A program made the position numbers and the translations under genes. Of a stretch of 64,000 bases of DNA, positions 1 through 64,000 are shown in pieces. The notes beneath the pieces are model-generated. The model ran no database searches and was not told where the DNA came from. It saw only the letters and a list, made by a program, of their open reading frames with translations. How positions within the stretch are numbered: the first letter of the stretch is position 1; each line of letters starts with the position of its first letter. The DNA lies in IMG/VR virus record IMGVR_UViG_3300005281_000021, positions 1 to 64,000 of that record; one strand, 5' to 3'. The stretch comes from a virus. Lineage: Duplodnaviria > Caudoviricetes.

Positions 1-126
1 CGGCGGCACGTACTTGGTCCCGATGGGCACCTTCGGGGTCAGGCCGCGCCGGGCGTATGCGGGGGATTCGAGAGCGCCGGCTTCGGCGGCACGCAGGCTC
101 AGATGGATAGGCGTGGGTTTCGTCAT
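1..126 (-). CDS. hypothetical protein, partial (runs off left edge)
   Basis: ATG at 126 with AGGAG upstream; MTKPTPIHLSLRAAEAG... is open to the window edge. Confidence 0.5.
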   Translation of the reverse strand, partial: MTKPTPIHLSLRAAEAGALESPAYARRGLTPKVPIGTKYVPP

Positions 127-141
127 GGTCGGCTCCTAGGG

Positions 142-345
142 TCAGTCGTTGGGTAGGCGGGCGCGTCCGGCCCGCGGGTCGTACCAGGCGTAGTCTGGCT
201 TGCCGCTGCACGGCAGCCAGCGCCCGAAGCGTCCGCGCTGGTCGGTGACGCGGTAGAACCACTGGCCATCGGCGCGGCGGGCGAACTGCTTGCTGTAGGT
301 GTGGTCACCGCATCGGTAGATCGGCGAGCTGGATCGGGATGGCAT
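142..345 (-). CDS. small hypothetical phage protein
   Basis: MPSRSSSPIYRCGDHTYSKQF...; TATAGT -10-like hexamer upstream. Confidence 0.5.
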   Translation of the reverse strand: MPSRSSSPIYRCGDHTYSKQFARRADGQWFYRVTDQRGRFGRWLPCSGKPDYAWYDPRAGRARLPND

Positions 346-491
346 GGTGTCGTCAGTAGATGCGATGGCCGTTACTATACGCGAAAACGAACCCATGCAG
401 TCATGATCGTATTCCCTAAGTGACGAAAAGCAACAGTCGGGCCGGCCAAAGCATTGCTCAAATATTGGTACACACTTTTACATCTCGGCGC

Positions 492-520
492 TTGCCTTAC
501 TATTCGCACGTAGGCACACT
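492..520 (+). promoter_or_regulatory. sigma70-type early promoter
   Basis: TTGCCT-17 nt-CACACT upstream of the gene at 554. Confidence 0.5.
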
Positions 521-553
521 AACGCTACAACATCACCGCAGGAGGACAGCAAC

Positions 554-757
554 ATGACGACCATCACCGAACGCGACATCGAGGCCCTGCGCGACGAAGC
601 TGGCGCCCACGGCGACCTGGAGCAGGTCAAGATTTGCGAGCGCGCCCTGGCCGGGAGCAAGCGGGCTTGGCGCGAATGCGAGCGCGTCATCGCCGACGCC
701 CGCGCGATGGCCGACAGTGACAAGCCATTCATTCCAGACCTGACCATCGGATACTAA
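554..757 (+). CDS. small hypothetical early protein
   Basis: AGGAGG RBS then ATG; 67 aa. Confidence 0.75.
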   Translation: MTTITERDIEALRDEAGAHGDLEQVKICERALAGSKRAWRECERVIADARAMADSDKPFIPDLTIGY

Positions 758-773
758 TCCAGGAGCAAACGCC

Positions 774-983
774 ATGATCTCCATCCAAATTCGCTCCCGC
801 AAGCTGGGCCGCACCATCCGCTTCGTCGCGCGCGACCAATCCGGGTACGTCTATCGCGACCCTGACGCCCTGAGCTGTGGCAAGCAGATCTTCGATGCGC
901 AGGGCAGCGCGTGCATCGCTCACACCGAGGACGATCTACGGAAGATTGCCCGCCGCTGGATCAGCAACCAAATCCCTTACTGA
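774..983 (+). CDS. small hypothetical early protein
   Basis: AGGAG RBS; 69 aa. Confidence 0.7.
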   Translation: MISIQIRSRKLGRTIRFVARDQSGYVYRDPDALSCGKQIFDAQGSACIAHTEDDLRKIARRWISNQIPY

Positions 984-993
984 GGAGGACACT

Positions 994-1134
994 ATGACGA
1001 ACCGCCCGCCAATCTACAGTGACCCATGGATCGGGAAAGACGGCAACGAATGGCGCCAGGTCAAATATTGGGTCGGCGTCGGCTACGTGTCTTTCTTGCA
1101 AGTCAAGCGAAACGGCCAGTGGCACGGCTGGTAA
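994..1134 (+). CDS. small hypothetical early protein
   Basis: GAGGAGG RBS; MTNRPPIYSDPW..., 46 aa. Confidence 0.65.
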   Translation: MTNRPPIYSDPWIGKDGNEWRQVKYWVGVGYVSFLQVKRNGQWHGW

Positions 1135-1183
1135 TAGACAACCCGCCCGGCGAAAGCCGGGCCGACTAACCGGAGCGACGAAC

Positions 1184-1348
1184 ATGAACCGCTATCTGAT
1201 CGAATCCCGCGCTGGCGTTATTTTCGGCGTCTACGAAGGTGAAACCCGGCGCGATGCTTTCCTGGCGATGCTGGCCGAGACCGGCGGCGAATACGGCGCG
1301 CCGCACGTCGGCACGGAAGCCGACTGGATCATCACGCAAGCCGACTAA
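1184..1348 (+). CDS. small hypothetical early protein
   Basis: GGAG RBS; MNRYLIESRAG... Confidence 0.65.
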   Translation: MNRYLIESRAGVIFGVYEGETRRDAFLAMLAETGGEYGAPHVGTEADWIITQAD

Positions 1349-1395
1349 GACCGACACGCCCCGGCCTGGTGCCGGGCACCTTTGGGAGACCGACC

Positions 1396-1794
1396 ATGAA
1401 GATCCAGCTGCGCGGGCACTGCCAGATGTGCGGACGAGAACAAGCGGTGCGCAATGGGCGCGTCGCCAAGCATGGCTACACGGTAGCCAACCGCGGGCGG
1501 TTCGGCTGGCTACGCGGCACCTGCTCCGGTCACCTATTCGGACCGATCGAGACCGACCGATCGATGCTAGACAAATGTGCCGCCGAGCTGCGCGAGCAGG
1601 CCGCAAAGCTGCGTGAGAGGGCGGGCCTCTACGAGTCCGGCGCCGAGCCGCTGCCCGAGGGCGAATACAGCCCTTTCCCGGTCGCAAGAAAGCTGCGCGA
1701 CGAGGCCTCGGACGCAGAGTGGGCAGCGAAGAAGCTGGTCACCGCCGCCGACGAGCTGCACGGCAAGCCCCTGCGCGAGGTGGTGATTAACTGA
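1396..1794 (+). CDS. hypothetical protein with Cys/His metal-binding motif
   Basis: GGAG RBS; CQMC...HGY...CSG. Confidence 0.7.
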   Translation: MKIQLRGHCQMCGREQAVRNGRVAKHGYTVANRGRFGWLRGTCSGHLFGPIETDRSMLDKCAAELREQAAKLRERAGLYESGAEPLPEGEYSPFPVARKLRDEASDAEWAAKKLVTAADELHGKPLREVVIN

Positions 1795-1840
1795 TAACCG
1801 ATACCGCCCGGCCCTGGCCGGGCTTTCCTAGGAGAAAGGA

Positions 1841-2164
1841 GTGAAGCCACACAAACTTATCGCTGCGCTCGCCGCGGCCATCGCTACCGGCACCGCGGTC
1901 GCCGGGCCGGAAATGGAAATCAACGCCGATGAGTGTGAGATCTGGAGCAGATTCGCGCGCACCATAACGCAGCTGCGCGACAAAGGGTTCGACGACACCA
2001 CTGTGCAGATGGTGCTCGCCAGGCAGAGCCAGATGGACGCAAGCAAGCGGGCGCTGGCGATCCGCACCATCGAGCTGATCTACAACGACAGGAACTTCCG
2101 CGTTCTCGATCCTGAAGCCGTGAAAAGCATCGTATTCGTCAGCTGCGTAACGGCGGGGAGGTGA
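1841..2164 (+). CDS. hypothetical exported protein
   Basis: AAGGA RBS, GTG start; hydrophobic signal peptide ending AVA. Confidence 0.65.
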   Translation: MKPHKLIAALAAAIATGTAVAGPEMEINADECEIWSRFARTITQLRDKGFDDTTVQMVLARQSQMDASKRALAIRTIELIYNDRNFRVLDPEAVKSIVFVSCVTAGR

Positions 2165-2277
2165 GCGACGCCCAACAGCGTTGAGCCAGTGTCCGTGCAT
2201 ATCGACTGGTGGATGCGCGTCGAGGCGGCATATCGCTACCGCATGGCCGACGCCATGCTTAAAGCAAGGGGGAACAC

Positions 2278-2598
2278 ATGAACATCGAACAACTACGCGC
2301 CGAGTTTGAGGCGTGGGCAAATGGAAGATGTGAGCTACATCTCGTCAACCCAGCCGGAAGGTATTCGTCCGCAACTACCCAATTCGCATGGGAAGCCTAC
2401 CAAGCAGGCCGAGCCGCCCTGCAATCGCAGGATCGGGGAGCAGTTATCGAGGAAGGTTTTCGTTGGCGCAGCATCAACCCGCCCTACAAGATATGGAACT
2501 ACGTGTGGGATCGTGCCCCAGATTCTTGGGAGTTACGCGAAGCGGAGATACAGAACGTGGTTGTATACGCCCGCCGCGTTGAGGGGGAACGGGAATGA
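2278..2598 (+). CDS. hypothetical phage protein
   Basis: MNIEQLRAEFEAW...AWEAYQAGRAA, a common phage early-gene motif. Confidence 0.65.
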   Translation: MNIEQLRAEFEAWANGRCELHLVNPAGRYSSATTQFAWEAYQAGRAALQSQDRGAVIEEGFRWRSINPPYKIWNYVWDRAPDSWELREAEIQNVVVYARRVEGERE

Positions 2599-2768
2599 GC
2601 ATACCTGCCGCCCTACTTCTCGCGCTAATTTCCGTGCTGTTTGGTTACCGATGGGGATGGGTGCGCGCACACGTAGTAATCGCAAAAGAATGCAAGCAGC
2701 TGGGCGGCTTCTACGTCGCAGGCGAAACTTTCAAATGCTCGCTGATCGAGCCAGAGGAAAAGAAATGA
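2595..2768 (+). CDS. small membrane protein
   Basis: ATGA overlap; MSIPAALLLALISVLFGYRWGW...ECKQLGGFYV (57 aa, below the ORF-track cutoff). Confidence 0.6.
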   Translation: MSIPAALLLALISVLFGYRWGWVRAHVVIAKECKQLGGFYVAGETFKCSLIEPEEKK

Positions 2769-3238
2769 ACACTCACGACATTGACCGATTGATCGACAAG
2801 ATCGAGTCGTCAGCGGCTATGGATATAGCTGGGCGCAGCAAGTATATCCATGATCTGCGAGCCGCCATCGAAGCCGACCACAAGCGCAGGGGCGAGCCGG
2901 TGGCGTGGGTCGCCGCCGATACGCTCACCTCTCCGCATCCGGCGTGCGTTTCGTCGCTCGCCTATATGTCGCAGCTCGACAAAGACCTGGGCCGTGAATA
3001 CGTGCCTCTCTACGCCGCACCAGTGGCCGCGCAGACGGCGGACGAACTCGCGGAATGCCGCTCCGCCGTGGCCGAGGTGCTGGCGCTCTTGGAACGCTCT
3101 CTCGCTGTCATACAACATGACATCGATGAAATAGGCGGCTGTGACCACAGCGTCGGCATCTGCTGCTGCGAATTGATCCATCTGGCCGATGATATCCGCG
3201 CCGCCATGCAGCGCGACGGCGGAGGTGATCATGAGTGA
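2765..3238 (+). CDS. hypothetical phage protein
   Basis: ATGA overlap; contains EPVAW and CDHSVGICCC. Confidence 0.6.
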   Translation: MNTHDIDRLIDKIESSAAMDIAGRSKYIHDLRAAIEADHKRRGEPVAWVAADTLTSPHPACVSSLAYMSQLDKDLGREYVPLYAAPVAAQTADELAECRSAVAEVLALLERSLAVIQHDIDEIGGCDHSVGICCCELIHLADDIRAAMQRDGGGDHE

Positions 3239-3378
3239 CGCCTATCAACAGTACGAAGATGCGGTGGTCAGCATCGCCAAGGCAGACTTGTCCGCCGCGC
3301 TCCAACTGGCGACTGGCACCGGAATACGTCATCGCACGTGCTCGAATAACGAACGACAATCCCGGAGGACATATTTTC

Positions 3379-4386
3379 GTGAACCGTATTGAATTCGGCG
3401 ACTGCCGCGAGATCATGCGGCGTTGGTCGGAGCAGGGTATCAAGGCGCAGATGTGCGTGACCAGCCCGCCATATTTCGGCCTGCGTGACTATGGCGTTGA
3501 TGGCCAGCTCGGCTTGGAGCAGACCCCGGACGAATACGTCGCCAACATGGTCGATGTGTTCCGCGCCGTGCGCGACGTGCTGGCCGACGATGGCACGCTG
3601 TGGCTGAACCTGGGCGACAGCTACGCGAGGACTGGTGGCACAGATCGAAAAGTTAGCGAGACGGCCAAGGTCGGCAGCACTCGCAATACGCTGGAACAGA
3701 TGAGCGACCGCACCAGTAAGGCGGCATCGCTTGGGCTGAAAGACAAAGACCTGATCGGCATCCCCTGGCGCGTAGCCTTCGCGCTGCAAGCCGATGGGTG
3801 GATTCTGCGCCAGGATATTATCTGGCACAAGCCAAACCCGATGCCGGAGAGTGTGCGCGACCGCTGCACCAAGGCGCATGAGTACATCTTCCTGCTAAGC
3901 AAGTCGCCGCGATATTACTTCGACAGCGAGGCGATGAAAGAGCCTGCGATTCAGGCGGGCAGGGTTCGCGCGGATTCGTTCGCCGGGCGGCAGGGGACGG
4001 CCAAATATCAAGTCGCTTCGGGCGGGATCGGGTCAGTGTTCACCGGGGCGCAGACCCGCAACCGCCGCAGCGTGTGGACCGTGGCCACCAAGCCGTACAA
4101 AGGCGCGCACTTCGCCGTGTTCCCGCCCGCGTTGATCGAGCCGTGCATCCTGGCCGGTTCGCGCCCTGGTGACGTTGTGCTGGACCCATTCATGGGCAGC
4201 GGCACGACCGCCGAAGTCGCCATTTCGCACGGACGCCAGTATCTAGGCTGCGAACTAAATGAAGAATACCGGCACCTTCAGGATGCCCGCATTCATGAAG
4301 CGACGGCAGCGCGCAAATTAGCGCTGGCGCAATCGTCTCTCTTTGACTCGGTGTCGGATAGCACCGCACTGGAGAATGCGGCATGA
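3379..4386 (+). CDS. DNA methyltransferase, beta class (N4-cytosine/N6-adenine)
   Basis: GGAGGA RBS, GTG start; catalytic TSPPY precedes SAM-binding VLDPFMGSGTT. Confidence 0.92.
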   Translation: MNRIEFGDCREIMRRWSEQGIKAQMCVTSPPYFGLRDYGVDGQLGLEQTPDEYVANMVDVFRAVRDVLADDGTLWLNLGDSYARTGGTDRKVSETAKVGSTRNTLEQMSDRTSKAASLGLKDKDLIGIPWRVAFALQADGWILRQDIIWHKPNPMPESVRDRCTKAHEYIFLLSKSPRYYFDSEAMKEPAIQAGRVRADSFAGRQGTAKYQVASGGIGSVFTGAQTRNRRSVWTVATKPYKGAHFAVFPPALIEPCILAGSRPGDVVLDPFMGSGTTAEVAISHGRQYLGCELNEEYRHLQDARIHEATAARKLALAQSSLFDSVSDSTALENAA

Positions 4387-4573
4387 AATGCGCACTTTGC
4401 GGTCGCGCGCTGCGCAAGCGTGGTGTCACCGCCGACTACGTGACCGACGAATGCGCGGACCGCGATGAGAAAATCCGGCGGTTCAAATGAAGCGGCGACA
4501 AAAGAGGAGATGAGCAATGACTGACCGCTACGCACGAATCCGCCAGGCGCTGGCGCATGGAGGTGAAGGAGGC

Positions 4574-5224
4574 ATGAACGAGCGCCCCATCATCATGCGC
4601 GATTGGGAGGTGCGAGCGATCCTGGCCGGTCAGAAAACGATGATACGCCGCGTTCTGCGCATACCGCCGCGAAAACTGTGTCCGGTTTCGGCTCAATTTA
4701 GCAGCGTGAAGAACGGGGTGGCGATGTTCATTTGTGGGACAGATGGTGCGCTTGTGCGCTGCCAACTCGGCCAGCCCGGCGACAGGTTGTGGGTGCGTGA
4801 GAATTTTTATCAGGACGGACAGTGGAGCCTCCGTCTCGGCTGCGAACCTGACGATCCGCGTGGCAGATTTTGGTCTGGGACAAGCCGTGTGATTTTTGCG
4901 GCAGACGGCACCCCATTGCCTGATCCTATTCCGGGAAACCAGTGGAGATTTCGCCCATCCATCCACATGCCTCGCCTGCTCAGCAGGATCACGCTGGAGG
5001 TCACCGGGGTGCGCGTGGAGCGGCTGCAGGACATAAGCGGAATGGACGCAAAGAGAGAGGGCGTCTCCGTGCCTGCGCACCTCCCGCATGACGGAGCAGA
5101 CCTCGACTACGCGCGACGCGAGTACCGTCGCATATGGCAATCCATCAACGGCCCAGGCTCCTGGGATGCTAACCCGTGGGTGTGGGTCGTGGAGTTTGAA
5201 CGGATGAAGGAGAACAAAGCATGA
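4574..5224 (+). CDS. ASCH/PUA-like phage protein
   Basis: AAGGAGG RBS; RAILAGQKT..RR, GDRLWVRE, PSIHMPR, WDANPWVWVVEF. Confidence 0.75.
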   Translation: MNERPIIMRDWEVRAILAGQKTMIRRVLRIPPRKLCPVSAQFSSVKNGVAMFICGTDGALVRCQLGQPGDRLWVRENFYQDGQWSLRLGCEPDDPRGRFWSGTSRVIFAADGTPLPDPIPGNQWRFRPSIHMPRLLSRITLEVTGVRVERLQDISGMDAKREGVSVPAHLPHDGADLDYARREYRRIWQSINGPGSWDANPWVWVVEFERMKENKA

Positions 5225-5421
5225 ACAAGTTAAGCGAATTGAAGAAGCGCGGCTGCCCGACTTGTGAGGGCGTAGATGCGCGGTCCTGTTGTCGCTGCCG
5301 GGGGAAAACGCGCATGTGCGACTGGTACAACACGGAGACTGGATGGGCTCACTATACAGAGCTGGACAACGTTGAGCGCCAGATGGCCGACGCCATGCTG
5401 CGCGCCAGGGAGGGCGAGTGA
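5221..5421 (+). CDS. small Cys-rich protein
   Basis: coupled start; CPTC...CCRC; MADAML tail. Confidence 0.55.
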   Translation: MNKLSELKKRGCPTCEGVDARSCCRCRGKTRMCDWYNTETGWAHYTELDNVERQMADAMLRAREGE

Positions 5422-5672
5422 TGGGAGTTAAGGCCACCACTACCGTTGAGTACACCTGCGACATGTGCCGCAAGCCGACGCAGCAGCCGTTCGAAGCTGA
5501 GCAGCGCATCCTGTGGCAAGACCGGGATGTGTCGGCCAGAACAAAGGTGTCGGCGTCTATCGAAATCGACTACTGCCCCGGAGCTGTAGTTTTGTGCCGA
5601 CCTTGCGCGGCGAACCTGATGCGCAGGGAAGCGGACTTGATCGACCCTCCGGCGCGGGAGGGCAAGCAATGA
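5418..5672 (+). CDS. small zinc-finger-like protein
   Basis: CDMC...CRPC. Confidence 0.6.
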   Translation: MMGVKATTTVEYTCDMCRKPTQQPFEAEQRILWQDRDVSARTKVSASIEIDYCPGAVVLCRPCAANLMRREADLIDPPAREGKQ

Positions 5673-5878
5673 CTGACGACATCAAACTGCCGCCGCTGCC
5701 ACCCGGCGACGTCGTCTCGTATTCGCGAAATCTGCAGGACGAAACCCGCGCATACAGCAGCAGGGCAATGATCGAGTACGGTCGCGCCTGCTACAAGCAA
5801 GCGCTCGATGACGTCATGCAGCGTCTGCTGCAGTTGGACGGCGGCACCCCAAAAAGGAGCAACAGTGGCAATCCTTAA
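5669..5878 (+). CDS. hypothetical phage protein
   Basis: ATGA overlap; MTDDIKLPPLP. Confidence 0.55.
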   Translation: MTDDIKLPPLPPGDVVSYSRNLQDETRAYSSRAMIEYGRACYKQALDDVMQRLLQLDGGTPKRSNSGNP

Positions 5879-6128
5879 CCGCATCCCCAAAGACAGGATC
5901 CGCGAGGAATTCACGCACTACGGCCTGTTCTGTGGCTTCGTGCCCGTCTACGTCAAATACCCGCACGGGATCTGCACGATCGCGGTGCGCAACTGGTGGC
6001 CGGAGTGGCTCATGAGCGTCGCACTCTTCCTGGTTCGCCTGCACGCCGACATGCTGCCACCCGGAGAGCGGGCGCCCTTTCCTGTCTTCCTAACCGGCAG
6101 GATCGACGGCAGCAAGGAGCCAAGATGA
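5865..6128 (+). CDS. hypothetical phage protein
   Basis: AAGGAG RBS, GTG start; FTHYGLFCGFVPVY. Confidence 0.6.
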   Translation: MAILNRIPKDRIREEFTHYGLFCGFVPVYVKYPHGICTIAVRNWWPEWLMSVALFLVRLHADMLPPGERAPFPVFLTGRIDGSKEPR

Positions 6129-6178
6129 TCCTCACCGGCATCGGATCCCGAAACAACCTCGCCTCCACGGAGGTCTAA
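6125..6178 (+). pseudogene. probable truncated remnant of a SLOG/DprA-like gene
   Basis: AAGGAG RBS, then MILTGIGSR and a stop after 17 codons. Confidence 0.35.
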
Positions 6179-6181
6179 CAC

Positions 6182-6649
6182 ATGACTGACATCCACACCC
6201 TGCTGCGGTTGCAAGGCGACCGCTACAGCAAGAACCTGCAACGATACCTGCGCTCCTGGAACAAGAAATACCGGAGCACACCTTTCGAGACGCCCGAGGT
6301 CTACATGGGAACCGACGGCACCCGCTACATCGGTCGGCTCAGCGAAGGGTCGCTGTACGGCTCCAAGCTGATGGCCGCGCTGGTACTTGGCGGGCGCGCC
6401 ATCATCGGCTGCTACTTGCGCGCACCCGAGGTGACGCCGATCGAGAACTTCTGGCGCGACTACGTCGCCATCGGCGGGTGCGCCATCGACCCCGACCACA
6501 GCGTGGTGTTCCTCGACGAGGACACGCGCTGGCAAGTCGAGGGCGACGTGCGGCGCTGCATCTGGTGCGGAAAGGCCACGCAAGTGCTGCGGCGCTGGAC
6601 GGAGACCGTCGAGCGCGAAGCCTGGGTCAACGAAGCAGCAGAGGTGTAA
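6182..6649 (+). CDS. hypothetical phage protein
   Basis: GGAGG RBS; 155 aa with CIWC. Confidence 0.7.
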   Translation: MTDIHTLLRLQGDRYSKNLQRYLRSWNKKYRSTPFETPEVYMGTDGTRYIGRLSEGSLYGSKLMAALVLGGRAIIGCYLRAPEVTPIENFWRDYVAIGGCAIDPDHSVVFLDEDTRWQVEGDVRRCIWCGKATQVLRRWTETVEREAWVNEAAEV

Positions 6650-6651
6650 GC

Positions 6652-6849
6652 GTGGCGAAGAAGAAACTGATCAGCGTCCGCACCGCGGCAGAGGTGGTAA
6701 ACGTCACGCCGCGCCGGATCCAGCAGCTCATCCGTGACGGGCGCGTCCCGGGCGCCCAATTCATCGCCGGGGTTTGGCTGCTGCCGGAGGACTTCATCGT
6801 CCTCCCGGCGCAGCGCCGCCGCCCCGGAAAAATCCCCCTCGCAGACTAG
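6652..6849 (+). CDS. helix-turn-helix DNA-binding protein (excisionase/MerR-like)
   Basis: GAGG RBS, GTG start; ISVRTAAEVVNVTPRRIQQLIRDGRVPGA. Confidence 0.75.
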   Translation: MAKKKLISVRTAAEVVNVTPRRIQQLIRDGRVPGAQFIAGVWLLPEDFIVLPAQRRRPGKIPLAD

Positions 6850-9653
6850 AACGAGACCGTATCCTCGGGGTCGTACCCATCATAGGGCGACCCCGAGGGC
6901 GCTGGCTGGGCATCGTCCATGTTCAGCGGCAGGCTGATGCACTTGGACGTCTGCCCGTTGAACCGCTGCGTCCGGTCGCCATACCGGTCGGCGCCAGGGT
7001 AGCGCAGCAGCACACCGCGCAGGTCAGCAGAGAATGGTGTGCCCTGCATCAGGTGCTTGGGCTGGTCCGAAGTGTTCGAGACCAGCAGTCGGCCATCTCT
7101 GACGCGCATGCCGTACCGCTGTAGCACCGCGTCCGCAGACGACGCCTGCATCTGCACGCCCTCTACCTCGTAGCCCAGCGCCATCCGGCACAACTCGTAG
7201 ACGGTGACGATCACGCCGCCCTGCAGCTTGACGTGCGCCTCCATGAGCGACGCGTAGGCACGCACGGAATCGTCGAGGTCGGCATTTTCGAGGTGCTCCG
7301 ACCAGTCGTACTGGTCGATCATCTGCTCGACTTCCTCACGGGTGGCGAGCTGGGTGCTGATCAACGACCAGGCGCCGGCCAGCAGCGTGCCGTACTGGTC
7401 GCCGTCGCGCTGGCTGCCGAACCGCTGCGCTGCCACCTCGGCGAACAGGTCGATGTTGGCGCGCGTGACCGGCAGCAGGTCGAGCGACCGGCGCAGCAGA
7501 CGCCGACCGATCTCTGGGTCGCGCTTGATCGCGTACAGCGCATCCTTGATCCGCTTCCAGGTCTCGGCTGCGTCCTTGTCCTCGCGCTTCGGGCGGAGAT
7601 TGAGCACCGCCATGCGCTCGATGTCGGCCTGGTGCTTCATGCCGACCTGGACCGACGCCAGGCAGAACATGGAGCGGATATGGAACGACAGCGCGTCGCC
7701 GCCAGCGGTGCCCTTGAACGTTTTGGCCTCGGACTCGGTCGACGCCTGCCGGATGAGCGCGAGCACCGCCTGCACGCGGGCGGTCTCCCTCTCATCGTTC
7801 TGCTCGGACTCGTCGAACAGCACCGGCAGCGCGTCGGCCTTCAGATGCTGCCGGATCCCGGCCTCGGAGCTGTTGCCCTGGGCGAACATATCGGTGCCCG
7901 CCATGAGCGGGTGCACGTACTCGTTCAGGATCGTCGACTTGCCCGACCCCGGCCCGCCGCCGAGCCAGATGTGCGGGCGCCAGCGCAGCGCGCCGCACAG
8001 CGGTGCCAGCGCCACCCAGCCGGCCAGCAGCGCCGCGCTCGCCGGCTTCGTCCAGCGGAACATCTTGGCGATCTCGAGCAGCCGGGCTCCTTCCTCGTCG
8101 GAAAGCGGCGACTTCGCAGGCTCTGGCAGCGAACGATCCAGCTCGTACACGTAGCGGGACTTGATCTTGGTGATGGCCGTCGGCACGCCGTCGACGGACA
8201 GATAGCCGCCGTGGTGGTAGACCACCCGGCCATCGTCGATCCAGGCGCCGCGACCGCGCAGCCGCGACGGGTCATAGATCCCGGCCTTGTGGCAGCAGCG
8301 CACGATCCAGTCCATCGCTGACTTCCGGTCGATCCCGTTCTTTTCTTTTGCGGAGGGGAATTCGCGCTCCCACCAGTTAAGCGGCGCCAGGGCGATCAGG
8401 CCGGCCTCGGTGAAATCGCCCTTCGTGTAGACCAGCACCTGCTTCTTCTCGTGCTGGAACAGGTAGTAGCGCTCGTGGTCGTAGCCGAGCATCGAGAAGT
8501 AGCCGCCGGTGTCATCCGGCCCATCTGGCTCGTCATGCTTGGACACGCCGTCCTCGGGCTGGGGAACCTGCGCAGGCGCCGGATCCGGCGGCAGCGGCAC
8601 GTTGGTCTTGATCGGCGGGGTCTCCGGGCGCAGCGCGAGGTTGATCGTCTCGCGCACGGCATCGTGGCCGCGCAGCAGCGCTAGGTCGTTGAAGTCGGTC
8701 GGGCCTTTGACCTTTCCGGTCTCTGGGTCGGTCTTGCCATCCTTGGGCGAAAACGGCGGGATGGCGACGAAGGCTCGGATCTCCTTGGCCGCGGTCCGTG
8801 CGTAGTAGACGCCGGGGTTGTCGATGGGCGTCGTCGTCCACTGGTCGTTGTCGGCGCACAGGACGATCGACATCTCAGGGAACGACTCGCGGATCGAGCG
8901 AGCGACCGGCGCCAGGTTGCCGGCGTCGAACGCCACGACGACAGCGTGGCCAGTGGCCTCATGCAAGCTGGCGCCAGTGGCGAAGCCCTCGCAGATCAGG
9001 ATGACGCCTGAAACCGGCTTCCCGATCGTGAAAAACAGGCCCTCCTTGGCGCCGCCCCGCAGGAAGTCCTTGTCCCGATGCAGCGGGTTGTTCGCGTTCG
9101 GGAAGATCGCCTGCAGAGAATGGATGCGCTTCTTCTTGTCGCGCAGCGGCACCAACAGCGCGTTTTTGGTCACCAGCGTGACAGCGCCGGTTTCCTCGTT
9201 GACCACCTCCCAGCGCCCGACACGCAAGCCGTGGGCGCTGATTTTCTTGCGGGCGAGGTAGGGGTGCTCGCTGGCCGGCTGCGCGGCCTCCCACAAATCG
9301 TTTGCGCGCTTGGCAGCAGCTGCCCGGCGGGCCTTCTCTTCCGCCTCTTTCGCGGCCTTGCGCTCTGCCATCTTCTGAGAAAAGGCCTGACGCTCTTCCC
9401 GCGTGAGCGGACGGGTCTCCTTCAGCGACCACCTTATCTTTCCGTTTGGCCCGAGCCGCTTGTTGCAGCCGAATGCGCCCGCCGGGTGCTCGTCGGCGTG
9501 CAGGATGTACCAGGCGTTCTTTGATCCCTTGGCATCGCCGGCGACGTGGACTCGGTGGATCTTCCCGTCCGGCACGATATCCGCGATATCGACCGAGATC
9601 CCGGCAGACATCATCGCAGCGTGGAACTGCGACACGACATCAAATTCTGTCAT
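6846..9653 (-). CDS. DNA primase-helicase (TOPRIM plus P-loop NTPase)
   Basis: ICEGFATG and CADND TOPRIM motifs, TDFNDL; Walker A GGPGSGKS, Walker B VLFDE. Confidence 0.9.
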   Translation of the reverse strand: MTEFDVVSQFHAAMMSAGISVDIADIVPDGKIHRVHVAGDAKGSKNAWYILHADEHPAGAFGCNKRLGPNGKIRWSLKETRPLTREERQAFSQKMAERKAAKEAEEKARRAAAAKRANDLWEAAQPASEHPYLARKKISAHGLRVGRWEVVNEETGAVTLVTKNALLVPLRDKKKRIHSLQAIFPNANNPLHRDKDFLRGGAKEGLFFTIGKPVSGVILICEGFATGASLHEATGHAVVVAFDAGNLAPVARSIRESFPEMSIVLCADNDQWTTTPIDNPGVYYARTAAKEIRAFVAIPPFSPKDGKTDPETGKVKGPTDFNDLALLRGHDAVRETINLALRPETPPIKTNVPLPPDPAPAQVPQPEDGVSKHDEPDGPDDTGGYFSMLGYDHERYYLFQHEKKQVLVYTKGDFTEAGLIALAPLNWWEREFPSAKEKNGIDRKSAMDWIVRCCHKAGIYDPSRLRGRGAWIDDGRVVYHHGGYLSVDGVPTAITKIKSRYVYELDRSLPEPAKSPLSDEEGARLLEIAKMFRWTKPASAALLAGWVALAPLCGALRWRPHIWLGGGPGSGKSTILNEYVHPLMAGTDMFAQGNSSEAGIRQHLKADALPVLFDESEQNDERETARVQAVLALIRQASTESEAKTFKGTAGGDALSFHIRSMFCLASVQVGMKHQADIERMAVLNLRPKREDKDAAETWKRIKDALYAIKRDPEIGRRLLRRSLDLLPVTRANIDLFAEVAAQRFGSQRDGDQYGTLLAGAWSLISTQLATREEVEQMIDQYDWSEHLENADLDDSVRAYASLMEAHVKLQGGVIVTVYELCRMALGYEVEGVQMQASSADAVLQRYGMRVRDGRLLVSNTSDQPKHLMQGTPFSADLRGVLLRYPGADRYGDRTQRFNGQTSKCISLPLNMDDAQPAPSGSPYDGYDPEDTVSF

Positions 9654-9682
9654 TACTTCCCCTGCAAAGAAGTGTCCCGCTG

Positions 9683-9750
9683 AAAAAAAAGGCGGGCAGG
9701 CGGCAGCAGGGTCCGCCGTTCGGCCACGGGAGCTACCCGGTGCCTAGCCC
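9683..9750 (-). promoter_or_regulatory. structured leader/attenuator upstream of the primase
   Basis: three-way-junction pairing followed by U8, 30 nt before the start codon. Confidence 0.45.
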
Positions 9751-9835
9751 ATAAATCGAGGAGTACAGCGACAAGCAGCGCGCCAGCGAGACCGAAAGCC
9801 GGGCAATCGCGGGACGCGCAGGGTCGATCATGCCA

Positions 9836-10270
9836 TCAATCCGACTGCTTGTGTCGGGTCTTCCACTCGTGCAACAGCCCGCGCACATCGGTCGGCGTGC
9901 GCACCACGCCAGCGATGCCGCCGTCGGCGCGCACCTGATCGATGAACCGACGCTGATCTTCAGTGGGCTGGCCCTTGGGCGCCTTGGCCTCGCCGGCGGT
10001 GAACACCGCCACCCGCTGGCCGACCATCTCGGGTGTGATGACCACCGACGTCCAGCCGATGAGGTCGGACGCACCGACCACCGGTTTGTTGTCCGGGTAG
10101 CCGAGCCCCAGGTTGACTAGCTGCGGGTATTCGATTCGCACGGAGCCGTCCGGCATGCGCTCGGCACGACCGGCCCAAGCCCGGCCAGTGTTCAGGCGGA
10201 ACACCTTCGCGCCCTGCTTGCCGAACTCGAGCCAGCACTCGCGCTGCGCGGCGTTCTCACGGCTGCCCAT
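9836..10270 (-). CDS. VRR-NUC domain nuclease
   Basis: GASDLIG...EAK...EDQRRF...GGIAGVVR. Confidence 0.8.
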   Translation of the reverse strand: MGSRENAAQRECWLEFGKQGAKVFRLNTGRAWAGRAERMPDGSVRIEYPQLVNLGLGYPDNKPVVGASDLIGWTSVVITPEMVGQRVAVFTAGEAKAPKGQPTEDQRRFIDQVRADGGIAGVVRTPTDVRGLLHEWKTRHKQSD

Positions 10271-10592
10271 TGCCGCCCCGGTGGTGGCGCTCGATCCAGA
10301 TCACGGCGCCGGCGATGTAGACGATCGAGCCGAGCAGCTCGCGGATGGCCGCGTCGACCTGGCCGCGGTCGAGCATGCCTTGCGCCTCCTCCGACTTCTT
10401 GTCGGCCTGCCCGAGGAGAAAGCCGATTCCGCGCCGGTCGGCGATCTGCTGCATGGGCTGGCGATCGAAGGGAAGGTCGTTTGCATGGCGCTCCTTGCCC
10501 TTGCCGACGGCAGCCTGCTCGTAGGCGCGCCGCAGGACGTCGGCGAGGGACTCGTAGCCGAGAGCGATGGGTGCAGCGGTTGATCCGATCAT
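10257..10592 (-). CDS. conserved phage hypothetical protein
   Basis: GAGG RBS; QAAVGKGKERHA...GQADKK. Confidence 0.7.
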   Translation of the reverse strand: MIGSTAAPIALGYESLADVLRRAYEQAAVGKGKERHANDLPFDRQPMQQIADRRGIGFLLGQADKKSEEAQGMLDRGQVDAAIRELLGSIVYIAGAVIWIERHHRGGNGQP

Positions 10593-10599
10593 GGCCACC

Positions 10600-11058
10600 T
10601 CAGAAAGGGATGTCATCGTCGTCAACCGTACTCAAGGTGCCGCTGTCGATAGCCCGGGCAGGAGCCGCCTGCTGCTGGCGCGCCGCCGGAGCTGCCTGGC
10701 GCTGGCCACCGTCCTCGCTGCCACTGCTGCCGCCAAGCATCTGCAGCTGCTCGCCGATGATCTCGGTCGTGTACCGCTCGATGCCGTCCTTGTCCTGCCA
10801 TTTGCGAGTCTTGAGACGGCCCTCGATGTAGACCGAGCGGCCCTTGCGCAGGTATTCACCGGCGACCTCGGCCAGGCGGCGATACAGGACGACCCGGTGC
10901 CACTCGGTGTCCTCCTTCTTCTCGCCGGTGCTCTTGTCCTTCCACGACGAGGTCGTGGCGACCGACATGTTGCAGACGGCGTCGCCGTTCTGCATGTACT
11001 TCAGCTCGGGGTCTCGGCCTAAGTTGCCGACGATGATCACTTTGTTGACGGATGCCAT
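10600..11058 (-). CDS. ssb: single-stranded DNA-binding protein
   Basis: [18 protein letters not shown]...TEWHRVV...C-terminal DDDIPF. Confidence 0.97.
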
Positions 11059-11095
11059 AGCAGTCCTTGTCTGGGAAAGGCCCAACCGGGCCGGG

Positions 11096-12790
11096 TTAGA
11101 AACGGAGTGCGGCCTGCTCCTGCTGCGGAGCGACGGCACGCCAGACGGCGAAATGATCGTCGACCTTGGCGCGCAGCTCGCGCAGCTTGGCCGGCTTCAG
11201 GGACGGGACGCCGCTCAGGACGACGCCGAAGGTTTCCAGCACGGACTGGCCGGTCTCTTCCTTCCAGCGTCTCAGGTCGGCGACGAGCCCGTCGACAAGC
11301 TCTTGTTTTTCGCGGCGCGCCTTGAGACGGTAGAAGGCCTCGCCACGCGAGGCGCCAGCAGCCATCATTTCCTCAATGGTCTCGGCCCTGCGCAGCGCGA
11401 CCGACTTCGCCCGCCGGCGCGCCTCGCGCTCTTCGCGGGTGATCTCGCGCAGGTCGCCCTCGCGCTGCTCTACCTTGCGAGTCGCGGTCTCGTAGACGTG
11501 CCCGCACGGAGTCCCGTCGGGCAGGATGCCCGGGCAGACGGGCGCCACCTCGTGGATGGTGAAGCACTTAGGGCACTGCGCGAACCGAAGGCGCTGGTCT
11601 TGCTGCTCGCGCTTGGCTCCCTTGCGCTTCTTCTTGCCTTCGAGCGACCACTCCCGCGGGTCGTCGATCAGGCCATGCACCCAGGTCAAGCCAGCGTGGT
11701 CGAGCAGGATGGCGCGCGGCTTTGGCGACGCGGCGATCGCAGCCAGCCGGCCCTCGCGGGTCGACAGGTCGTAGCCGTCGGCGTAGACGGTGCGCAGCGC
11801 CCGGCCAGCCTGCTGGATGAACAGACCGAGCGACCTCGTCGGGCGCAGGAAGATCGCGCAGGTGATGGCCGGGATATCCGTGCCCTCGGAAATCACGTCG
11901 CAGGATACCAGGCCAGTCACGCGGCCATTGCCCAGGCCATCGATGAGGGACTTGCGCCGCTCGGCGGACATGGATCCGTCGATGACCTGGAAGTTAAACC
12001 CCGCAGCCTGAAACTCCGCGGCGACGTGCTGGCAGTGCTCGATCGAGACGCAGAACACAACCGTCGGCACGCCCGGGCAGATGCGCGAGTATTCGCGCAC
12101 GGCATTGCCGGTGACCTTCGGGCGGTCGACGCGCTCGGCGAGCGACTTCTTCTCGTAGTCGCCGGCCATCACCTTGACGCCGCTCAAGTCGATCTCTTCC
12201 TGCGGCGCGTAAATGGAGTAGTCAGACAGGAAGCCCTCGCGGATCAGCTCGGCGACGTCCGTGACCTCGATCAGGGTCTGGAACAGCCCGCCCGCCTCTT
12301 CGCCCAGGCCCTTCCCGTCGCCGCGCTGCGGCGTGGCGGTCACGCCGAGCATGCGCGGCTGGCCGAGCATGTCGTAGACCTTCCCGAAGGTGTTCGTCGC
12401 CAGCAGGTGGTGCGCTTCGTCGAGGATCATGAGCGAGAAGCGCTGGTAGTCCGGCGGGATCCTGCTCTTCTTCAGGCGCGAGAGCAGCGTGCCGATCGAC
12501 GCAACCTGCACTGGCTTTCGGTAGGCTGGCGAGAACCGCGGGTCGATGATGCCGTGGTCGACATCGAACCACGACAGCGTGCGCGAGATCTGGTCGATCA
12601 GCTCCTGCCGGTGCGCGACGATGATCACCCGGCGCCCGAGCCGGGTCGCGGACTCGGCGATGTATGAGAAGGTGACCGTTTTGCCGAACGCAGTCGGCGC
12701 GACCAGCAGCACCCGACGGAACTGGCCGAACGCTTCCCGCACCCGCTCGACGGCGAGCTGCTGCTTCGGGCGTAGCTGGATCTGGGACAT
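11096..12790 (-). CDS. superfamily 2 (DEAH) DNA helicase with zinc ribbon
   Basis: [27 protein letters not shown]. Confidence 0.92.
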
Positions 12791-12805
12791 GGACGGCGCC
12801 CGTCG

Positions 12806-13078
12806 CTACTCGGCAGCCGTCCCACTGTTTTCGCCATCGCCCTGCTGCTCGCCGGCGGCATCGGCGGTGGCCTTGGCCGCTGCGTGCGCGGCCACGGTGT
12901 CCTGCATCTTCGCCAGGACGCGGATGGTCTTAGGCGGGCTCTGGCGCCAGCGATCAGGCGTGGCGCGGGCGACGCCAGCGGCGCGGCAGACACTGGTCAG
13001 GCTCATGCCAGCGGCCTTTGCGTCCTGCTGCAGCTCGTCGAGGGTAGCGCGGAAAACCTGCTCGAAATTCTTCTTCAT
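12806..13078 (-). CDS. Cro-like HTH regulator
   Basis: SLTSVCRAAGVARATPDRWR; first gene of the leftward replication operon. Confidence 0.65.
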   Translation of the reverse strand: MKKNFEQVFRATLDELQQDAKAAGMSLTSVCRAAGVARATPDRWRQSPPKTIRVLAKMQDTVAAHAAAKATADAAGEQQGDGENSGTAAE

Positions 13079-13107
13079 GGCAGTTGAGACAAGTAGACGT
13101 GGGGCCG

Positions 13108-13246
13108 ATTTTCACAAAAATTGAGTAAAACCGCAAACCGAGAACGGTGAACAATGGTGAACACACGGGAATTTACATGACGTTACAATAAACCCCGAGA
13201 AAAAGCGGGCGCATTTATTGATGCTTGCTCAAAATCGAGGAACAAT
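13108..13246. promoter_or_regulatory. divergent sigma70-type promoter region
   Basis: minus TTGCGG-17-GAAAAT; plus TTGATG-17-AACAAT; GGTGAACA direct repeats at 13146 and 13156. Confidence 0.55.
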
Positions 13247-13283
13247 CCCGGTCGTCACTTCCACCCAACAACCAAGGACGACC

Positions 13284-14141
13284 ATGGAACAGCCGCTCCA
13301 AGGGCTGGTCGACGTCAGCAATGACGCCTATCACTCCGGCCCAGGCATCAGCAAAAGCCATCTCGACTGGATCGCGCCCGAGATGGGCCGCACCCCCCTC
13401 CACTACTGGAACCGCTACATCAACCCCGACCGCGAGCCGGACAAGCAGACGCCGGCAAAGGTGCTCGGCACGGCCATCCATACGGCCATCCTGGAGCCTG
13501 ATCTGCTCTCCGATCGGGTCGTGCCGGGCCTCGACATCGACCGGCGCAGCAACGCCAACAGGCAGGCCTGGGCAGATTTCGAGAAGGCCAACGCCGGCAA
13601 GATCATCCTGCCGGGCGACGCCTACCAGACCGTCCTGGCGATCCGCGACGCGGTACACCGGCACCCGGTCGCTGGGCCACTGCTGCAGGGAATCAAAACC
13701 GAGCAGAGCTTCTACGCGACGGACAAGGAGACCGGTGAACTGATCAAGTGCCGGTTCGACGCGCTGGCCGACTCCGGCGAGTACGCGCTCGACCTGAAGT
13801 CCACCGAGAACGCAGGGCCGGCGGCGTTCGGGCGGTCTGCGGCCAACTACCGCTACCACCTGCAGCCGCCCTGGTACTTCGACATCCTGCGCGACCTGTA
13901 CGGCGAGACGCCGAAGTACTGGATGTTCCTCGCGGTCGAGAAAGAGCCGCCCCACGCCATCGGCATCTATTACGCGCAGGACGAGGACATCGAATTCGGT
14001 CGCAAGATCGCCCGGCGCGACCTGCGCCGCATCGTCGAGTGCAAGCAGCAAGACTACTGGCCGGACTACGCAGCGCAGGCCATGCCGCTGCAGCTGCCCG
14101 CTTGGTACACGCACCAGGCCGAAAACGCGGAGATGGCGTGA
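13284..14141 (+). CDS. RecE/exodeoxyribonuclease VIII-like PD-(D/E)XK exonuclease
   Basis: YHSGPGISKSHL, GTAIHTAILEP, KCRFD...DLKST, YHLQ. Confidence 0.88.
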   Translation: MEQPLQGLVDVSNDAYHSGPGISKSHLDWIAPEMGRTPLHYWNRYINPDREPDKQTPAKVLGTAIHTAILEPDLLSDRVVPGLDIDRRSNANRQAWADFEKANAGKIILPGDAYQTVLAIRDAVHRHPVAGPLLQGIKTEQSFYATDKETGELIKCRFDALADSGEYALDLKSTENAGPAAFGRSAANYRYHLQPPWYFDILRDLYGETPKYWMFLAVEKEPPHAIGIYYAQDEDIEFGRKIARRDLRRIVECKQQDYWPDYAAQAMPLQLPAWYTHQAENAEMA

Positions 14142-14536
14142 TGGACGCACGGGCAGAATGGGTCGAGCGCCACATCGGGCGCACACTGACGGACTTCCAG
14201 CGCAGAGCTGTCGTGCTGCTCTGCCGGGCGATGCGCTGCGGGCCGTATGACTTTGCGAGGACGTTCGAGCGCGCGGACTGGGCATTCGGCAGCGGCGTGC
14301 GATTTGTCGTCGACCACCCTCGCCTCGCTACCTTCGACAGCCCAGGACTGACCACGCTGGTGATCGGCGCTCACGACGAGTGCATCCGCGTCGAGATCAG
14401 CCCGGCCAATTTCCGCTGCCTGACGATCTGCATGTGGCCGCGCCAGCGCGAGGGCGAAATCCACCAGCGCCACCCGACCATGGAGCAGGCCATCAATACT
14501 TACCGCTGGACACCCCCAACCAAGGAGCAATCGTGA
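14141..14536 (+). CDS. conserved phage hypothetical protein
   Basis: coupled start; LATFD...LTTLVIGAHDECIRVEI...HPTME. Confidence 0.7.
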   Translation: MDARAEWVERHIGRTLTDFQRRAVVLLCRAMRCGPYDFARTFERADWAFGSGVRFVVDHPRLATFDSPGLTTLVIGAHDECIRVEISPANFRCLTICMWPRQREGEIHQRHPTMEQAINTYRWTPPTKEQS

Positions 14537-15864
14537 AAATCAGCCACATCCGCATATCGAAGATCCTGGGGATCGACGAACTCGAATTTTCCCCGGGCGC
14601 CGGCTTCACAGAGATCCGAGGGCCGAACGGCGCCGGCAAGACGTCGATCATGGAAGCCATCAAGTCGGCGCTGGCCGGCGGGCACGACGCCACGCTGCTG
14701 CGCAAGGGCGCCGACAAGGGCGAGATCGTCCTCGTGCTCGATGACGGCAGCGAGATCCACCGCAAGGTGACCGCCAAGGGCACCACGACAGAACTGGTGC
14801 GCGACGGAAGGAAGCAGGCCAAGCCGGTCGAGACGATCAAGGCGCTGACCGACATGCTCTCGGTCAATCCGGTCGACTTCCTGCGCGCGCCAGCGAAAGA
14901 CCGGGTGCGCGTCCTGCTGGAATCGATGCCGCTGCAAGCCGATCCCCAGAAGCTGGCGGAGATCGTCGGGCAGCCGGTCAACATCGCGCCGGGCACCCAC
15001 GCGCTGTACGCGATCGAGACGGTGCACAAGCAGATCTACGACGAGCGCACCGGACTGAACCGCGCCGTGCGCGAGAAGGACGCCACGATCAACCAGCTGA
15101 CCGCGGCCATGCCTGAAGCGCCAGGCGGCGTTGAGGGCGACGAGGGCGAGATGCAGGCGCAGCTCGACACCGCCCGCAACGCACGCGATGACATGATGCG
15201 CCGCATCGACGCGCAACTGGCTAAGATGGTGTCCGTCATCCAGGAGCGCAAGGACTCACTGAAGGCAGAAGCGCAGCGCAAGATCGACGAGATCAAGGCG
15301 CAGCTCGCCGCAGACCTCGAAGCCGCAGACGCGGAGAGGGCCGATATCGAGCGCCGGGCGCAGGCCAAGCGCGACGAAACCGAGACAAACTTCCAGGCGG
15401 TCAGTGGCCCGCTGCGCGAAGCTCTCGCGGCCATCCGCGCCAACCGCGACGCGGCAGCCAAGCGCCAGCAGCAGGCCAAGATCATCGAGCAGATGAAGGA
15501 CGAACTGGCCGAGCTGCGCGAGCAGGCCGAAGCCAAGACGCAAGCCCTGCAGGCGCTCGAGCAGTACAAGCGCGACCTGCTGGCCAGCCTGCCTATTGCC
15601 GGACTCGAAGTCACCGAGGGCGAGATCCTGCGCAACGGCGTGCCTTTCGACAGACTCAACACTGCGCAGCAGGTCGAGGTCGCGGTCGAGATCGCAAAGC
15701 TGCGCGCAGGCGAGCTGGGCGTGGTGTGCGTGGACAACATCGAGCTGCTCGACAATTCGACTTTTGTCGCATTCCGCGACCGGATCACAGAATCGGGTCT
15801 TCAACTTTTCGTTAGCCGCGTGCTGCCCGAGGGCGACTTCGCCATCGATACCGATGGTGACTGA
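14533..15864 (+). CDS. SMC/Rad50-like ABC ATPase with coiled coil
   Basis: GPNGAGKTS Walker A, long coiled coil, LNTAQQ signature-like, VCVDNIE Walker B. Confidence 0.82.
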   Translation: MKISHIRISKILGIDELEFSPGAGFTEIRGPNGAGKTSIMEAIKSALAGGHDATLLRKGADKGEIVLVLDDGSEIHRKVTAKGTTTELVRDGRKQAKPVETIKALTDMLSVNPVDFLRAPAKDRVRVLLESMPLQADPQKLAEIVGQPVNIAPGTHALYAIETVHKQIYDERTGLNRAVREKDATINQLTAAMPEAPGGVEGDEGEMQAQLDTARNARDDMMRRIDAQLAKMVSVIQERKDSLKAEAQRKIDEIKAQLAADLEAADAERADIERRAQAKRDETETNFQAVSGPLREALAAIRANRDAAAKRQQQAKIIEQMKDELAELREQAEAKTQALQALEQYKRDLLASLPIAGLEVTEGEILRNGVPFDRLNTAQQVEVAVEIAKLRAGELGVVCVDNIELLDNSTFVAFRDRITESGLQLFVSRVLPEGDFAIDTDGD

Positions 15865-15991
15865 ACAATGCAAAAACGCCCGGAAAGTTACCCGGGCATC
15901 TCAGAGTTTCGCTGTAACTCCCGCTTTTCCGGTAAGATCATCCCGCGATTTCGATTACTCATTTTTTAACCGCTAATTCCCAGGAATACCT

Positions 15992-17125
15992 ATGAACAAC
16001 ATTGTCACCCAGGAGCAAAAGCCGTCCACGTCTCCGGTCGTTCGCAACCCGAACACCCCTCCCGCCCCATACAATCCCTTCGCAAGGATGCATGCCAGCC
16101 ACGTGAACGCGGGCACGATCGCCATCGAGTCCGAGCGCGCCATCGCCGACTCGCAGGTGAAGATGCTCATGGCGCAGCGCTTCCCCAGGGACGAAGCCGC
16201 GGCATTCGCGCGCGCCATGGAAGCCTGCCAGCGCCCGAGCCTCGCGGCGGTGGCGTTTTACTCTTATCCGCGCGGCGGAGAGTCGATCAGCGGTCCGTCC
16301 ATCAGGCTGGCCGAGGAACTGGCCCGCTGCTGGGGCCGCATCGAGTACGGCATCCGCGAGCTGGCGCGCAACGAGGAATCCTCGGAGATGCAGGCCTACG
16401 CCATCGACCTGGAGAACCTCGTCTACGTGACGAAAAATTTCACGGTCCGGCACGTGCGCGACCGGAAAAGTGGCAAGGTCTCGCTCACCGACGAGCGCGA
16501 CATCTACGAGCTGACGGCCAACCAGGGCAGCCGACGCGTCCGCGCATGCATCATGGCCGTGCTCCCGCCCGACCTGAAAGACGCAGCCGTCGAGCAGTGC
16601 CGCAAGACGATCGCCGAGGGAAGTGGCAACGTGCCGATCGGCGACCGGATCAAGCGCATGGTGCTGGCCTTCGGCAAGCTCGGCGTCTCCGACGAGCTGC
16701 TCGTCAAGCGCCTGGGCCACAGGCTCGACCAGACCACCCCGGACGAGCTGGCCGACCTGCACGGCATCTACAGCAGCATCAAGGACGGCGTGACCAAGAT
16801 CGACGACTGGTTCGGGGACAGCCACGGCACCAGCGACGATGACGATGGCGATGCGAAATCCGGCATCGCCAGCGTGATCCAGAAGCAAGCTGCCAAGGCA
16901 GCGGCCAAGCAACCTCCTGCGGCAACCGCGGCGGAATCCGCAGCACCCGCTGCAGCGAATGCCGCGGCTCAGGCCAAAACCAAGGCGGCACAACAAGAGA
17001 AAGGCAAAAAAGATGAAGCGCATGACGCGCCCCAAAAAGCAGATCCTCCTGCAAGCGAACCCGCTGACCAGCAGGAGGAAGTAAATGTTCCTGCCGACGG
17101 TGATGATGATGGCCCGGTGTTCTGA
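15992..17125 (+). CDS. putative recombination/ssDNA-annealing protein
   Basis: FPRD...FYSYPRGG...GPSIRLAEELARCWG core, acidic tail ending in F; located in the recombination module. Confidence 0.55.
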   Translation: MNNIVTQEQKPSTSPVVRNPNTPPAPYNPFARMHASHVNAGTIAIESERAIADSQVKMLMAQRFPRDEAAAFARAMEACQRPSLAAVAFYSYPRGGESISGPSIRLAEELARCWGRIEYGIRELARNEESSEMQAYAIDLENLVYVTKNFTVRHVRDRKSGKVSLTDERDIYELTANQGSRRVRACIMAVLPPDLKDAAVEQCRKTIAEGSGNVPIGDRIKRMVLAFGKLGVSDELLVKRLGHRLDQTTPDELADLHGIYSSIKDGVTKIDDWFGDSHGTSDDDDGDAKSGIASVIQKQAAKAAAKQPPAATAAESAAPAAANAAAQAKTKAAQQEKGKKDEAHDAPQKADPPASEPADQQEEVNVPADGDDDGPVF

Positions 17126-17126
17126 G

Positions 17127-17336
17127 ATGGATACGACCACCCCCCAGCTCCTGAGACCCGCCGAAGCGTCCGCGTATCTCCGTGTGGCAGAACGCACACT
17201 GGCGAACTGGCGAACGAAAGGTGAAGGGCCTCGGTTCCTGAAGCTGGGCGGTCGGGTGTTCTACTCGACCGAGGAACTCGACCGGTGGAAGCAGGCACGC
17301 ACATACTCGTCGACCAGCAGCTACCGGGCAGTCTAA
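17127..17336 (+). CDS. excisionase-like HTH protein
   Basis: LLRPAEASAYLRVAERTLANWRTKGEGPRFLKLGGRVFY. Confidence 0.85.
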   Translation: MDTTTPQLLRPAEASAYLRVAERTLANWRTKGEGPRFLKLGGRVFYSTEELDRWKQARTYSSTSSYRAV

Positions 17337-17379
17337 CTACCTTCGCGGGGTGGGGCTAATAACCCTGCCCCCCTCTTCC

Positions 17380-18489
17380 ATGCAATTCGAAGGACAGCAA
17401 GCAGCCGCCCTGCGGGAGGTGCAGCGGTGGCTAAGGGATCCTCGCGCCCCGCAAGTGTTCCGACTCTTCGGTTTCGCGGGATCCGGCAAGACGACGCTGG
17501 CGAAAGAAATCGCCAACATGGTGAGCGGCCCAGTCCTCTACTGTACCTTCACGGGCAAGGCCGCGCTCGTGCTGGCGCAGAAAGGATGCCACCCGGCCAG
17601 CACCATCCACAGCCTGATATACCGGGCCATCGAGGATCCAGAAACTGGTCACGTCACCTTCGTCCTCAATGACGAGAGCGACGCATTGACCGCCGGCCTG
17701 ATCATCGTCGACGAGGTGTCAATGGTCGGGCCGGACATCGGCAACGACCTGCTCTCGTTTGGCACCCGGATCCTGGTGCTCGGCGACCCGGCGCAGCTGC
17801 CGCCGATCAATGGCGCCGGCTTCTTCACGTCCGACGCGCCGGACTTCATGCTGACCGAGATCCACCGCCAGGCGGCGGACAACCCGATCATCCGCATGTC
17901 GATGGACGTGCGCCAGGGAAAGAAGCTGGCGATCGGCACCTACGGCGACAGCAAGGTCATCCGGCGCGCCGACGTCGAGCGCAGCGAGATCCTGCAGGCC
18001 GACCAGATACTGGTCGGGCTCAACCGCACCCGGCGCACATTCAATGCCCGCATGCGCGAGCTGCTCGGACACGACAGCCCCTACCCGGTCTCGGGCGACC
18101 GGCTTGTCTGCCTGCGCAACAACAGGGCCAAGGGCCTGCTCAACGGCGGGTTGTGGACGGCGCGGCGCGCCTACATCACCGGCGCCAAGCACAAGCGGGT
18201 CGCCATGGAGGTCACGTCCCTGGACGACCCGACCGGGGCCGGCGCGCCCATCGAGGTCGAGGTGCCGGTGCAATTCTTCGCCGGCCAGGAGGACGACCTC
18301 GAGTGGCAAGTACGCAAGCAGCACGACGAATTCACATATGGCTACGCCCTCACGGTGCACAAGGCCCAGGGCAGCCAGTGGGATCACGTCGTGCTGTTCG
18401 ACGAGTCTGCCACCTTCCGGGATTCCCGAATCAACCACCTCTACACAGGCATCACCCGCGCAGCGGAGCGGGTCACCGTGGTCGTGTAA
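17380..18489 (+). CDS. RecD/Dda-like SF1B helicase
   Basis: GFAGSGKTT, IVDEVSM, GDPAQLPP, YALTVHKAQGSQW, YTGITRA. Confidence 0.92.
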   Translation: MQFEGQQAAALREVQRWLRDPRAPQVFRLFGFAGSGKTTLAKEIANMVSGPVLYCTFTGKAALVLAQKGCHPASTIHSLIYRAIEDPETGHVTFVLNDESDALTAGLIIVDEVSMVGPDIGNDLLSFGTRILVLGDPAQLPPINGAGFFTSDAPDFMLTEIHRQAADNPIIRMSMDVRQGKKLAIGTYGDSKVIRRADVERSEILQADQILVGLNRTRRTFNARMRELLGHDSPYPVSGDRLVCLRNNRAKGLLNGGLWTARRAYITGAKHKRVAMEVTSLDDPTGAGAPIEVEVPVQFFAGQEDDLEWQVRKQHDEFTYGYALTVHKAQGSQWDHVVLFDESATFRDSRINHLYTGITRAAERVTVVV

Positions 18490-18500
18490 CAGGAGAACAC

Positions 18501-18722
18501 ATGCCTCACCCCACCCATGTCGCCGCCCCGCCGGGCGAGATCTTCTGGCGCTACGAGGTGCCCGAGAACCGGTCGGCCAAGATGCTGCTGCTGACCATCG
18601 GCGGCATCTGCGTCCTCGGCCAGTGGCAGGGCCGGCTGGGCGAACAATTCATGGCATGGAGTCCCATGCCCAAACGCAACCGCGACGCCGAGCGTCGCCT
18701 GTTTCCGAAGGAGAAAAAGTGA
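18501..18722 (+). CDS. hypothetical phage protein
   Basis: AGGAG RBS; KMLLLTIGGICVLGQW...AWSPMPK. Confidence 0.7.
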   Translation: MPHPTHVAAPPGEIFWRYEVPENRSAKMLLLTIGGICVLGQWQGRLGEQFMAWSPMPKRNRDAERRLFPKEKK

Positions 18723-19132
18723 GCATCGAGATCAACGAGGAACAAGTCGCCAAGGCCGCGCAGGATCTGCAGGCGCAGTGCTTCGGGCTGGCCAGCGCCA
18801 GCGGCTGGTGGACTGACCCCGAGACCGGCAAGGACGTCCGGACGTGGCCGGACGGTACCCTCAAGCTGTGGATCGCGGCCAAGCTGGCGCTGGTGCATTC
18901 CGAGGTCAGCGAGGCCCTCGAGGGTCTGCGCAAGGGCCAGATGGACGACAAGCTGCCCCACCGCTCCATGCTCGAGGTGGAGCTGGCCGATACCGTGATT
19001 CGGATCTTCGACCTGGCTGGCGGGCTGGGCTTGGACATGGGCGGCGCGATCGCCGAGAAGCTGCGCTACAACGCCAGCCGGGCCGACCATAGGATGGAAT
19101 CACGGCGCGCCGCCGGCGGCAAGGCGTTCTAG
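18719..19132 (+). CDS. MazG-like NTP pyrophosphohydrolase
   Basis: LALVHSEVSEALEGLRK...EVELADTVIRIFDL...EKLRYN. Confidence 0.85.
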   Translation: MSIEINEEQVAKAAQDLQAQCFGLASASGWWTDPETGKDVRTWPDGTLKLWIAAKLALVHSEVSEALEGLRKGQMDDKLPHRSMLEVELADTVIRIFDLAGGLGLDMGGAIAEKLRYNASRADHRMESRRAAGGKAF

Positions 19133-19166
19133 GCAAATCCCGGTCGTTACCGCCCGGTCCTGCATT

Positions 19167-19191
19167 TTTGTGCGCCCGACCTGCGCCCGAA
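19167..19191 (+). repeat. integrase arm-type site, left
   Basis: TTTGTGCGCCCGACCTGCGCCCGAA, identical to 19451-19475. Confidence 0.75.
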
Positions 19192-19278
19192 CTTTTCCAC
19201 TGCCCGCCGAGCACCAGTTGACTGGCGGGCCGACTTGCTCCTAAGTGATTGGGAACCCGTGATGTTTTGGTGACGAAG

Positions 19279-19323
19279 TGGCGCGCCCGAAAGGATTCGA
19301 ACCTCTGACCCCCAGATTCGTAG
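19279..19323 (-). mobile_element. attP core: 3' half of tRNA-Arg(ACG)
   Basis: minus strand CTACGAATCTGGGGGTCAGAGGTTCGAATCCTTTCGGGCGCGCCA (anticodon loop, T arm, CCA); 5' half absent. Confidence 0.88.
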
Positions 19324-19450
19324 GAAGTTACTCGGGGTCTGCCACGACATCCTTCCGCATCACCAGAGTGAGCAAAACGTAACGGGTTTCAACGGTTTTC
19401 AGCCTGCACAACAGCACGGCGATGACCGAACCTAACCCACGGATCCCGGA

Positions 19451-19475
19451 TTTGTGCGCCCGACCTGCGCCCGAA
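19451..19475 (+). repeat. integrase arm-type site, right
   Basis: second exact copy of the 25-bp repeat. Confidence 0.75.
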
Positions 19476-19516
19476 ATCCGGGGCCGGACGCAAGCACCAG
19501 ACTCAGGACTCACACA

Positions 19517-20701
19517 ATGGAGCGCACCAGAATAACCAAGAGCCTCATCGACGCTATCGAACCGGGACAGACAGATGTCTGGATCTGGGATAGGGAGCTG
19601 CCCGGCTTCGGCATCCGCGTCCAGCCGAGCGGGCGAAAGACCTATGTCGTCAGGTACCGGACACGACGGGGCATGACCCACCAGCGCAAGATGACCATCG
19701 CTCGCTGCTGCGACCTGACCCCGGACAAGGCCCGGGAGCAGGCTAGGAAGGTGTTCGCCGCCGTGGCCGACGGCAGAGACCCGGTGGGCGATATGCGGCA
19801 GGCTGCCGCTGACGCCAAGACCATGCAGGATCTCAAGGTCCACTACATGCGACTGCACGCGAAGCCATTCAAGAAGCCGCGCAGCATCGAGCTGGACGAG
19901 AAAAACTGGCGCCTGCATGTCCTTCCGGCCATCGGCAACAAGCAGGTGCGGGAGGTCACCAAAACCGACATCCTGTCCATCCACGGCAGCCTGAGCAGCC
20001 ACCCGGCCACCGCCAACCAGGTGCTGGCGATGCTGTCCAAGGCGTTCAACCTGGCCGAGGATTGGGAATGGCGCGAGCGAAACACTAACCCGACCGACGG
20101 TGTCAAGAAATTCAGCATACCCATCCGGGAGACGATCCTCTCGACCGCGCAGCTCCAGCGGCTGCATCTGGCGCTGGCCGCCATGGTGGAGGACAGGAGC
20201 GTCCCGAAGGAATTCGGCGACCTCGTCCGTCTGCTCATCCTGACCGGCTGCCGGCTGCGGGAGATCATGCACGCCAAGAGGGAATGGGTCGACGATGAAC
20301 GCCGCGTCCTCGTCCTGCCCAACACCAAGGTCGGCAGGAGGATCATCGCCCTCTCGCAGCCCTGCATGGACATCATCCGCGGCATTCCACGCAGCAACGA
20401 GTGGTTGATCCCGGGCCGTGTGGCTAACAAGCCGATGATCACGCCCTACTCCATGTGGCGGCGCCTGAAGAAGCGGGCCGGGCTGCCAGACGAGCTGCGG
20501 ATCCACGACTTGCGGCACACTGCCGGGTCGATGGCTCACGCCGCCGGCCTGACCCAGAAGCAGGTCGCCATCATGCTCGGCCACAGACAGCTATCGACCA
20601 CCGAGCGGTACATCCACGGCCTGCACGGCGAAGGCGCCCGCGTCATGGACACGCTGGCCAGCGTGATCACGCAAAGCTGGTCACCGGCCCAAGCGACCTA
20701 A
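19517..20701 (+). CDS. int: tyrosine integrase
   Basis: N-terminal arm-binding domain; TGCRLRE, HDLRHT, LGH...TTERY. Confidence 0.95.
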   Translation: MERTRITKSLIDAIEPGQTDVWIWDRELPGFGIRVQPSGRKTYVVRYRTRRGMTHQRKMTIARCCDLTPDKAREQARKVFAAVADGRDPVGDMRQAAADAKTMQDLKVHYMRLHAKPFKKPRSIELDEKNWRLHVLPAIGNKQVREVTKTDILSIHGSLSSHPATANQVLAMLSKAFNLAEDWEWRERNTNPTDGVKKFSIPIRETILSTAQLQRLHLALAAMVEDRSVPKEFGDLVRLLILTGCRLREIMHAKREWVDDERRVLVLPNTKVGRRIIALSQPCMDIIRGIPRSNEWLIPGRVANKPMITPYSMWRRLKKRAGLPDELRIHDLRHTAGSMAHAAGLTQKQVAIMLGHRQLSTTERYIHGLHGEGARVMDTLASVITQSWSPAQAT

Positions 20702-20905
20702 CTTCTCGGCTGCCGTCGCGCAGGCCACGCACAGGCGGTAGCCGTAGGCGCGACGGCACTCTGGCATATCATCCTCGCACTCTGCGCAGACCTCGGGGCC
20801 GTACTCGGGGTCTTGCGGCGTAAAGACCCGCTTCTTCGTGCGCGGGCCGTTGTTCATTTCCCAGATCCACGCTTCGTGGTCTTGGGCGCGATCTTCCAGG
20901 GACAT
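20681..20905 (-). CDS. DksA/TraR C4 zinc-finger protein
   Basis: CAECEDDMPECRRAYGYRLCVACA. Confidence 0.8.
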   Translation of the reverse strand: MSLEDRAQDHEAWIWEMNNGPRTKKRVFTPQDPEYGPEVCAECEDDMPECRRAYGYRLCVACATAAEKLGRLGR

Positions 20906-21162
20906 CAGTGTTCCGTAAGCTGTCGGATATAAGTCGCCTTTGCCGCGTTCGCGGCGGCGCACTCGGAGTACAGGCCGATCAGCGCGTCATCGTGCTCGAG
21001 CAGGTCGCCCATGGTGGCAGGCTTCGGCAGCGACGGGATCGGCGGGCATTCGGACAGTAGGCTGGCGTCCGGCACCGGGCGGCTGGTTTCCACATAGACC
21101 GTGGGCTTCGTCGTGCAGCCGGCCAACGCCAGGACGGACAGGACCACGGACAGGCGCATCAT
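20905..21162 (-). CDS. o-spanin (Rz1-like lipoprotein)
   Basis: lipobox LAGC, proline-rich. Confidence 0.8.
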   Translation of the reverse strand: MMRLSVVLSVLALAGCTTKPTVYVETSRPVPDASLLSECPPIPSLPKPATMGDLLEHDDALIGLYSECAAANAAKATYIRQLTEH

Positions 21163-21554
21163 TTCTTTGCCCCCAGAAACCGCAGATTCGCGGCATCGAT
21201 GTGCCGGTTCAGCAAATCCACGCCGGAATCGGGGAGCTGGCAGTCGGTGTAAACGAGCTTCTCGCGCTCGACGCGAACCTCGTGGTTGAACGTCTTGTTC
21301 TCGATGCGGATGTTCTGCAGGGCGGTCAGGAATTGAGTGGCGATCTCCTGCCCGCGGCGCTGCTCGGCCAGCAGCTGGTCGTTCGTTGCCTTGAGCGCGT
21401 CGGCTTGAGCCTGCAGGAGCGCCTCACGGTCGGCTGCAAAGCGACCGGCAGCGATCTCATACCCCAGGTACATGCCAGACAGCAGAAGCGCGCATCCGCC
21501 AATGATGTACCAGGGAGTCGCGCTACTGGTGAGCCAACGCAGGATCTTGATCAT
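21159..21554 (-). CDS. i-spanin (Rz-like)
   Basis: N-terminal TM helix, coiled coil, C-terminal DCQLPDSGVDLLN. Confidence 0.78.
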   Translation of the reverse strand: MIKILRWLTSSATPWYIIGGCALLLSGMYLGYEIAAGRFAADREALLQAQADALKATNDQLLAEQRRGQEIATQFLTALQNIRIENKTFNHEVRVEREKLVYTDCQLPDSGVDLLNRHIDAANLRFLGAKK

Positions 21555-21651
21555 CGGAGGAAATACCACCACACAGCAGCGAACGAGGACGCGAACGGCG
21601 CGAGGTACGCGCACGCCATGCGAACCCGACTGTTCTGCTGATAGGCCCGTC

Positions 21652-21864
21652 TCATGGGACGATCACCTTCGAGATGACGGCCATCACAACGGCGCTCATG
21701 GCGCCCGTGGCCAGCCCGTAGGCAATCAGCTTGACCGGAGCAAACTCGGCCTTTGTCACCAAGTCCTCGACGAGCTTCTCGAGATTTTCCACCTGCACCT
21801 GCAGACGGACTACGCTCTTCGAGAGCTGCATCAGGTCGCCGTGATTGTTGATGCCGTCGCTCAT
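21652..21864 (-). CDS. small membrane protein of the lysis cassette
   Basis: coiled coil plus C-terminal TM helix. Confidence 0.65.
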   Translation of the reverse strand: MSDGINNHGDLMQLSKSVVRLQVQVENLEKLVEDLVTKAEFAPVKLIAYGLATGAMSAVVMAVISKVIVP

Positions 21865-21866
21865 TG

Positions 21867-22568
21867 CTACTCCAGGAAGTAGGGCTCGTACTTCGCCCTA
21901 CGCACATAGATGATCTCGCGGACGTACCCGCGGTTGATGTCGAAAAAGGACTGCCCATAGCCGGGCGATGGCTTCCTCGATTTCAGGCTGGTGCGCTCGA
22001 CGTTGGAGAACCAGCGCGACGGGTCGCAGCCGGTCGTGTTCGAGCACAGGCGCCGATCCTGCAGCACACCGCTCTCGCCGCCATTGTAGGCGGACAGGGT
22101 GAAGGCAAGCCGGTCGATCGGCGTGGCGGCGTCGCGCACGCGACCGAAGATCGAGCGATCCATCTCCACCAGCGCCAGGAGCTGGTAGTGTGGGTCGTAG
22201 CGGTTATCCCACGACCAGTCGCGCAGGCTGGCAAACTCCCGCTTCAGCTCCGAGAACTTGTCGAAGCGGATCGAGCCGTCGGCGCGGTAGGCGCGGGTGA
22301 TCTGGCCGAAGCCGAAGCCGTACTCGCGGCTGGTCTTAAGCTCTGCGCGCGGATTCCAGCACCGGCTGTGCCTGAGCGTGATGCAGGACTCCTTCTCGAC
22401 CTGAGCGGCCAGGAAGGACGGTATCGGCGCGTCCGGCCACTTCTCGACCTGGATCCCGCGCAGGATCGGCAGGTACTGCTTGGCATTGGCGGGCACGTCT
22501 TGAGCGTGCCCGGCCACCGGAACCATCAGCGCGAACAGAACAGCAAGCGCGCGCAGCATGGCCGTCAA
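21867..22568 (-). CDS. endolysin, SLT-type lytic transglycosylase with signal peptide
   Basis: QVEKES, GFGQIT, SAYNGG motifs; signal-like N-terminus ending AGHA. Confidence 0.85.
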   Translation of the reverse strand: MTAMLRALAVLFALMVPVAGHAQDVPANAKQYLPILRGIQVEKWPDAPIPSFLAAQVEKESCITLRHSRCWNPRAELKTSREYGFGFGQITRAYRADGSIRFDKFSELKREFASLRDWSWDNRYDPHYQLLALVEMDRSIFGRVRDAATPIDRLAFTLSAYNGGESGVLQDRRLCSNTTGCDPSRWFSNVERTSLKSRKPSPGYGQSFFDINRGYVREIIYVRRAKYEPYFLE

Positions 22569-22873
22569 GCTCTCGCCCAGACCACCAGAGCGAAGAACAG
22601 GATGCCGACGAAGAAAACGATCGACGACGCAATCAGCGCGGCAGGAAGGCTGCGCTCATTGATCGCCTGCTCGACGGCCTCCGTCAGGTGAATTTGCGGG
22701 AAGATGATGCGGCTGATAAAGATCGCCACGCCGGCCAGGATCGGCGCAAAGATCACCCACTCGATAAGGGTCGCCAACATAGGCCGGTCAATCCAGTACA
22801 TAGCGACGAGCGCCGGCAGGATCAGGATCCACGCCGACCGGTCGAACAGGGCTTTTACACGGCGAAAACTCAT
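22565..22873 (-). CDS. putative holin
   Basis: 102 aa, three hydrophobic helices, GGAG RBS, directly upstream of the endolysin. Confidence 0.7.
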   Translation of the reverse strand: MSFRRVKALFDRSAWILILPALVAMYWIDRPMLATLIEWVIFAPILAGVAIFISRIIFPQIHLTEAVEQAINERSLPAALIASSIVFFVGILFFALVVWARA

Positions 22874-22903
22874 GATCGCGCTCCATACAAACTGCGGGCT
22901 TGA

Positions 22904-22926
22904 TGCCCGCAGAGTACGATCACGAC
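22904..22926 (-). promoter_or_regulatory. late promoter (lysis operon)
   Basis: GTCGTGA-tcgt-ACTCT-gcgggc-A. Confidence 0.7.
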
Positions 22927-22941
22927 CGACTGTTGCACGAC

Positions 22942-23547
22942 CTAGACGCCATACCGCCTGAAAGGGCTGACCCGGAACGCCAGCATGCACCGGCCCTTGT
23001 CCTCGACCTGTGTTCGGTAGAGCTTCCAACCGAACTGCAACTCCAGGCAGCGATGATCCGTGTAGTAGATCTGCCGCTCCCACAAAAACGCCGTCTGGCC
23101 GCGGGCATTGACCGCCGTCCAGTAGCTCATGGACGGCTGCCCGGTGTCCCAGGTGTCGGAACCGTCCACGTGCTTGGTGATCTGCACGCCGGTCATGTCG
23201 TAGCCCAGAAGCCATTGAACGTAGTAGGCCGGATTGCGCCAGATCCACGCGGCCCTGGCGTACCAGCGCAGCACAGGCGACGACAGCACGCGCTCGCGCC
23301 CGAAACGGCCCAGGAGCCAGTGCTCCTGGATCGCCGTCGGATGGCGCAGGATCAGGTCGATCTCCTGATCGTGCGTTGTGATCCATTGCCAGTACCAGAC
23401 CAGTCGCTCGCGGCCATCGTCGCCGACGCGAACGAACACTGGCAGAGCCGCGATGGGCGCCAGCACGAACGCCAACACGTCGGCGATGGTGGCGATGATC
23501 GCGCTCGGCACATAGCGCACGAGCGCACGAGCGAGTCCGGCGGTCAT
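22942..23547 (-). CDS. conserved phage hypothetical protein
   Basis: WIWRNPAY...FGWKL motif, typical downstream of tail-fibre genes. Confidence 0.7.
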   Translation of the reverse strand: MTAGLARALVRYVPSAIIATIADVLAFVLAPIAALPVFVRVGDDGRERLVWYWQWITTHDQEIDLILRHPTAIQEHWLLGRFGRERVLSSPVLRWYARAAWIWRNPAYYVQWLLGYDMTGVQITKHVDGSDTWDTGQPSMSYWTAVNARGQTAFLWERQIYYTDHRCLELQFGWKLYRTQVEDKGRCMLAFRVSPFRRYGV

Positions 23548-23984
23548 TTGCTTGCGGCAAGGGCGAACAGATCGTCCAGACCCTGCTCTGTGCCGCCGAG
23601 CGCGGCCCACATCGACTTCAAGAACTCGTTGTCGCGCTCCCAGGTGTCGGCCTCGTACTCGATCTGTGCGGCGCGGCGCTGCACAGGGTCGGTGATGGCC
23701 TCGATGGCTGCCTCCACGTCGTCCAGCTTGCCCACTTCCAGCAGCGCCAGACGGCCCTGGCGGCGGGTCACTTGCTGCGGCACGTATGGCGGCGCTGGCG
23801 GGAATGGATGCTTGGAAATCGCGCCGGTATCAGGATCGATCTTCCAAACTCCGTCGGTTTCGTTGATGGTCTGCCAGAACAGTTCGTCGGAAATCTCGGC
23901 GGCATCCTCTGGTATCTCGCTATGGAGTTCAGAATCATAGCGGGCGACTAGTTCGTGCTGGCCATTAAATTGTGCAAATTTCAT
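23544..23984 (-). CDS. tail fibre assembly/chaperone protein
   Basis: IPEDAAEIS...VPQQVTRRQGRLAL...LDDLFALA; follows the fibre gene. Confidence 0.72.
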   Translation of the reverse strand: MKFAQFNGQHELVARYDSELHSEIPEDAAEISDELFWQTINETDGVWKIDPDTGAISKHPFPPAPPYVPQQVTRRQGRLALLEVGKLDDVEAAIEAITDPVQRRAAQIEYEADTWERDNEFLKSMWAALGGTEQGLDDLFALAASK

Positions 23985-23986
23985 AA

Positions 23987-24961
23987 TTACCACCCTATAG
24001 CAATATAGGCAAACACATCCGTTGGCCCGCCACCGTATCCCATGAACCCGGTATTAGTCAGGTTGTTGTAACTTTGAACATACCTGCTGCCCGGAAGCCC
24101 AAAATCCATAGCTGCCAACGCAAACGCTGCATTAGGAAAAGCAATGGGAAATATGACTTGCGTACCGGTTTCCGTTATTTGCGCTTGTCCCCATTGAATA
24201 ATCAGCCCGCTAGGCAATTTCTGGTAGCCATTGACATTCATAAAATTCCCAAACGCAGCCGCCTTCCCCATCTGCAGGCTACCGCTAACCGCGTACCAAT
24301 TGACGCCGTTGGTCACGAAAGTGATGCTGTCTCCGTTCGCGCCGGACACCGACGTGTGCGTTCCCGCGCCGCCCAGATAGATGATATCGGAGCCTTGACG
24401 CTGAATCGTCTGCGTCCCCGCCGTGCTCGAAAAGAAGAATTCGATCCGCGCGCCAGGCGTCATGGTGCTGGCCAGCGGCAGGGTCACGGTGTAGTTGGTG
24501 GTGCCGCTCAAAAATACCGATGCGCCCGCGTGCTGCGCGGTCAGCGTGGTCGCGCCACTGAGCGAAACGAAGGAACTCGACTGCAGCCCTTGGCGCCGCA
24601 CGAACTCGGTGGTGGCGATGTTCGTGCTGTTATCGAACCGCGGCGGCGTCGGCGCTGTGGAGTTGTTCGCCAACGCCAGCGGGCCGATCATCGTGCCGCC
24701 GAGCGCCGTGATCGCGTTCGCAACCGCGAACCAGGAAAAGTTGATGCCCTGCAGGATCTCGCCGCCGATGGCCGGCGTTGCGAGCGTCAGGGTGAGCCCA
24801 TCGGTCGCCGTGTACTCGCTCGAGTCCATCAGGCGACCGTCCAAGAAGAACAAGCAGACACCAGGCGTGTAGACGAGCGACACCACGGTCTGCCCCGGCG
24901 TCAGCGTGACCGCCGGAGTGGCGTACATCCGGTGGATTGGGGAGTTTCCGAGATAGGCCAT
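23987..24961 (-). CDS. tail fibre / receptor-binding protein
   Basis: MAYLGNSP start, TAPTPP..DNSTNIATTEFV repeat, GYQKLPSGLIIQWG...FPIAFPN tip. Confidence 0.85.
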   Translation of the reverse strand: MAYLGNSPIHRMYATPAVTLTPGQTVVSLVYTPGVCLFFLDGRLMDSSEYTATDGLTLTLATPAIGGEILQGINFSWFAVANAITALGGTMIGPLALANNSTAPTPPRFDNSTNIATTEFVRRQGLQSSSFVSLSGATTLTAQHAGASVFLSGTTNYTVTLPLASTMTPGARIEFFFSSTAGTQTIQRQGSDIIYLGGAGTHTSVSGANGDSITFVTNGVNWYAVSGSLQMGKAAAFGNFMNVNGYQKLPSGLIIQWGQAQITETGTQVIFPIAFPNAAFALAAMDFGLPGSRYVQSYNNLTNTGFMGYGGGPTDVFAYIAIGW

Positions 24962-25008
24962 AGTTACGCCTGCTTCCCAAGTGTTTGTGACATAATCATT
25001 TCGTCTCT

Positions 25009-25593
25009 GTGCCGATCCGAATACTCATGCAGACGAAAGAAATTTGGCGTCCGGTGCCGATACAGCCGTTTGATCAATGCTACGAAGTCAGCAACCTTGG
25101 TCGCGTTCGCAGCCTTCCAAGAAGCGTACCGTCCCGACCGGGAGTGACGAAGATCGTGCGCGGCGGCATCATGACCGCCACGAGAACCGGAGACGGGTAC
25201 CTGCAGGTTTTCCTGCGCCGAGACGGACAAAAGAAGTTTGCTCTGCTGCATAGGCTGGTGGCCGGTGCGTTCTTGCCAGCACCAGCGTCCGCGAACGACA
25301 ACAACCTTCTTCAGGTAAACCACAAGAGCGGCGACAAGGCGGACTGCCGAGCAAGCAACCTCGAATGGACGACTTCCGCCGAGAACCATGCCCATGCTGC
25401 CAGTCTCGGACTCCGAGCGGTTGGCGAGCGATCGAACCTCAATAAGCTCACGAGCGATCAGATTCCAGAAATCCTGGCAGCGCGAGAAAACGGAGAATCC
25501 TACGCCAGCATTGGGCGCAGGTATGGAGTCACGGCGCCCGCTATTCGAAACGTCTGCATAGGAAAGTCGTGGAGACATATCACTGGCTTTTGA
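25009..25593 (+). CDS. NUMOD4-HNH homing endonuclease
   Basis: EIWRPV..YEVSNLGRVRS, HRLVAGAF, VNHKSGDK...NLEW; start may be the ATG at 25027. Confidence 0.88.
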   Translation: MPIRILMQTKEIWRPVPIQPFDQCYEVSNLGRVRSLPRSVPSRPGVTKIVRGGIMTATRTGDGYLQVFLRRDGQKKFALLHRLVAGAFLPAPASANDNNLLQVNHKSGDKADCRASNLEWTTSAENHAHAASLGLRAVGERSNLNKLTSDQIPEILAARENGESYASIGRRYGVTAPAIRNVCIGKSWRHITGF

Positions 25594-26158
25594 TGATGTA
25601 GTTAAGTGCGACGTTGCGCGGGCGGGCTTCGGAGCCGCCTTCAGAGCTGACGAGGCTCTCCGAGCTTAAGTCGCTGTTGTAAACCGTCGAGGCGCCGTTG
25701 GCGTTGAACGGCAAATTGTTGTTGCCGCCATTCACCAAAGGCATGGCACTGCTGGCCGCGCCTTTCGACCGCTGCATCAGGAATTGGTGCCGGTGCGCCT
25801 TGTTCTCGTCGCCCTGCGAACTCCCCAGCGTCCGCCCCGCATCCACCCCGCGCCCGTTGTCCAGACCGCGGATGAACTCGCCACGCAGATCCGGTAGCCC
25901 GAACGTCGTCGAGCCGTCGCCCGCCCCGTATGTCGTGCCGATGACCGCAAACAGACGAGCGTAGGTCGTGCGGCTTACATTCGACCCATCGCATAGCAGC
26001 CACCCGGTCGGCGGCACTGCGCCAGCGAACGGCAGGACGGTGCCGGGCGGCAGGAGGTTCTGCACGAACTCCGTCGACGCAGGCTGGGACGAGACATCAT
26101 TCGCCGCCTGCGTCGGCACGTTGCGGTACGGAGCAATATCGTAGTTGAGTTGTCCCAT
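25580..26158 (-). CDS. tail collar domain protein
   Basis: PPGTVLPFAG..PPTGWLLCDG...LPDLRGEFIRG...RPRNVALNYIIK. Confidence 0.88.
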   Translation of the reverse strand: MGQLNYDIAPYRNVPTQAANDVSSQPASTEFVQNLLPPGTVLPFAGAVPPTGWLLCDGSNVSRTTYARLFAVIGTTYGAGDGSTTFGLPDLRGEFIRGLDNGRGVDAGRTLGSSQGDENKAHRHQFLMQRSKGAASSAMPLVNGGNNNLPFNANGASTVYNSDLSSESLVSSEGGSEARPRNVALNYIIKSQ

Positions 26159-26476
26159 TTACAGCTCCGTCGCGGAAATCACGTAATCGACGGCACCGGA
26201 CTGGTCTGCTTGAACGTTAAGCGAGTTTCCCGCTTCGAGGATGATCTGAGCTTCAGGCTTGAGGGTCAGCGTGCCGCCCGGCGGAATGCTCGCCTGGTAC
26301 AGAACATGCTTCGTGTTGCCCCCCTTGGTCACGGACACCGAGACCTGGGCAACATCACCGTTTGTGATGTTGCAGAAAACCGCCGAGGTGATGATGGCCG
26401 GGCCGGTTCCGGGCGCGGTATAAGCCGCAGCAGCCACGGTGCCGCAAGTGCCGATCGAACTCTTGAAAGTTGCCAT
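26159..26476 (-). CDS. fibre-associated structural protein
   Basis: 105 aa, beta-rich, in the fibre operon. Confidence 0.7.
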   Translation of the reverse strand: MATFKSSIGTCGTVAAAAYTAPGTGPAIITSAVFCNITNGDVAQVSVSVTKGGNTKHVLYQASIPPGGTLTLKPEAQIILEAGNSLNVQADQSGAVDYVISATEL

Positions 26477-26479
26477 GGG

Positions 26480-27193
26480 TTAACCCCCGAAAATGATCGC
26501 GTAAATCAGCGCCGTGTCGTTGACCTCCTGCTGCACGAAGGCCGTCGTGGCGACCTGCGTGGTGCTGGTGCCTGGTGAAGCCGTCGGCGCAGTCGGAACA
26601 CCGGTCAGCGCGGCGTTGGTCAAGTCGCTGGTGGACTCGCGCACATCGGTGCCGTCGCACCAGATCTCGCGGTCTTTGCCCTGCGCGACGGCCACGCCAG
26701 TGCCCGCGGCGGTCTTGACGGTGAGCGTGAACGCGCCGCTGGTACGGTTCGAAACGATCCAGCTCTTGCTGACGTCCGGCACGATCACATTGATGTTGGC
26801 CGTCAGCGTGCCGGTAAACACCAGGATGCCGGCGCCGGCTTCGGTAGCCGACAGGGTGACATTCGTGCCGCCGGCGACGTTCTTGGTGGTGATGCCGTTA
26901 ACCGTGCCCTGCACGAACGCGGTCGTGGCGATCTTGGTCGAGTTGTCGCCAAGCGGCGGGGTTGGTGCCGTCGGCGTGCCGGTCAGGGCCGGCGAATTTT
27001 TCGGCGCGACAGTCGGCGGGATGGTGGCGCCGCTTTCCAGGTCGTCGACGTGCTTCTTCAAGTAGGCGGTTCGGTTCGCCAAGTTGAGTAGCGGCGCGTT
27101 TGCGACCCCGCCCACGCCGCCCGCGACCGGGTCGGTGACCTCGAGCTGGTAGACGCCAGTGTCGTACTGGATGATCTCCGGTTGATTCGCCAC
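26480..27193 (-). CDS. tail fibre proximal protein
   Basis: VYQLEVTDPV...LANRTAYLK; two LTG.PTAPT...ATTAFV repeats. Confidence 0.82.
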   Translation of the reverse strand: MANQPEIIQYDTGVYQLEVTDPVAGGVGGVANAPLLNLANRTAYLKKHVDDLESGATIPPTVAPKNSPALTGTPTAPTPPLGDNSTKIATTAFVQGTVNGITTKNVAGGTNVTLSATEAGAGILVFTGTLTANINVIVPDVSKSWIVSNRTSGAFTLTVKTAAGTGVAVAQGKDREIWCDGTDVRESTSDLTNAALTGVPTAPTASPGTSTTQVATTAFVQQEVNDTALIYAIIFGG

Positions 27194-27200
27194 GGCAACC

Positions 27201-27650
27201 TCAGAAGTTGATGGTCCAAGTGCCCGCGAGTGTTATGTCGCTCTCCTTGTGGAGCGGAGCGCTGCGCGTCTTGCGGGCGTACAGGGTGTTACCGGCGGTC
27301 AGCAGGCCGAATTCGGAAATCGCCTTCCCGTTGGCCTCGCCCGTGCCGAGCGAGAAGGCGAAGCGCACCTGGTTGTTCGCGGGATAGGACACCGTGTCGA
27401 TGGGCTTGACGTAGGCGTCCGTCAGGGACGTATTGCCCGCGGTCGGCGCGGTCGGGTTGGTGCCGAAGCCGATCTGGGTGATGCTGCGGTTGGTCACGTC
27501 GCCGCCCAGCAGGCGAGCGTGGATCTGCTTGGAGTTGTTGACGATGAGGTTTCGCTCTTCGAAAACCTCGATCAGCTCCCCGCGGCGGTAGACCTCGAGA
27601 ACAAAAAAGCCGCAGGGCATCTGGGCATAATCGGTAATGGAGAAGCTCAC
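27201..27650 (-). CDS. baseplate/fibre attachment protein
   Basis: GGAGG RBS, GTG start; NLIVN...EANGKAISEFGL. Confidence 0.7.
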   Translation of the reverse strand: MSFSITDYAQMPCGFFVLEVYRRGELIEVFEERNLIVNNSKQIHARLLGGDVTNRSITQIGFGTNPTAPTAGNTSLTDAYVKPIDTVSYPANNQVRFAFSLGTGEANGKAISEFGLLTAGNTLYARKTRSAPLHKESDITLAGTWTINF

Positions 27651-27667
27651 GCAGACCTCCGGTAGTT

Positions 27668-27690
27668 TGGGATGATTGTCCCGTCACGAC
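27668..27690 (-). promoter_or_regulatory. late promoter (fibre operon)
   Basis: GTCGTGA-cggg-ACAAT-catccc-A. Confidence 0.7.
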
Positions 27691-27694
27691 CCCA

Positions 27695-28807
27695 TCAGAC
27701 CGACTCGGTCACCACCTGGCCGCCCAAGAAGAAAACCTGCCCGTTGAAGTAGCGGATCCCGTTGTACTGGTAGTTGTAGGAGACGGTCAGCTCGCCCTCG
27801 TCGTCCGGCGCCGCCAGGGTGTCGTCGATCCCGGCCATCGTGCTGGACATGCCGAAATCGGGGTCGTCCGGATCCGGCAGGGTATCGTCGAGGTCGGCGC
27901 CCACCTGCCACTCGACAGGCCCGCCATCAGTGGGCGGGGTCAGGGAGTCGGACATATCCGAGCCGCGCAGCAGCAGCGACCGCAGGTGCGTGCCGGCGTC
28001 GCGCAGCCGGTCGATGACCTCGCGGACGATCGACTGGAACTGAGTGATATCCCCGCCATTGATGAAATCGTAGTCGTACTCGACGTCGAACAGGCCGTAG
28101 TACGGGAAGGCGTCGGCGTCGTAGTTGTAGGCGCCGTTGTAGAAGATCGTCGCGTCGTGCAGCGGGAAAACCGGCCCGTACAGGGTCACGTCCGTGACCT
28201 TGGCGTCCTGACCGGTGTAGACCTTGATCGCCGCCTCCATGGCGACGTTGTTCCCGCGGGGACGGAGCACCTCGGCGATGATGCGCGGCCCGTAGGACAC
28301 ATCCGGCTCCCCCTGGATCCTGGGGACGCCATAGTAGCCGCCCAGCTCGTCGAGCCACTCGCCCTCGGCGGTGCGGGTGGACATCTGCTTGAGCGCCTCG
28401 GGGATTTGGGCAGCGGCCAGCTTCAGCTCGCTGGCCACGGCCTCCATGTAGGCCCAGAGCAGGCTGGTGTAGGCATACAGGTGGTCACCGTTTGACCTGG
28501 AGATATCCCCCTCGCCGTCCATCAGGGCGAGCGCCGAGACCTGCGCCGCGCTTCCCTGTACGCCGTAGGCGATCTCGTAGCCGGGCTGGGACGCCAGATA
28601 GAACATCAGGTCGGCCAGCCGGTACTGCGACAGGTCGACGACCAGGTCGCTCCCCGGCCCGCCGGTGACGGTCGTGTAGAGGACGCCGTCCTCAATGCGC
28701 CAGGTCATCCCCCCTCCCTCGTACTGCAGGCGCAGCGCGAGGAACTTCCCCGGGTCTTTGTCGAAAACCCGGTTCAGGTAGGACAGGAGCTTCTGGGTCA
28801 GGCGCAT
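27695..28807 (-). CDS. baseplate wedge protein (gpI-like)
   Basis: TAEGEWLDELGGYYGVPR..E.D..Y..RI; follows the J-like gene. Confidence 0.7.
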   Translation of the reverse strand: MRLTQKLLSYLNRVFDKDPGKFLALRLQYEGGGMTWRIEDGVLYTTVTGGPGSDLVVDLSQYRLADLMFYLASQPGYEIAYGVQGSAAQVSALALMDGEGDISRSNGDHLYAYTSLLWAYMEAVASELKLAAAQIPEALKQMSTRTAEGEWLDELGGYYGVPRIQGEPDVSYGPRIIAEVLRPRGNNVAMEAAIKVYTGQDAKVTDVTLYGPVFPLHDATIFYNGAYNYDADAFPYYGLFDVEYDYDFINGGDITQFQSIVREVIDRLRDAGTHLRSLLLRGSDMSDSLTPPTDGGPVEWQVGADLDDTLPDPDDPDFGMSSTMAGIDDTLAAPDDEGELTVSYNYQYNGIRYFNGQVFFLGGQVVTESV

Positions 28808-28810
28808 GGT

Positions 28811-29926
28811 TTAGGCGATCGTGATGTTGCCCGGCATGATCTTGGTCGTCTTGTCGACGGCCACGTCCGCGGTCGGGGTGCTGGGCACGAAGTTGTAGAC
28901 GCCCTCGATCTCCATGACGCGGGCGATGATCTCCGACAGGATGGCCGGGTCGCCGATTTCCAGCCCCTGCAGGTACGCGAAGATGGACTCGGTGGCGAGG
29001 TTCACCAGGGTGGCATGGTCGTACCCCGGCAGAGCGGTCAGCACGCCATCGACGTCCAGATCCTGCTCGTTGGCGGGGTGGACGTCGACCTTCACCCCCG
29101 CGGCCTTCCAGCCAGGGACGGCATTGCCGTGCTCGTCGTAGTAGCCGTACACGACATCCCGCGCCCGATTGACCAGGGCGCTGGTGGTGTTGCCTACGCC
29201 GTTGTGGACATAGCACTGCACCCAGGCGATCGGCATGTTCGGGTCGATATCCTTGTAGGGCTCGACGATCGACACCGAGACGACCCGCTCGATGAGGTTC
29301 CCACCCGGATCCAGGAGCTGGGTGGTCTTCAGGCCGTACTCGAGCGCGGCCACTGTGCCCCGGCTCAGGGACTGGATGTAGGCGTTGAAGCGCAGCTTCC
29401 GGTCCTCGTCCGTCTCCTGGTTGATGCCGTTCATGAACGGGCTGAGGTTCGTCGCGCTGACGAAACCCTCGGGCGGCGGGCTCAGGGTGAAGGACAGGCC
29501 GGCGCCGATGTTGCCGATCGTCCCGGGCTGCGTGGCAGCCACCAGAACGTCGACGAAGCTGTCGCCAGGATTGATGATCGCGTCATCGGTGCTGACGTAG
29601 GTGGTCGAGCCGCCAGACGCGGTGAAGATGGTGCCAGACTGGATCAAGATGGGGTTTGCACCGGGCGTGACCGTCACGCGCACCAGGCCGCTGGCCGCGA
29701 CCGCCTCGATGCGGGCGAAGTCGAACGAGTGGTAGACGGAGACCGGGATCGCCTCTTTGATCCCGAAGAACATCTGCTGGTAATACTCGTCCAGCTCCAC
29801 CGCCGGCGCTTCCACCAGCGTGCGGGCCACGCTGCCAACGTTGAAGTCGGTGATCTTGGTCTGCGTCGACCGCATCCAGTTGATCATCGACGCGACGATG
29901 GAGCGAAAATCCTTTATCTGAAACAT
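28811..29926 (-). CDS. baseplate J-like protein
   Basis: ITDFNVGSVARTLVEA, ATQPGTIGN, ETDEDRKLRF, KAAGV. Confidence 0.85.
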   Translation of the reverse strand: MFQIKDFRSIVASMINWMRSTQTKITDFNVGSVARTLVEAPAVELDEYYQQMFFGIKEAIPVSVYHSFDFARIEAVAASGLVRVTVTPGANPILIQSGTIFTASGGSTTYVSTDDAIINPGDSFVDVLVAATQPGTIGNIGAGLSFTLSPPPEGFVSATNLSPFMNGINQETDEDRKLRFNAYIQSLSRGTVAALEYGLKTTQLLDPGGNLIERVVSVSIVEPYKDIDPNMPIAWVQCYVHNGVGNTTSALVNRARDVVYGYYDEHGNAVPGWKAAGVKVDVHPANEQDLDVDGVLTALPGYDHATLVNLATESIFAYLQGLEIGDPAILSEIIARVMEIEGVYNFVPSTPTADVAVDKTTKIMPGNITIA

Positions 29927-29935
29927 TTCCTGTCC

Positions 29936-30550
29936 TTACGGATTCGCGGCGATTTCAAGCGACTCGCCGGCCACCGGCTCCACGTACACAGTGACCCGCA
30001 CGGCATCGCCGGTAACCTCGGCCTCGGCCCGCAGGATCCGGCGCACCCGAGGGTCGCCCGCCACGGCAGCCCTGGCGTACTCGGCCACGATCTGGCCGGC
30101 AGCCGGGCCGTTGATGGCGCCCAGCATCCGGCGGACTTGCGAGCCGTAGTCGAGGTGGAACATCAGCTCCCCGCGCTCGGTGTCGATCCGATGCTTGAGC
30201 GCCTGCCGGAAATTCGCCCGCCCAGAGATGACCGCGAAGTCGCCATTCTCGGCGGTGAGCTGCCCGCCGGTCAGGTCAATGTCCGAGCCAAAGACGCTCT
30301 CCGGATCCGGGCGCGACGCGGCGGGCGCAGGCGCCGGGACAATGATCAGGTCGCCCGGCACCAGCACGCCAGGCCGCGGCGGCGCGGACGGGCTGCCGAC
30401 GATGAACGGCGGGACGAGGGTGTTGTAGGAGATCAGGTCGTACCAGCGGCCAGCGTCACCCAGCTCGCGAGCGGCGATCTGCTGCAGCGTGTCTCCGATC
30501 CGCACCTCGACGAACCGGAAGCCGAACATCTGGCGCGAGAACTCGGTCAT
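29936..30550 (-). CDS. LysM plus gp25-like baseplate protein
   Basis: GDTLQQIAARELGDAGRW; RIDTERGELMFHLDYGS...DPRV. Confidence 0.8.
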   Translation of the reverse strand: MTEFSRQMFGFRFVEVRIGDTLQQIAARELGDAGRWYDLISYNTLVPPFIVGSPSAPPRPGVLVPGDLIIVPAPAPAASRPDPESVFGSDIDLTGGQLTAENGDFAVISGRANFRQALKHRIDTERGELMFHLDYGSQVRRMLGAINGPAAGQIVAEYARAAVAGDPRVRRILRAEAEVTGDAVRVTVYVEPVAGESLEIAANP

Positions 30551-31710
30551 GCGGACACCACCATGCCGGAAGCAATGTCCGTGACCGCCGACCGGATGGA
30601 AGCCGTCGGCAGCGGCGACAGGACGGGGTCAGTCAGCGCCAGGGTGCGCAGCGCGGACTGCGCCGAGCCGTTAATCGAGACGGGCAGCGGGCGCTGGGTC
30701 GGCACCACGGCGTAGAACGGGTTCTGGCCGGCCAGCACGCTGATCGGGCGACCACCGCTCGTGCTCGAGCAGTTGGACGCGCCGAACAGCGGGTCGTAGT
30801 CCTCGTAGAACAGCTGCTGGCGGAGCGCGTTGCGCAGCACGCAGAAGATGTTCGAATAGGCCCCGGCGATCTGCATCAGGCGGCTGCGAATCTGGTTCGG
30901 GATATTGGCGACCGCTGCCACCGTCCGGAACAGATTCACGCCGGCCTGCGCCGTCATCTGCGCCACCCGGATCAGCGACCCGGCCACGCCGTCGACTGCC
31001 GCCACGGCGCCGCGCACTGCCCCGTAGAGCCGGGCGGTCTGGTTCATGAAGGCCTGCACCGGCGACGCGATCGTCCGGTCGACCCAATGCTGCACCTGGT
31101 TGATTGCGCCGGTGATCTCGTTAATGGACGCCGTCAGGCTGTCCAGCCCGAGCGACTCTAGGACGTCGGTGTTCAGGAGACCGCCGCCGCCGAACTGCAA
31201 GAAGCTGGCCTGGCCAACGTTCTGGTCGAGCACCGTCAAGTTGATCTGGTACTGGAACAGCAGCGGGCGGGACTTCGACCGCCGCAGGGTGAAGCTGACC
31301 GGCGCCACGACGACCGTGATGCGGTCGAGCGCGTCGGCGAAGATGAGCTGCACCAGATCCGGGTCGCGTCCGGCCTGCACCGCGTCCCGGCGCCGGGCGT
31401 GCCACTGGTCGAAAACCTGATCCTTCAGGGCGTGAAACCGGGCCTCCCCGTCGTCTGCGCTGCCCATCGTCCGGCGCCAGCCGGTGTGGCCGCTGATCGT
31501 GATCGTGGGGATGCCCGGGCCGAAGGCGTCGGCCCACGCGCCGCCTAGCGTCTGCTGCACGTTCAGGCGCGACGAGTCGCTCCGGACGAGATCCTCCGGG
31601 CGGATGGCCAGGTTCAGGCTGACCGGCGGCAGGCCGGACGCCTGATCGTCCAGCAGGAAGCTGATCGGGCGGACGTCGGCCTTCTGGCTGGTGGGCGGAT
31701 TTAGGAGCAT
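30547..31710 (-). CDS. baseplate/tail structural protein
   Basis: position in the baseplate cluster; IRPEDL...QQTLGGAWAD.FG...ISGHTG. Confidence 0.65.
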   Translation of the reverse strand: MLLNPPTSQKADVRPISFLLDDQASGLPPVSLNLAIRPEDLVRSDSSRLNVQQTLGGAWADAFGPGIPTITISGHTGWRRTMGSADDGEARFHALKDQVFDQWHARRRDAVQAGRDPDLVQLIFADALDRITVVVAPVSFTLRRSKSRPLLFQYQINLTVLDQNVGQASFLQFGGGGLLNTDVLESLGLDSLTASINEITGAINQVQHWVDRTIASPVQAFMNQTARLYGAVRGAVAAVDGVAGSLIRVAQMTAQAGVNLFRTVAAVANIPNQIRSRLMQIAGAYSNIFCVLRNALRQQLFYEDYDPLFGASNCSSTSGGRPISVLAGQNPFYAVVPTQRPLPVSINGSAQSALRTLALTDPVLSPLPTASIRSAVTDIASGMVVSA

Positions 31711-31732
31711 GGCCGCAGTTTCCCGTCACGAC
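31710..31732 (-). promoter_or_regulatory. late promoter, leaderless
   Basis: GTCGTGA-cggg-AAACT-gcggcc-ATG. Confidence 0.75.
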
Positions 31733-31809
31733 AGCCGGGCGGGTTGCTTTACTCTTTTTCGAGCATACGGTACTGTCTAGCTGTCTTAACTTTCTGATAC
31801 GTCCCCAAA

Positions 31810-32151
31810 ATGAAACGCGTCCTTCTTGCCGCCATGATCGGCGGCGCAATGATGGCCGCGACCACCGTCGCGGAAGCCATAGAGCAATCTCAACCCCAAC
31901 CCGAGCCATGGCTGGTAATGGCAGACCGCGGCGCGTGCACGCCGCTCCTAGAAGTCATGCCAGCCACCAAGCCCGAGGACGTGCTCAATCTGATGCGCAG
32001 CACGGGGATGAAGGTCGGTCTGCGCTACTACGGCCCGAGCTATGCCGAGGTGTACGATCTGGCCGGCATCTCCACGTCGTTCCCGATGACAAATGACCCG
32101 AAGAACTGCGCCGTAATCCTGCCTGCGCACATGGTAGTCCCGCGGCGCTGA
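31810..32151 (+). CDS. moron-like exported protein
   Basis: opposite strand, signal peptide ending AEA, TTTACT-17-TACTGT promoter upstream. Confidence 0.65.
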   Translation: MKRVLLAAMIGGAMMAATTVAEAIEQSQPQPEPWLVMADRGACTPLLEVMPATKPEDVLNLMRSTGMKVGLRYYGPSYAEVYDLAGISTSFPMTNDPKNCAVILPAHMVVPRR

Positions 32152-32166
32152 CCAGCGCCGCGCCCG

Positions 32167-33051
32167 TTACGGCACCGAGTCGCTCGTGCGACCGCCGACG
32201 TCGCCTTCCATGTGGCCGTGACCTTTGAGCTTGATGAGGTCGGCTTCCACGTCGCCGTTGTTGACCCTGATGGTGCCCTCGAAGGTCGACACCGCGCCGG
32301 ACGCGCCGGCGCCCAGCACGTTCATCGCGCCCTGAACGGTCAGGTTTCCGGTGCACGTCGTCTGCGGCGTATCGAGCGTGACACTCGGCGCCGTGACCGT
32401 TGCTGCACCGCCGGAAGTGACGTCGGTAGTGCCGACCACGTTGACGGTGGCGGATCCGCCGACATCCACGCTCAGATTCCCGACATGGGTCAGGGTCACG
32501 TTGCCGCTCGGGTCGATGTTCAGGGACGCCACGGTGCCGCCGGCGTTCGCCACGGTCACCTGCAGGTGGACGGACTTGCCGACGTTGCGGGCGATCTTCC
32601 AGCGCCCATCGGCGTCCTTGCCGGTCAAGTCCTCGTGGGCCGGGCTGGTGCCAATGCGCAGGAAGGTGCCGCTCGGGTGGTACAGCTCCGCATTTCCCTC
32701 GGCGTCGATCGTCGAGTAGACGTCGGATGCGTGGCGGCTCACCCGCCGCTCAAGCTCCTTGAACAGCATCTGACAGACCTGCGGGTAGCGGAAGCCGATG
32801 ACCACCGGCAGGTGGTCAAAGAACGCTACTGCCGCGATCACGTCGCGGCTGGTTTCCTCCCGCAAATCCCAGACTTCACCGCTGGATGGAGTCGCGGGCT
32901 GCGCCAGATCGTTGAAGCCGGCATTCGAGCTGGCAAACGGCGCAAGCACCTGCACGCCAGCCAGGCGCGAGCCGTCGTCGGTCATGACTAGATCGACCGA
33001 ATAATCCTCCGGGTGGATCGCGGCCACCCGCCCCCAGCGCAGACTAGACAC
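32167..33051 (-). CDS. baseplate central spike (gpV/gp5-like)
   Basis: OB-fold-like start, beta-helix repeats, C-terminal HGH motif. Confidence 0.8.
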   Translation of the reverse strand: MSSLRWGRVAAIHPEDYSVDLVMTDDGSRLAGVQVLAPFASSNAGFNDLAQPATPSSGEVWDLREETSRDVIAAVAFFDHLPVVIGFRYPQVCQMLFKELERRVSRHASDVYSTIDAEGNAELYHPSGTFLRIGTSPAHEDLTGKDADGRWKIARNVGKSVHLQVTVANAGGTVASLNIDPSGNVTLTHVGNLSVDVGGSATVNVVGTTDVTSGGAATVTAPSVTLDTPQTTCTGNLTVQGAMNVLGAGASGAVSTFEGTIRVNNGDVEADLIKLKGHGHMEGDVGGRTSDSVP

Positions 33052-34570
33052 CCCTCGTCTCCTGCAATTCGGCCATGTACGGGCTGGCCGCGCCGCCGCC
33101 GCGCTTGGCGCGCTCGACGAAGCCCATGCCGCGCTCGACCGCCAGCGTCGAAAAGAAGCCGCTAAACGGCACGTAATCGTGCTCTACCTGGGTCACGTAA
33201 TACTCGGCGGAGAAGCCGCCGCGCTTGAGCCTAACGAACTTTCCGGGCCGGATCCGCTCGTTGCCGCGCACTCGTATCGTGCCGCGCTCGAGCAGCACGT
33301 TGTCCTTGTTCTGCTCGACAAGGAACCGACGACGGGAGTCGATCCAGTCCACCATGTCGGCGTCGCGCTTGCGCTTTTCCGACTCGGGCTGCCCCGAGTT
33401 GAAGGTGTCGACCTTGTCGCCGCCCTGCTCGGTTTGGCCGTACATCACCCGGGTGCCGTACAGAGCCGTGGCACTGTTCGGATAGTCCTCGAGCAGCACG
33501 GACTCCTTGTCGGCCCCCTGGATGGCGAACAGCTGCCGGTAGATATCGCTCACCAGCTCGAAGCGCGGCGACCGCACCCAATAGAAGTTTGCCACATGGG
33601 CATCCGTCCGGGACAGGTTCAGCGACAGGACGTCGGTGTCCGGGATCTCGATGGTTTCCGGCGCGGCATAGTCCTCGTCGTCGTAGATCTGCGGGTAGAT
33701 CGATTTGCCGTCGATGCCCTTCGACGGGTTCGGGCGATACACGCAGTAGACGCCATCCTCCCGATCCTCGAGGAACAGCTCGTTCCAGATGCCGATATCG
33801 CTGTAGGTGCGCAGCAGGTCGTAGATCGACCCCTCCTGGTTCTGTGGCCCGGAAACGCTCGACGTGCCGTGCTTGACCTGCACGTCGAGCTTCACCTCTG
33901 TGGGGTTCGGCGAGTTTTCCGGCATCAGGCGCTTGATGTACGGGTTCAGGATCTTCTGCACGACCTCGGTGACGAACTCCCCCGCCGTCATCGTGGTCTT
34001 GAAGCCCACGCCGAACCGCTCGAACAGCTTGAAATTCGACAAGATATCCTGGCCGATGACGTAGCCAGGCAGGTACAGGATCTGCAGCTGCTGCCAGAGC
34101 TTGCCGTAGTCCTGGCCGCTGATCACCACCGACCGCTGCGGGCGACCGTCCGCCCCCATGGCCTCCGTGCGCACGACCTCGGAGACGAAGCCGCGCATGA
34201 TGATGGGCGGGCGCGTCGGATCGTCGGTCGGGTCGTTGATGAGGTTGCCGATCAGATCCGGCGGGTCGTGGCGCATCCGGATCTCGACGAAGTCCATCGG
34301 CTCGATCAGGCCGTACAGAGTCTCGAACGAGAACACCTGCTTGTGCGGCTTGTCGGCCAGCGTGATCGAGAAGCCACCCGCCGGGGAGTTGATCGCCTTG
34401 GACGTGCGCACGCCGCGCTGATCCGCCAGGAACGGCGAGAGGTCGATCTTCTGGTCGATCCCCTTGTACCGCTCCGAGACCGGCATCTGGCCGTTCAGCG
34501 TCGACCGCTTGATCGTCTTGTAGAGGATGACCCGAATGTCGGGCTGGTAAACCTTGACCTTGGGGGACAT
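33044..34570 (-). CDS. baseplate hub protein
   Basis: between tape measure and spike; ISGQDYGK, GTIRVRGNERIRPG, YYVTQVEH. Confidence 0.72.
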   Translation of the reverse strand: MSPKVKVYQPDIRVILYKTIKRSTLNGQMPVSERYKGIDQKIDLSPFLADQRGVRTSKAINSPAGGFSITLADKPHKQVFSFETLYGLIEPMDFVEIRMRHDPPDLIGNLINDPTDDPTRPPIIMRGFVSEVVRTEAMGADGRPQRSVVISGQDYGKLWQQLQILYLPGYVIGQDILSNFKLFERFGVGFKTTMTAGEFVTEVVQKILNPYIKRLMPENSPNPTEVKLDVQVKHGTSSVSGPQNQEGSIYDLLRTYSDIGIWNELFLEDREDGVYCVYRPNPSKGIDGKSIYPQIYDDEDYAAPETIEIPDTDVLSLNLSRTDAHVANFYWVRSPRFELVSDIYRQLFAIQGADKESVLLEDYPNSATALYGTRVMYGQTEQGGDKVDTFNSGQPESEKRKRDADMVDWIDSRRRFLVEQNKDNVLLERGTIRVRGNERIRPGKFVRLKRGGFSAEYYVTQVEHDYVPFSGFFSTLAVERGMGFVERAKRGGGAASPYMAELQETRGV

Positions 34571-37392
34571 CAGCGTGCTCCGTAGGGCACCGGAACGCCA
34601 ACCCGGGTGCTCACGTTCACGGGCGGCGCCAGCGGCGTGCCGGTCGGACTATTCAAGGTGAACTGGCCATGGATGGCGACGTGCTGGGTCTGACCGGGTA
34701 CGTCCACCTGGCGCACGCCGCCGGGCACCGGCGCATCGTGCATGCCTGCCCGGGACAGGATGGCCGGAACATAGGCCTGCGTCTCCTGCGGCGCATGCGC
34801 CAGCCAGTCGTCACCGTACTGCTGCACGGCGCGGTCGACGTTCCCCGGCCCCCAATTGTAGGCGGCGAGCGCCTTCCGCCAGTCGCCGCCATACCGGCGC
34901 AGCATCGCGTTCAGGTATTCCCGCCCGACCCGCAGGTATTCCTCGCGGGAGTTGTTGCGAATGCCGACGACGCCAAAGCCAGGATCCCTGGCCGTTCCCG
35001 GCATGAGCTGGGAGATCCCGGCGGCGCCAGAGCGCGGGTTGGTGACCAGGTTCCCGGTCTCGTCCGTATGTCGGCCACCGGACTCCTGCATGATCAGCGC
35101 GTCGAACACCCGGGCGAACTCGGTGCCCGGGGTGCCGGTGAACTGCTGGCGAATCTGGTCCTGTTGCCGGCGCAGGGCTTCGTCCTCCGCAGAGAGGGCC
35201 GCGGCTTTTTCCTCTTCCAGGCTCCGATTCGTCTCCCCGACGCGACGCCGGGCATCGGCCAGCTCGCGCAGGCGCGCCCGAGCTGCCGCCTGCTCTTCCG
35301 GCGTCATGGTCGAGCCGTTGCGGCGGAATTCCTCGTAGGCGGTCAGGTAGGCGCTGTTCGCCTCGTCGTAACTGAGCTTGTACGAGTCGTAGCGCGCCCG
35401 AATGGCCTCCTTGCGCTCCTCGGCCTCAGCTTCCGCCACCGCGAGCTGGATGCCCATCGGGCCGCGCTTGCCGCCGCCAGCCATGTAGATGATGCCAGCC
35501 CGCATGTCGTTGAGCAGCGGGACGGTAAGGCTGGCGAGCCGCTGCACCTCGTTCTGCACACCGACGATCGTGCGACGGGTCTCGCTGCCCTCGGTACGCT
35601 CCTGCTCACGGGTGGCCGTCAGCTCGGTCAGGACGTCGCGCAGGGTTTCCTCGTTGCCACCCTGCAGCGCCGCCGTCAGGCGGTCGCGTTCCGCCGGGCT
35701 CAGTGCGTCCACCCCGGTGCGCGCGAACAGGCTGCGCGCCTGCGCTTCGAGCACGTCGCGCCCGCCAGTCTGGATCCTGGCCAGTGCCTCGATGCCGGTA
35801 TAGGACAGGCGGCTCAGATCCAGCCCGGTGCCAGACCGGCCAAGCCTGTCCATGATGCCCGTGAGCGCCTCCGGCTTGGTCAGCGCCAGCGCCATCGCCT
35901 GCGACGTGTTGATGCCGAAGAAATTCGACATCGCATTCGCCATCAGCTCAGGGCGCCCCGCGTAGATCTTGCGGAAGTGCTCCATGATCATCTGCAGGTT
36001 GGTCGACGCCGAGCCAGCCGCCGCGCCGGGCGTCGACAGGCCGAATTCCTCGGCGAACCGGGCATAGAGCGAGCCCGACCCGAACGCCGCCGACCCGGTG
36101 CCGAAGGCCCCCTGCTCGCGCAGGATAGCCGTCTGGATAGGGTTCAGGCCGAGCCGGCTGCCGAGCGCCGCATAGATGAAGTGCTGGCCGGCCTCCCCGG
36201 CTGCGCTGCCCCCGGCAATGGCCGAATTGACCCGCCCGAGCAGCGCGCCGGCGCCTTCGACGTCCAGGCCTGGGATGCCGGATCCGGTCATCGCGGCCAG
36301 CATGCCCGCGTAGCCGCCGACGTTGGCCGTCACCAGGCCCAGGCGGGTCTGCTGCGCCGCGAAGTTGCCGATCGCCGCCAGCACTTCCTCGGCCTTGGCA
36401 AACGCGCCGCCCCGGGCGATGCCCTCTCCGATCATCAGCGCCAGCCGCCGGCTGTCGTTCTCGTTGCGGGTGACCCCGAACAGACGCATCTGGGCGAAGA
36501 ACGCGCTGCTGCGGCCCGGATCCATACCGAAGGCCCGCCCGAAGCCGCCGCCGATGGCGACCTCACTGGCCAGCGTCCGGTAGGCCTCCGGCGCCAGATT
36601 CGCCATGCGGGCGAACTGCTCGCCGAGCTTCTGGCCTTCCTGGAACGTGATATCCAGCGCAGACGAGGAAGCCCGCAGGGACTCCTTCAGAGTCTCAAAT
36701 CCGACATTGACGTCGCCCAGCGACCGCTTGAGCACGTCGTAGGAGATGAACTCCTGCTCGGCGGCGCCGATCTTCTCGCGCACAGCGCCTATGGCCTTGC
36801 CAATGCCGAGCGCCAGCAGCCCACCTGCCAGCCCGACCAGGCCCGCCATGGCGCCGCCGGCCAGTCCTGCCGTCAAGGCGTTGTTCGCCACGCCGCCGGC
36901 AGGCCCGAGGGCGCTCAGGCCAGCGCCGAGGATCTGCCGGCCAGCACCGGCGACGCCGGCAGCAGCAGGCGTGGGCGGTGGAGCAGGCGGCGGTGGTGGC
37001 GCTGCCGGGCGCGCAGGCGACGCGGAGCTTCCAGCCGTCGCCGGGAACGAGTAACCGGTGACGTACTCGAACGCCTCGCGCATCCGGCGTGCCCGGATGG
37101 ACGGGTCGGAGTAGACCCGCGCCCAATCGACATCGAAAAACCCGGCGCCAGACTGCCCGGTGGCGCTCAGGCGCTGGCGAAGCGCCGTGGAGACCTTGAG
37201 CAGGCTCTCGAACTGCTGCGTGACCTTCTTCAGGTCGTCGACGGATGCCTTGTCGATCGGCGTGAACTTGACCTTGTTCGCCTGCGCGATCATCTGGCCC
37301 AGCTTGTTGAACTGCTGGACGAACTGATCAGTCGCCTGCTTCAGGTCGGCAGCGTTGAACTGCGCTTCAACCGGGATCTTGATGCCGCTCAT
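34570..37392 (-). CDS. tape measure protein with C-terminal lytic transglycosylase
   Basis: 940 aa, Ala/Gly-rich; MQESGG, GISQLMPGTA, ALAAYNWGPGNV. Confidence 0.88.
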   Translation of the reverse strand: MSGIKIPVEAQFNAADLKQATDQFVQQFNKLGQMIAQANKVKFTPIDKASVDDLKKVTQQFESLLKVSTALRQRLSATGQSGAGFFDVDWARVYSDPSIRARRMREAFEYVTGYSFPATAGSSASPARPAAPPPPPAPPPTPAAAGVAGAGRQILGAGLSALGPAGGVANNALTAGLAGGAMAGLVGLAGGLLALGIGKAIGAVREKIGAAEQEFISYDVLKRSLGDVNVGFETLKESLRASSSALDITFQEGQKLGEQFARMANLAPEAYRTLASEVAIGGGFGRAFGMDPGRSSAFFAQMRLFGVTRNENDSRRLALMIGEGIARGGAFAKAEEVLAAIGNFAAQQTRLGLVTANVGGYAGMLAAMTGSGIPGLDVEGAGALLGRVNSAIAGGSAAGEAGQHFIYAALGSRLGLNPIQTAILREQGAFGTGSAAFGSGSLYARFAEEFGLSTPGAAAGSASTNLQMIMEHFRKIYAGRPELMANAMSNFFGINTSQAMALALTKPEALTGIMDRLGRSGTGLDLSRLSYTGIEALARIQTGGRDVLEAQARSLFARTGVDALSPAERDRLTAALQGGNEETLRDVLTELTATREQERTEGSETRRTIVGVQNEVQRLASLTVPLLNDMRAGIIYMAGGGKRGPMGIQLAVAEAEAEERKEAIRARYDSYKLSYDEANSAYLTAYEEFRRNGSTMTPEEQAAARARLRELADARRRVGETNRSLEEEKAAALSAEDEALRRQQDQIRQQFTGTPGTEFARVFDALIMQESGGRHTDETGNLVTNPRSGAAGISQLMPGTARDPGFGVVGIRNNSREEYLRVGREYLNAMLRRYGGDWRKALAAYNWGPGNVDRAVQQYGDDWLAHAPQETQAYVPAILSRAGMHDAPVPGGVRQVDVPGQTQHVAIHGQFTLNSPTGTPLAPPVNVSTRVGVPVPYGAR

Positions 37393-37706
37393 TCGCTCTT
37401 CATGTCGATGATGGTTTCAAAGTCGTCATCCGGCGGAAGCTCGCCGCCACCGGCATGCGCAGCCTGCTCCTCGGCCCACTGCCGCTCGATTTCAGCCGGG
37501 TCGAATTCGTCGTCCTCGATCTCTTCGACCACTCGGTTGTCGGCATAGTGGTGCGCCCAAAAATCGGTCTCGATTTCCTCGAGCGTCGCCTCCAAAAACC
37601 GAGGGTCCGTCGGCGGCAGGTTGTATTTTCGCCTAAACCAGAACTGCAGGGTCTTAGCCCACTGCTTCCCCCTTGCCTTCGCCCGCTTGCTTCTTTCCGC
37701 TGCGAA
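37389..37706 (-). CDS. tail assembly chaperone, +1 frameshift extension (gpT-like)
   Basis: +1 frame of the upstream chaperone, no credible own start; FWFRRKYNLPPTDPRFL. Confidence 0.65.
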   Translation of the reverse strand, partial: FAAERSKRAKARGKQWAKTLQFWFRRKYNLPPTDPRFLEATLEEIETDFWAHHYADNRVVEEIEDDEFDPAEIERQWAEEQAAHAGGGELPPDDDFETIIDMKSE

Positions 37707-38019
37707 AGGAGTCCTCCTTTGCGCGCAGGGCGCTGTAGACCTTCGCCAGCTTGGCGTAGTCCTCATCCGACAGCGGATCCAGCTCATCCAGATCCCAACC
37801 TTCCGGCCCCCTGACGGTCAGCACGCGCAGCGTGGCAATCCAGTTGCCGACCAGTTGCAGGAACTCGTTCGGCTTGTCGACGCCCTCGCAGATCCGCGAG
37901 AACTCGGCGGCGATCTTCAGCTCGTCGGGCATCTTGCGATACCCGAACACAAACGAGCCGACGCCCTCGACGTGGAGGGTGAAGTCCGTAGGGCTGGGCG
38001 GACGGGTTGGACTGGCCAT
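37654..38019 (-). CDS. tail assembly chaperone (gpG-like)
   Basis: AGGAG RBS; between tube and tape measure. Confidence 0.75.
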   Translation of the reverse strand: MASPTRPPSPTDFTLHVEGVGSFVFGYRKMPDELKIAAEFSRICEGVDKPNEFLQLVGNWIATLRVLTVRGPEGWDLDELDPLSDEDYAKLAKVYSALRAKEDSFRSGKKQAGEGKGEAVG

Positions 38020-38040
38020 ATGCTCTCCTAGTTGACGTGG

Positions 38041-38063
38041 AAAAAGCCGCCACGAGGGCGGCT
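38041..38063 (-). terminator. intrinsic terminator after tail tube
   Basis: AGCCGCC/GGCGGCT stem then U run. Confidence 0.7.
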
Positions 38064-38082
38064 ACCTTTGATCGACGCGGCG

Positions 38083-38508
38083 TCAGGCCGCCACACCGAC
38101 CACGTCCAGAGCGTTGAATACCCCGGACTGGATCAGGATGGCGTGCTTGCTGATTTCGATATCACCGGACGCATAGGAGCAGCCGACGTACTTCCGCAGC
38201 TGCTGGCCGGTGTCCTTGTCGTAGACCTCGATATCGAACACCAAGCCCTGCAGCATCGCGTCGCCGTTCTCGGCGGCAATCCCGGCTTCCAGCAGGGCGC
38301 CGCGGTTCAGCATCATGGCGCTCACGTTCAGGGTGTGGCGCGCCATCGTGGGCACGTACTCCTGCACATGGATATCGCCGATGCCGGACGCGGCGTCCGG
38401 CGCGTAGTCGTCGTTCATTCGGACGGACTGCAGCAGGCCGATCTGCTTGCCGTCGAAGGTGATGACTATCCGGTTACCAGACCGGGTTTTCAGGTTCTGT
38501 TGAGCCAT
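38083..38508 (-). CDS. tail tube protein
   Basis: 141 aa directly after sheath; GIGDIHVQEYVP, KYVGCS. Confidence 0.8.
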   Translation of the reverse strand: MAQQNLKTRSGNRIVITFDGKQIGLLQSVRMNDDYAPDAASGIGDIHVQEYVPTMARHTLNVSAMMLNRGALLEAGIAAENGDAMLQGLVFDIEVYDKDTGQQLRKYVGCSYASGDIEISKHAILIQSGVFNALDVVGVAA

Positions 38509-38526
38509 ATCGCGCTATCTCCGCAA

Positions 38527-40242
38527 TTACGCCGTCGCCGTCCCGCTGTAGGGCACAGCGTAGATCGTGATCGGGATGTAGTTGATGGGCAGCACCGGCG
38601 AGCACTGGAACTCGACCCGCAGGACGTCGCCCTCGATCGTGGCGCGGATGTTCCGGTAGGGCGGGTTTTCCGCATCGCCGACGATCACGCCAGGACCGGA
38701 CGGCTCCGGACGGGCAAGCTCGCGCAGGGTCGACTCGGTGATGCTGACCGCGCGAGACAGCGAGATCGGCGAGGCCTTCTCGCCGCGCAGGATATCCAGC
38801 GCGTTCCGCACGTTGCGGGCAACGAAGTCGCAGGCGAAGCCGACCGAGACCTCGACGCGGTTGTAGTTGTCGTTGACCAGCCAGGTGGTGATCGACTTGA
38901 CGACCTTGTAACCGCTCGGGGTGTTCTCGACGCACAGCACACCGCCCTCGATCAGGACGTCCGTGTCGGTCGGGTTGCGCAGGTCGCGTTCCAGTCCGCG
39001 CACCTTTATCGTCTTGTTGGTCAACGGGGTGCCCGGGTTCACGCCGGAGAATGCACCGGCGATCATCGCTGCCAGCAGGTACGGCGGGAACAGGGACAGC
39101 TTGCCGTTCTCGTCGTAGTCGTAGTAGCCGATGTGCACCAGCGAGGTGCGGTCGCTGTTGAGCGCCTTCGCAGCGGCCAGCGCATCCTCATCCGACGTGC
39201 CGATGCCCGTGCCGACGATGCCGCGGCGCTCCATGCGCGCGACGTTCGACATAAACGCGCAGTGCGAGTCGTTCATGGCATGAATGGCCGGATCCGAGCT
39301 GACCGGCACCACCCACTGCACATCCACCGTCTGCAGCGTCGTGTAGGCATCGCTCCATTCGCTGTTCGTGACGATGCCGTCCGAGCCGCCGGACAGGTAG
39401 GTGAACGGGATGTTCGCCGGCACAGCGCCAGCGTTGGCCGCACGGGTGGCGGTCACGAAGCCCTCGGTGGTGCTGTTGAACCAGTCGACGATCGCCTGCA
39501 GGTTGGCCGTGGCCACGTAGTCCGCCGTCTTGACGTCCTGGACCGTGACGCTGTCCAAGCCGTTCAGGGCGGGTTTCTGGCCGTTGCCGTCCAGCACGGT
39601 CGCCGTGAAGCCGGTCGTGGTGTTGATGCGGTCGACCAGCTCCTGGATCGTCCTGAACGTGTTCAAATCGATCACCGCCACGTCGGTGCCCGAGGGCGCC
39701 TGCAGATTCACCTGCGTGTTGGTGATCGTCATGACAGCCGTGGCCGCGGCACCGTTGTACCGGATGGAGAAAGCGTTCCGCGCCAGATTGTCCTGCGAGT
39801 AGTAGTCGTTGCCCAGCTGCGTGGTGACGCGCTTGCCGGCATTCGTGCCGTTCTCGATCTTCACCTTGATCTGGTTGGTGTACAGGCCGTAGTCGGTCGA
39901 CACCAGATCGATCACCGGGTTGTTGCTGGAGTCCAGCAGGGTCAGGCTGGCCTGCGTGGCCGGGTTGACGCGGATCGCCACGACGGTCGACGGCCCATTG
40001 GTCTGGGCGCTGGGGTCGAACGCCTTCAGGACAGCCGTCAGCAGCTCGCCACTGCGCAGCACGGCCTGCGCCTCCGACGGGCTGCCGAAGCGCAAGGGAG
40101 TGTTCGGCTTACCGCCGCTCGAACGACCCATCAGAGCAACGACGTTGCCGACCGACAAATTCTGGTTCGCCATTGCGGAGTCGTCCACCACCGACATGGT
40201 GGCGGGCGAGATCCACAGGCGACCGTTGAAGAACACAGCCAT
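38527..40242 (-). CDS. tail sheath protein
   Basis: 571 aa; VVALMGRSSGGKP, PLTNKT, LIEGGVLCVE, VKSITT, PINYI. Confidence 0.9.
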   Translation of the reverse strand: MAVFFNGRLWISPATMSVVDDSAMANQNLSVGNVVALMGRSSGGKPNTPLRFGSPSEAQAVLRSGELLTAVLKAFDPSAQTNGPSTVVAIRVNPATQASLTLLDSSNNPVIDLVSTDYGLYTNQIKVKIENGTNAGKRVTTQLGNDYYSQDNLARNAFSIRYNGAAATAVMTITNTQVNLQAPSGTDVAVIDLNTFRTIQELVDRINTTTGFTATVLDGNGQKPALNGLDSVTVQDVKTADYVATANLQAIVDWFNSTTEGFVTATRAANAGAVPANIPFTYLSGGSDGIVTNSEWSDAYTTLQTVDVQWVVPVSSDPAIHAMNDSHCAFMSNVARMERRGIVGTGIGTSDEDALAAAKALNSDRTSLVHIGYYDYDENGKLSLFPPYLLAAMIAGAFSGVNPGTPLTNKTIKVRGLERDLRNPTDTDVLIEGGVLCVENTPSGYKVVKSITTWLVNDNYNRVEVSVGFACDFVARNVRNALDILRGEKASPISLSRAVSITESTLRELARPEPSGPGVIVGDAENPPYRNIRATIEGDVLRVEFQCSPVLPINYIPITIYAVPYSGTATA

Positions 40243-40253
40243 GATCTCTCACC

Positions 40254-40460
40254 TCAAACAGGTTTTTTCATGAAGGCCTGATACCGGGCGCGGTAAGCGG
40301 ACTCGGCATCCTTGAGTCGGCCAGCTTGCCGTTCGGAGAAGTGGAACGCTCCGATCAGCTCGACCCGTCGGTCGCTCTCCGAAAGACGCTCGCAGAACTC
40401 GTCCAGCGTCAGATCGAAGGTGGCCGGTTCTTTCGGCGTGGGGTTTTCGCTTTTTGCCAT
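40254..40460 (-). CDS. small hypothetical protein
   Basis: 68 aa, GAGGG RBS. Confidence 0.6.
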   Translation of the reverse strand: MAKSENPTPKEPATFDLTLDEFCERLSESDRRVELIGAFHFSERQAGRLKDAESAYRARYQAFMKKPV

Positions 40461-40472
40461 GGGGAATCCCTC

Positions 40473-41324
40473 TCAAGGCTGGGTAATGGGAATTGACACA
40501 TCGACGTTGACGTCCACGTCCTCGATCGCTCCGACCTGAGAGCGGACAATCACGGGCGCGAGACAGGTGAAGGTGTTCACGCACGCGAACAGCGGCACGT
40601 CGAATTCGCCATCCGTGAAATTCGCGTCCTGCGAGGACAGGTCGATCCTGACCATCCCGGCATCGTCGAACACCGGCAGGTTGCCGACGATCACGCGCCG
40701 GATCGCATGCCGCAGATTGATGCGCTCGTCCGGATTGAGCGACCAGCCGGTGATCTTCAGGGACACCTCGGCCAGCCAGCCCTCGCTCTCACGCCAAAAG
40801 CCGCCGATGACCTGGAAGTCGTCGCCCTGCATATCCTCGCCCAGGCCGCGGTCGGGCGGGCTTTCGGATTCCAGCTCGATCGTCACCAGCGGAAACAGCA
40901 AGTCGTCGGTGATCTGCGGAGGCCCCCAGACCACGCGGATCTGGTTGTGCTTGTTGCGCAGCGGGCCGCGCGCGACCTCGACCGCCAGGCCTTCCGCGAG
41001 CCGGCGCCGGACGATGTTCTGCACGTCCGTGCTGGCGTCCTCGTAGGTGGCAGACGGAGTGCCGGATGCCGACGGGCCAGCCTGCCACGTGCCGCCCACC
41101 AGATAATAGGGACGGTAGTAGTAGAGAACGTCGTTCTTGAGCGCCTTCGTGTCCAGCACGACAGGCTCGTCACCCTCGTAGATCCGCACCGACGCCGCGT
41201 CATCCGGGCCGGTGAAAGAGTCGTCCCCCTTGCGCAGGATCCGCCACTGCACGGCGCCAGCCGGCGGCGTCAGGAACAGCCGCATGGCGTTGCCGATCGG
41301 GAGAGGATAGACGGTGTGGATCAT
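40473..41324 (-). CDS. putative tail terminator/neck protein
   Basis: upstream of sheath; FPLVTIEL...GWSLNPDER. Confidence 0.62.
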   Translation of the reverse strand: MIHTVYPLPIGNAMRLFLTPPAGAVQWRILRKGDDSFTGPDDAASVRIYEGDEPVVLDTKALKNDVLYYYRPYYLVGGTWQAGPSASGTPSATYEDASTDVQNIVRRRLAEGLAVEVARGPLRNKHNQIRVVWGPPQITDDLLFPLVTIELESESPPDRGLGEDMQGDDFQVIGGFWRESEGWLAEVSLKITGWSLNPDERINLRHAIRRVIVGNLPVFDDAGMVRIDLSSQDANFTDGEFDVPLFACVNTFTCLAPVIVRSQVGAIEDVDVNVDVSIPITQP

Positions 41325-41382
41325 GCAGAAATCATGCCGTCACGACCCACCGTGGACCGGGCGTGACGGTATCTTGCAGGCA
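41324..41382. promoter_or_regulatory. back-to-back late promoters, both leaderless
   Basis: minus GTCGTGA-cggc-ATGAT-ttctgc-ATG; plus GGCGTGA-cggt-ATCTT-gcaggc-ATG. Confidence 0.75.
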
Positions 41383-42182
41383 TGGCCGACTATCGCATCT
41401 CCGTAGACCTGGGTGGGCTCGCCTCCATCCGGCAAGTGATCAACCGGGACGTCTTCCCCCTGTTGAACCAGGCCGTGCGCGCCGTCGCCTTCCAGACCGC
41501 CAAGAACTGGAAGCAGGCTGTCATGGAAGCGAAGCTGTGGAGCGGGGAAAAGGACGCCTACGTCAAGTCGATCACCTGGACGATGACCGGCGACCTGAGC
41601 GCCGTCGTCCAGGCGGACTATCGGCACGCCGAGGAAATCGAAAAGGGCCGACCGCAGCGCGACCTCAAGAAGATGCTCGACACCAGTCTGAAGGTCAGGG
41701 CATCGAAGCAGGGCGTCCGCTACCTCTACATCCCGTTCCGGCACAACACGCCCGGGCACGGCGCCTGGGCGAAGGCCATGCCGCCCAACATCTACGAGAT
41801 GGCGAAGGAGATGGCGCCGTCCACGGTGGTCGGCAAGAAGCAGCGCCGCTCCGGCACCGGCGCCTACGACATCAAGACCAAAAAATTCTTGACCGTCAAC
41901 CAGAACACATACCAGTGGGGTGGCCGGCTGCCCGCCGGGCTGGCACCGAAGCTAAACCCGACCCACAAGACCGACCCCTACGCCGGCATGGTGCGGTTCA
42001 ACACCTCCACCCCGAACGCCAAGTCCAGCGCATACCTGACCTTCCGCACAATGAGCGAGAAGTCCAAGGGCTGGATCGTGCCGGCCAAGCCCGGCCTGTT
42101 CATCGCCAAGCAGGTGGTCGACAACATGAAGCCGCTGGCGGGCGCCGCCTTCACCGAGGCAATCAAGCGGTCGCTCGACTAG
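41382..42182 (+). CDS. neck/tail-completion protein (HK97 gp10-like), inverted orientation
   Basis: YVKSI...AEEIEKG..DLKKML...YLYIPFRH...FRTMS...WIVP. Confidence 0.65.
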   Translation: MADYRISVDLGGLASIRQVINRDVFPLLNQAVRAVAFQTAKNWKQAVMEAKLWSGEKDAYVKSITWTMTGDLSAVVQADYRHAEEIEKGRPQRDLKKMLDTSLKVRASKQGVRYLYIPFRHNTPGHGAWAKAMPPNIYEMAKEMAPSTVVGKKQRRSGTGAYDIKTKKFLTVNQNTYQWGGRLPAGLAPKLNPTHKTDPYAGMVRFNTSTPNAKSSAYLTFRTMSEKSKGWIVPAKPGLFIAKQVVDNMKPLAGAAFTEAIKRSLD

Positions 42183-42820
42183 CGGCCCATCAAGTCCCAC
42201 TTCCGCAGCACGACCCGCCGCGGCAGCTTGGCGCCGCGGTGCTCGTTGCGGTCGGCGGCAAATGGCCCGAAGCAGTAATACTCGCTGTAGCGCGTCCCGT
42301 TGATGGTGTACGGCTTCTCAAGCGGCGGCTCGCCGCCGTTCGGCCAGGACAGGTCGCCGTCCGGCGACACCACCGGGATGCCTCCCTCGACGATGTTCCC
42401 GTCGTCGTCCAGCCAAAATACACGGCTCACGGACTCCACCGGCACCAGTAGGCGCTCGTTGGGCTCGCCATGGACGAGCACCCGCGAGAACGGGTCGGTC
42501 GCGTTCAACATGACCACGCGGTCGAACTGGCCCATGTGGTAGGCCGGGGAATTGCTGGGCAGCACTGCCACCGAGTCGCCGGACTCCCACAGACCGAACT
42601 CGGCCCACTTCAGCTGCACGTCCTGATTGGCAACACCGATCGTTGTCCGCACCGGCGGCGACTCCCAGAATCGGCCCTTGCCGAAGCAGCGCGGGCAATT
42701 CGGCGTTGCCGACCCGGACGCCGGGTTGATGCACGGGCAGGTATGCGCCCGCGACCACAGGCAGTCCTGCCCGATGTGACGCAGGAACGAGTTAAACGCT
42801 GCGGGACTCAGTCGCGGCAC
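42179..42820 (-). CDS. head closure/neck protein
   Basis: CPC...CPRCFGKG, FDRVV. Confidence 0.68.
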   Translation of the reverse strand: MPRLSPAAFNSFLRHIGQDCLWSRAHTCPCINPASGSATPNCPRCFGKGRFWESPPVRTTIGVANQDVQLKWAEFGLWESGDSVAVLPSNSPAYHMGQFDRVVMLNATDPFSRVLVHGEPNERLLVPVESVSRVFWLDDDGNIVEGGIPVVSPDGDLSWPNGGEPPLEKPYTINGTRYSEYYCFGPFAADRNEHRGAKLPRRVVLRKWDLMGR

Positions 42821-43002
42821 GTTTCACCCCCCACAAGAGGCCCCTCGTCATTTCCCAGGAAACGCTTCGCCAGCGGTTCCCCGCCAGGCGGGGTATCCTG
42901 CGGGCCGGGCTCGTGCGGGACAAACCGCCCGCCCCCGATGTGGCGCATGACGCGCCCGCCGTAGTTGACGAGCGCGCCGACCGGCAATTCGGATCCGTCC
43001 AT
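42808..43002 (-). CDS. small hypothetical protein
   Basis: TGATG coupling to the upstream gene. Confidence 0.4.
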   Translation of the reverse strand: MDGSELPVGALVNYGGRVMRHIGGGRFVPHEPGPQDTPPGGEPLAKRFLGNDEGPLVGGETCRD

Positions 43003-44114
43003 CAGATACCTCCCATCGCGCCAAAGCGCACGCCGTGAATCGCGGCCATCAGGCCGCCGTTGGTGCCCTTGTCGCCATAGAGGACGTGGTCAATCACGTC
43101 CTGATAGCCGTCCATCTGGACGGAGACCGACTGCGACAGGCCATCGGCGCTGATCGAGCCGGACTGCGGCAGGTAGCGGTCCTGAACGACCTTCAGCACC
43201 GCCTTCTTCTTGATCGCGTCCAGCAGATCGGGGAAGTCCCGGGCGACGTTCTCAAGCCCAGCCACGTAGGTGAGCTGGATCATGAGCGGGATGGTGCGGC
43301 CACCGCCCAGCGCCTGCATCAAGAACGCCGACAGCGGCGCAGCGAAGGTGCTCGTCGCCGGCACGAAGCGGATGTGGCCGTACTTCGCGTCCATCCGGAT
43401 CCAGTCCAGCGGCAGGTCGAACATGCCCTGCACCTGGTCGGGATAGACGAACCGCACCCGAGTCACCCGGTGCACCGGCTTAAAGCGGGTGACCAGGAAG
43501 CCCCACTTCTCGCCCTGGAAGAAGCCTGGGTCGTAGTCGTAGCCGGGATCGATCGCCCAGGGCATGCCAGGCGGCAGTGCCGCCAGCTCCGCCGGGGTCG
43601 GCTCGATCGGGAAATACTGAGTCGGCACCAGCGGTACGCGCAGCTCCCGCGCAATTTCCGCCTCTGCGGCGAGCACCTTGCTCCACAGGTAGCCGTCCGT
43701 CAGGACGATGTCCGGATCCAGCAGGGACGCCGCCGCGGTCAGGCGGTCGTTGCGGATCTCGTCGACGACGACGTCGCGCACGAACAGCTGTGACGCGACC
43801 GGCTCCGTGACCGATTCCACCTGCATGCTGAACCGGCGCACGCCAAAAGCGTCGCTGGCCAGCAGCAGGATCAGATTGCCCGGCTGCAGGCCGGACGAGA
43901 CGGCGGACGGCACGTCGACAGCAACGACGCCGCTCGACCAGTCCGCGCCGGCGGCAGCCGGATCCGGCGCCGGCAGGTCGTCGACGTGCGTGCGGCCATC
44001 AGACGTGTACAGAGCCGCCGTGATGCTGGCCGACGTGCCGATCGGTACGCCGGCACCGTCCTGGCGCACCGTCACAGTGAGGTGGGCGTCCTGCCCAATG
44101 ACGATCGTGCTCAT
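43002..44114 (-). CDS. head-tail adaptor/neck protein
   Basis: PLMIQLTYVAGL, SISADGLSQS. Confidence 0.7.
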   Translation of the reverse strand: MSTIVIGQDAHLTVTVRQDGAGVPIGTSASITAALYTSDGRTHVDDLPAPDPAAAGADWSSGVVAVDVPSAVSSGLQPGNLILLLASDAFGVRRFSMQVESVTEPVASQLFVRDVVVDEIRNDRLTAAASLLDPDIVLTDGYLWSKVLAAEAEIARELRVPLVPTQYFPIEPTPAELAALPPGMPWAIDPGYDYDPGFFQGEKWGFLVTRFKPVHRVTRVRFVYPDQVQGMFDLPLDWIRMDAKYGHIRFVPATSTFAAPLSAFLMQALGGGRTIPLMIQLTYVAGLENVARDFPDLLDAIKKKAVLKVVQDRYLPQSGSISADGLSQSVSVQMDGYQDVIDHVLYGDKGTNGGLMAAIHGVRFGAMGGI

Positions 44115-44129
44115 GCAATCCCCGAGACA

Positions 44130-44178
44130 GAAAGGCCGCAGGGCGGGTCACACCCCACCGCTGCGGCCTGTGACCCGC
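44130..44178 (-). terminator. terminator/antiterminator pair
   Basis: interleaved 10-bp and 9-bp inverted repeats, then UUCUGU. Confidence 0.5.
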
Positions 44179-44189
44179 AAGCCAGCCGG

Positions 44190-44414
44190 TTAGTTGGCGT
44201 CTTCCAGCGCCTTGATGCGAGCAGCCAAGGCCGAGATGGTCGCCTGCAGGTTGCCGGCGGACACGCCGTTGGTGGCATCCGCGGAAACCGTGACATTCGT
44301 CGCGTCCACGGTGTCGCCGCCACCAGCGGCCTGTTCCAGAGCAGCGATGCGGTCGCCCAGCTTGGCGCGCTTGGAGCCGGGCGTCATGTTGTTCAGAACT
44401 CGGGTGATATCCAT
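44190..44414 (-). CDS. small virion protein
   Basis: AAGGA RBS; RIAALE/RIKALE coiled-coil motifs. Confidence 0.62.
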   Translation of the reverse strand: MDITRVLNNMTPGSKRAKLGDRIAALEQAAGGGDTVDATNVTVSADATNGVSAGNLQATISALAARIKALEDAN

Positions 44415-44435
44415 GATCGATCCTTTGCGGTGGGG

Positions 44436-44735
44436 TTACTCGGCAGCCTTGTCCGCCTTGCTGCGGCGCGAGCGGGTGCCGCTTTGGGGCTCCGCGGGTT
44501 CGGCGGGTTTTTCCCCTTCCGGCTCCTTGCCGCCTGCTGCAGCCTTCTCGCCAGCGCCGGATTTGTCTCCACCGGCAGCAGGCTCCAGCAGGGCGTAGCC
44601 GGGCACCAGCAGGAATGCCTTGGCGGCAGCCTCGTCGATTTCCTCGGACACCATCCCGCCGTCGGGATGAGGGTCAAACTTGACGCCGTTTATCAGCGTC
44701 GACGTATTCGGTAGTTTGCAGATGACTCGCGGCAT
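44436..44735 (-). CDS. capsid-associated hypothetical protein
   Basis: GGAG RBS; directly after MCP; low-complexity tail. Confidence 0.65.
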   Translation of the reverse strand: MPRVICKLPNTSTLINGVKFDPHPDGGMVSEEIDEAAAKAFLLVPGYALLEPAAGGDKSGAGEKAAAGGKEPEGEKPAEPAEPQSGTRSRRSKADKAAE

Positions 44736-44745
44736 GGCTCTCTCC

Positions 44746-44778
44746 AAAAACCCGGGGCCGCACCAGCAGCCCCGGGTT
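44746..44778 (-). terminator. intrinsic terminator after capsid gene
   Basis: AACCCGGGGC/GCCCCGGGTT stem then U run. Confidence 0.7.
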
Positions 44779-44791
44779 ATTCACCCTCGGA

Positions 44792-46252
44792 TCAGGCGAA
44801 GGGCTTCCACTTCGCGCCATCGGGGAGGATGTTCTCGATGATGGCGTGGTGACGCCGCTTGGAGATCCGCAGGTAGCCGAACAGCAGCTGCGCCCAGGGC
44901 ACGACAGCCGACACGGTCGGGTACAGCGGGAACTTCAGCATCGGCAGAAGCTGGCGCCAGGTGATGGCGTTAGCGCCGGGCGTCATGTTCAGGATGTACG
45001 CCTTGGTCGTGCCGGGGATCTTGCGGTTCTTGTCGACCCAGGTGGTGGTGCCACCGGCAGCCTTCGGGATCCGCGTGACCAGACGGAAGTCGTCCGGGTT
45101 GTTCGTGCCGTTCTTGCGGGAACGGTAGATGGCATACCCGGTTTCTTGTCCGCCGCTCGACGCCGTGATCGACAGAGTCACTTCCTGGCCTTGCGACACC
45201 GCCACTTGCGTGGTGATCACGCCGGTGGATTGGCCGGCGGCGCTCACACCGGTGACCAGGTAGTAGTAGTTGCCGCCATGGCTGGCGCCCCACTTGCTGT
45301 CGGCACCGCCGGCACCAGCCGAAGCGGAAACCGACTGCGGCTTGAACGCGTTGTTCGCGGCAGCCACGACGGGGAAGTCGACCTCGAAGGGCTTCAGCTG
45401 GCCTTCGTCGCGCACGAAAACGTCCGGCTTGGCGGCAATGTCACCCCACGAGGTGCGGATGCCCTTCACCGGAGCGCCCAGCATGATATCTTGGCCGGTA
45501 CCGGACAGCGACACGCGGAAGGCCGGGTCGAGGTTGGTGTCGAAGTCGGCCTGGGTCAGCTGGCTCATGAAGATGTGCGTCGGGCGCCCGAAGTTGCCGT
45601 AGGCGCTCACCGTCGCGGCGGCCTTGTTCACCAGATCGATCGAGGCCAGCGACTGACCCTCGGCGTCCAGCAGGTTGTCGGAGCTGACCTGACCGGCGCT
45701 GATACCCTCGACGATCTGGGCGTACACGCCAGGGAACTCAGTCGGCACGACCATGTCGTCGCCCTCGAAGCAGAGGAACTCCGCATCGGTCAGCAGCTGC
45801 AGGGCACCGTTCTGCTGCTCGGTGGCTTCCGAGTCAGCGATGGTGTTCTGCAGGGTCTGCACGAAGGACACCTCACGGCGGGTCATGAGGTACTTCACCA
45901 GACCCACGCGGCGGGCATAGCTGCCGGTGGCCTGAGCGATCGAGCCGGTTTCGGTGTTGGTCGAGCCACCGAGGAAACCGCCCACGCTCGACTGTTCAGT
46001 CCACTCGTCGACCGTCGCGGTCGCGTTGGTCTTCTGCAGCTCGTTGAACAGCGCAAAGTGCTGGTTTTCCTGGATGGTGGCCATCATGGTCTTGTCCAGG
46101 GACTGGATGCGCAGGGCGCCGCCACCGGTCAAGGCCGCAACGTCCGTGCCGTAGCCGGCTTCGAGGGCTTTGCGCAGCTCGGTCACGTCGTTGAACGACA
46201 TCGCGCCGGTCATGCTGGCCCCGGCCGCAATTTGGGGGAGCTGAATATTCAT
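44792..46252 (-). CDS. major capsid protein (Herelleviridae-like)
   Basis: KALEAGYGTD...GGALRIQSLD, EFLCFEGD, EFPGV; 486 aa; followed by terminator. Confidence 0.88.
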   Translation of the reverse strand: MNIQLPQIAAGASMTGAMSFNDVTELRKALEAGYGTDVAALTGGGALRIQSLDKTMMATIQENQHFALFNELQKTNATATVDEWTEQSSVGGFLGGSTNTETGSIAQATGSYARRVGLVKYLMTRREVSFVQTLQNTIADSEATEQQNGALQLLTDAEFLCFEGDDMVVPTEFPGVYAQIVEGISAGQVSSDNLLDAEGQSLASIDLVNKAAATVSAYGNFGRPTHIFMSQLTQADFDTNLDPAFRVSLSGTGQDIMLGAPVKGIRTSWGDIAAKPDVFVRDEGQLKPFEVDFPVVAAANNAFKPQSVSASAGAGGADSKWGASHGGNYYYLVTGVSAAGQSTGVITTQVAVSQGQEVTLSITASSGGQETGYAIYRSRKNGTNNPDDFRLVTRIPKAAGGTTTWVDKNRKIPGTTKAYILNMTPGANAITWRQLLPMLKFPLYPTVSAVVPWAQLLFGYLRISKRRHHAIIENILPDGAKWKPFA

Positions 46253-46288
46253 TTTCGGTTCCTTACTTCCTTACGGTGAAGGGGCTGG

Positions 46289-46957
46289 TTACTTAGCGGC
46301 GACACGCGCCTTGATGTCTGCCGGGACATCCATGCCCCGGTTCAGATACGACTCGGCCCGAGCGACGTCGTGGCCGGTCAGACGGCCAGCGCGCATGGCA
46401 TCAATAGCCTTTGCCATGAACTCGTCGGGCGTGATGCCCTCGGGCTCGGATTTCTTGAGAACGCTGGGACGTTCGGTGACAGAAACAACGGCCTTGCGAC
46501 CGCGGCCCTCGCCGGCCAGCGCCTTGACCTGTTCCTGCAGGGACTTGATCAGATCGGATTGCTCCTTCAGCTGCTCACCCTGCGACTTGATCAAATCGAC
46601 AGCAATGCCGAGCGCCTTCGTCATGTCAGCCTCGGTGATCTCGACGCGATGGATGAGGGACTTCACCAGCTCGGTACCGTCGATGGCCTCGACCGTGGTG
46701 CCGTCCTCAAGCGTGAACGACAGGCTCTTACCCATCGGCTCGCCTTCGTCGTCATCGCCGTCGACATCTAGGCCGGCGTCATCCTCGCCCAGATCGGCGT
46801 CGTCGCCACCTTCACCGCCAGAAGCGGCGGCAGCTTCGGCAGCCGCATCTTCGCCGGCAGCGGCGGCGATCTTCGCATCACCGTCCTCGTCAGCGTCGGC
46901 GTCGGGTTGAGCCTTCGCCAGCAATTCGAGGTCTTCCATGAGTTTATCGAAGCTCAT
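46289..46957 (-). CDS. scaffold protein
   Basis: acidic coiled coil between protease and MCP with many (L/M)xK(S/A) sites. Confidence 0.72.
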   Translation of the reverse strand: MSFDKLMEDLELLAKAQPDADADEDGDAKIAAAAGEDAAAEAAAASGGEGGDDADLGEDDAGLDVDGDDDEGEPMGKSLSFTLEDGTTVEAIDGTELVKSLIHRVEITEADMTKALGIAVDLIKSQGEQLKEQSDLIKSLQEQVKALAGEGRGRKAVVSVTERPSVLKKSEPEGITPDEFMAKAIDAMRAGRLTGHDVARAESYLNRGMDVPADIKARVAAK

Positions 46958-46959
46958 GA

Positions 46960-47850
46960 TTATCTCCGTTTCAAAACGTGGTTCAGATCGCGCGCAAAGC
47001 GCTTCACGAGGTCAGCCGCCTGATCTGGCGAAAGGCCGAACTTGAAGGAGCAATACTCCGCGATTTCTTTGAGGCCCGGATCATCGCCAACGAGTCCGCG
47101 GCGCAGATCATCCGAAAGCACGTCTCGGATTTCGTAGTAGTTGGCCGGCACGCCGTGCAGGGACTGCTTGCGCAGCGAGCCGCCACCTTCCAGCGTCGCC
47201 GAATCCGTCCCGTAGCCCGCCTCGAGCGCCTTCGTGAGGTTCAGGCCGTCCGGCGTCCAGGATTTCGCCAGCGCGCCGAACGGGACGGTGGCGACCATCC
47301 CCACGTGCTGGTTGACGGGCTGGCGACTAATGGCAAGGTTTGTCCACCTCACCTTCGTGACGACCGCGACCTTTTCTTTCGTCTCGGGGTCGATCTTGGC
47401 AGACTTTGCCAACACGGTGCCGCCCACGCTCGGATACCACCGGGCGGGCGGGTTCAGCTTAGTCATGCTGTCCCAAACCATGTTGGCGCGCGCAGCCAGC
47501 TGCGTATCACCGGAATACAGGCGCGCCTTAACGAAGGTCACGCCGTCCTTAAACTTGACGTCGACAGGCTGCCCAATCTCCCACGCCTCGGGATCGGTGA
47601 TGCCGTACTGGCGCGCCACCGAGGGCATAGACTTGTGGTCGATGTCGAGATTCCCGAACTTCAGGAAGTGCTCAGCGGAGTCTTGGAGCGCTTTGCACAG
47701 CACGACCTCGTTCTGCTGGTCTCTCCCTTCCTGCGACGCTTCCAAATAGATGAAGCGGTCCCCTGCTTCCTCGGCGGGAGTCGCCTTCAGCATGGACTCG
47801 ATGGAGATGAAGTCGGGGACTTTCCCGAGCAGTTGCTCGTCGGTTTCCAT
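46960..47850 (-). CDS. prohead protease
   Basis: EASQEGRDQQNE, GNLDIDH, IGQP, PSVGG, LAISRQPVN. Confidence 0.8.
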   Translation of the reverse strand: METDEQLLGKVPDFISIESMLKATPAEEAGDRFIYLEASQEGRDQQNEVVLCKALQDSAEHFLKFGNLDIDHKSMPSVARQYGITDPEAWEIGQPVDVKFKDGVTFVKARLYSGDTQLAARANMVWDSMTKLNPPARWYPSVGGTVLAKSAKIDPETKEKVAVVTKVRWTNLAISRQPVNQHVGMVATVPFGALAKSWTPDGLNLTKALEAGYGTDSATLEGGGSLRKQSLHGVPANYYEIRDVLSDDLRRGLVGDDPGLKEIAEYCSFKFGLSPDQAADLVKRFARDLNHVLKRR

Positions 47851-47872
47851 GACGCAATGATCACGTCACGAC
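47850..47872 (-). promoter_or_regulatory. late promoter, leaderless (head operon)
   Basis: GTCGTGA-cgtg-ATCAT-tgcgtc-ATG. Confidence 0.75.
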
Positions 47873-47884
47873 CGGGCGCATCAC

Positions 47885-47908
47885 AAAAAAGACCGCCCCG
47901 AAGGCGGC
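47885..47908 (-). terminator. intrinsic terminator
   Basis: GGCCGCC-TTCG-GGGCGGTC hairpin then U6. Confidence 0.65.
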
Positions 47909-47933
47909 CAAGATCCCAAGGTAGGATGGCCGG

Positions 47934-48182
47934 TCAGATGCCGAGCGACTCCCGCGCCCGAGCGATGATCAGGTTCAGCTTGCCGCGCTCGAGCACCAGA
48001 TGCTGGTAGCGATCCTCGTACTCCGGCATACCCATCTTCGCCTTCGGCGCGACGAACTCCAGCTCGGTGTTGCACGCATCCAGCAGCCGCTCGGCGTGCG
48101 CCAGTATCTGCCGCTCGGCGGATTCCGTGCGCTGCGACAGAGCCTGCAGCTGCGCGAGCGAAGCTATGGTCGAGTCCTTCAC
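47934..48182 (-). CDS. hypothetical protein
   Basis: GGAGG RBS, GTG start. Confidence 0.55.
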   Translation of the reverse strand: MKDSTIASLAQLQALSQRTESAERQILAHAERLLDACNTELEFVAPKAKMGMPEYEDRYQHLVLERGKLNLIIARARESLGI

Positions 48183-48385
48183 CGCCGCACCTCCGCAAAG
48201 CACTGCGAGCGCAGGCCCGAGTCCTGGATCGAGTAGCAGCGCGACGGATCCCCGTGCGCCTTCGCCAGGCAGTAGGCCCGGGCGTCGGCGTCCGGGACGG
48301 CGTAGCAGGAGCTGGCATCCGCGGCCAGCGCCGGCGGCGCGACGACATAAAGGATGGCGAGCAGCCAGGGTATGAGTCGTTTCAT
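48179..48385 (-). CDS. small secreted Cys-rich protein
   Basis: signal peptide ending ALA; two CY....D...R..C repeats. Confidence 0.65.
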   Translation of the reverse strand: MKRLIPWLLAILYVVAPPALAADASSCYAVPDADARAYCLAKAHGDPSRCYSIQDSGLRSQCFAEVRR

Positions 48386-48399
48386 GCGGCCCATGTTAC

Positions 48400-51300
48400 T
48401 CAATTCTCAGGCAAGTGTCCGCTTTCGGCAGCCTGCCGCTTCTTCAGGAACCATGCAAACCCGGTGTCGTCCAGCCCATCCATCGGGGACGTCATCAGGT
48501 CGCGCAGCTCGTACTTCTTCTGCAGCCGGTCGCGCGCCCGGAACTCCTCCCGGTGGTTCGCCACCAGATCGATCAGCTCGACGTCGTGCTTCTGGCCGAT
48601 CCGGTCGATTCGGGCGTTACGCTGGCCGTGGGTCTTGGCCGTATCCGGGATGTCGTGCTGGATCAGGTACCGGCCCGACTGCAGGTTCATGCCCACCGCG
48701 CCGGCGTCGGACGCCAGCAGGATATCCGCCTGCGCCTCGCCCTGCTCGGGGTTAAACATCTTGCGCTTGCGGTCTTTCTCGGCGGCGCTGTCGGCCCCCG
48801 TGATCGTGACGACCCGCTTGCCCGCCGCCTCGAGCCGCTTCCGGATGGCTTCAATGTCGGCCCGAGCGTGGGCGAAGATCACCCCCTGTTTGCCAGGGCG
48901 CGCCTCCACCTCCTTCAGCATGGCGTCGATCTTGGCGTTGTCCGGGTGGGAGTTGATCACCCGCCGGATGGCGCTCGAGCGCATGATACCCAGCGACTTC
49001 TGCAGCCGATCGGCGATCGCCATGTGCTCGCTCTCGGGCACCCCCTCGAACGACCCGGGCGAGATAGCCCTCATCGCCTCGAGGTTCACCTCCCCGCGCT
49101 TGCGCGCCAGCCGGGCCGCGGCGAAGTGCGCGTCCAGCTCCCGCAGGGCCTGTTTCTGGCCCTCGGTCAGGTCGACCGTTACGGTCTTGCGCTCGGCGTT
49201 GACCCCGGAACTGATCCGGTTCGGGAACACGTAGCGCGACAGCTCCCGGCGCAGGGCCTCCTTGGACGCCAAGGTGTCGGCGCCGTACTTGCGCATGAAC
49301 GCATCCCGGTCGCCGTACCGCTTGCGGTCGAGCTTCGCCAAGACGGAATGAATCTCGGACGCGTCGTTCTTCACCGGGTCGCCCGAGAAGTAGCCGTAGT
49401 AGGGCGTGTTATCGGACAGGGCGTCGACGACGTTGGACAGGGTCGAGTTTTCCTTGCCGGCCCGGTTCACGGTCTCGTGGGCCTCATCGACCATGGTCAT
49501 GTCGAAGTTGATGCCCTCCTTTTCCATGACCGAGCGCATCCACTCCTGCCGCTCGTCAGGGGTCATGGCATTGACCCGCTTGGTCATCTCGCCCTCGTCC
49601 ACCCCGGCGTGCTTGGCGCCCAAGTGGATCATGTCGTCCCGGAACGACTGGTGGGTCATGACGCAGAAGTGGTTCGACGGATCCTTGTAGGCCGCGATCC
49701 GTTCCTCCCGGGACGCGCCAGGCTCGATGTGCCACTTGTACTTGCCCGGCTGCAGATAGCGCAGCGCCTCGCCGGCGAACTGCCCCTGCACGACCGACGG
49801 CACCAGCATGATCGCCCGCTTGACCTTGCCCTTCGAGTGCAGGTGAGAAAAGCCGCCCAGCATGATCGCCGTCTTGCCCGAGCCGGCGCCCAGCGCGCCG
49901 CCCAGCCGCTTGTTTGCCTCCAGCAGCTTGATCGCCCGCTGCTGCGGCGCGTACTTGCCCGACATCGACGGGTTCCACAGCTTGACCGGCTGCCCGGGTT
50001 TGAAGTTTTGGCCGACCACCGACATCATCTTGGCGACCTGCCGCCCGGCCACGTGCCCGACCGTGTGCCGCTCGTCCGCGGCCAGCTGGCGCGCCGGCGG
50101 CTCACCGGGTTGCTCGTCGCCACCGCCGAACAGGTCGCCGTCGGACGAGAAGAACCCCATCTGGGCCTGCTCGAAGGCCTGCTTCTGCTCCCGGAACGCA
50201 TCCAGCTTGTCCAGCACGCTGCCGGCGGCGTACTTGCCCGACACCCGCTCGCGCAGGGCATCGCGCAGCGCCGCCTCCTTGGCCGCACGCTCGGCCCGTG
50301 CCTGCGGGTCGATGGTATCCAGGTGGGTCAAGTTGTTGCGGACGGTCGCCACCCCGACCTTGAGCGGCTTGTCCGGGTTGAGCCGGTTGTAGTGCTCGGC
50401 AAACTTCGACTCGACGTGCGACCGGATCAGGTCTTGCACGGTCTCATACGCCTTGGCCGTGCTCTTCATGGCAGCAACGTACTTCGGCCAATTCAGGGAC
50501 GCCGAGTTGTACTCCGCCGCGGCCTTGTCGCGCTCGGCCTTCCACTCCTGCCAGGCCGGGTTGACCGAGGTCTCCCCGAACATATCGGTCGTCATGCGTT
50601 CCGGCTCGGACGCGTCCAGGGCTTCTAGCCGCTGGCGCAGCTTCGCCTCGTCCGGGGACTCCTTGGCGATGTTCCGCGCAAAGAAGTCCCGCAGCGCGCG
50701 CTGATCCTGCGGTGTCAGCTCGCCGACCTGCTTGTATGCCGCCACGCCCTCGGGGTGATCGGACAGCGCACGGTGCAGGGCCTCGACCGCCTTGTGGTCG
50801 ACGTCGAAGGTCTGCTTGTTCAGGGTCGACCGGGCACCGCCGTACTCCCGCTCGACGTACTCGTCGGCGTACTGGTCGAAGATCGGCGCCAGGGCGTCCG
50901 CCGTCATGAGCTTGCCGTCGGCGCCCTTGGTCGGCGCGATGGTATCCAGCACCGCCCGGTACTCCGCCGGCGCGCGGCCCGACTTCTGGATGAAGTCGGC
51001 GGACTGGATGTCGGCCAGGATATCCGCCGGCGCGTCGCCGTCGGCCATCCGCCCGCCGATGTAGTCCTTCAGCGACCGCTCGAGATCAGGCCCTGCCTCG
51101 AACGGGCGCGCCAACCGCGGCGCCACGCCGGGCTTGACGTCCGTGGCCAGATCCGGGCGGCTGGCAAACCCCAGCGGCAGCCAGCCCTCCTCGTCCATGT
51201 CGCCACGGATGATGGCCTGGCTGCGCTTGAGCTGCGCCAGATCCTCCCGGTTCACCGGCTCAGCCAGCCGCTCCATGCCCTGGGCGTTGACCGTCAGGAA

Positions 51301-52968
51301 CAGCTCCGACCCGACCCGGTCGAGCTGGTAGTCGCCAGGCTGCAGCCCCAGCGCCCGAGCCTGGGTAATGGCAGCCGCCTCGGTCGTGGCCCCCAGGGGC
51401 ACCTCGAGCGACTCCGGATCCTGCCCCTGCATGGCCGCGACCAGGGCGGCGTTTGCCTCGGTCTCGCCCAGCACCGTGCCGAGAACCCGCCGGGCCTCCC
51501 CGATCGCCTCCCGGCGCTTGGCGTTCAAGTCCTGGGCCAGCTGCAGGTCATCGGCAGACGCCACCTTGTCCGGCAGCTCGATGGACTCGGCAGCGGCTTG
51601 GAACTCCTTCGCCTTCGCCAGCGCATCGGCGGTCACCTGGGCGTACTGGCTGGCATGGTAGTCCTCGAGCGCCAGCCGGGTCTGCTCGAACTCCTCGGGC
51701 GACAGGGCCGAGCGCAGACGGCGGGCGACCACCTGCGCTGCGCCGGCCACGCCGAGCACGTCGACCACCGACCGGTCGATCAGGCCGTGACCGGCCACGG
51801 TCAGGGCCAGGGCATTCAGCGCGTTGTAAGCCCCGACCCCGATATGCCGCCCGAGCGCGCCGCGGTCGTGCTGGTCGACCTGGGACAGGAAATTCCGGGC
51901 CGCGATCGTGCGCAGGTCGTTCTCGACGTCCTCCCGCACCTTGGCCTCGAGGGCGGCGTCGTCATCGGTAACGGCCAGCGAGAACGCCTTCGGCTCGGCG
52001 ATCGACTGGTCGATCTCCTTCGACACCTCCGCGGCCTGCTTCCGGATGAGCTGCAGCTTCTTCCGGGCCTTCAGGATTTCCAGATCCGACTTTAGGTCGG
52101 TGAGCTTCTTCTCGTCCTTCGGGGAGAACAAAGGCAAGTCGCGCACCGCCTCAAGCTCCTGGTGCAGCACCTTGGTGGCCTCGCCGCGGGCGAGCGCCGC
52201 CTTGCGCTCGTCCTCGGTCATTGCCGCCAGCTTCGCCTCGCGGTGCGCCTGCACCTCGGCGGCGATTTCCTCCGGCGTAGCACCGGCGGCAGCCGCCCGA
52301 CCCTTGTAGTCGGCATTGAACCCCAGCCCCCCGCCGGTGTCGGCCTTCATCGGGTCGATATCCGCCACGGAGAGGACGTCGGGGTCTTGGGTTTCCAGCG
52401 GGATCTCCCCGACCGCCTCCATCCGGGCGGCGTGATCCATCCGGGCTCGGTCGGCGGCTTCCTGGGCGGCGGCGTGCGCGGCCTTCAGGACGGCGGCGTG
52501 GTGGCGCTGCCGCATCTTGGCCTGGGCCTTTTCCGACAGGTGGGCGAATTTTTCCTCGGGGAACTCCAGCTGGGACAGATCCCAGCCCTTCGCCTTGGCG
52601 ACCGCGGCAATGAACTCCTGCTCAGCCTGCAGGCGCTGCTGCCGGAGGGCCTTCCTGGCCGATTGTTTGGCCTCGTAGACGCCCGATTCCTTGTCCTTGG
52701 CAATCTGCTCGGCCCTGGCCTTTTTTCGCGCCTCCAGGCGCGCCTGTGCGGCCTGCTTGGCCGTTTCACCCGGCGCCCGGGGTCGGATGCGCAGTCCGGT
52801 GAGCGCGCCGCCGGCGCCGCCAATGATGTGGGCGGAGCCGTCCGGGTTTTCACGGATGAGGATGGGCTGCCCCTTCGTGCCTTCGCCATGCGGGTGGATG
52901 GTCACCCAACGCTCGTTCGGGCCGAGAGGGATTGCAGCTTTGTATAGGAATTCGACGGAACGGTGCAT
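48400..52968 (-). CDS. large SNF2-like helicase protein (DarB-like head cargo candidate)
   Basis: 1522 aa; GAGSGKT, MVDEAH, SGDP, SDAGAVGMNLQ, QRNARIDRIGQ. Confidence 0.82.
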   Translation of the reverse strand: MHRSVEFLYKAAIPLGPNERWVTIHPHGEGTKGQPILIRENPDGSAHIIGGAGGALTGLRIRPRAPGETAKQAAQARLEARKKARAEQIAKDKESGVYEAKQSARKALRQQRLQAEQEFIAAVAKAKGWDLSQLEFPEEKFAHLSEKAQAKMRQRHHAAVLKAAHAAAQEAADRARMDHAARMEAVGEIPLETQDPDVLSVADIDPMKADTGGGLGFNADYKGRAAAAGATPEEIAAEVQAHREAKLAAMTEDERKAALARGEATKVLHQELEAVRDLPLFSPKDEKKLTDLKSDLEILKARKKLQLIRKQAAEVSKEIDQSIAEPKAFSLAVTDDDAALEAKVREDVENDLRTIAARNFLSQVDQHDRGALGRHIGVGAYNALNALALTVAGHGLIDRSVVDVLGVAGAAQVVARRLRSALSPEEFEQTRLALEDYHASQYAQVTADALAKAKEFQAAAESIELPDKVASADDLQLAQDLNAKRREAIGEARRVLGTVLGETEANAALVAAMQGQDPESLEVPLGATTEAAAITQARALGLQPGDYQLDRVGSELFLTVNAQGMERLAEPVNREDLAQLKRSQAIIRGDMDEEGWLPLGFASRPDLATDVKPGVAPRLARPFEAGPDLERSLKDYIGGRMADGDAPADILADIQSADFIQKSGRAPAEYRAVLDTIAPTKGADGKLMTADALAPIFDQYADEYVEREYGGARSTLNKQTFDVDHKAVEALHRALSDHPEGVAAYKQVGELTPQDQRALRDFFARNIAKESPDEAKLRQRLEALDASEPERMTTDMFGETSVNPAWQEWKAERDKAAAEYNSASLNWPKYVAAMKSTAKAYETVQDLIRSHVESKFAEHYNRLNPDKPLKVGVATVRNNLTHLDTIDPQARAERAAKEAALRDALRERVSGKYAAGSVLDKLDAFREQKQAFEQAQMGFFSSDGDLFGGGDEQPGEPPARQLAADERHTVGHVAGRQVAKMMSVVGQNFKPGQPVKLWNPSMSGKYAPQQRAIKLLEANKRLGGALGAGSGKTAIMLGGFSHLHSKGKVKRAIMLVPSVVQGQFAGEALRYLQPGKYKWHIEPGASREERIAAYKDPSNHFCVMTHQSFRDDMIHLGAKHAGVDEGEMTKRVNAMTPDERQEWMRSVMEKEGINFDMTMVDEAHETVNRAGKENSTLSNVVDALSDNTPYYGYFSGDPVKNDASEIHSVLAKLDRKRYGDRDAFMRKYGADTLASKEALRRELSRYVFPNRISSGVNAERKTVTVDLTEGQKQALRELDAHFAAARLARKRGEVNLEAMRAISPGSFEGVPESEHMAIADRLQKSLGIMRSSAIRRVINSHPDNAKIDAMLKEVEARPGKQGVIFAHARADIEAIRKRLEAAGKRVVTITGADSAAEKDRKRKMFNPEQGEAQADILLASDAGAVGMNLQSGRYLIQHDIPDTAKTHGQRNARIDRIGQKHDVELIDLVANHREEFRARDRLQKKYELRDLMTSPMDGLDDTGFAWFLKKRQAAESGHLPEN

Positions 52969-52990
52969 CCCCCCATGATGGGGTCACGAC
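52968..52990 (-). promoter_or_regulatory. late promoter, leaderless
   Basis: GTCGTGA-cccc-ATCAT-gggggg-ATG. Confidence 0.75.
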
Positions 52991-53631
52991 GCCACCGCCA
53001 GATCCTCGATGAGTTTGTTCTTTTTTCGGACGTTTTCAACCCAAGGGATGGCCCGCAGGTTCCATGGAACGTGCAAGCCACAAACCGTCTCGCCCTGAAG
53101 CGGCACGATGTGATCGACGTGATGCAGGATGCCGGTGTCGGCGGTCAGGCGGTCTGCTTCCTCGTACACCTCACGGATGGCAGATCGATCGACCCAAGGA
53201 GGTGTTGCTCGGACAATTTGCTTTTTTCGAGCCGCGTTCAGCTCCCGTATGACATGCCGATTTTTTTCGACCCATTCCTTCCTGCGCTCCTTCAAGCGGT
53301 CGAAATTCGCCACCCAATAGGCTCGCTTCATCTCAGCAAGCCGTTCGGCGTTCTTCGCGTTGTAAGCCCTTACACGCGCCTGTATCTGCTCCCTTTTCAG
53401 GATCCACCGCTGCCGGTCGTACTCCTTCCGGGCAGCGCGTTGCACCGGATCTGCACGGCGCCGATTCTCGCAGAGACGATTGCAGAGGACGCAACGCTTG
53501 TTGTCGGTTCGGCGCTCGTAGATGTGGCCACGCACGCACGGGCGACCGGTGAAGTAATGCCGGAATCCCCTTTCAAGAGCGACGGAGCGCGGAACGAGGT
53601 GGAGCATCAACATGCCGCCGGATTTTGCCAT
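52984..53631 (-). CDS. HNH endonuclease
   Basis: YFTGRPCVRGH, HVDHIVPLQG..VCGLHVPWNL...EN..K.N. Confidence 0.88.
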   Translation of the reverse strand: MAKSGGMLMLHLVPRSVALERGFRHYFTGRPCVRGHIYERRTDNKRCVLCNRLCENRRRADPVQRAARKEYDRQRWILKREQIQARVRAYNAKNAERLAEMKRAYWVANFDRLKERRKEWVEKNRHVIRELNAARKKQIVRATPPWVDRSAIREVYEEADRLTADTGILHHVDHIVPLQGETVCGLHVPWNLRAIPWVENVRKKNKLIEDLAVAS

Positions 53632-53639
53632 GGACTATG

Positions 53640-54011
53640 CGAAACCGGGCGCGTAACCGGCGGTTTCGCGCGGTTACGGCCTCCGGTTACGCGGAAAATC
53701 AATCAAATCAATGCCTTATGTATGTATGTAACCACGTAACCAAAAAATGGATAGATAGATAGATACGTATGCGCATGCGCATACGCGCGCACGCACACGC
53801 GCGCGCACATGCGCGCACGCATGTGGTGTCTATCTTTTTCCCGGTTTCGCGGTTACACGGTTACAACGGCCCGAAACCCGCATGAAATAAAGATTTCTGC
53901 GTAACCGGTGAGGAATTACGCGCCGAAACGGCAGTTTCGGGCTGCGAAGGCGCATGAAATAATGATGGGGTCGTGTAACCGTGCCCGTTTCAGGCAGGCA
54001 AGCCGGTTACA
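53640..54011. repeat. putative replication origin: iterons around a purine-pyrimidine tract
   Basis: about 14 G(T/A)AACC copies in both orientations; GATA tandem; 63-nt RY alternation at 53763-53825. Confidence 0.6.
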
Positions 54012-54693
54012 GCGCAGGCCCGCCCTGACCGTAACGCACCGCCTTGATGAGCACCGGCCCGCTCCCGGCGCCCTTCACCTGCCGGACGAACTCGGCCACC
54101 GGCACCGCTCGGATCGACCCCAGAAACCGCGGGTCGTCGTAGTGCTTCAGGAAGGCCGACCGGGCGTCCTCCTCGCTGGCGAACCCGATCATGGCCTTCT
54201 GCTCGTCGTCCTTGTCCCACTGGCCAGGCACCCGGGTCATGACCACGTAGACGAACGGCGCATCGGCGTCCGGCCCGACGTAGCAGTCGACCGGGTCGCC
54301 ATCCAGCCCCTGGGTGCCGACCAGATAGCCGTAGGGGTACAGCATCCGGATCGACCATTCGTTGCCGTCGCGGTCGCGCCCGGATCGCACCGTGCCCACC
54401 GGGCATTCGATGGCGATTTCCAGCCCCTGCCAGCGCATCCTGGGCTTCTTGTAGTTGCCGGCCTTGGCCTGGGCTTCCGTTGGCGCGCGCCAGCCGGCAG
54501 CCACCGGGTGCGGCCCGGACTTCACGAACAGAATGGGGATAGACTTGCGCATGGGTTCCTTCTTCTCGCCGCGGGCGCGCCCGGCCTTCTTGTAGGCGAT
54601 GGCCACGGCCTGGTCGCGTGGATAGCCGGACAGAATCAGCTCGGCGATGTTGGCCGAGACCACCTCGTCGGAGTCACCATCAAGCAGCGGCAT
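54007..54693 (-). CDS. inorganic-pyrophosphatase-like (InPase) domain protein
   Basis: [56 protein letters not shown]. Confidence 0.75.
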
Positions 54694-55849
54694 CCTTCTT
54701 GCCCTCCAACAGACGGCGCAGCCATTCGCCAAACTCGGCGTCCTCGCCAGGCTCGTCCTGCAGCACCGGCAGCCAGCGCCCCCGGCAGTGCGGGTGAACG
54801 AGCCCGGCGGGCACCCACCAAAGCTCCTCTGGGTCTCGAGGGACAAGGGCGTTGCCTACCCGCTTACGCGGCGCCGACGAGCGCCCGAAGTTGTCCTTCC
54901 CGACCCAAACCTGGGTTTCCGGATCCTTGTCCGGGTTGTCCGGCGAGACCACCTCCATGACCCGCCCGTGGATCCGCTTGCAGAAGCCGCAGGCGGACTT
55001 GTACTGCTCCACCCGCTCGACCTTCGTGCCGGGCGCCAGGCTGGCGATGTAGCCCTGCGTCTGGCACTCGCCGGCCTCGGTCACCGCGATGCGCCGCCAA
55101 TCCCGGTTCATGGTGCCGAAGGTGTCCAGCAGCAGCGACTGAAGGGTCTGGCCGGGCGTTCCCGGGATGCGCAGCATCTGCTGCTCGACGTGCTTCTGGA
55201 TGACGGCGCGCAGCTTCTGCCGGGCGGCAGCCGAGAACGCCGTGACGCGGTCAGCGGCCCGGGTGGCGGCGAAGCTCAGAATGGACTGCTGCAGCGGCGT
55301 GAGCGCGAACTGAGCGACCGCCTGTGTTGGGGTCGTAGGCAGGGCCGCGACGATGCGGTCGGCCTGCTTGTCGGTCAGCTTCTCGATGTTGGCCTGCACC
55401 TTGCCCATGAGGGTCGAGCGCGTCGCCAGCCATTCGGCCTCCGACTTCAGGACGTCGGCGGGCAGGTATCGCTGCACCAGGTAGTCGACCATCATCATGT
55501 AGTCGTCCAGCGTCCACTTGTGCGGCGGCAGGGCCTGCAGGTAGATCTTGACCAGATCCAGCTCCGCCGGCGTCCACCGCTCCATGACGCCAGGCGGCGC
55601 CGGCGGCGGTTTCAGGCCGGGATTGTGCTTGTGGCCGGCCATCCAGGCCTGCAGCTCATGCTGGACGGCCTCGACGCGCGTCAGCCCGCGCTCGGTGAAC
55701 AGCTCGACCAGGCGCCGAACGAACGGGCTGTCCATCGGATCCCAGATCGCGTCGTCGTCGCCGTGATCGTGGATCGCCTTGTAGATTTCGGACAGCGCCC
55801 GGTTCGTCTGCGTTTCGTCCAGATTGATGACGTCGAGGAAAAGGCCCAT
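54680..55849 (-). CDS. MuF-like head morphogenesis protein
   Basis: [19 protein letters not shown]. Confidence 0.78.
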
Positions 55850-55871
55850 TCAGGCAGTGTGTCGTCACGAC
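55849..55871 (-). promoter_or_regulatory. late promoter, leaderless
   Basis: GTCGTGA-cgac-ACACT-gcctga-ATG. Confidence 0.75.
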
Positions 55872-55874
55872 ACA

Positions 55875-56055
55875 CGAGAAGCCCGCCGGTTCCTCGGCGG
55901 GCGGGGGAAGGGTCGCCGTTTCTCGCACGGTATCGGCAAGTCCCGACGCGGGAGGCTCGCCGCAAGGGCTCACGTCTGACTTGCTGCGGGCTGTTTTTCC
56001 CGACAGTCCCGCTGCGGGGCCACGTCCAAGAGACATCCGCTCTGCCCGCTAGGGC
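55875..56055 (-). ncRNA. candidate structured late ncRNA (~180 nt)
   Basis: own late promoter, five stem-loops, terminal 8-bp GC hairpin, no credible ORF. Confidence 0.6.
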
Positions 56056-56077
56056 AGCTCCATTTTTCCGTCACGAC
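56055..56077 (-). promoter_or_regulatory. late promoter of the ncRNA candidate
   Basis: GTCGTGA-cgga-AAAAT-ggagct-G. Confidence 0.7.
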
Positions 56078-56084
56078 GTGCCCG

Positions 56085-56408
56085 TCAGCGTTTGACGACG
56101 ATGCGCTCGGTCGCCATTCCCGGCGCCACGCCGATGAACCGGCGCTTGCCGGTCGCGTCCTCGACCAGCATCCCATCCTCGCCGTGCTCGATGAGCTTCA
56201 GGCGCTGCTCGGCGCGCTTCTTGTGGCCGAGGACGCGCTCCCACTTCACCTTGTGGCGCTTTCCCTTGGCGCACTCGACCGTGCAGCCGTGGCGCCCATG
56301 GGCCAGCACCCGGCCAGACAGCGGGATGCCGGACGGGTGCTCGAAATAAATCTCATCGCCAGGGAACACCCCGTGGCGAGCGTTCGGTTTGCTCTGCTGA
56401 TCCATCAT
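56085..56408 (-). CDS. hypothetical protein coupled to portal
   Basis: ATGA overlap with the portal stop; 107 aa. Confidence 0.65.
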   Translation of the reverse strand: MMDQQSKPNARHGVFPGDEIYFEHPSGIPLSGRVLAHGRHGCTVECAKGKRHKVKWERVLGHKKRAEQRLKLIEHGEDGMLVEDATGKRRFIGVAPGMATERIVVKR

Positions 56409-58174
56409 GGCTCGATTACCAGAACCGGCGGCAGACCGAAGGACTTCTGCACCTCCTCGTCGCCGCCATACTCGACCGGATCGGGGTCGTCCGGGCCGTT
56501 GCCGTCGTCTTGACCGCCGTCACCGCCCTCGTCACCGCCGCCTTGGTCGCCCTCCTGACCTTGGTCGTCCTGACCACCATCCTGGCCGTCGTCGCCCGGC
56601 TGACCGCCGCCCATGGAGTCCGGGTCGCCGTAGTCCTCGCCCTGCTGCTGCTGCATCTGCTGCCAGACCTGGATGTGCGGCGGGTTGAGCGGCGCCTCGC
56701 CCCACGGCACAGGGTCGTAGCCCTGCACGGCCCGGGCTTCGTTGACCGTGAGGATCTGCTTGCGCATCTCCTCCCGCTTGTCCAAGTCCTCCTCGTCCAG
56801 TCCAGCCCAGCGGAACACGTACTTGTCCGAGAACTCGGCGACGATGAAGTCCGTGAACAGGTTCTCGAAGTACGCCAGCAGCGGGCGCAGCCCCTTGTCC
56901 TTCGACTCGGCCAGCTTTTCCTCGGTGTCGCTGCCAGACAGCGCGGACTTCGACGCCGAGAAGCTCTCGAAATTCAGCTCGTCCGGCGCGATGCCGTAGA
57001 TGGCGCAGATCAGGCTGGCCAGGAACGTCATCCACTTCGAGAACATCATCTCGTTGACTTCGACGCCGAAATTCTCGAACGACGCCTTCGACTCCTGATC
57101 CTTGGAGACCAGGAACGGCATGTTCCAGCGATTCTCGATGCCCCGCACCATGGCATTCCAGTACCGGCGGAACGCCGCCAAGTCCTGCTCGGAGTAGTTG
57201 CCGGTCAGGTGCAGGATGCCCTTGGGGATCGAGTTGGAGTCGAAGTATTTCGTGTTGTACGAGAAGGCGTTCAGGAAGCCCGTCACCGTGCGCACGAGCA
57301 GCTCGGTCTCCGACAGGCCGTAGCCGGCAGAGTTGACGTCGGTGCGCGGGTTGCGCGGGACATAAATGAGGTCGTCGTAGGTGTAGGCGGTTCGCACGAC
57401 ACCGTTGACCACCTGCAGGGCGAAAATCTCGTCCTCGCCCTTGTAGCCCTGCTCGGTGCACAGCCGGATCGTGGCGCCGTCGACCGCATACAGGCCGTCC
57501 AGCCCGAGATTCTTGTCCCGCTTCCACTCGGTCTCGATCGGAGCCGAGTCCAGAACCAGCGAGTCCCGAACCAGCTTCGCCATGAAGCTGGAGAAGTCGT
57601 CGCGCTTCAGGCGCATGCGCCGGCGCGGGTTCTTTTCCCAGCCGCAGTGCGAGAAAAAATCCTGCAGCAGTAGGATCGACTGCTTCTCGTCCGGGCCGAT
57701 CTTCTGGTTCCGGTCGCGCAGGCGGATCTCGAAGCCCACGCCGGTGTCGCTTTCGCGCACCCGGCAGAACCGCTGCACCTGCCGGATCCGGGTCAGGACC
57801 AGGCCGGACAGGATCGGAGTCTGGTCGACCATCTGCCGCATCGCGTCAAAGCCCAGCGGGCTGGGCTTCTCGTAGTATTCGCCCAGCATGGCGATGTTGC
57901 GGTCGTCGACCCAGATCGACTGCATCCCAGGATCGCCGCGCTTGGCGGCGTTCGACGGGAACGGGACGAGCTTAGTCCCGACCATCGATTTCTGCATCTC
58001 CTGCTCGGCGAGGTCGTTCCGGATCCACTCGATGACCGGCATGATGTCTTCGCGCGGGATCAGCTCGGACGCCAGGCGCGGCGTGTGCGCCTTCTGCAGC
58101 TCGGCCTGGGCGTCGAAACGCTCCGACGCGGGCGCCTCGGGATTGAACGCGATGGAAGTGGCTTTGTCGCTCAT
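56405..58174 (-). CDS. portal protein
   Basis: YAVDGATIR, RNPRTD...YGLSETE, YFDSNSIPKGIL, SKDKGLRPLL, LTVNEAR. Confidence 0.9.
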   Translation of the reverse strand: MSDKATSIAFNPEAPASERFDAQAELQKAHTPRLASELIPREDIMPVIEWIRNDLAEQEMQKSMVGTKLVPFPSNAAKRGDPGMQSIWVDDRNIAMLGEYYEKPSPLGFDAMRQMVDQTPILSGLVLTRIRQVQRFCRVRESDTGVGFEIRLRDRNQKIGPDEKQSILLLQDFFSHCGWEKNPRRRMRLKRDDFSSFMAKLVRDSLVLDSAPIETEWKRDKNLGLDGLYAVDGATIRLCTEQGYKGEDEIFALQVVNGVVRTAYTYDDLIYVPRNPRTDVNSAGYGLSETELLVRTVTGFLNAFSYNTKYFDSNSIPKGILHLTGNYSEQDLAAFRRYWNAMVRGIENRWNMPFLVSKDQESKASFENFGVEVNEMMFSKWMTFLASLICAIYGIAPDELNFESFSASKSALSGSDTEEKLAESKDKGLRPLLAYFENLFTDFIVAEFSDKYVFRWAGLDEEDLDKREEMRKQILTVNEARAVQGYDPVPWGEAPLNPPHIQVWQQMQQQQGEDYGDPDSMGGGQPGDDGQDGGQDDQGQEGDQGGGDEGGDGGQDDGNGPDDPDPVEYGGDEEVQKSFGLPPVLVIEP

Positions 58175-58196
58175 TCCACCATGGTCGCGTCACGAC
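58174..58196 (-). promoter_or_regulatory. late promoter, leaderless (portal)
   Basis: GTCGTGA-cgcg-ACCAT-ggtgga-ATG. Confidence 0.75.
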
Positions 58197-58274
58197 AGGC
58201 CCGGCGGCGCGCCGACCATCCTGATTAATCAAATTTGATGTATTATTGCGTTATCCACACAACAGGGGAGAAAC

Positions 58275-58589
58275 ATGATCGGCAAGTATCACCCCATCGG
58301 CACCAGGGTGGTGGTCGACACCAAAGGATGGCACCAACCAATTCCCGAGATCGACGGCAAGGCCGGACTCATCATGTCGGAATACGGCCAGCACCAAACC
58401 GCCACCGGCATCTATTGGGGATACATCGTCCGCCTCGACAGCGGCCAGATTATCGTCGCCAGCCGGCGCCTGCTTGACCTGGCCGACGAGAAACCGGCCA
58501 AGGCGCCCAGCCCGCCACAGAACCGCGGAGACCTGGACGACAAGGTGTCGTGGGACGACTGCCCGTGGCGACCGAGCGAGGCGGCATGA
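58275..58589 (+). CDS. hypothetical protein (opposite-strand islet)
   Basis: GGGAG RBS; AT-rich promoter with TATTAT upstream. Confidence 0.65.
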   Translation: MIGKYHPIGTRVVVDTKGWHQPIPEIDGKAGLIMSEYGQHQTATGIYWGYIVRLDSGQIIVASRRLLDLADEKPAKAPSPPQNRGDLDDKVSWDDCPWRPSEAA

Positions 58590-59035
58590 GCCGGTTTGCC
58601 CAGCTGAACGAGCACCGCAGGCCGGTGCCGAACAAACTCGCCGCGCGGGAGCTGAGCGCCATCATGGCGCCATTGACGAACGCCCTGATCGCCTTCCGCC
58701 TCGGGCGCGGCAGCGACGACCACTACAACGACCTCGCCGCGGCCTTCGTCATCGCCCAGGAGATCGCCGCGCTGGTGCCGCGCCACCGGCCCCTGCAGGC
58801 TGAGCTGCAGCCGTGCGTGCAGGCGCTGCACCGCATCTGGGAGCGCCGACGGCAGCGCACCATCCCAGACGCCCCGTACACCGGCCTGCCCGAGGAAATC
58901 GACGAGGTAGAGAACGGCGTCCAGATATACCGCGGCCTGCTGCTGGCCACGCCCGGCAAGACCGTCCTGCGAGCCATCAGCCGCGCCATGGACGCCATCA
59001 AGCGGGCCGAGCCCGCCCCGGAGGTGGCGGCATGA
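58586..59035 (+). CDS. hypothetical protein
   Basis: GAGG RBS, ATGA overlap. Confidence 0.65.
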   Translation: MSRFAQLNEHRRPVPNKLAARELSAIMAPLTNALIAFRLGRGSDDHYNDLAAAFVIAQEIAALVPRHRPLQAELQPCVQALHRIWERRRQRTIPDAPYTGLPEEIDEVENGVQIYRGLLLATPGKTVLRAISRAMDAIKRAEPAPEVAA

Positions 59036-59205
59036 AGCTGAAACGCTGCCCGCGTTGCCAGGAAACCATGGCGGCAGACCTGACCAACTTCGCTCCCAGG
59101 GACAAGCGCGGGCGACTGGACGGCTGGTGCCGGATCTGCCGCAGCGAGGATCAGATCGCCCGATATCACCGACGCAAGCAGCTCACGACACCGGCACAAA
59201 CATGA
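59032..59205 (+). CDS. small zinc-finger protein
   Basis: GGAGG RBS; CPRC...WCRIC. Confidence 0.55.
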   Translation: MKLKRCPRCQETMAADLTNFAPRDKRGRLDGWCRICRSEDQIARYHRRKQLTTPAQT

Positions 59206-61792
59206 CGCAGCCGGGGTCACGTGGCCGCACGACCATGTGGCGCTCGGCGCAGGTTTTCGTCTCCTCGTTGAACGCCAGGCAGCGCCCGCACACCTCCCCG
59301 GCGGGCAGATCCTCGACCATCTGCAGCACCGGCTCAGGCAGGCCCGGCATGACATCGCTGACCGCCGCCCGCCGGGCGCTGACCTCGTCCTCGATCGGCA
59401 TGACGAACATGGACGTGCCGTGGGCGCGCGCCCAGGCGACGTCGCAGAGCATGTTCGCATAGCTGGTGTGCGGGTCGATGCCGACCTTCACCACCCGGCG
59501 CCGGTACTTCTTCTCTTCCTCGTCCTTCTCGGCAACCAGCGCGGTCTTCGTGAAGTGCAGGAACGCCAGATCCTTGCAGACCGAAACGGTCTTCCGGACG
59601 CCCTTCTCGAACACCTCCTGCACGAGCGCCGCAGGATCCGGAAACAGGCACAGGCGCTTGACGAACCGCGCCATGGACACCTGCATGCACTTGTACTGGT
59701 CGAGGGTGACCGTGTACCGGTCGCGCTCTTCTTCCGACGTGCGGCGCTCCGAGACGTCCAGCTTCGGCGCGTCGCCCCAGCGCAGCATCTCGTCCTTGAT
59801 GTCCGCGTAATTCGCCAGGAACACCCGGCCCTGGTGGCGCTGCGCGAAGCGCTTCGCGTCGTTGTAGTTGGGCAAGGTTTCCACGACGCAGCACTGCACG
59901 CCGTACTGCTCCATCAGCTCCGAGCACCTGGCGAACGGGTCGGCGTCGTAGATGTACTCCAGGTGCACCACCGCCTGGCGTCCGTCCGGCAGCCGCTCCT
60001 TGATAATGGCCACGTTGAAGTTGCCCATCTGGTCGATGCCCATGAACGTGCCGCGGGCGCGCTGCTTCCACACCAGCCCCGCCTCCATCCCGAGCCGGGC
60101 GCAGTCGTTCAGGATTTCCAGGGTCACCGGCACCTGGGACGGGTCGGTGTACGGCTTGCCGAGCTTGCGGTTATAGAAGTTTTTGAGGTCGTCGGCGGAG
60201 TTGTAGGCCTCGATGATCTCCCGCGGCGTGATCGTCGGCGACAGGAACTGAGGGTAGTGCAGCGAGACGATCTCCGCGTCCGGGTTCTTCGGGATCCACT
60301 CGCCGTCCTGCGGGTCGTCGATCCAGCCGCCGCAGTGCTTGCAGACGTACCGGTAGTCGCCTAGCACGGTCGCCGTGGTGCCGTCGGCGCGCCGGATCTC
60401 CCGCGGATATTCCGGGTCGAAGCGGATGCAGTCGGGGAAATACTCGTCCAGGACATTCCCCTGCCCGCACGACGGGCAGCGGGTGTGGAACTGGTGCTGG
60501 GTGCCGCGCTTGTACCAGAAATTGATGTCCTCGTCCGGCCAGTTGGCAGTCGACCCCATGAGGGTGAACCGGACGTCAGACGCGGACAGGCGCTCGCGGG
60601 TCTTTTCCATTTCTGCGATGGACATTTCCTGCACCTCGTCGAACGAGAGCACGTCCATCGGAAACGACTCGGTCATGGCCTTGCCGGACGTCCACAGAAA
60701 GTGGAACCGGCTGCCGCCCATGTTCCGGATGAGGATGTTGCCCTCCCCGGTACGGCGCCGACCACCGGCGTCGTCGGCCACCATGCGCTCGTAGGCAGCC
60801 GGTACCGTCCGCACGATCGGCATGAACCGCTCGGACGACTTGGCGCCGGCCAGCTTCATATCCGGCAAGTACATCCCGATCTTGCACGGCTCGAACTTCA
60901 GCGCGAGATAGATCGCCGCCAGCATTTCCATGACGGTGAAGCCGACCTGCGCGCACTTCTGCATCACCACCGTGCGCCCGTAGGCCTCCTTCTTCGTCGA
61001 CGGGATCTGCTCGTAGACGAAGCGCATGCTCGGGCGGTTGGACAGGGTGAACGGCTTGCCGTCCACCTTCAGGCCGGTCGACTCGAGCCGCTCGCACCAC
61101 TGGATGAAGGTCTCGTCCTCGCCGATCACGCGCTGCGACGACGACAGCTCCACGTGGTGGTCGAGGAACTCCGCCAGCACGCGCTGCTGGTACGACAGCT
61201 CGTCGAGATTCTCGGCCTCATCCCGGAACGACGCCGGCAGGTGCGGGTTGCAGAACGAGTCGAACTGCCAGACGGACCAGTCCGGATCCGTCTGCCCGGT
61301 CTTGAACAGCTTGTAAAACCCGTTGCGCTTGCCACGCGGAGTCGACAGCAGCCATGCGTCGCCCTTGTAGACCTTCAGCGACGGGCGCAGCACGTCCTCC
61401 CACAGATCCGCCAGGCGGTCGGCCCGGGCGGCGTCGTCGACCACGATCGTGCCGTACTGCTCGTAGCACTCCGAGAAGTCGTCCAGGGCATAGAAGTCGA
61501 TCAGGCCGGACGCCAGCTCGACTCGCTTCGCGTTCACCCGGCGCTTGATGGCCGGCTCGACCAGCCGCAGGATCCGGCGCCGATCCTCGATCAGGTCGGA
61601 CGTGGTCGCCGAGAACCACGCCACCGGATAGCCGCGCAGCGCCCCCTGCCGGCCAGCCAGCAGCACCTCGATGCCCAGCGTGGTCTTGCCGGCCTTCTCG
61701 CCCATGGCGACGACGTTAAACCGGCTGGCGCGGCTCAGGGTCTTCTGTTGAGCGGGATGCGGGTCAGGAAGGATGACTTTGATCTCGGCCAT
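59183..61792 (-). CDS. terL: terminase large subunit (GpA-like) with an extra N-terminal ATPase-like domain
   Basis: KCAQVGFT, LSFDE, CPSC/CKHC, MGIDQ nuclease; N-terminal AGKT/VVDD/STPRG domain. Confidence 0.88.
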   Translation of the reverse strand: MAEIKVILPDPHPAQQKTLSRASRFNVVAMGEKAGKTTLGIEVLLAGRQGALRGYPVAWFSATTSDLIEDRRRILRLVEPAIKRRVNAKRVELASGLIDFYALDDFSECYEQYGTIVVDDAARADRLADLWEDVLRPSLKVYKGDAWLLSTPRGKRNGFYKLFKTGQTDPDWSVWQFDSFCNPHLPASFRDEAENLDELSYQQRVLAEFLDHHVELSSSQRVIGEDETFIQWCERLESTGLKVDGKPFTLSNRPSMRFVYEQIPSTKKEAYGRTVVMQKCAQVGFTVMEMLAAIYLALKFEPCKIGMYLPDMKLAGAKSSERFMPIVRTVPAAYERMVADDAGGRRRTGEGNILIRNMGGSRFHFLWTSGKAMTESFPMDVLSFDEVQEMSIAEMEKTRERLSASDVRFTLMGSTANWPDEDINFWYKRGTQHQFHTRCPSCGQGNVLDEYFPDCIRFDPEYPREIRRADGTTATVLGDYRYVCKHCGGWIDDPQDGEWIPKNPDAEIVSLHYPQFLSPTITPREIIEAYNSADDLKNFYNRKLGKPYTDPSQVPVTLEILNDCARLGMEAGLVWKQRARGTFMGIDQMGNFNVAIIKERLPDGRQAVVHLEYIYDADPFARCSELMEQYGVQCCVVETLPNYNDAKRFAQRHQGRVFLANYADIKDEMLRWGDAPKLDVSERRTSEEERDRYTVTLDQYKCMQVSMARFVKRLCLFPDPAALVQEVFEKGVRKTVSVCKDLAFLHFTKTALVAEKDEEEKKYRRRVVKVGIDPHTSYANMLCDVAWARAHGTSMFVMPIEDEVSARRAAVSDVMPGLPEPVLQMVEDLPAGEVCGRCLAFNEETKTCAERHMVVRPRDPGCVMFVPVS

Positions 61793-61814
61793 CAGGCCAG
61801 TGTCGCATCACGAC
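61792..61814 (-). promoter_or_regulatory. late promoter, leaderless (terminase)
   Basis: GTCGTGA-tgcg-ACACT-ggcctg-ATG. Confidence 0.75.
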
Positions 61815-61849
61815 AAAAATGAGTAGCCCCGCCGGAGCGGGGCTGTGCG

Positions 61850-62908
61850 TCAGGTCTGCACGTGGATGACTGAGTGTCCCTTTTCCGCCGCCCACTTCTT
61901 AGCCTGCTCCTTTGCCTCAGAGTAGGAAGTGCCGGACTGCGCCATGAAGAAGTGCTCGCCGGGTTTATCGCCGTGCTTACCGAAGTCGTGCGACTTGTGA
62001 GGCGAGAAGAACCACATCCCGCGACCGGACGGCTTCTTGCCATGGGTGAACTGGTAGTGGTCATCTCCGCGCACCTCGACGGAGGACGCCGGGATCTTCT
62101 TGTTCCCGCCGTCGGCGGTCGGCTTGTTCTTCGCTTCACTTTCACGAAGCATGCTCGCAATGACTTCGTGTTGATTGGCGTGCTTTTCGTGATACGCGCG
62201 GATAACATCGTTCTTCGCGCGCTTCGCTGCGGCCTTGTGAACCAAGGCAGCATGCTGGTGATAATCCGACTCTCCTGCTAGGTGCGCGACTTTGGTGGCA
62301 CGTTCAGAATCCAGGAGGATTTTGCGCTCTTCAGGATCGGAGGACAGTTTCGCAACATGCTCCGCCATAGAGATAGGCTGAGACCCAGAAGAATGCCAAT
62401 ATTTATCCTCGTGCTCCTTCAGACGGTCAGCGGCTGATTTGCCAGCCGCGCCGGCCTCGCCGGACGAATTCTGGCCGTGCTGCTGCTTCCAGCCTTCGAG
62501 AATCTTTGCATAGGCCGCGGCACTTTCCGGACCGGGCGTCCCACCGGAATGCTGGACGTGGTCGTTTTGGACCAGCATGTTCCCGAGGGCCTTGTTGTGC
62601 ACCACCGACTTCCCGTCGCTCTGGCCGACATAGACCCCGACCGTTTGTGTTTTCGGGTTATCCGGGTGCGGGATTTTGACATGCTGTCCAGGCACGAACC
62701 CCGAATGAGGATGCGGCGTGTGTTCGACAGAATTCAGCTTCGACGCGCGCATCACGGGCTGCTTCGGCGCGGCAGCCTGCCGGCTGTCCTCGTGCGCCTG
62801 CACGTAGGTGCCGTCCTTTCGGGTGTAGGCGGAGACGTGGGCCTTCGCCAGCGTTTCGAGCTGGCCAGCGGTTTCAGGTCGACAGAAGAAATAAATCGGG
62901 GCCTTCAT
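61850..62908 (-). CDS. putative internal head protein
   Basis: GAGGA RBS; LAKAHVSAYTRKDGTYVQAH N-terminal motif. Confidence 0.65.
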   Translation of the reverse strand: MKAPIYFFCRPETAGQLETLAKAHVSAYTRKDGTYVQAHEDSRQAAAPKQPVMRASKLNSVEHTPHPHSGFVPGQHVKIPHPDNPKTQTVGVYVGQSDGKSVVHNKALGNMLVQNDHVQHSGGTPGPESAAAYAKILEGWKQQHGQNSSGEAGAAGKSAADRLKEHEDKYWHSSGSQPISMAEHVAKLSSDPEERKILLDSERATKVAHLAGESDYHQHAALVHKAAAKRAKNDVIRAYHEKHANQHEVIASMLRESEAKNKPTADGGNKKIPASSVEVRGDDHYQFTHGKKPSGRGMWFFSPHKSHDFGKHGDKPGEHFFMAQSGTSYSEAKEQAKKWAAEKGHSVIHVQT

Positions 62909-62924
62909 GGGGTTCCTCGCAATT

Positions 62925-62947
62925 TCCAGGAAGTCTCGCATCACGAC
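62925..62947 (-). promoter_or_regulatory. late promoter
   Basis: GTCGTGA-tgcg-AGACT-tcctgg-A. Confidence 0.7.
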
Positions 62948-62955
62948 CAGGCTGC

Positions 62956-63435
62956 TCACTCACCGATGACCGTGACGTGGATCTTACCGCTTGACTTCTT
63001 GCCACGACGCGTGGCCCGCTTGCGCGGCGCAGCGCCGGCCCGGCGCGCCGCCGGCTTCTTTGCCGGCAGGAAGTCGTCGTCGAAGTCGAACAGGCTGCCG
63101 CTGGCGCGCCGATCCCCGGCATACGGCGGGGTCGGCTGCAGGTCGGACATGATCGACCAGACGCGAGAGTAGGCACCGTGCAGGCGATGGTCGAGAACCG
63201 TGGCCTTGAAGTTGCCATACGCCATGGCGGCGACGTGCTCGGCGAGCTTGGCCGCAACGGTGTTGCGACTGACCACCGCCCGGTAGCGGTAATCCGAGGT
63301 CAGGCTTTGCCGCACCTTGACCCCTGGGAACACGCGCTCAATGTCCCCGGGACGGCGAGCGCGCACCAGCAGCTGATCTGGCTTGCAGTCTTTGTGAACG
63401 ATGGACAGGAAGGCGTCCGGCAGGCAAATCCACAT
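62956..63435 (-). CDS. conserved phage hypothetical protein
   Basis: GGAG RBS; MW....AFLSIV...LLVRAR...DYRYR...YGNFK. Confidence 0.72.
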   Translation of the reverse strand: MWICLPDAFLSIVHKDCKPDQLLVRARRPGDIERVFPGVKVRQSLTSDYRYRAVVSRNTVAAKLAEHVAAMAYGNFKATVLDHRLHGAYSRVWSIMSDLQPTPPYAGDRRASGSLFDFDDDFLPAKKPAARRAGAAPRKRATRRGKKSSGKIHVTVIGE

Positions 63436-63498
63436 AGCGGTCTCCAAAAAGTTGACCGCAGTGTAACTCAAATTTGAACAATAAGTGGCTGAAATTGC

Positions 63499-64000
63499 TC
63501 AAAAAATACTAGCCTGTCCGGATTGGGCCTTTTTGGGCGGATCGCCCGCACCAATCGCCTGCGCCAGCCCATGGTCGGTCGCCATGTTCAGCAAGTCGTA
63601 CAGCTTGCCCTTCGGGCACAGCGAGACCGCTTGCGACTCCCAGCCCATGGCGGCGGGCGTCCCGCCCACGCGCACCGCCCGGTACATCCTGGCAACCGAC
63701 GTCGTGCGCTTGAAGTCGCCCACGAACCCGACAATCCGCAGCTTCAGGCCCGTCTCCTCGAAGGCCTCCTTCAGCGCGGTCGCCTGCAGGGACATCCCCG
63801 GCTCCGCCGTGCCCTTCGGGAACGACGCCTGGTAGCCGCCGAACTGGTTGGTCGGGTGCGTCAGCCATACCCGCCCGTCCGGCTCTTCCACGATGACGCC
63901 GGCGCTGATCTTCATGCCGGGCGGCACGTGCAGAGGCGGCTCATCGAGGTCGTCGTCCACCCCGTCGTAGTATTCCCAGCCCTCGTCGGTCTTGGGGTGG
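63499..64000 (-). CDS. Nudix hydrolase domain, C-terminal part of an ORF that starts outside the window
   Basis: FPKGTAEPGMSLQATALKEAFEETGL Nudix box; frame open to the right edge. Confidence 0.8.
   Translation of the reverse strand, partial: HPKTDEGWEYYDGVDDDLDEPPLHVPPGMKISAGVIVEEPDGRVWLTHPTNQFGGYQASFPKGTAEPGMSLQATALKEAFEETGLKLRIVGFVGDFKRTTSVARMYRAVRVGGTPAAMGWESQAVSLCPKGKLYDLLNMATDHGLAQAIGAGDPPKKAQSGQASIF

Follow-up and report, generated by a model that had tools for sequence, protein, structure and literature searches.

The stretch of viral DNA analysed here (the window; 64,000 nucleotides, part of an 82,782-base circular phage record) carries on its minus strand, between a portal gene and a minor head gene, what is almost certainly a genuine gene for a structured RNA whose family is uncatalogued; it is about 175 nt long and present in a single copy in this phage genome. 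A discrete structured non-coding RNA of 175–180 nt with its own late-type promoter had been proposed for this position in a sequence-only reading, and homologues and their covariation now bear this out. With regard to function, we tentatively favor a stand-alone late RNA acting in trans, which would display an anti-Shine-Dalgarno CUCC loop on a compact scaffold; the main rival to that mechanism, a protein decoy, is a more doubtful proposition. The features concerned are the following, with positions counted in the window:

55881..56055, minus strand: non-coding RNA gene of about 175 nt (match to model R1, covariation across 26 homologues)
56062..56077, minus strand: late-type promoter, GTCGTGAC box at 56077-56070 and -10-like hexamer at 56067-56062, predicted +1 at 56055
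56022..56055, minus strand: variable 5′ region with small hairpins at 56055-56044 and 56036-56022, conserved neither in sequence nor in length
56015..56018, minus strand: CCCG, 5′ strand of the pseudoknot, predicted partner in the loop at 56002-55999 (CGGG)
55986..56012, minus strand: helix A (56012-56008 with 55990-55986), short helix and A-rich pseudoknot loop (56002-55995)
55936..55985, minus strand: junction A55985, helix B (55984-55978 with 55942-55936), inner helix and variable insert
55977 and 55944-55943, minus strand: 1x2 A/GG internal loop inside the helix B region
55951..55955, minus strand: single-stranded CCUCC loop, its CUCC complementary to GGAG
55916..55935, minus strand: conserved CG (55935-55934) and optional hairpin (55930-55916)
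55881..55902, minus strand: terminal GC-rich hairpin with a GNRA-type loop and without a U tail
56085..58174, minus strand: upstream portal gene (58174-56405), PHROG portal matches
56085..56408, minus strand: conserved 107-aa gene (56408-56085), homologues in most related loci
54680..55871, minus strand: leaderless minor-head (MuF-like) gene (55849-54680) with a separate promoter (55871-55864)

In most relatives, too, the portal is followed by the 107-aa protein, which frequently bears long fused extensions and matches nothing in Pfam or PHROG. Relatives of the 389-aa gene downstream of the RNA are annotated as minor head or particle-associated proteins, and the MuF name is taken from these annotations; the gene belongs to no Pfam or PHROG family, and a PDB search with its alignment returned nothing meaningful. 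Cultured relatives at 40–60% identity are Bordetella PHB04, Pseudomonas Dolphis, Jeremy, Touem01, Aeromonas ST4, Yersinia fHe-Yen8-01, ECML-606-1, phiT5282EW, and Morganella Mecenats66. The terminase (869 aa; 59183-61792, minus strand) matches one terminase family in its N-terminal 210 aa and a gpA-type terminase thereafter, and an endonuclease VII/HNH-like gene of lower GC content (52984-53631, minus strand) is inserted in the head module. Outside the window, the phage encodes a Ro60/TROVE protein with a vWA domain (G000:C1, 69408-70859, minus strand; L573:180-1631); a partnership of the RNA with this protein was considered and rejected, as Ro60 was found in none of 10 relatives (0/10 genomes, in searches run without a positive control). 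The constant linkage to Ro60 that a Y RNA would show is likewise lacking, no such gene having turned up in eight other carriers.

The promoter copy which had been noticed upstream of the RNA, with G56055 as +1, holds up; the GTCGTGAC box is followed by a -10-like hexamer. The genome contains 13 copies of the pattern GTCGTGAY-NNN-A-NNN-T, where Markov simulations predict 0.17, always on the minus strand and ahead of structural genes; it is because of the genes they precede that these promoters are called late. At nine of the 13, an ATG falls on the predicted +1 or the next base (14 or 15 bases past the box), as it does in 154 of 238 distinct promoter copies from related loci, and on account of this position the messages are likely leaderless. 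The common box-to-+1 spacing then puts the +1 of the copy at 56077 on G56055, without a start codon. On the minus strand of the window the promoters span 22926-61814, and in the whole record they reach up to 69067, nine being apparently leaderless; for those at 62947, 27690 and 22926, no ATG coincides with +1. Among the promoter-bearing homologues of the RNA, 25 of 26 keep the GTCGTGAY/-10 promoter, whose motif can be taken as established by comparison of the sequences. The RNA would thus probably be transcribed, and presumably late, from a promoter of its own; its 3′ end was placed at the last hairpin, and an extension to about 55875 is possible. Contigs from two runs labelled metatranscriptomic, though probably derived from DNA, did not cover the RNA, which speaks neither for nor against its expression.

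That the RNA is instead a cis-acting leader or attenuator of the minor-head gene is highly unlikely. Most copies do end just before the minor-head promoter, and read-through is possible because the copy in the window has no terminator (the weak U tail claimed for the final hairpin is not of the intrinsic-terminator kind, and no minus-strand terminator was called). However, the minor-head gene has its own promoter just after the RNA, with the box at 55871-55864, and a leaderless start, so that the sequence-only reading was right on both the promoter and the improbability of a leader; moreover, five of the 25 copies in this slot lie 500–800 nt from the next gene, and two further copies precede other genes.

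Related loci were collected by searches with the minor-head protein (11 loci, then the best 80 of 312), the portal protein (the best 80 of 85), and DNA patterns; the pattern scans, three of them with at least 120 matches, returned mostly chance matches, and the last one no new member. A covariance model built from 11 members gave 29 matches at E 0.0055 or better in 100 sources, seeds included. After removal of the near-duplicates L351 and L551, 27 members were parsed, and a 28th homologue (61.7 bits) was contributed by a sample of 150 scored Caballeronia-family genomes. Model R1 scores the window copy, which was in its seed, at 110.8 bits; matches of 9–26 bits, weak and within coding regions, were rejected, as was one of 30.4 bits inside a long ORF. 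The 28 distinct homologues have a median core identity of 50% and form 23 clusters at 80% and 18 at 70% identity, the nearest relative of the window copy being 67% identical. In a MAFFT alignment of 26 sequences (the truncated L080 was left out), which had not been fitted to the structure, 91.6% of the pairing cells are filled by pairs versus 72.2% in shuffles, and 10 of 16 pairs have changed on both sides; the covariation score is 0.50 versus 0.15 for shuffled alignments, with 0 of 500 shuffles as high in a control that ignores the relatedness of the sequences, and slid controls give 0.05–0.14. RNAalifold recovers the same helices unaided. The comparison of homologues suggested as a check has turned out in favor of the RNA, its helices being kept by compensatory changes.

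Chance folding of GC-rich DNA, or the beginning of a 126-aa ORF that starts at 56036, is exceedingly improbable as an explanation and already largely refuted. The fold of the window copy taken by itself would be compatible with chance (z = -0.68; 51 of 200 shuffles fold as well), and single-sequence z-scores range from -3.0 to +0.7 over 12 members; because the window fold is unremarkable, the structure rests on the homologues, and there the strong covariation argues otherwise. Core lengths occur in all three frames (6, 13 and 8 of 27), in 8 of 26 members no ORF of 25 codons begins within the first 60 nt, and the 126-aa ORF has no family match and is not conserved across members, which decides for an RNA, as originally proposed, and establishes its non-coding status by comparison. 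The scan against Rfam, also proposed as a check, gave no match at the gathering score and nothing beyond weak chance E-values; five further loci did not match Rfam either, a blastn search of phages and plasmids with the RNA sequence returned nothing relevant, and ARAGORN called no tRNA or tmRNA in the window. The literature searched holds no published account of the family that we could find; the alignments of the viral RNA catalogue of Fremin 2023 (PMC10690425) may list the RNA, and the four supplement files compared from that source contain no match to it.

The helices listed in the sequence-only reading can all be drawn in the window, but the GCGG/CCGC part of the second one is not conserved, its 3′ strand being used instead by a covarying pseudoknot. 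From 5′ to 3′, the core consists of a CC(G) strand, a linker of 2–3 nt, helix A, a short helix, a loop, the 3′ strand of helix A, and one A, followed by the 7-bp helix B, the 1x2 A/GG loop, an insert of hairpins very variable in length, the 3′ strand of helix B, and CG. Both helices, which would stack on each other, are established by sequence comparison: in the helix A region four pairs are maintained in 27 of 27 members, two of them with compensatory changes, while in helix B pairs 1–4 are intact in 26 of 26, six of the seven pairs have changed on both sides, and columns show four or five pair types. The CC(G) strand and the loop, which starts with CGG or GGG and ends in As, are predicted to form an H-type pseudoknot. 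Its first pair, which the same comparison establishes, is G-C in 17, C-G in 8 and U-G in 2 of the 27 if the register is chosen for each sequence, which flatters the count; in fixed columns it is G-C in 13, C-G in 8 and unpaired in 5, that is, paired in 21 of 26. Behind pseudoknot stems of only 3 bp, GA dinucleotides frequently face each other and might form tandem G-A pairs, and no clear relation of stem length to loop length was found (rho 0.29, p = 0.14). CG follows helix B in 25 of 26 members, the optional hairpin is present in 16 of 27, with compensatory changes, and GNRA is contained in the loop of the terminal hairpin in 19 of 27; the tertiary fold of the whole is a prediction.

The loop pairings put forward earlier fared less well. 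UCUUG can pair with CGAGA in the window, and similar pairings of 5–6 bp are seen in about five relatives, but there is no family-wide support (cognate 138 versus a permuted mean of 147, p = 0.87; 16 members); UUCCC, the supposed downstream partner of the GGGAA loop, is present in 2 of 27 members only, and that loop is the pseudoknot loop. Pairing of the optional-hairpin loop gave p = 0.87 with the 5′ region and, with the insert, p = 0.22 by permutation, though 1/200 by target shuffling; it may be limited to about six members including the window. Two further candidates were dropped: pairing of CUCC with the terminal loop, because the latter varies as GNRA, and a group I P3-like pairing which, judged by eye, is not maintained across members.

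A ligand-binding or catalytic RNA, with pseudoknot and junction forming a pocket (riboswitch-like or related to group I P4-P6), is quite unlikely. An H-type pseudoknot with an A-rich loop would suit it, as would the succession of helix A, A, helix B and CG, which resembles what we take to be the P4/P6 junction of the T4 nrdB and td introns: here as there, two helices with G-C/C-G end pairs are joined by one A, a short conserved strand follows the second helix, and the last hairpin is GNRA-capped. The likeness is a visual one, and the Rfam gathering scan is insensitive here, as it misses even the T4 introns; models R1 and R2 give no match to them. Unlike group I introns, the RNA has neither exons nor P8 nor the guanosine-site helix P7 (the hairpin found in that place is missing in 11 of 27 members, its sequence unlike T4 P7), the strand preceding helix A pairs with the loop of that helix and not in P3, and the RNA lies between genes, with its own promoter, instead of interrupting one. 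With no catalytic domain and an upstream strand of different topology, it shares with these introns at most a common or convergent module. An expression platform and a constant downstream gene are lacking as well. The sister RNA described below has a similar group I-like junction.

In a non-redundant set of 76 portal-to-minor-head intervals, 19 have this RNA, 27 a sister RNA, one has both and 31 have neither, although a truncated copy that scores weakly is present in L082, counted with the last. The RNA was not found in 10 complete relatives whose head genes are homologous (best E 0.03–0.07); as far as the sequences compared go, its distribution is accessory. Presence clusters on the protein tree, about six changes being needed on a quick tree. 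The exclusivity of the two RNAs (Fisher p = 0.0017) is confounded by clades and, because presence follows these, is not independent evidence. Between portal and minor head gene lie 25 of the 27 parsed copies. Two copies, both without a promoter box, are outside the phage group, one just before a gp3-type (small-terminase-like) DNA-packaging gene of another phage, one in a bacterial genome beside a broken phage integrase among insertion sequences. On this bacterial island, L613 (G075:C28:1-20000), the RNA is a variant surrounded by IS66, an integrase-core transposase, the broken integrase, and the reverse transcriptase of a group II intron. Nine of the 23 member loci scanned contain tRNA or tmRNA genes; in relatives, the slot is also occupied by tRNA-Met and by tmRNA genes of the permuted type (L121:312-704, L499:5179-5579, L506:4374-4758).

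The sister RNA is a structured family with covarying pseudoknots and no Rfam match, found in the cultured phages Dolphis, Jeremy, Touem01, ST4, fHe-Yen8-01, ECML-606-1, and phiT5282EW. As exemplified by Pseudomonas phage Dolphis, Aeromonas ST4, and Yersinia fHe-Yen8-01, it has the slot and the promoter type in common with the RNA described here, as well as CGCAG and a later YCG, but differs in helix order and pseudoknots, and models R1 and R2 do not match it. In L078, L084, and L086 it precedes the portal gene. L097:7381-7517 and L544, the latter upstream of the minor head gene, have other short structured stretches between two promoter copies which belong to neither family.

Sister RNA loci: L013:3270-3470, L015, L016, L017, L018, L001, L485, L490, L492 and others

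A packaging or virion-assembly RNA oligomerising on the portal, as the sequence-only reading had suspected by analogy to the phi29 pRNA, is very unlikely and finds no support in this distribution. The late promoter would fit, as would the position of nearly all copies beside the portal, with one more in front of the gp3 gene, and the sister RNA which fills the slot in other phages, only once together with the first; yet 31 of the 76 intervals do without either RNA, the 10 complete relatives gave no match, and the mutual exclusion follows clades. pRNA is described in PMC5066667 as essential, confined to phi29-like phages, and self-associating via two complementary loops. The RNA described here is similar to it in length, phage-encoded, and multi-helical, but is not essential across relatives, nor present in all phages with the motor, and has no interlocking pair of the CE and D loop type: no two free complementary loops are conserved, and the loop that covaries pairs with the strand just upstream. 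Nor is this phage phi29-like with a gp16-type ATPase, as its 869-aa terminase has a gpA ATPase domain and its clade packages by headful; for Mecenats66, the terminase of which groups with those of Dolphis and PHB04, that mechanism is verified according to PMC9503643. Near the copy on the bacterial mobile island, no packaging gene was found among 15 ORFs scanned. A phi29-type pRNA is unlikely, because most related phages lack the RNA, and an accessory, mobile RNA fits action on a host component better than a part of the motor.

GGAG is the core of the Shine-Dalgarno sequence and the complement of CUCC. CUCC occurs in 23 of 27 otherwise variable inserts versus 5.4 expected from shuffles, so that its conservation is established by comparison; it is the 4-mer most widely shared among them, the next best reaching 16, and in 22 of 26 scored seeds its predicted probability of being unpaired exceeds 0.6. 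GUCUCC is found in 10 of the 27 members and UCUCC in 16; three of the four members without CUCC have UUCC, one neither. No intramolecular partner is common to the family, and in the window CUCC has no complement outside the insert. The own promoter, the variable distance to the next gene, and the two unrelated contexts argue for action in trans on a host component. Transcribed late, the RNA may use its predicted pseudoknotted core as a stable scaffold presenting the single-stranded loop, which would pair with GGAG Shine-Dalgarno sites of other mRNAs and thereby dampen translation of host or early phage messages.

A comparable seed is known from the host group, Betaproteobacteria: the RF02278 toxic sRNAs (bdhR1, ncS03/05/27/62) and Bordetella S17S have, like the phage RNA, an unpaired CU-rich seed (GUCUCC/CUCC) complementary to ribosome-binding sites. 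In the genome of Caballeronia pedi, which has a member of the phage RNA family, four small RNAs also score above the RF02278 cut-off; their seed is GUCUCC, lengthened to about 10 nt and duplicated. RF02278-type seeds are described as reverse complements of ribosome-binding sites (PMC5688073), a model repeated in PMC7011215, and for the related S17S repression is shown, with compensatory rescue (PMC11722255). However, the host RNAs are chromosomal double hairpins of 57–92 nt with a longer, duplicated seed and a U-tailed terminator, whereas the phage RNA is 175 nt long, pseudoknotted, differently folded, and equipped with one short seed in an internal loop; it does not match the RF02278 Rfam model at gathering or at E up to 10. 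Anti-hemB (RF02837) and MmgR-SuhB also have a C/U-rich anti-Shine-Dalgarno loop, but are separate genes without a match to the phage RNA core in sequence or structure. An anti-hemB small RNA (Rfam 54.7 bits) has been captured in the slot of related phages, and an anti-hemB-like seed is present upstream of 5 of 26 other members; phage copies of anti-hemB lie directly upstream of the RNA's promoter at L236:168-256 and also in L501, L507, and L506.

Several observations speak against an anti-Shine-Dalgarno action. The invariant seed comprises 4–5 nt versus about 10, duplicated, in RF02278, and four members lack CUCC; the copy in the window is without a U tail such as Hfq-dependent RNAs use; late genes do not avoid GGAG (15 of 44 versus 16 of 41 other genes, counted from rough heuristic gene starts that favor Shine-Dalgarno sites); conservation is strongest in the folded core, for which a simple antisense RNA would have no use, and the sister family has no fixed CUCC loop. 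CUCC could also make a tertiary or protein contact, which counting of pairs does not see.

The last point leads to the protein decoy or aptamer, the main, if doubtful, alternative, in which the compact core binds a host protein and neutralises it, CUCC contributing to the surface of contact; conceivable targets are translation factors, RNA chaperones, and nucleases of defence systems. The anti-defence role suggested in the sequence-only reading may stand as a rival as well. The invariant junction nucleotides, the A/GG loop, and the GNRA-type loop suggest a defined three-dimensional surface, patchy presence is typical of accessory counter-defence genes, and some relatives carry tRNA and tmRNA genes in the slot. 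On the other hand, it would be a coincidence under this reading that CUCC agrees with a seed known from host small RNAs, and eight other carriers of the RNA yielded no counterpart of the Ro60/TROVE gene of this phage.

An extension of the anti-Shine-Dalgarno reading to a late translation switch, in which a nuclease-resistant RNA broadly occludes Shine-Dalgarno sites and the promoter-proximal late genes, being leaderless, are immune, is unlikely. The genes behind nine of the 13 promoters, among them those for terminase, portal, minor head, and protease, would share this immunity.

The analysis defines a compact family of phage RNAs with strong covariation and no entry in Rfam, for which promoter, ends, and structure model are precise enough for direct testing, and the slot between portal and minor head gene of PHB04/Dolphis-like phages emerges as an exchangeable cassette of RNA genes. 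Should the core bind a protein or ligand, it would represent a new RNA fold; should CUCC target ribosome-binding sites, leaderless late transcription would be tied to RNA-based translational control of the host, and the translation switch, if true, would amount to a new RNA-based strategy of host takeover.
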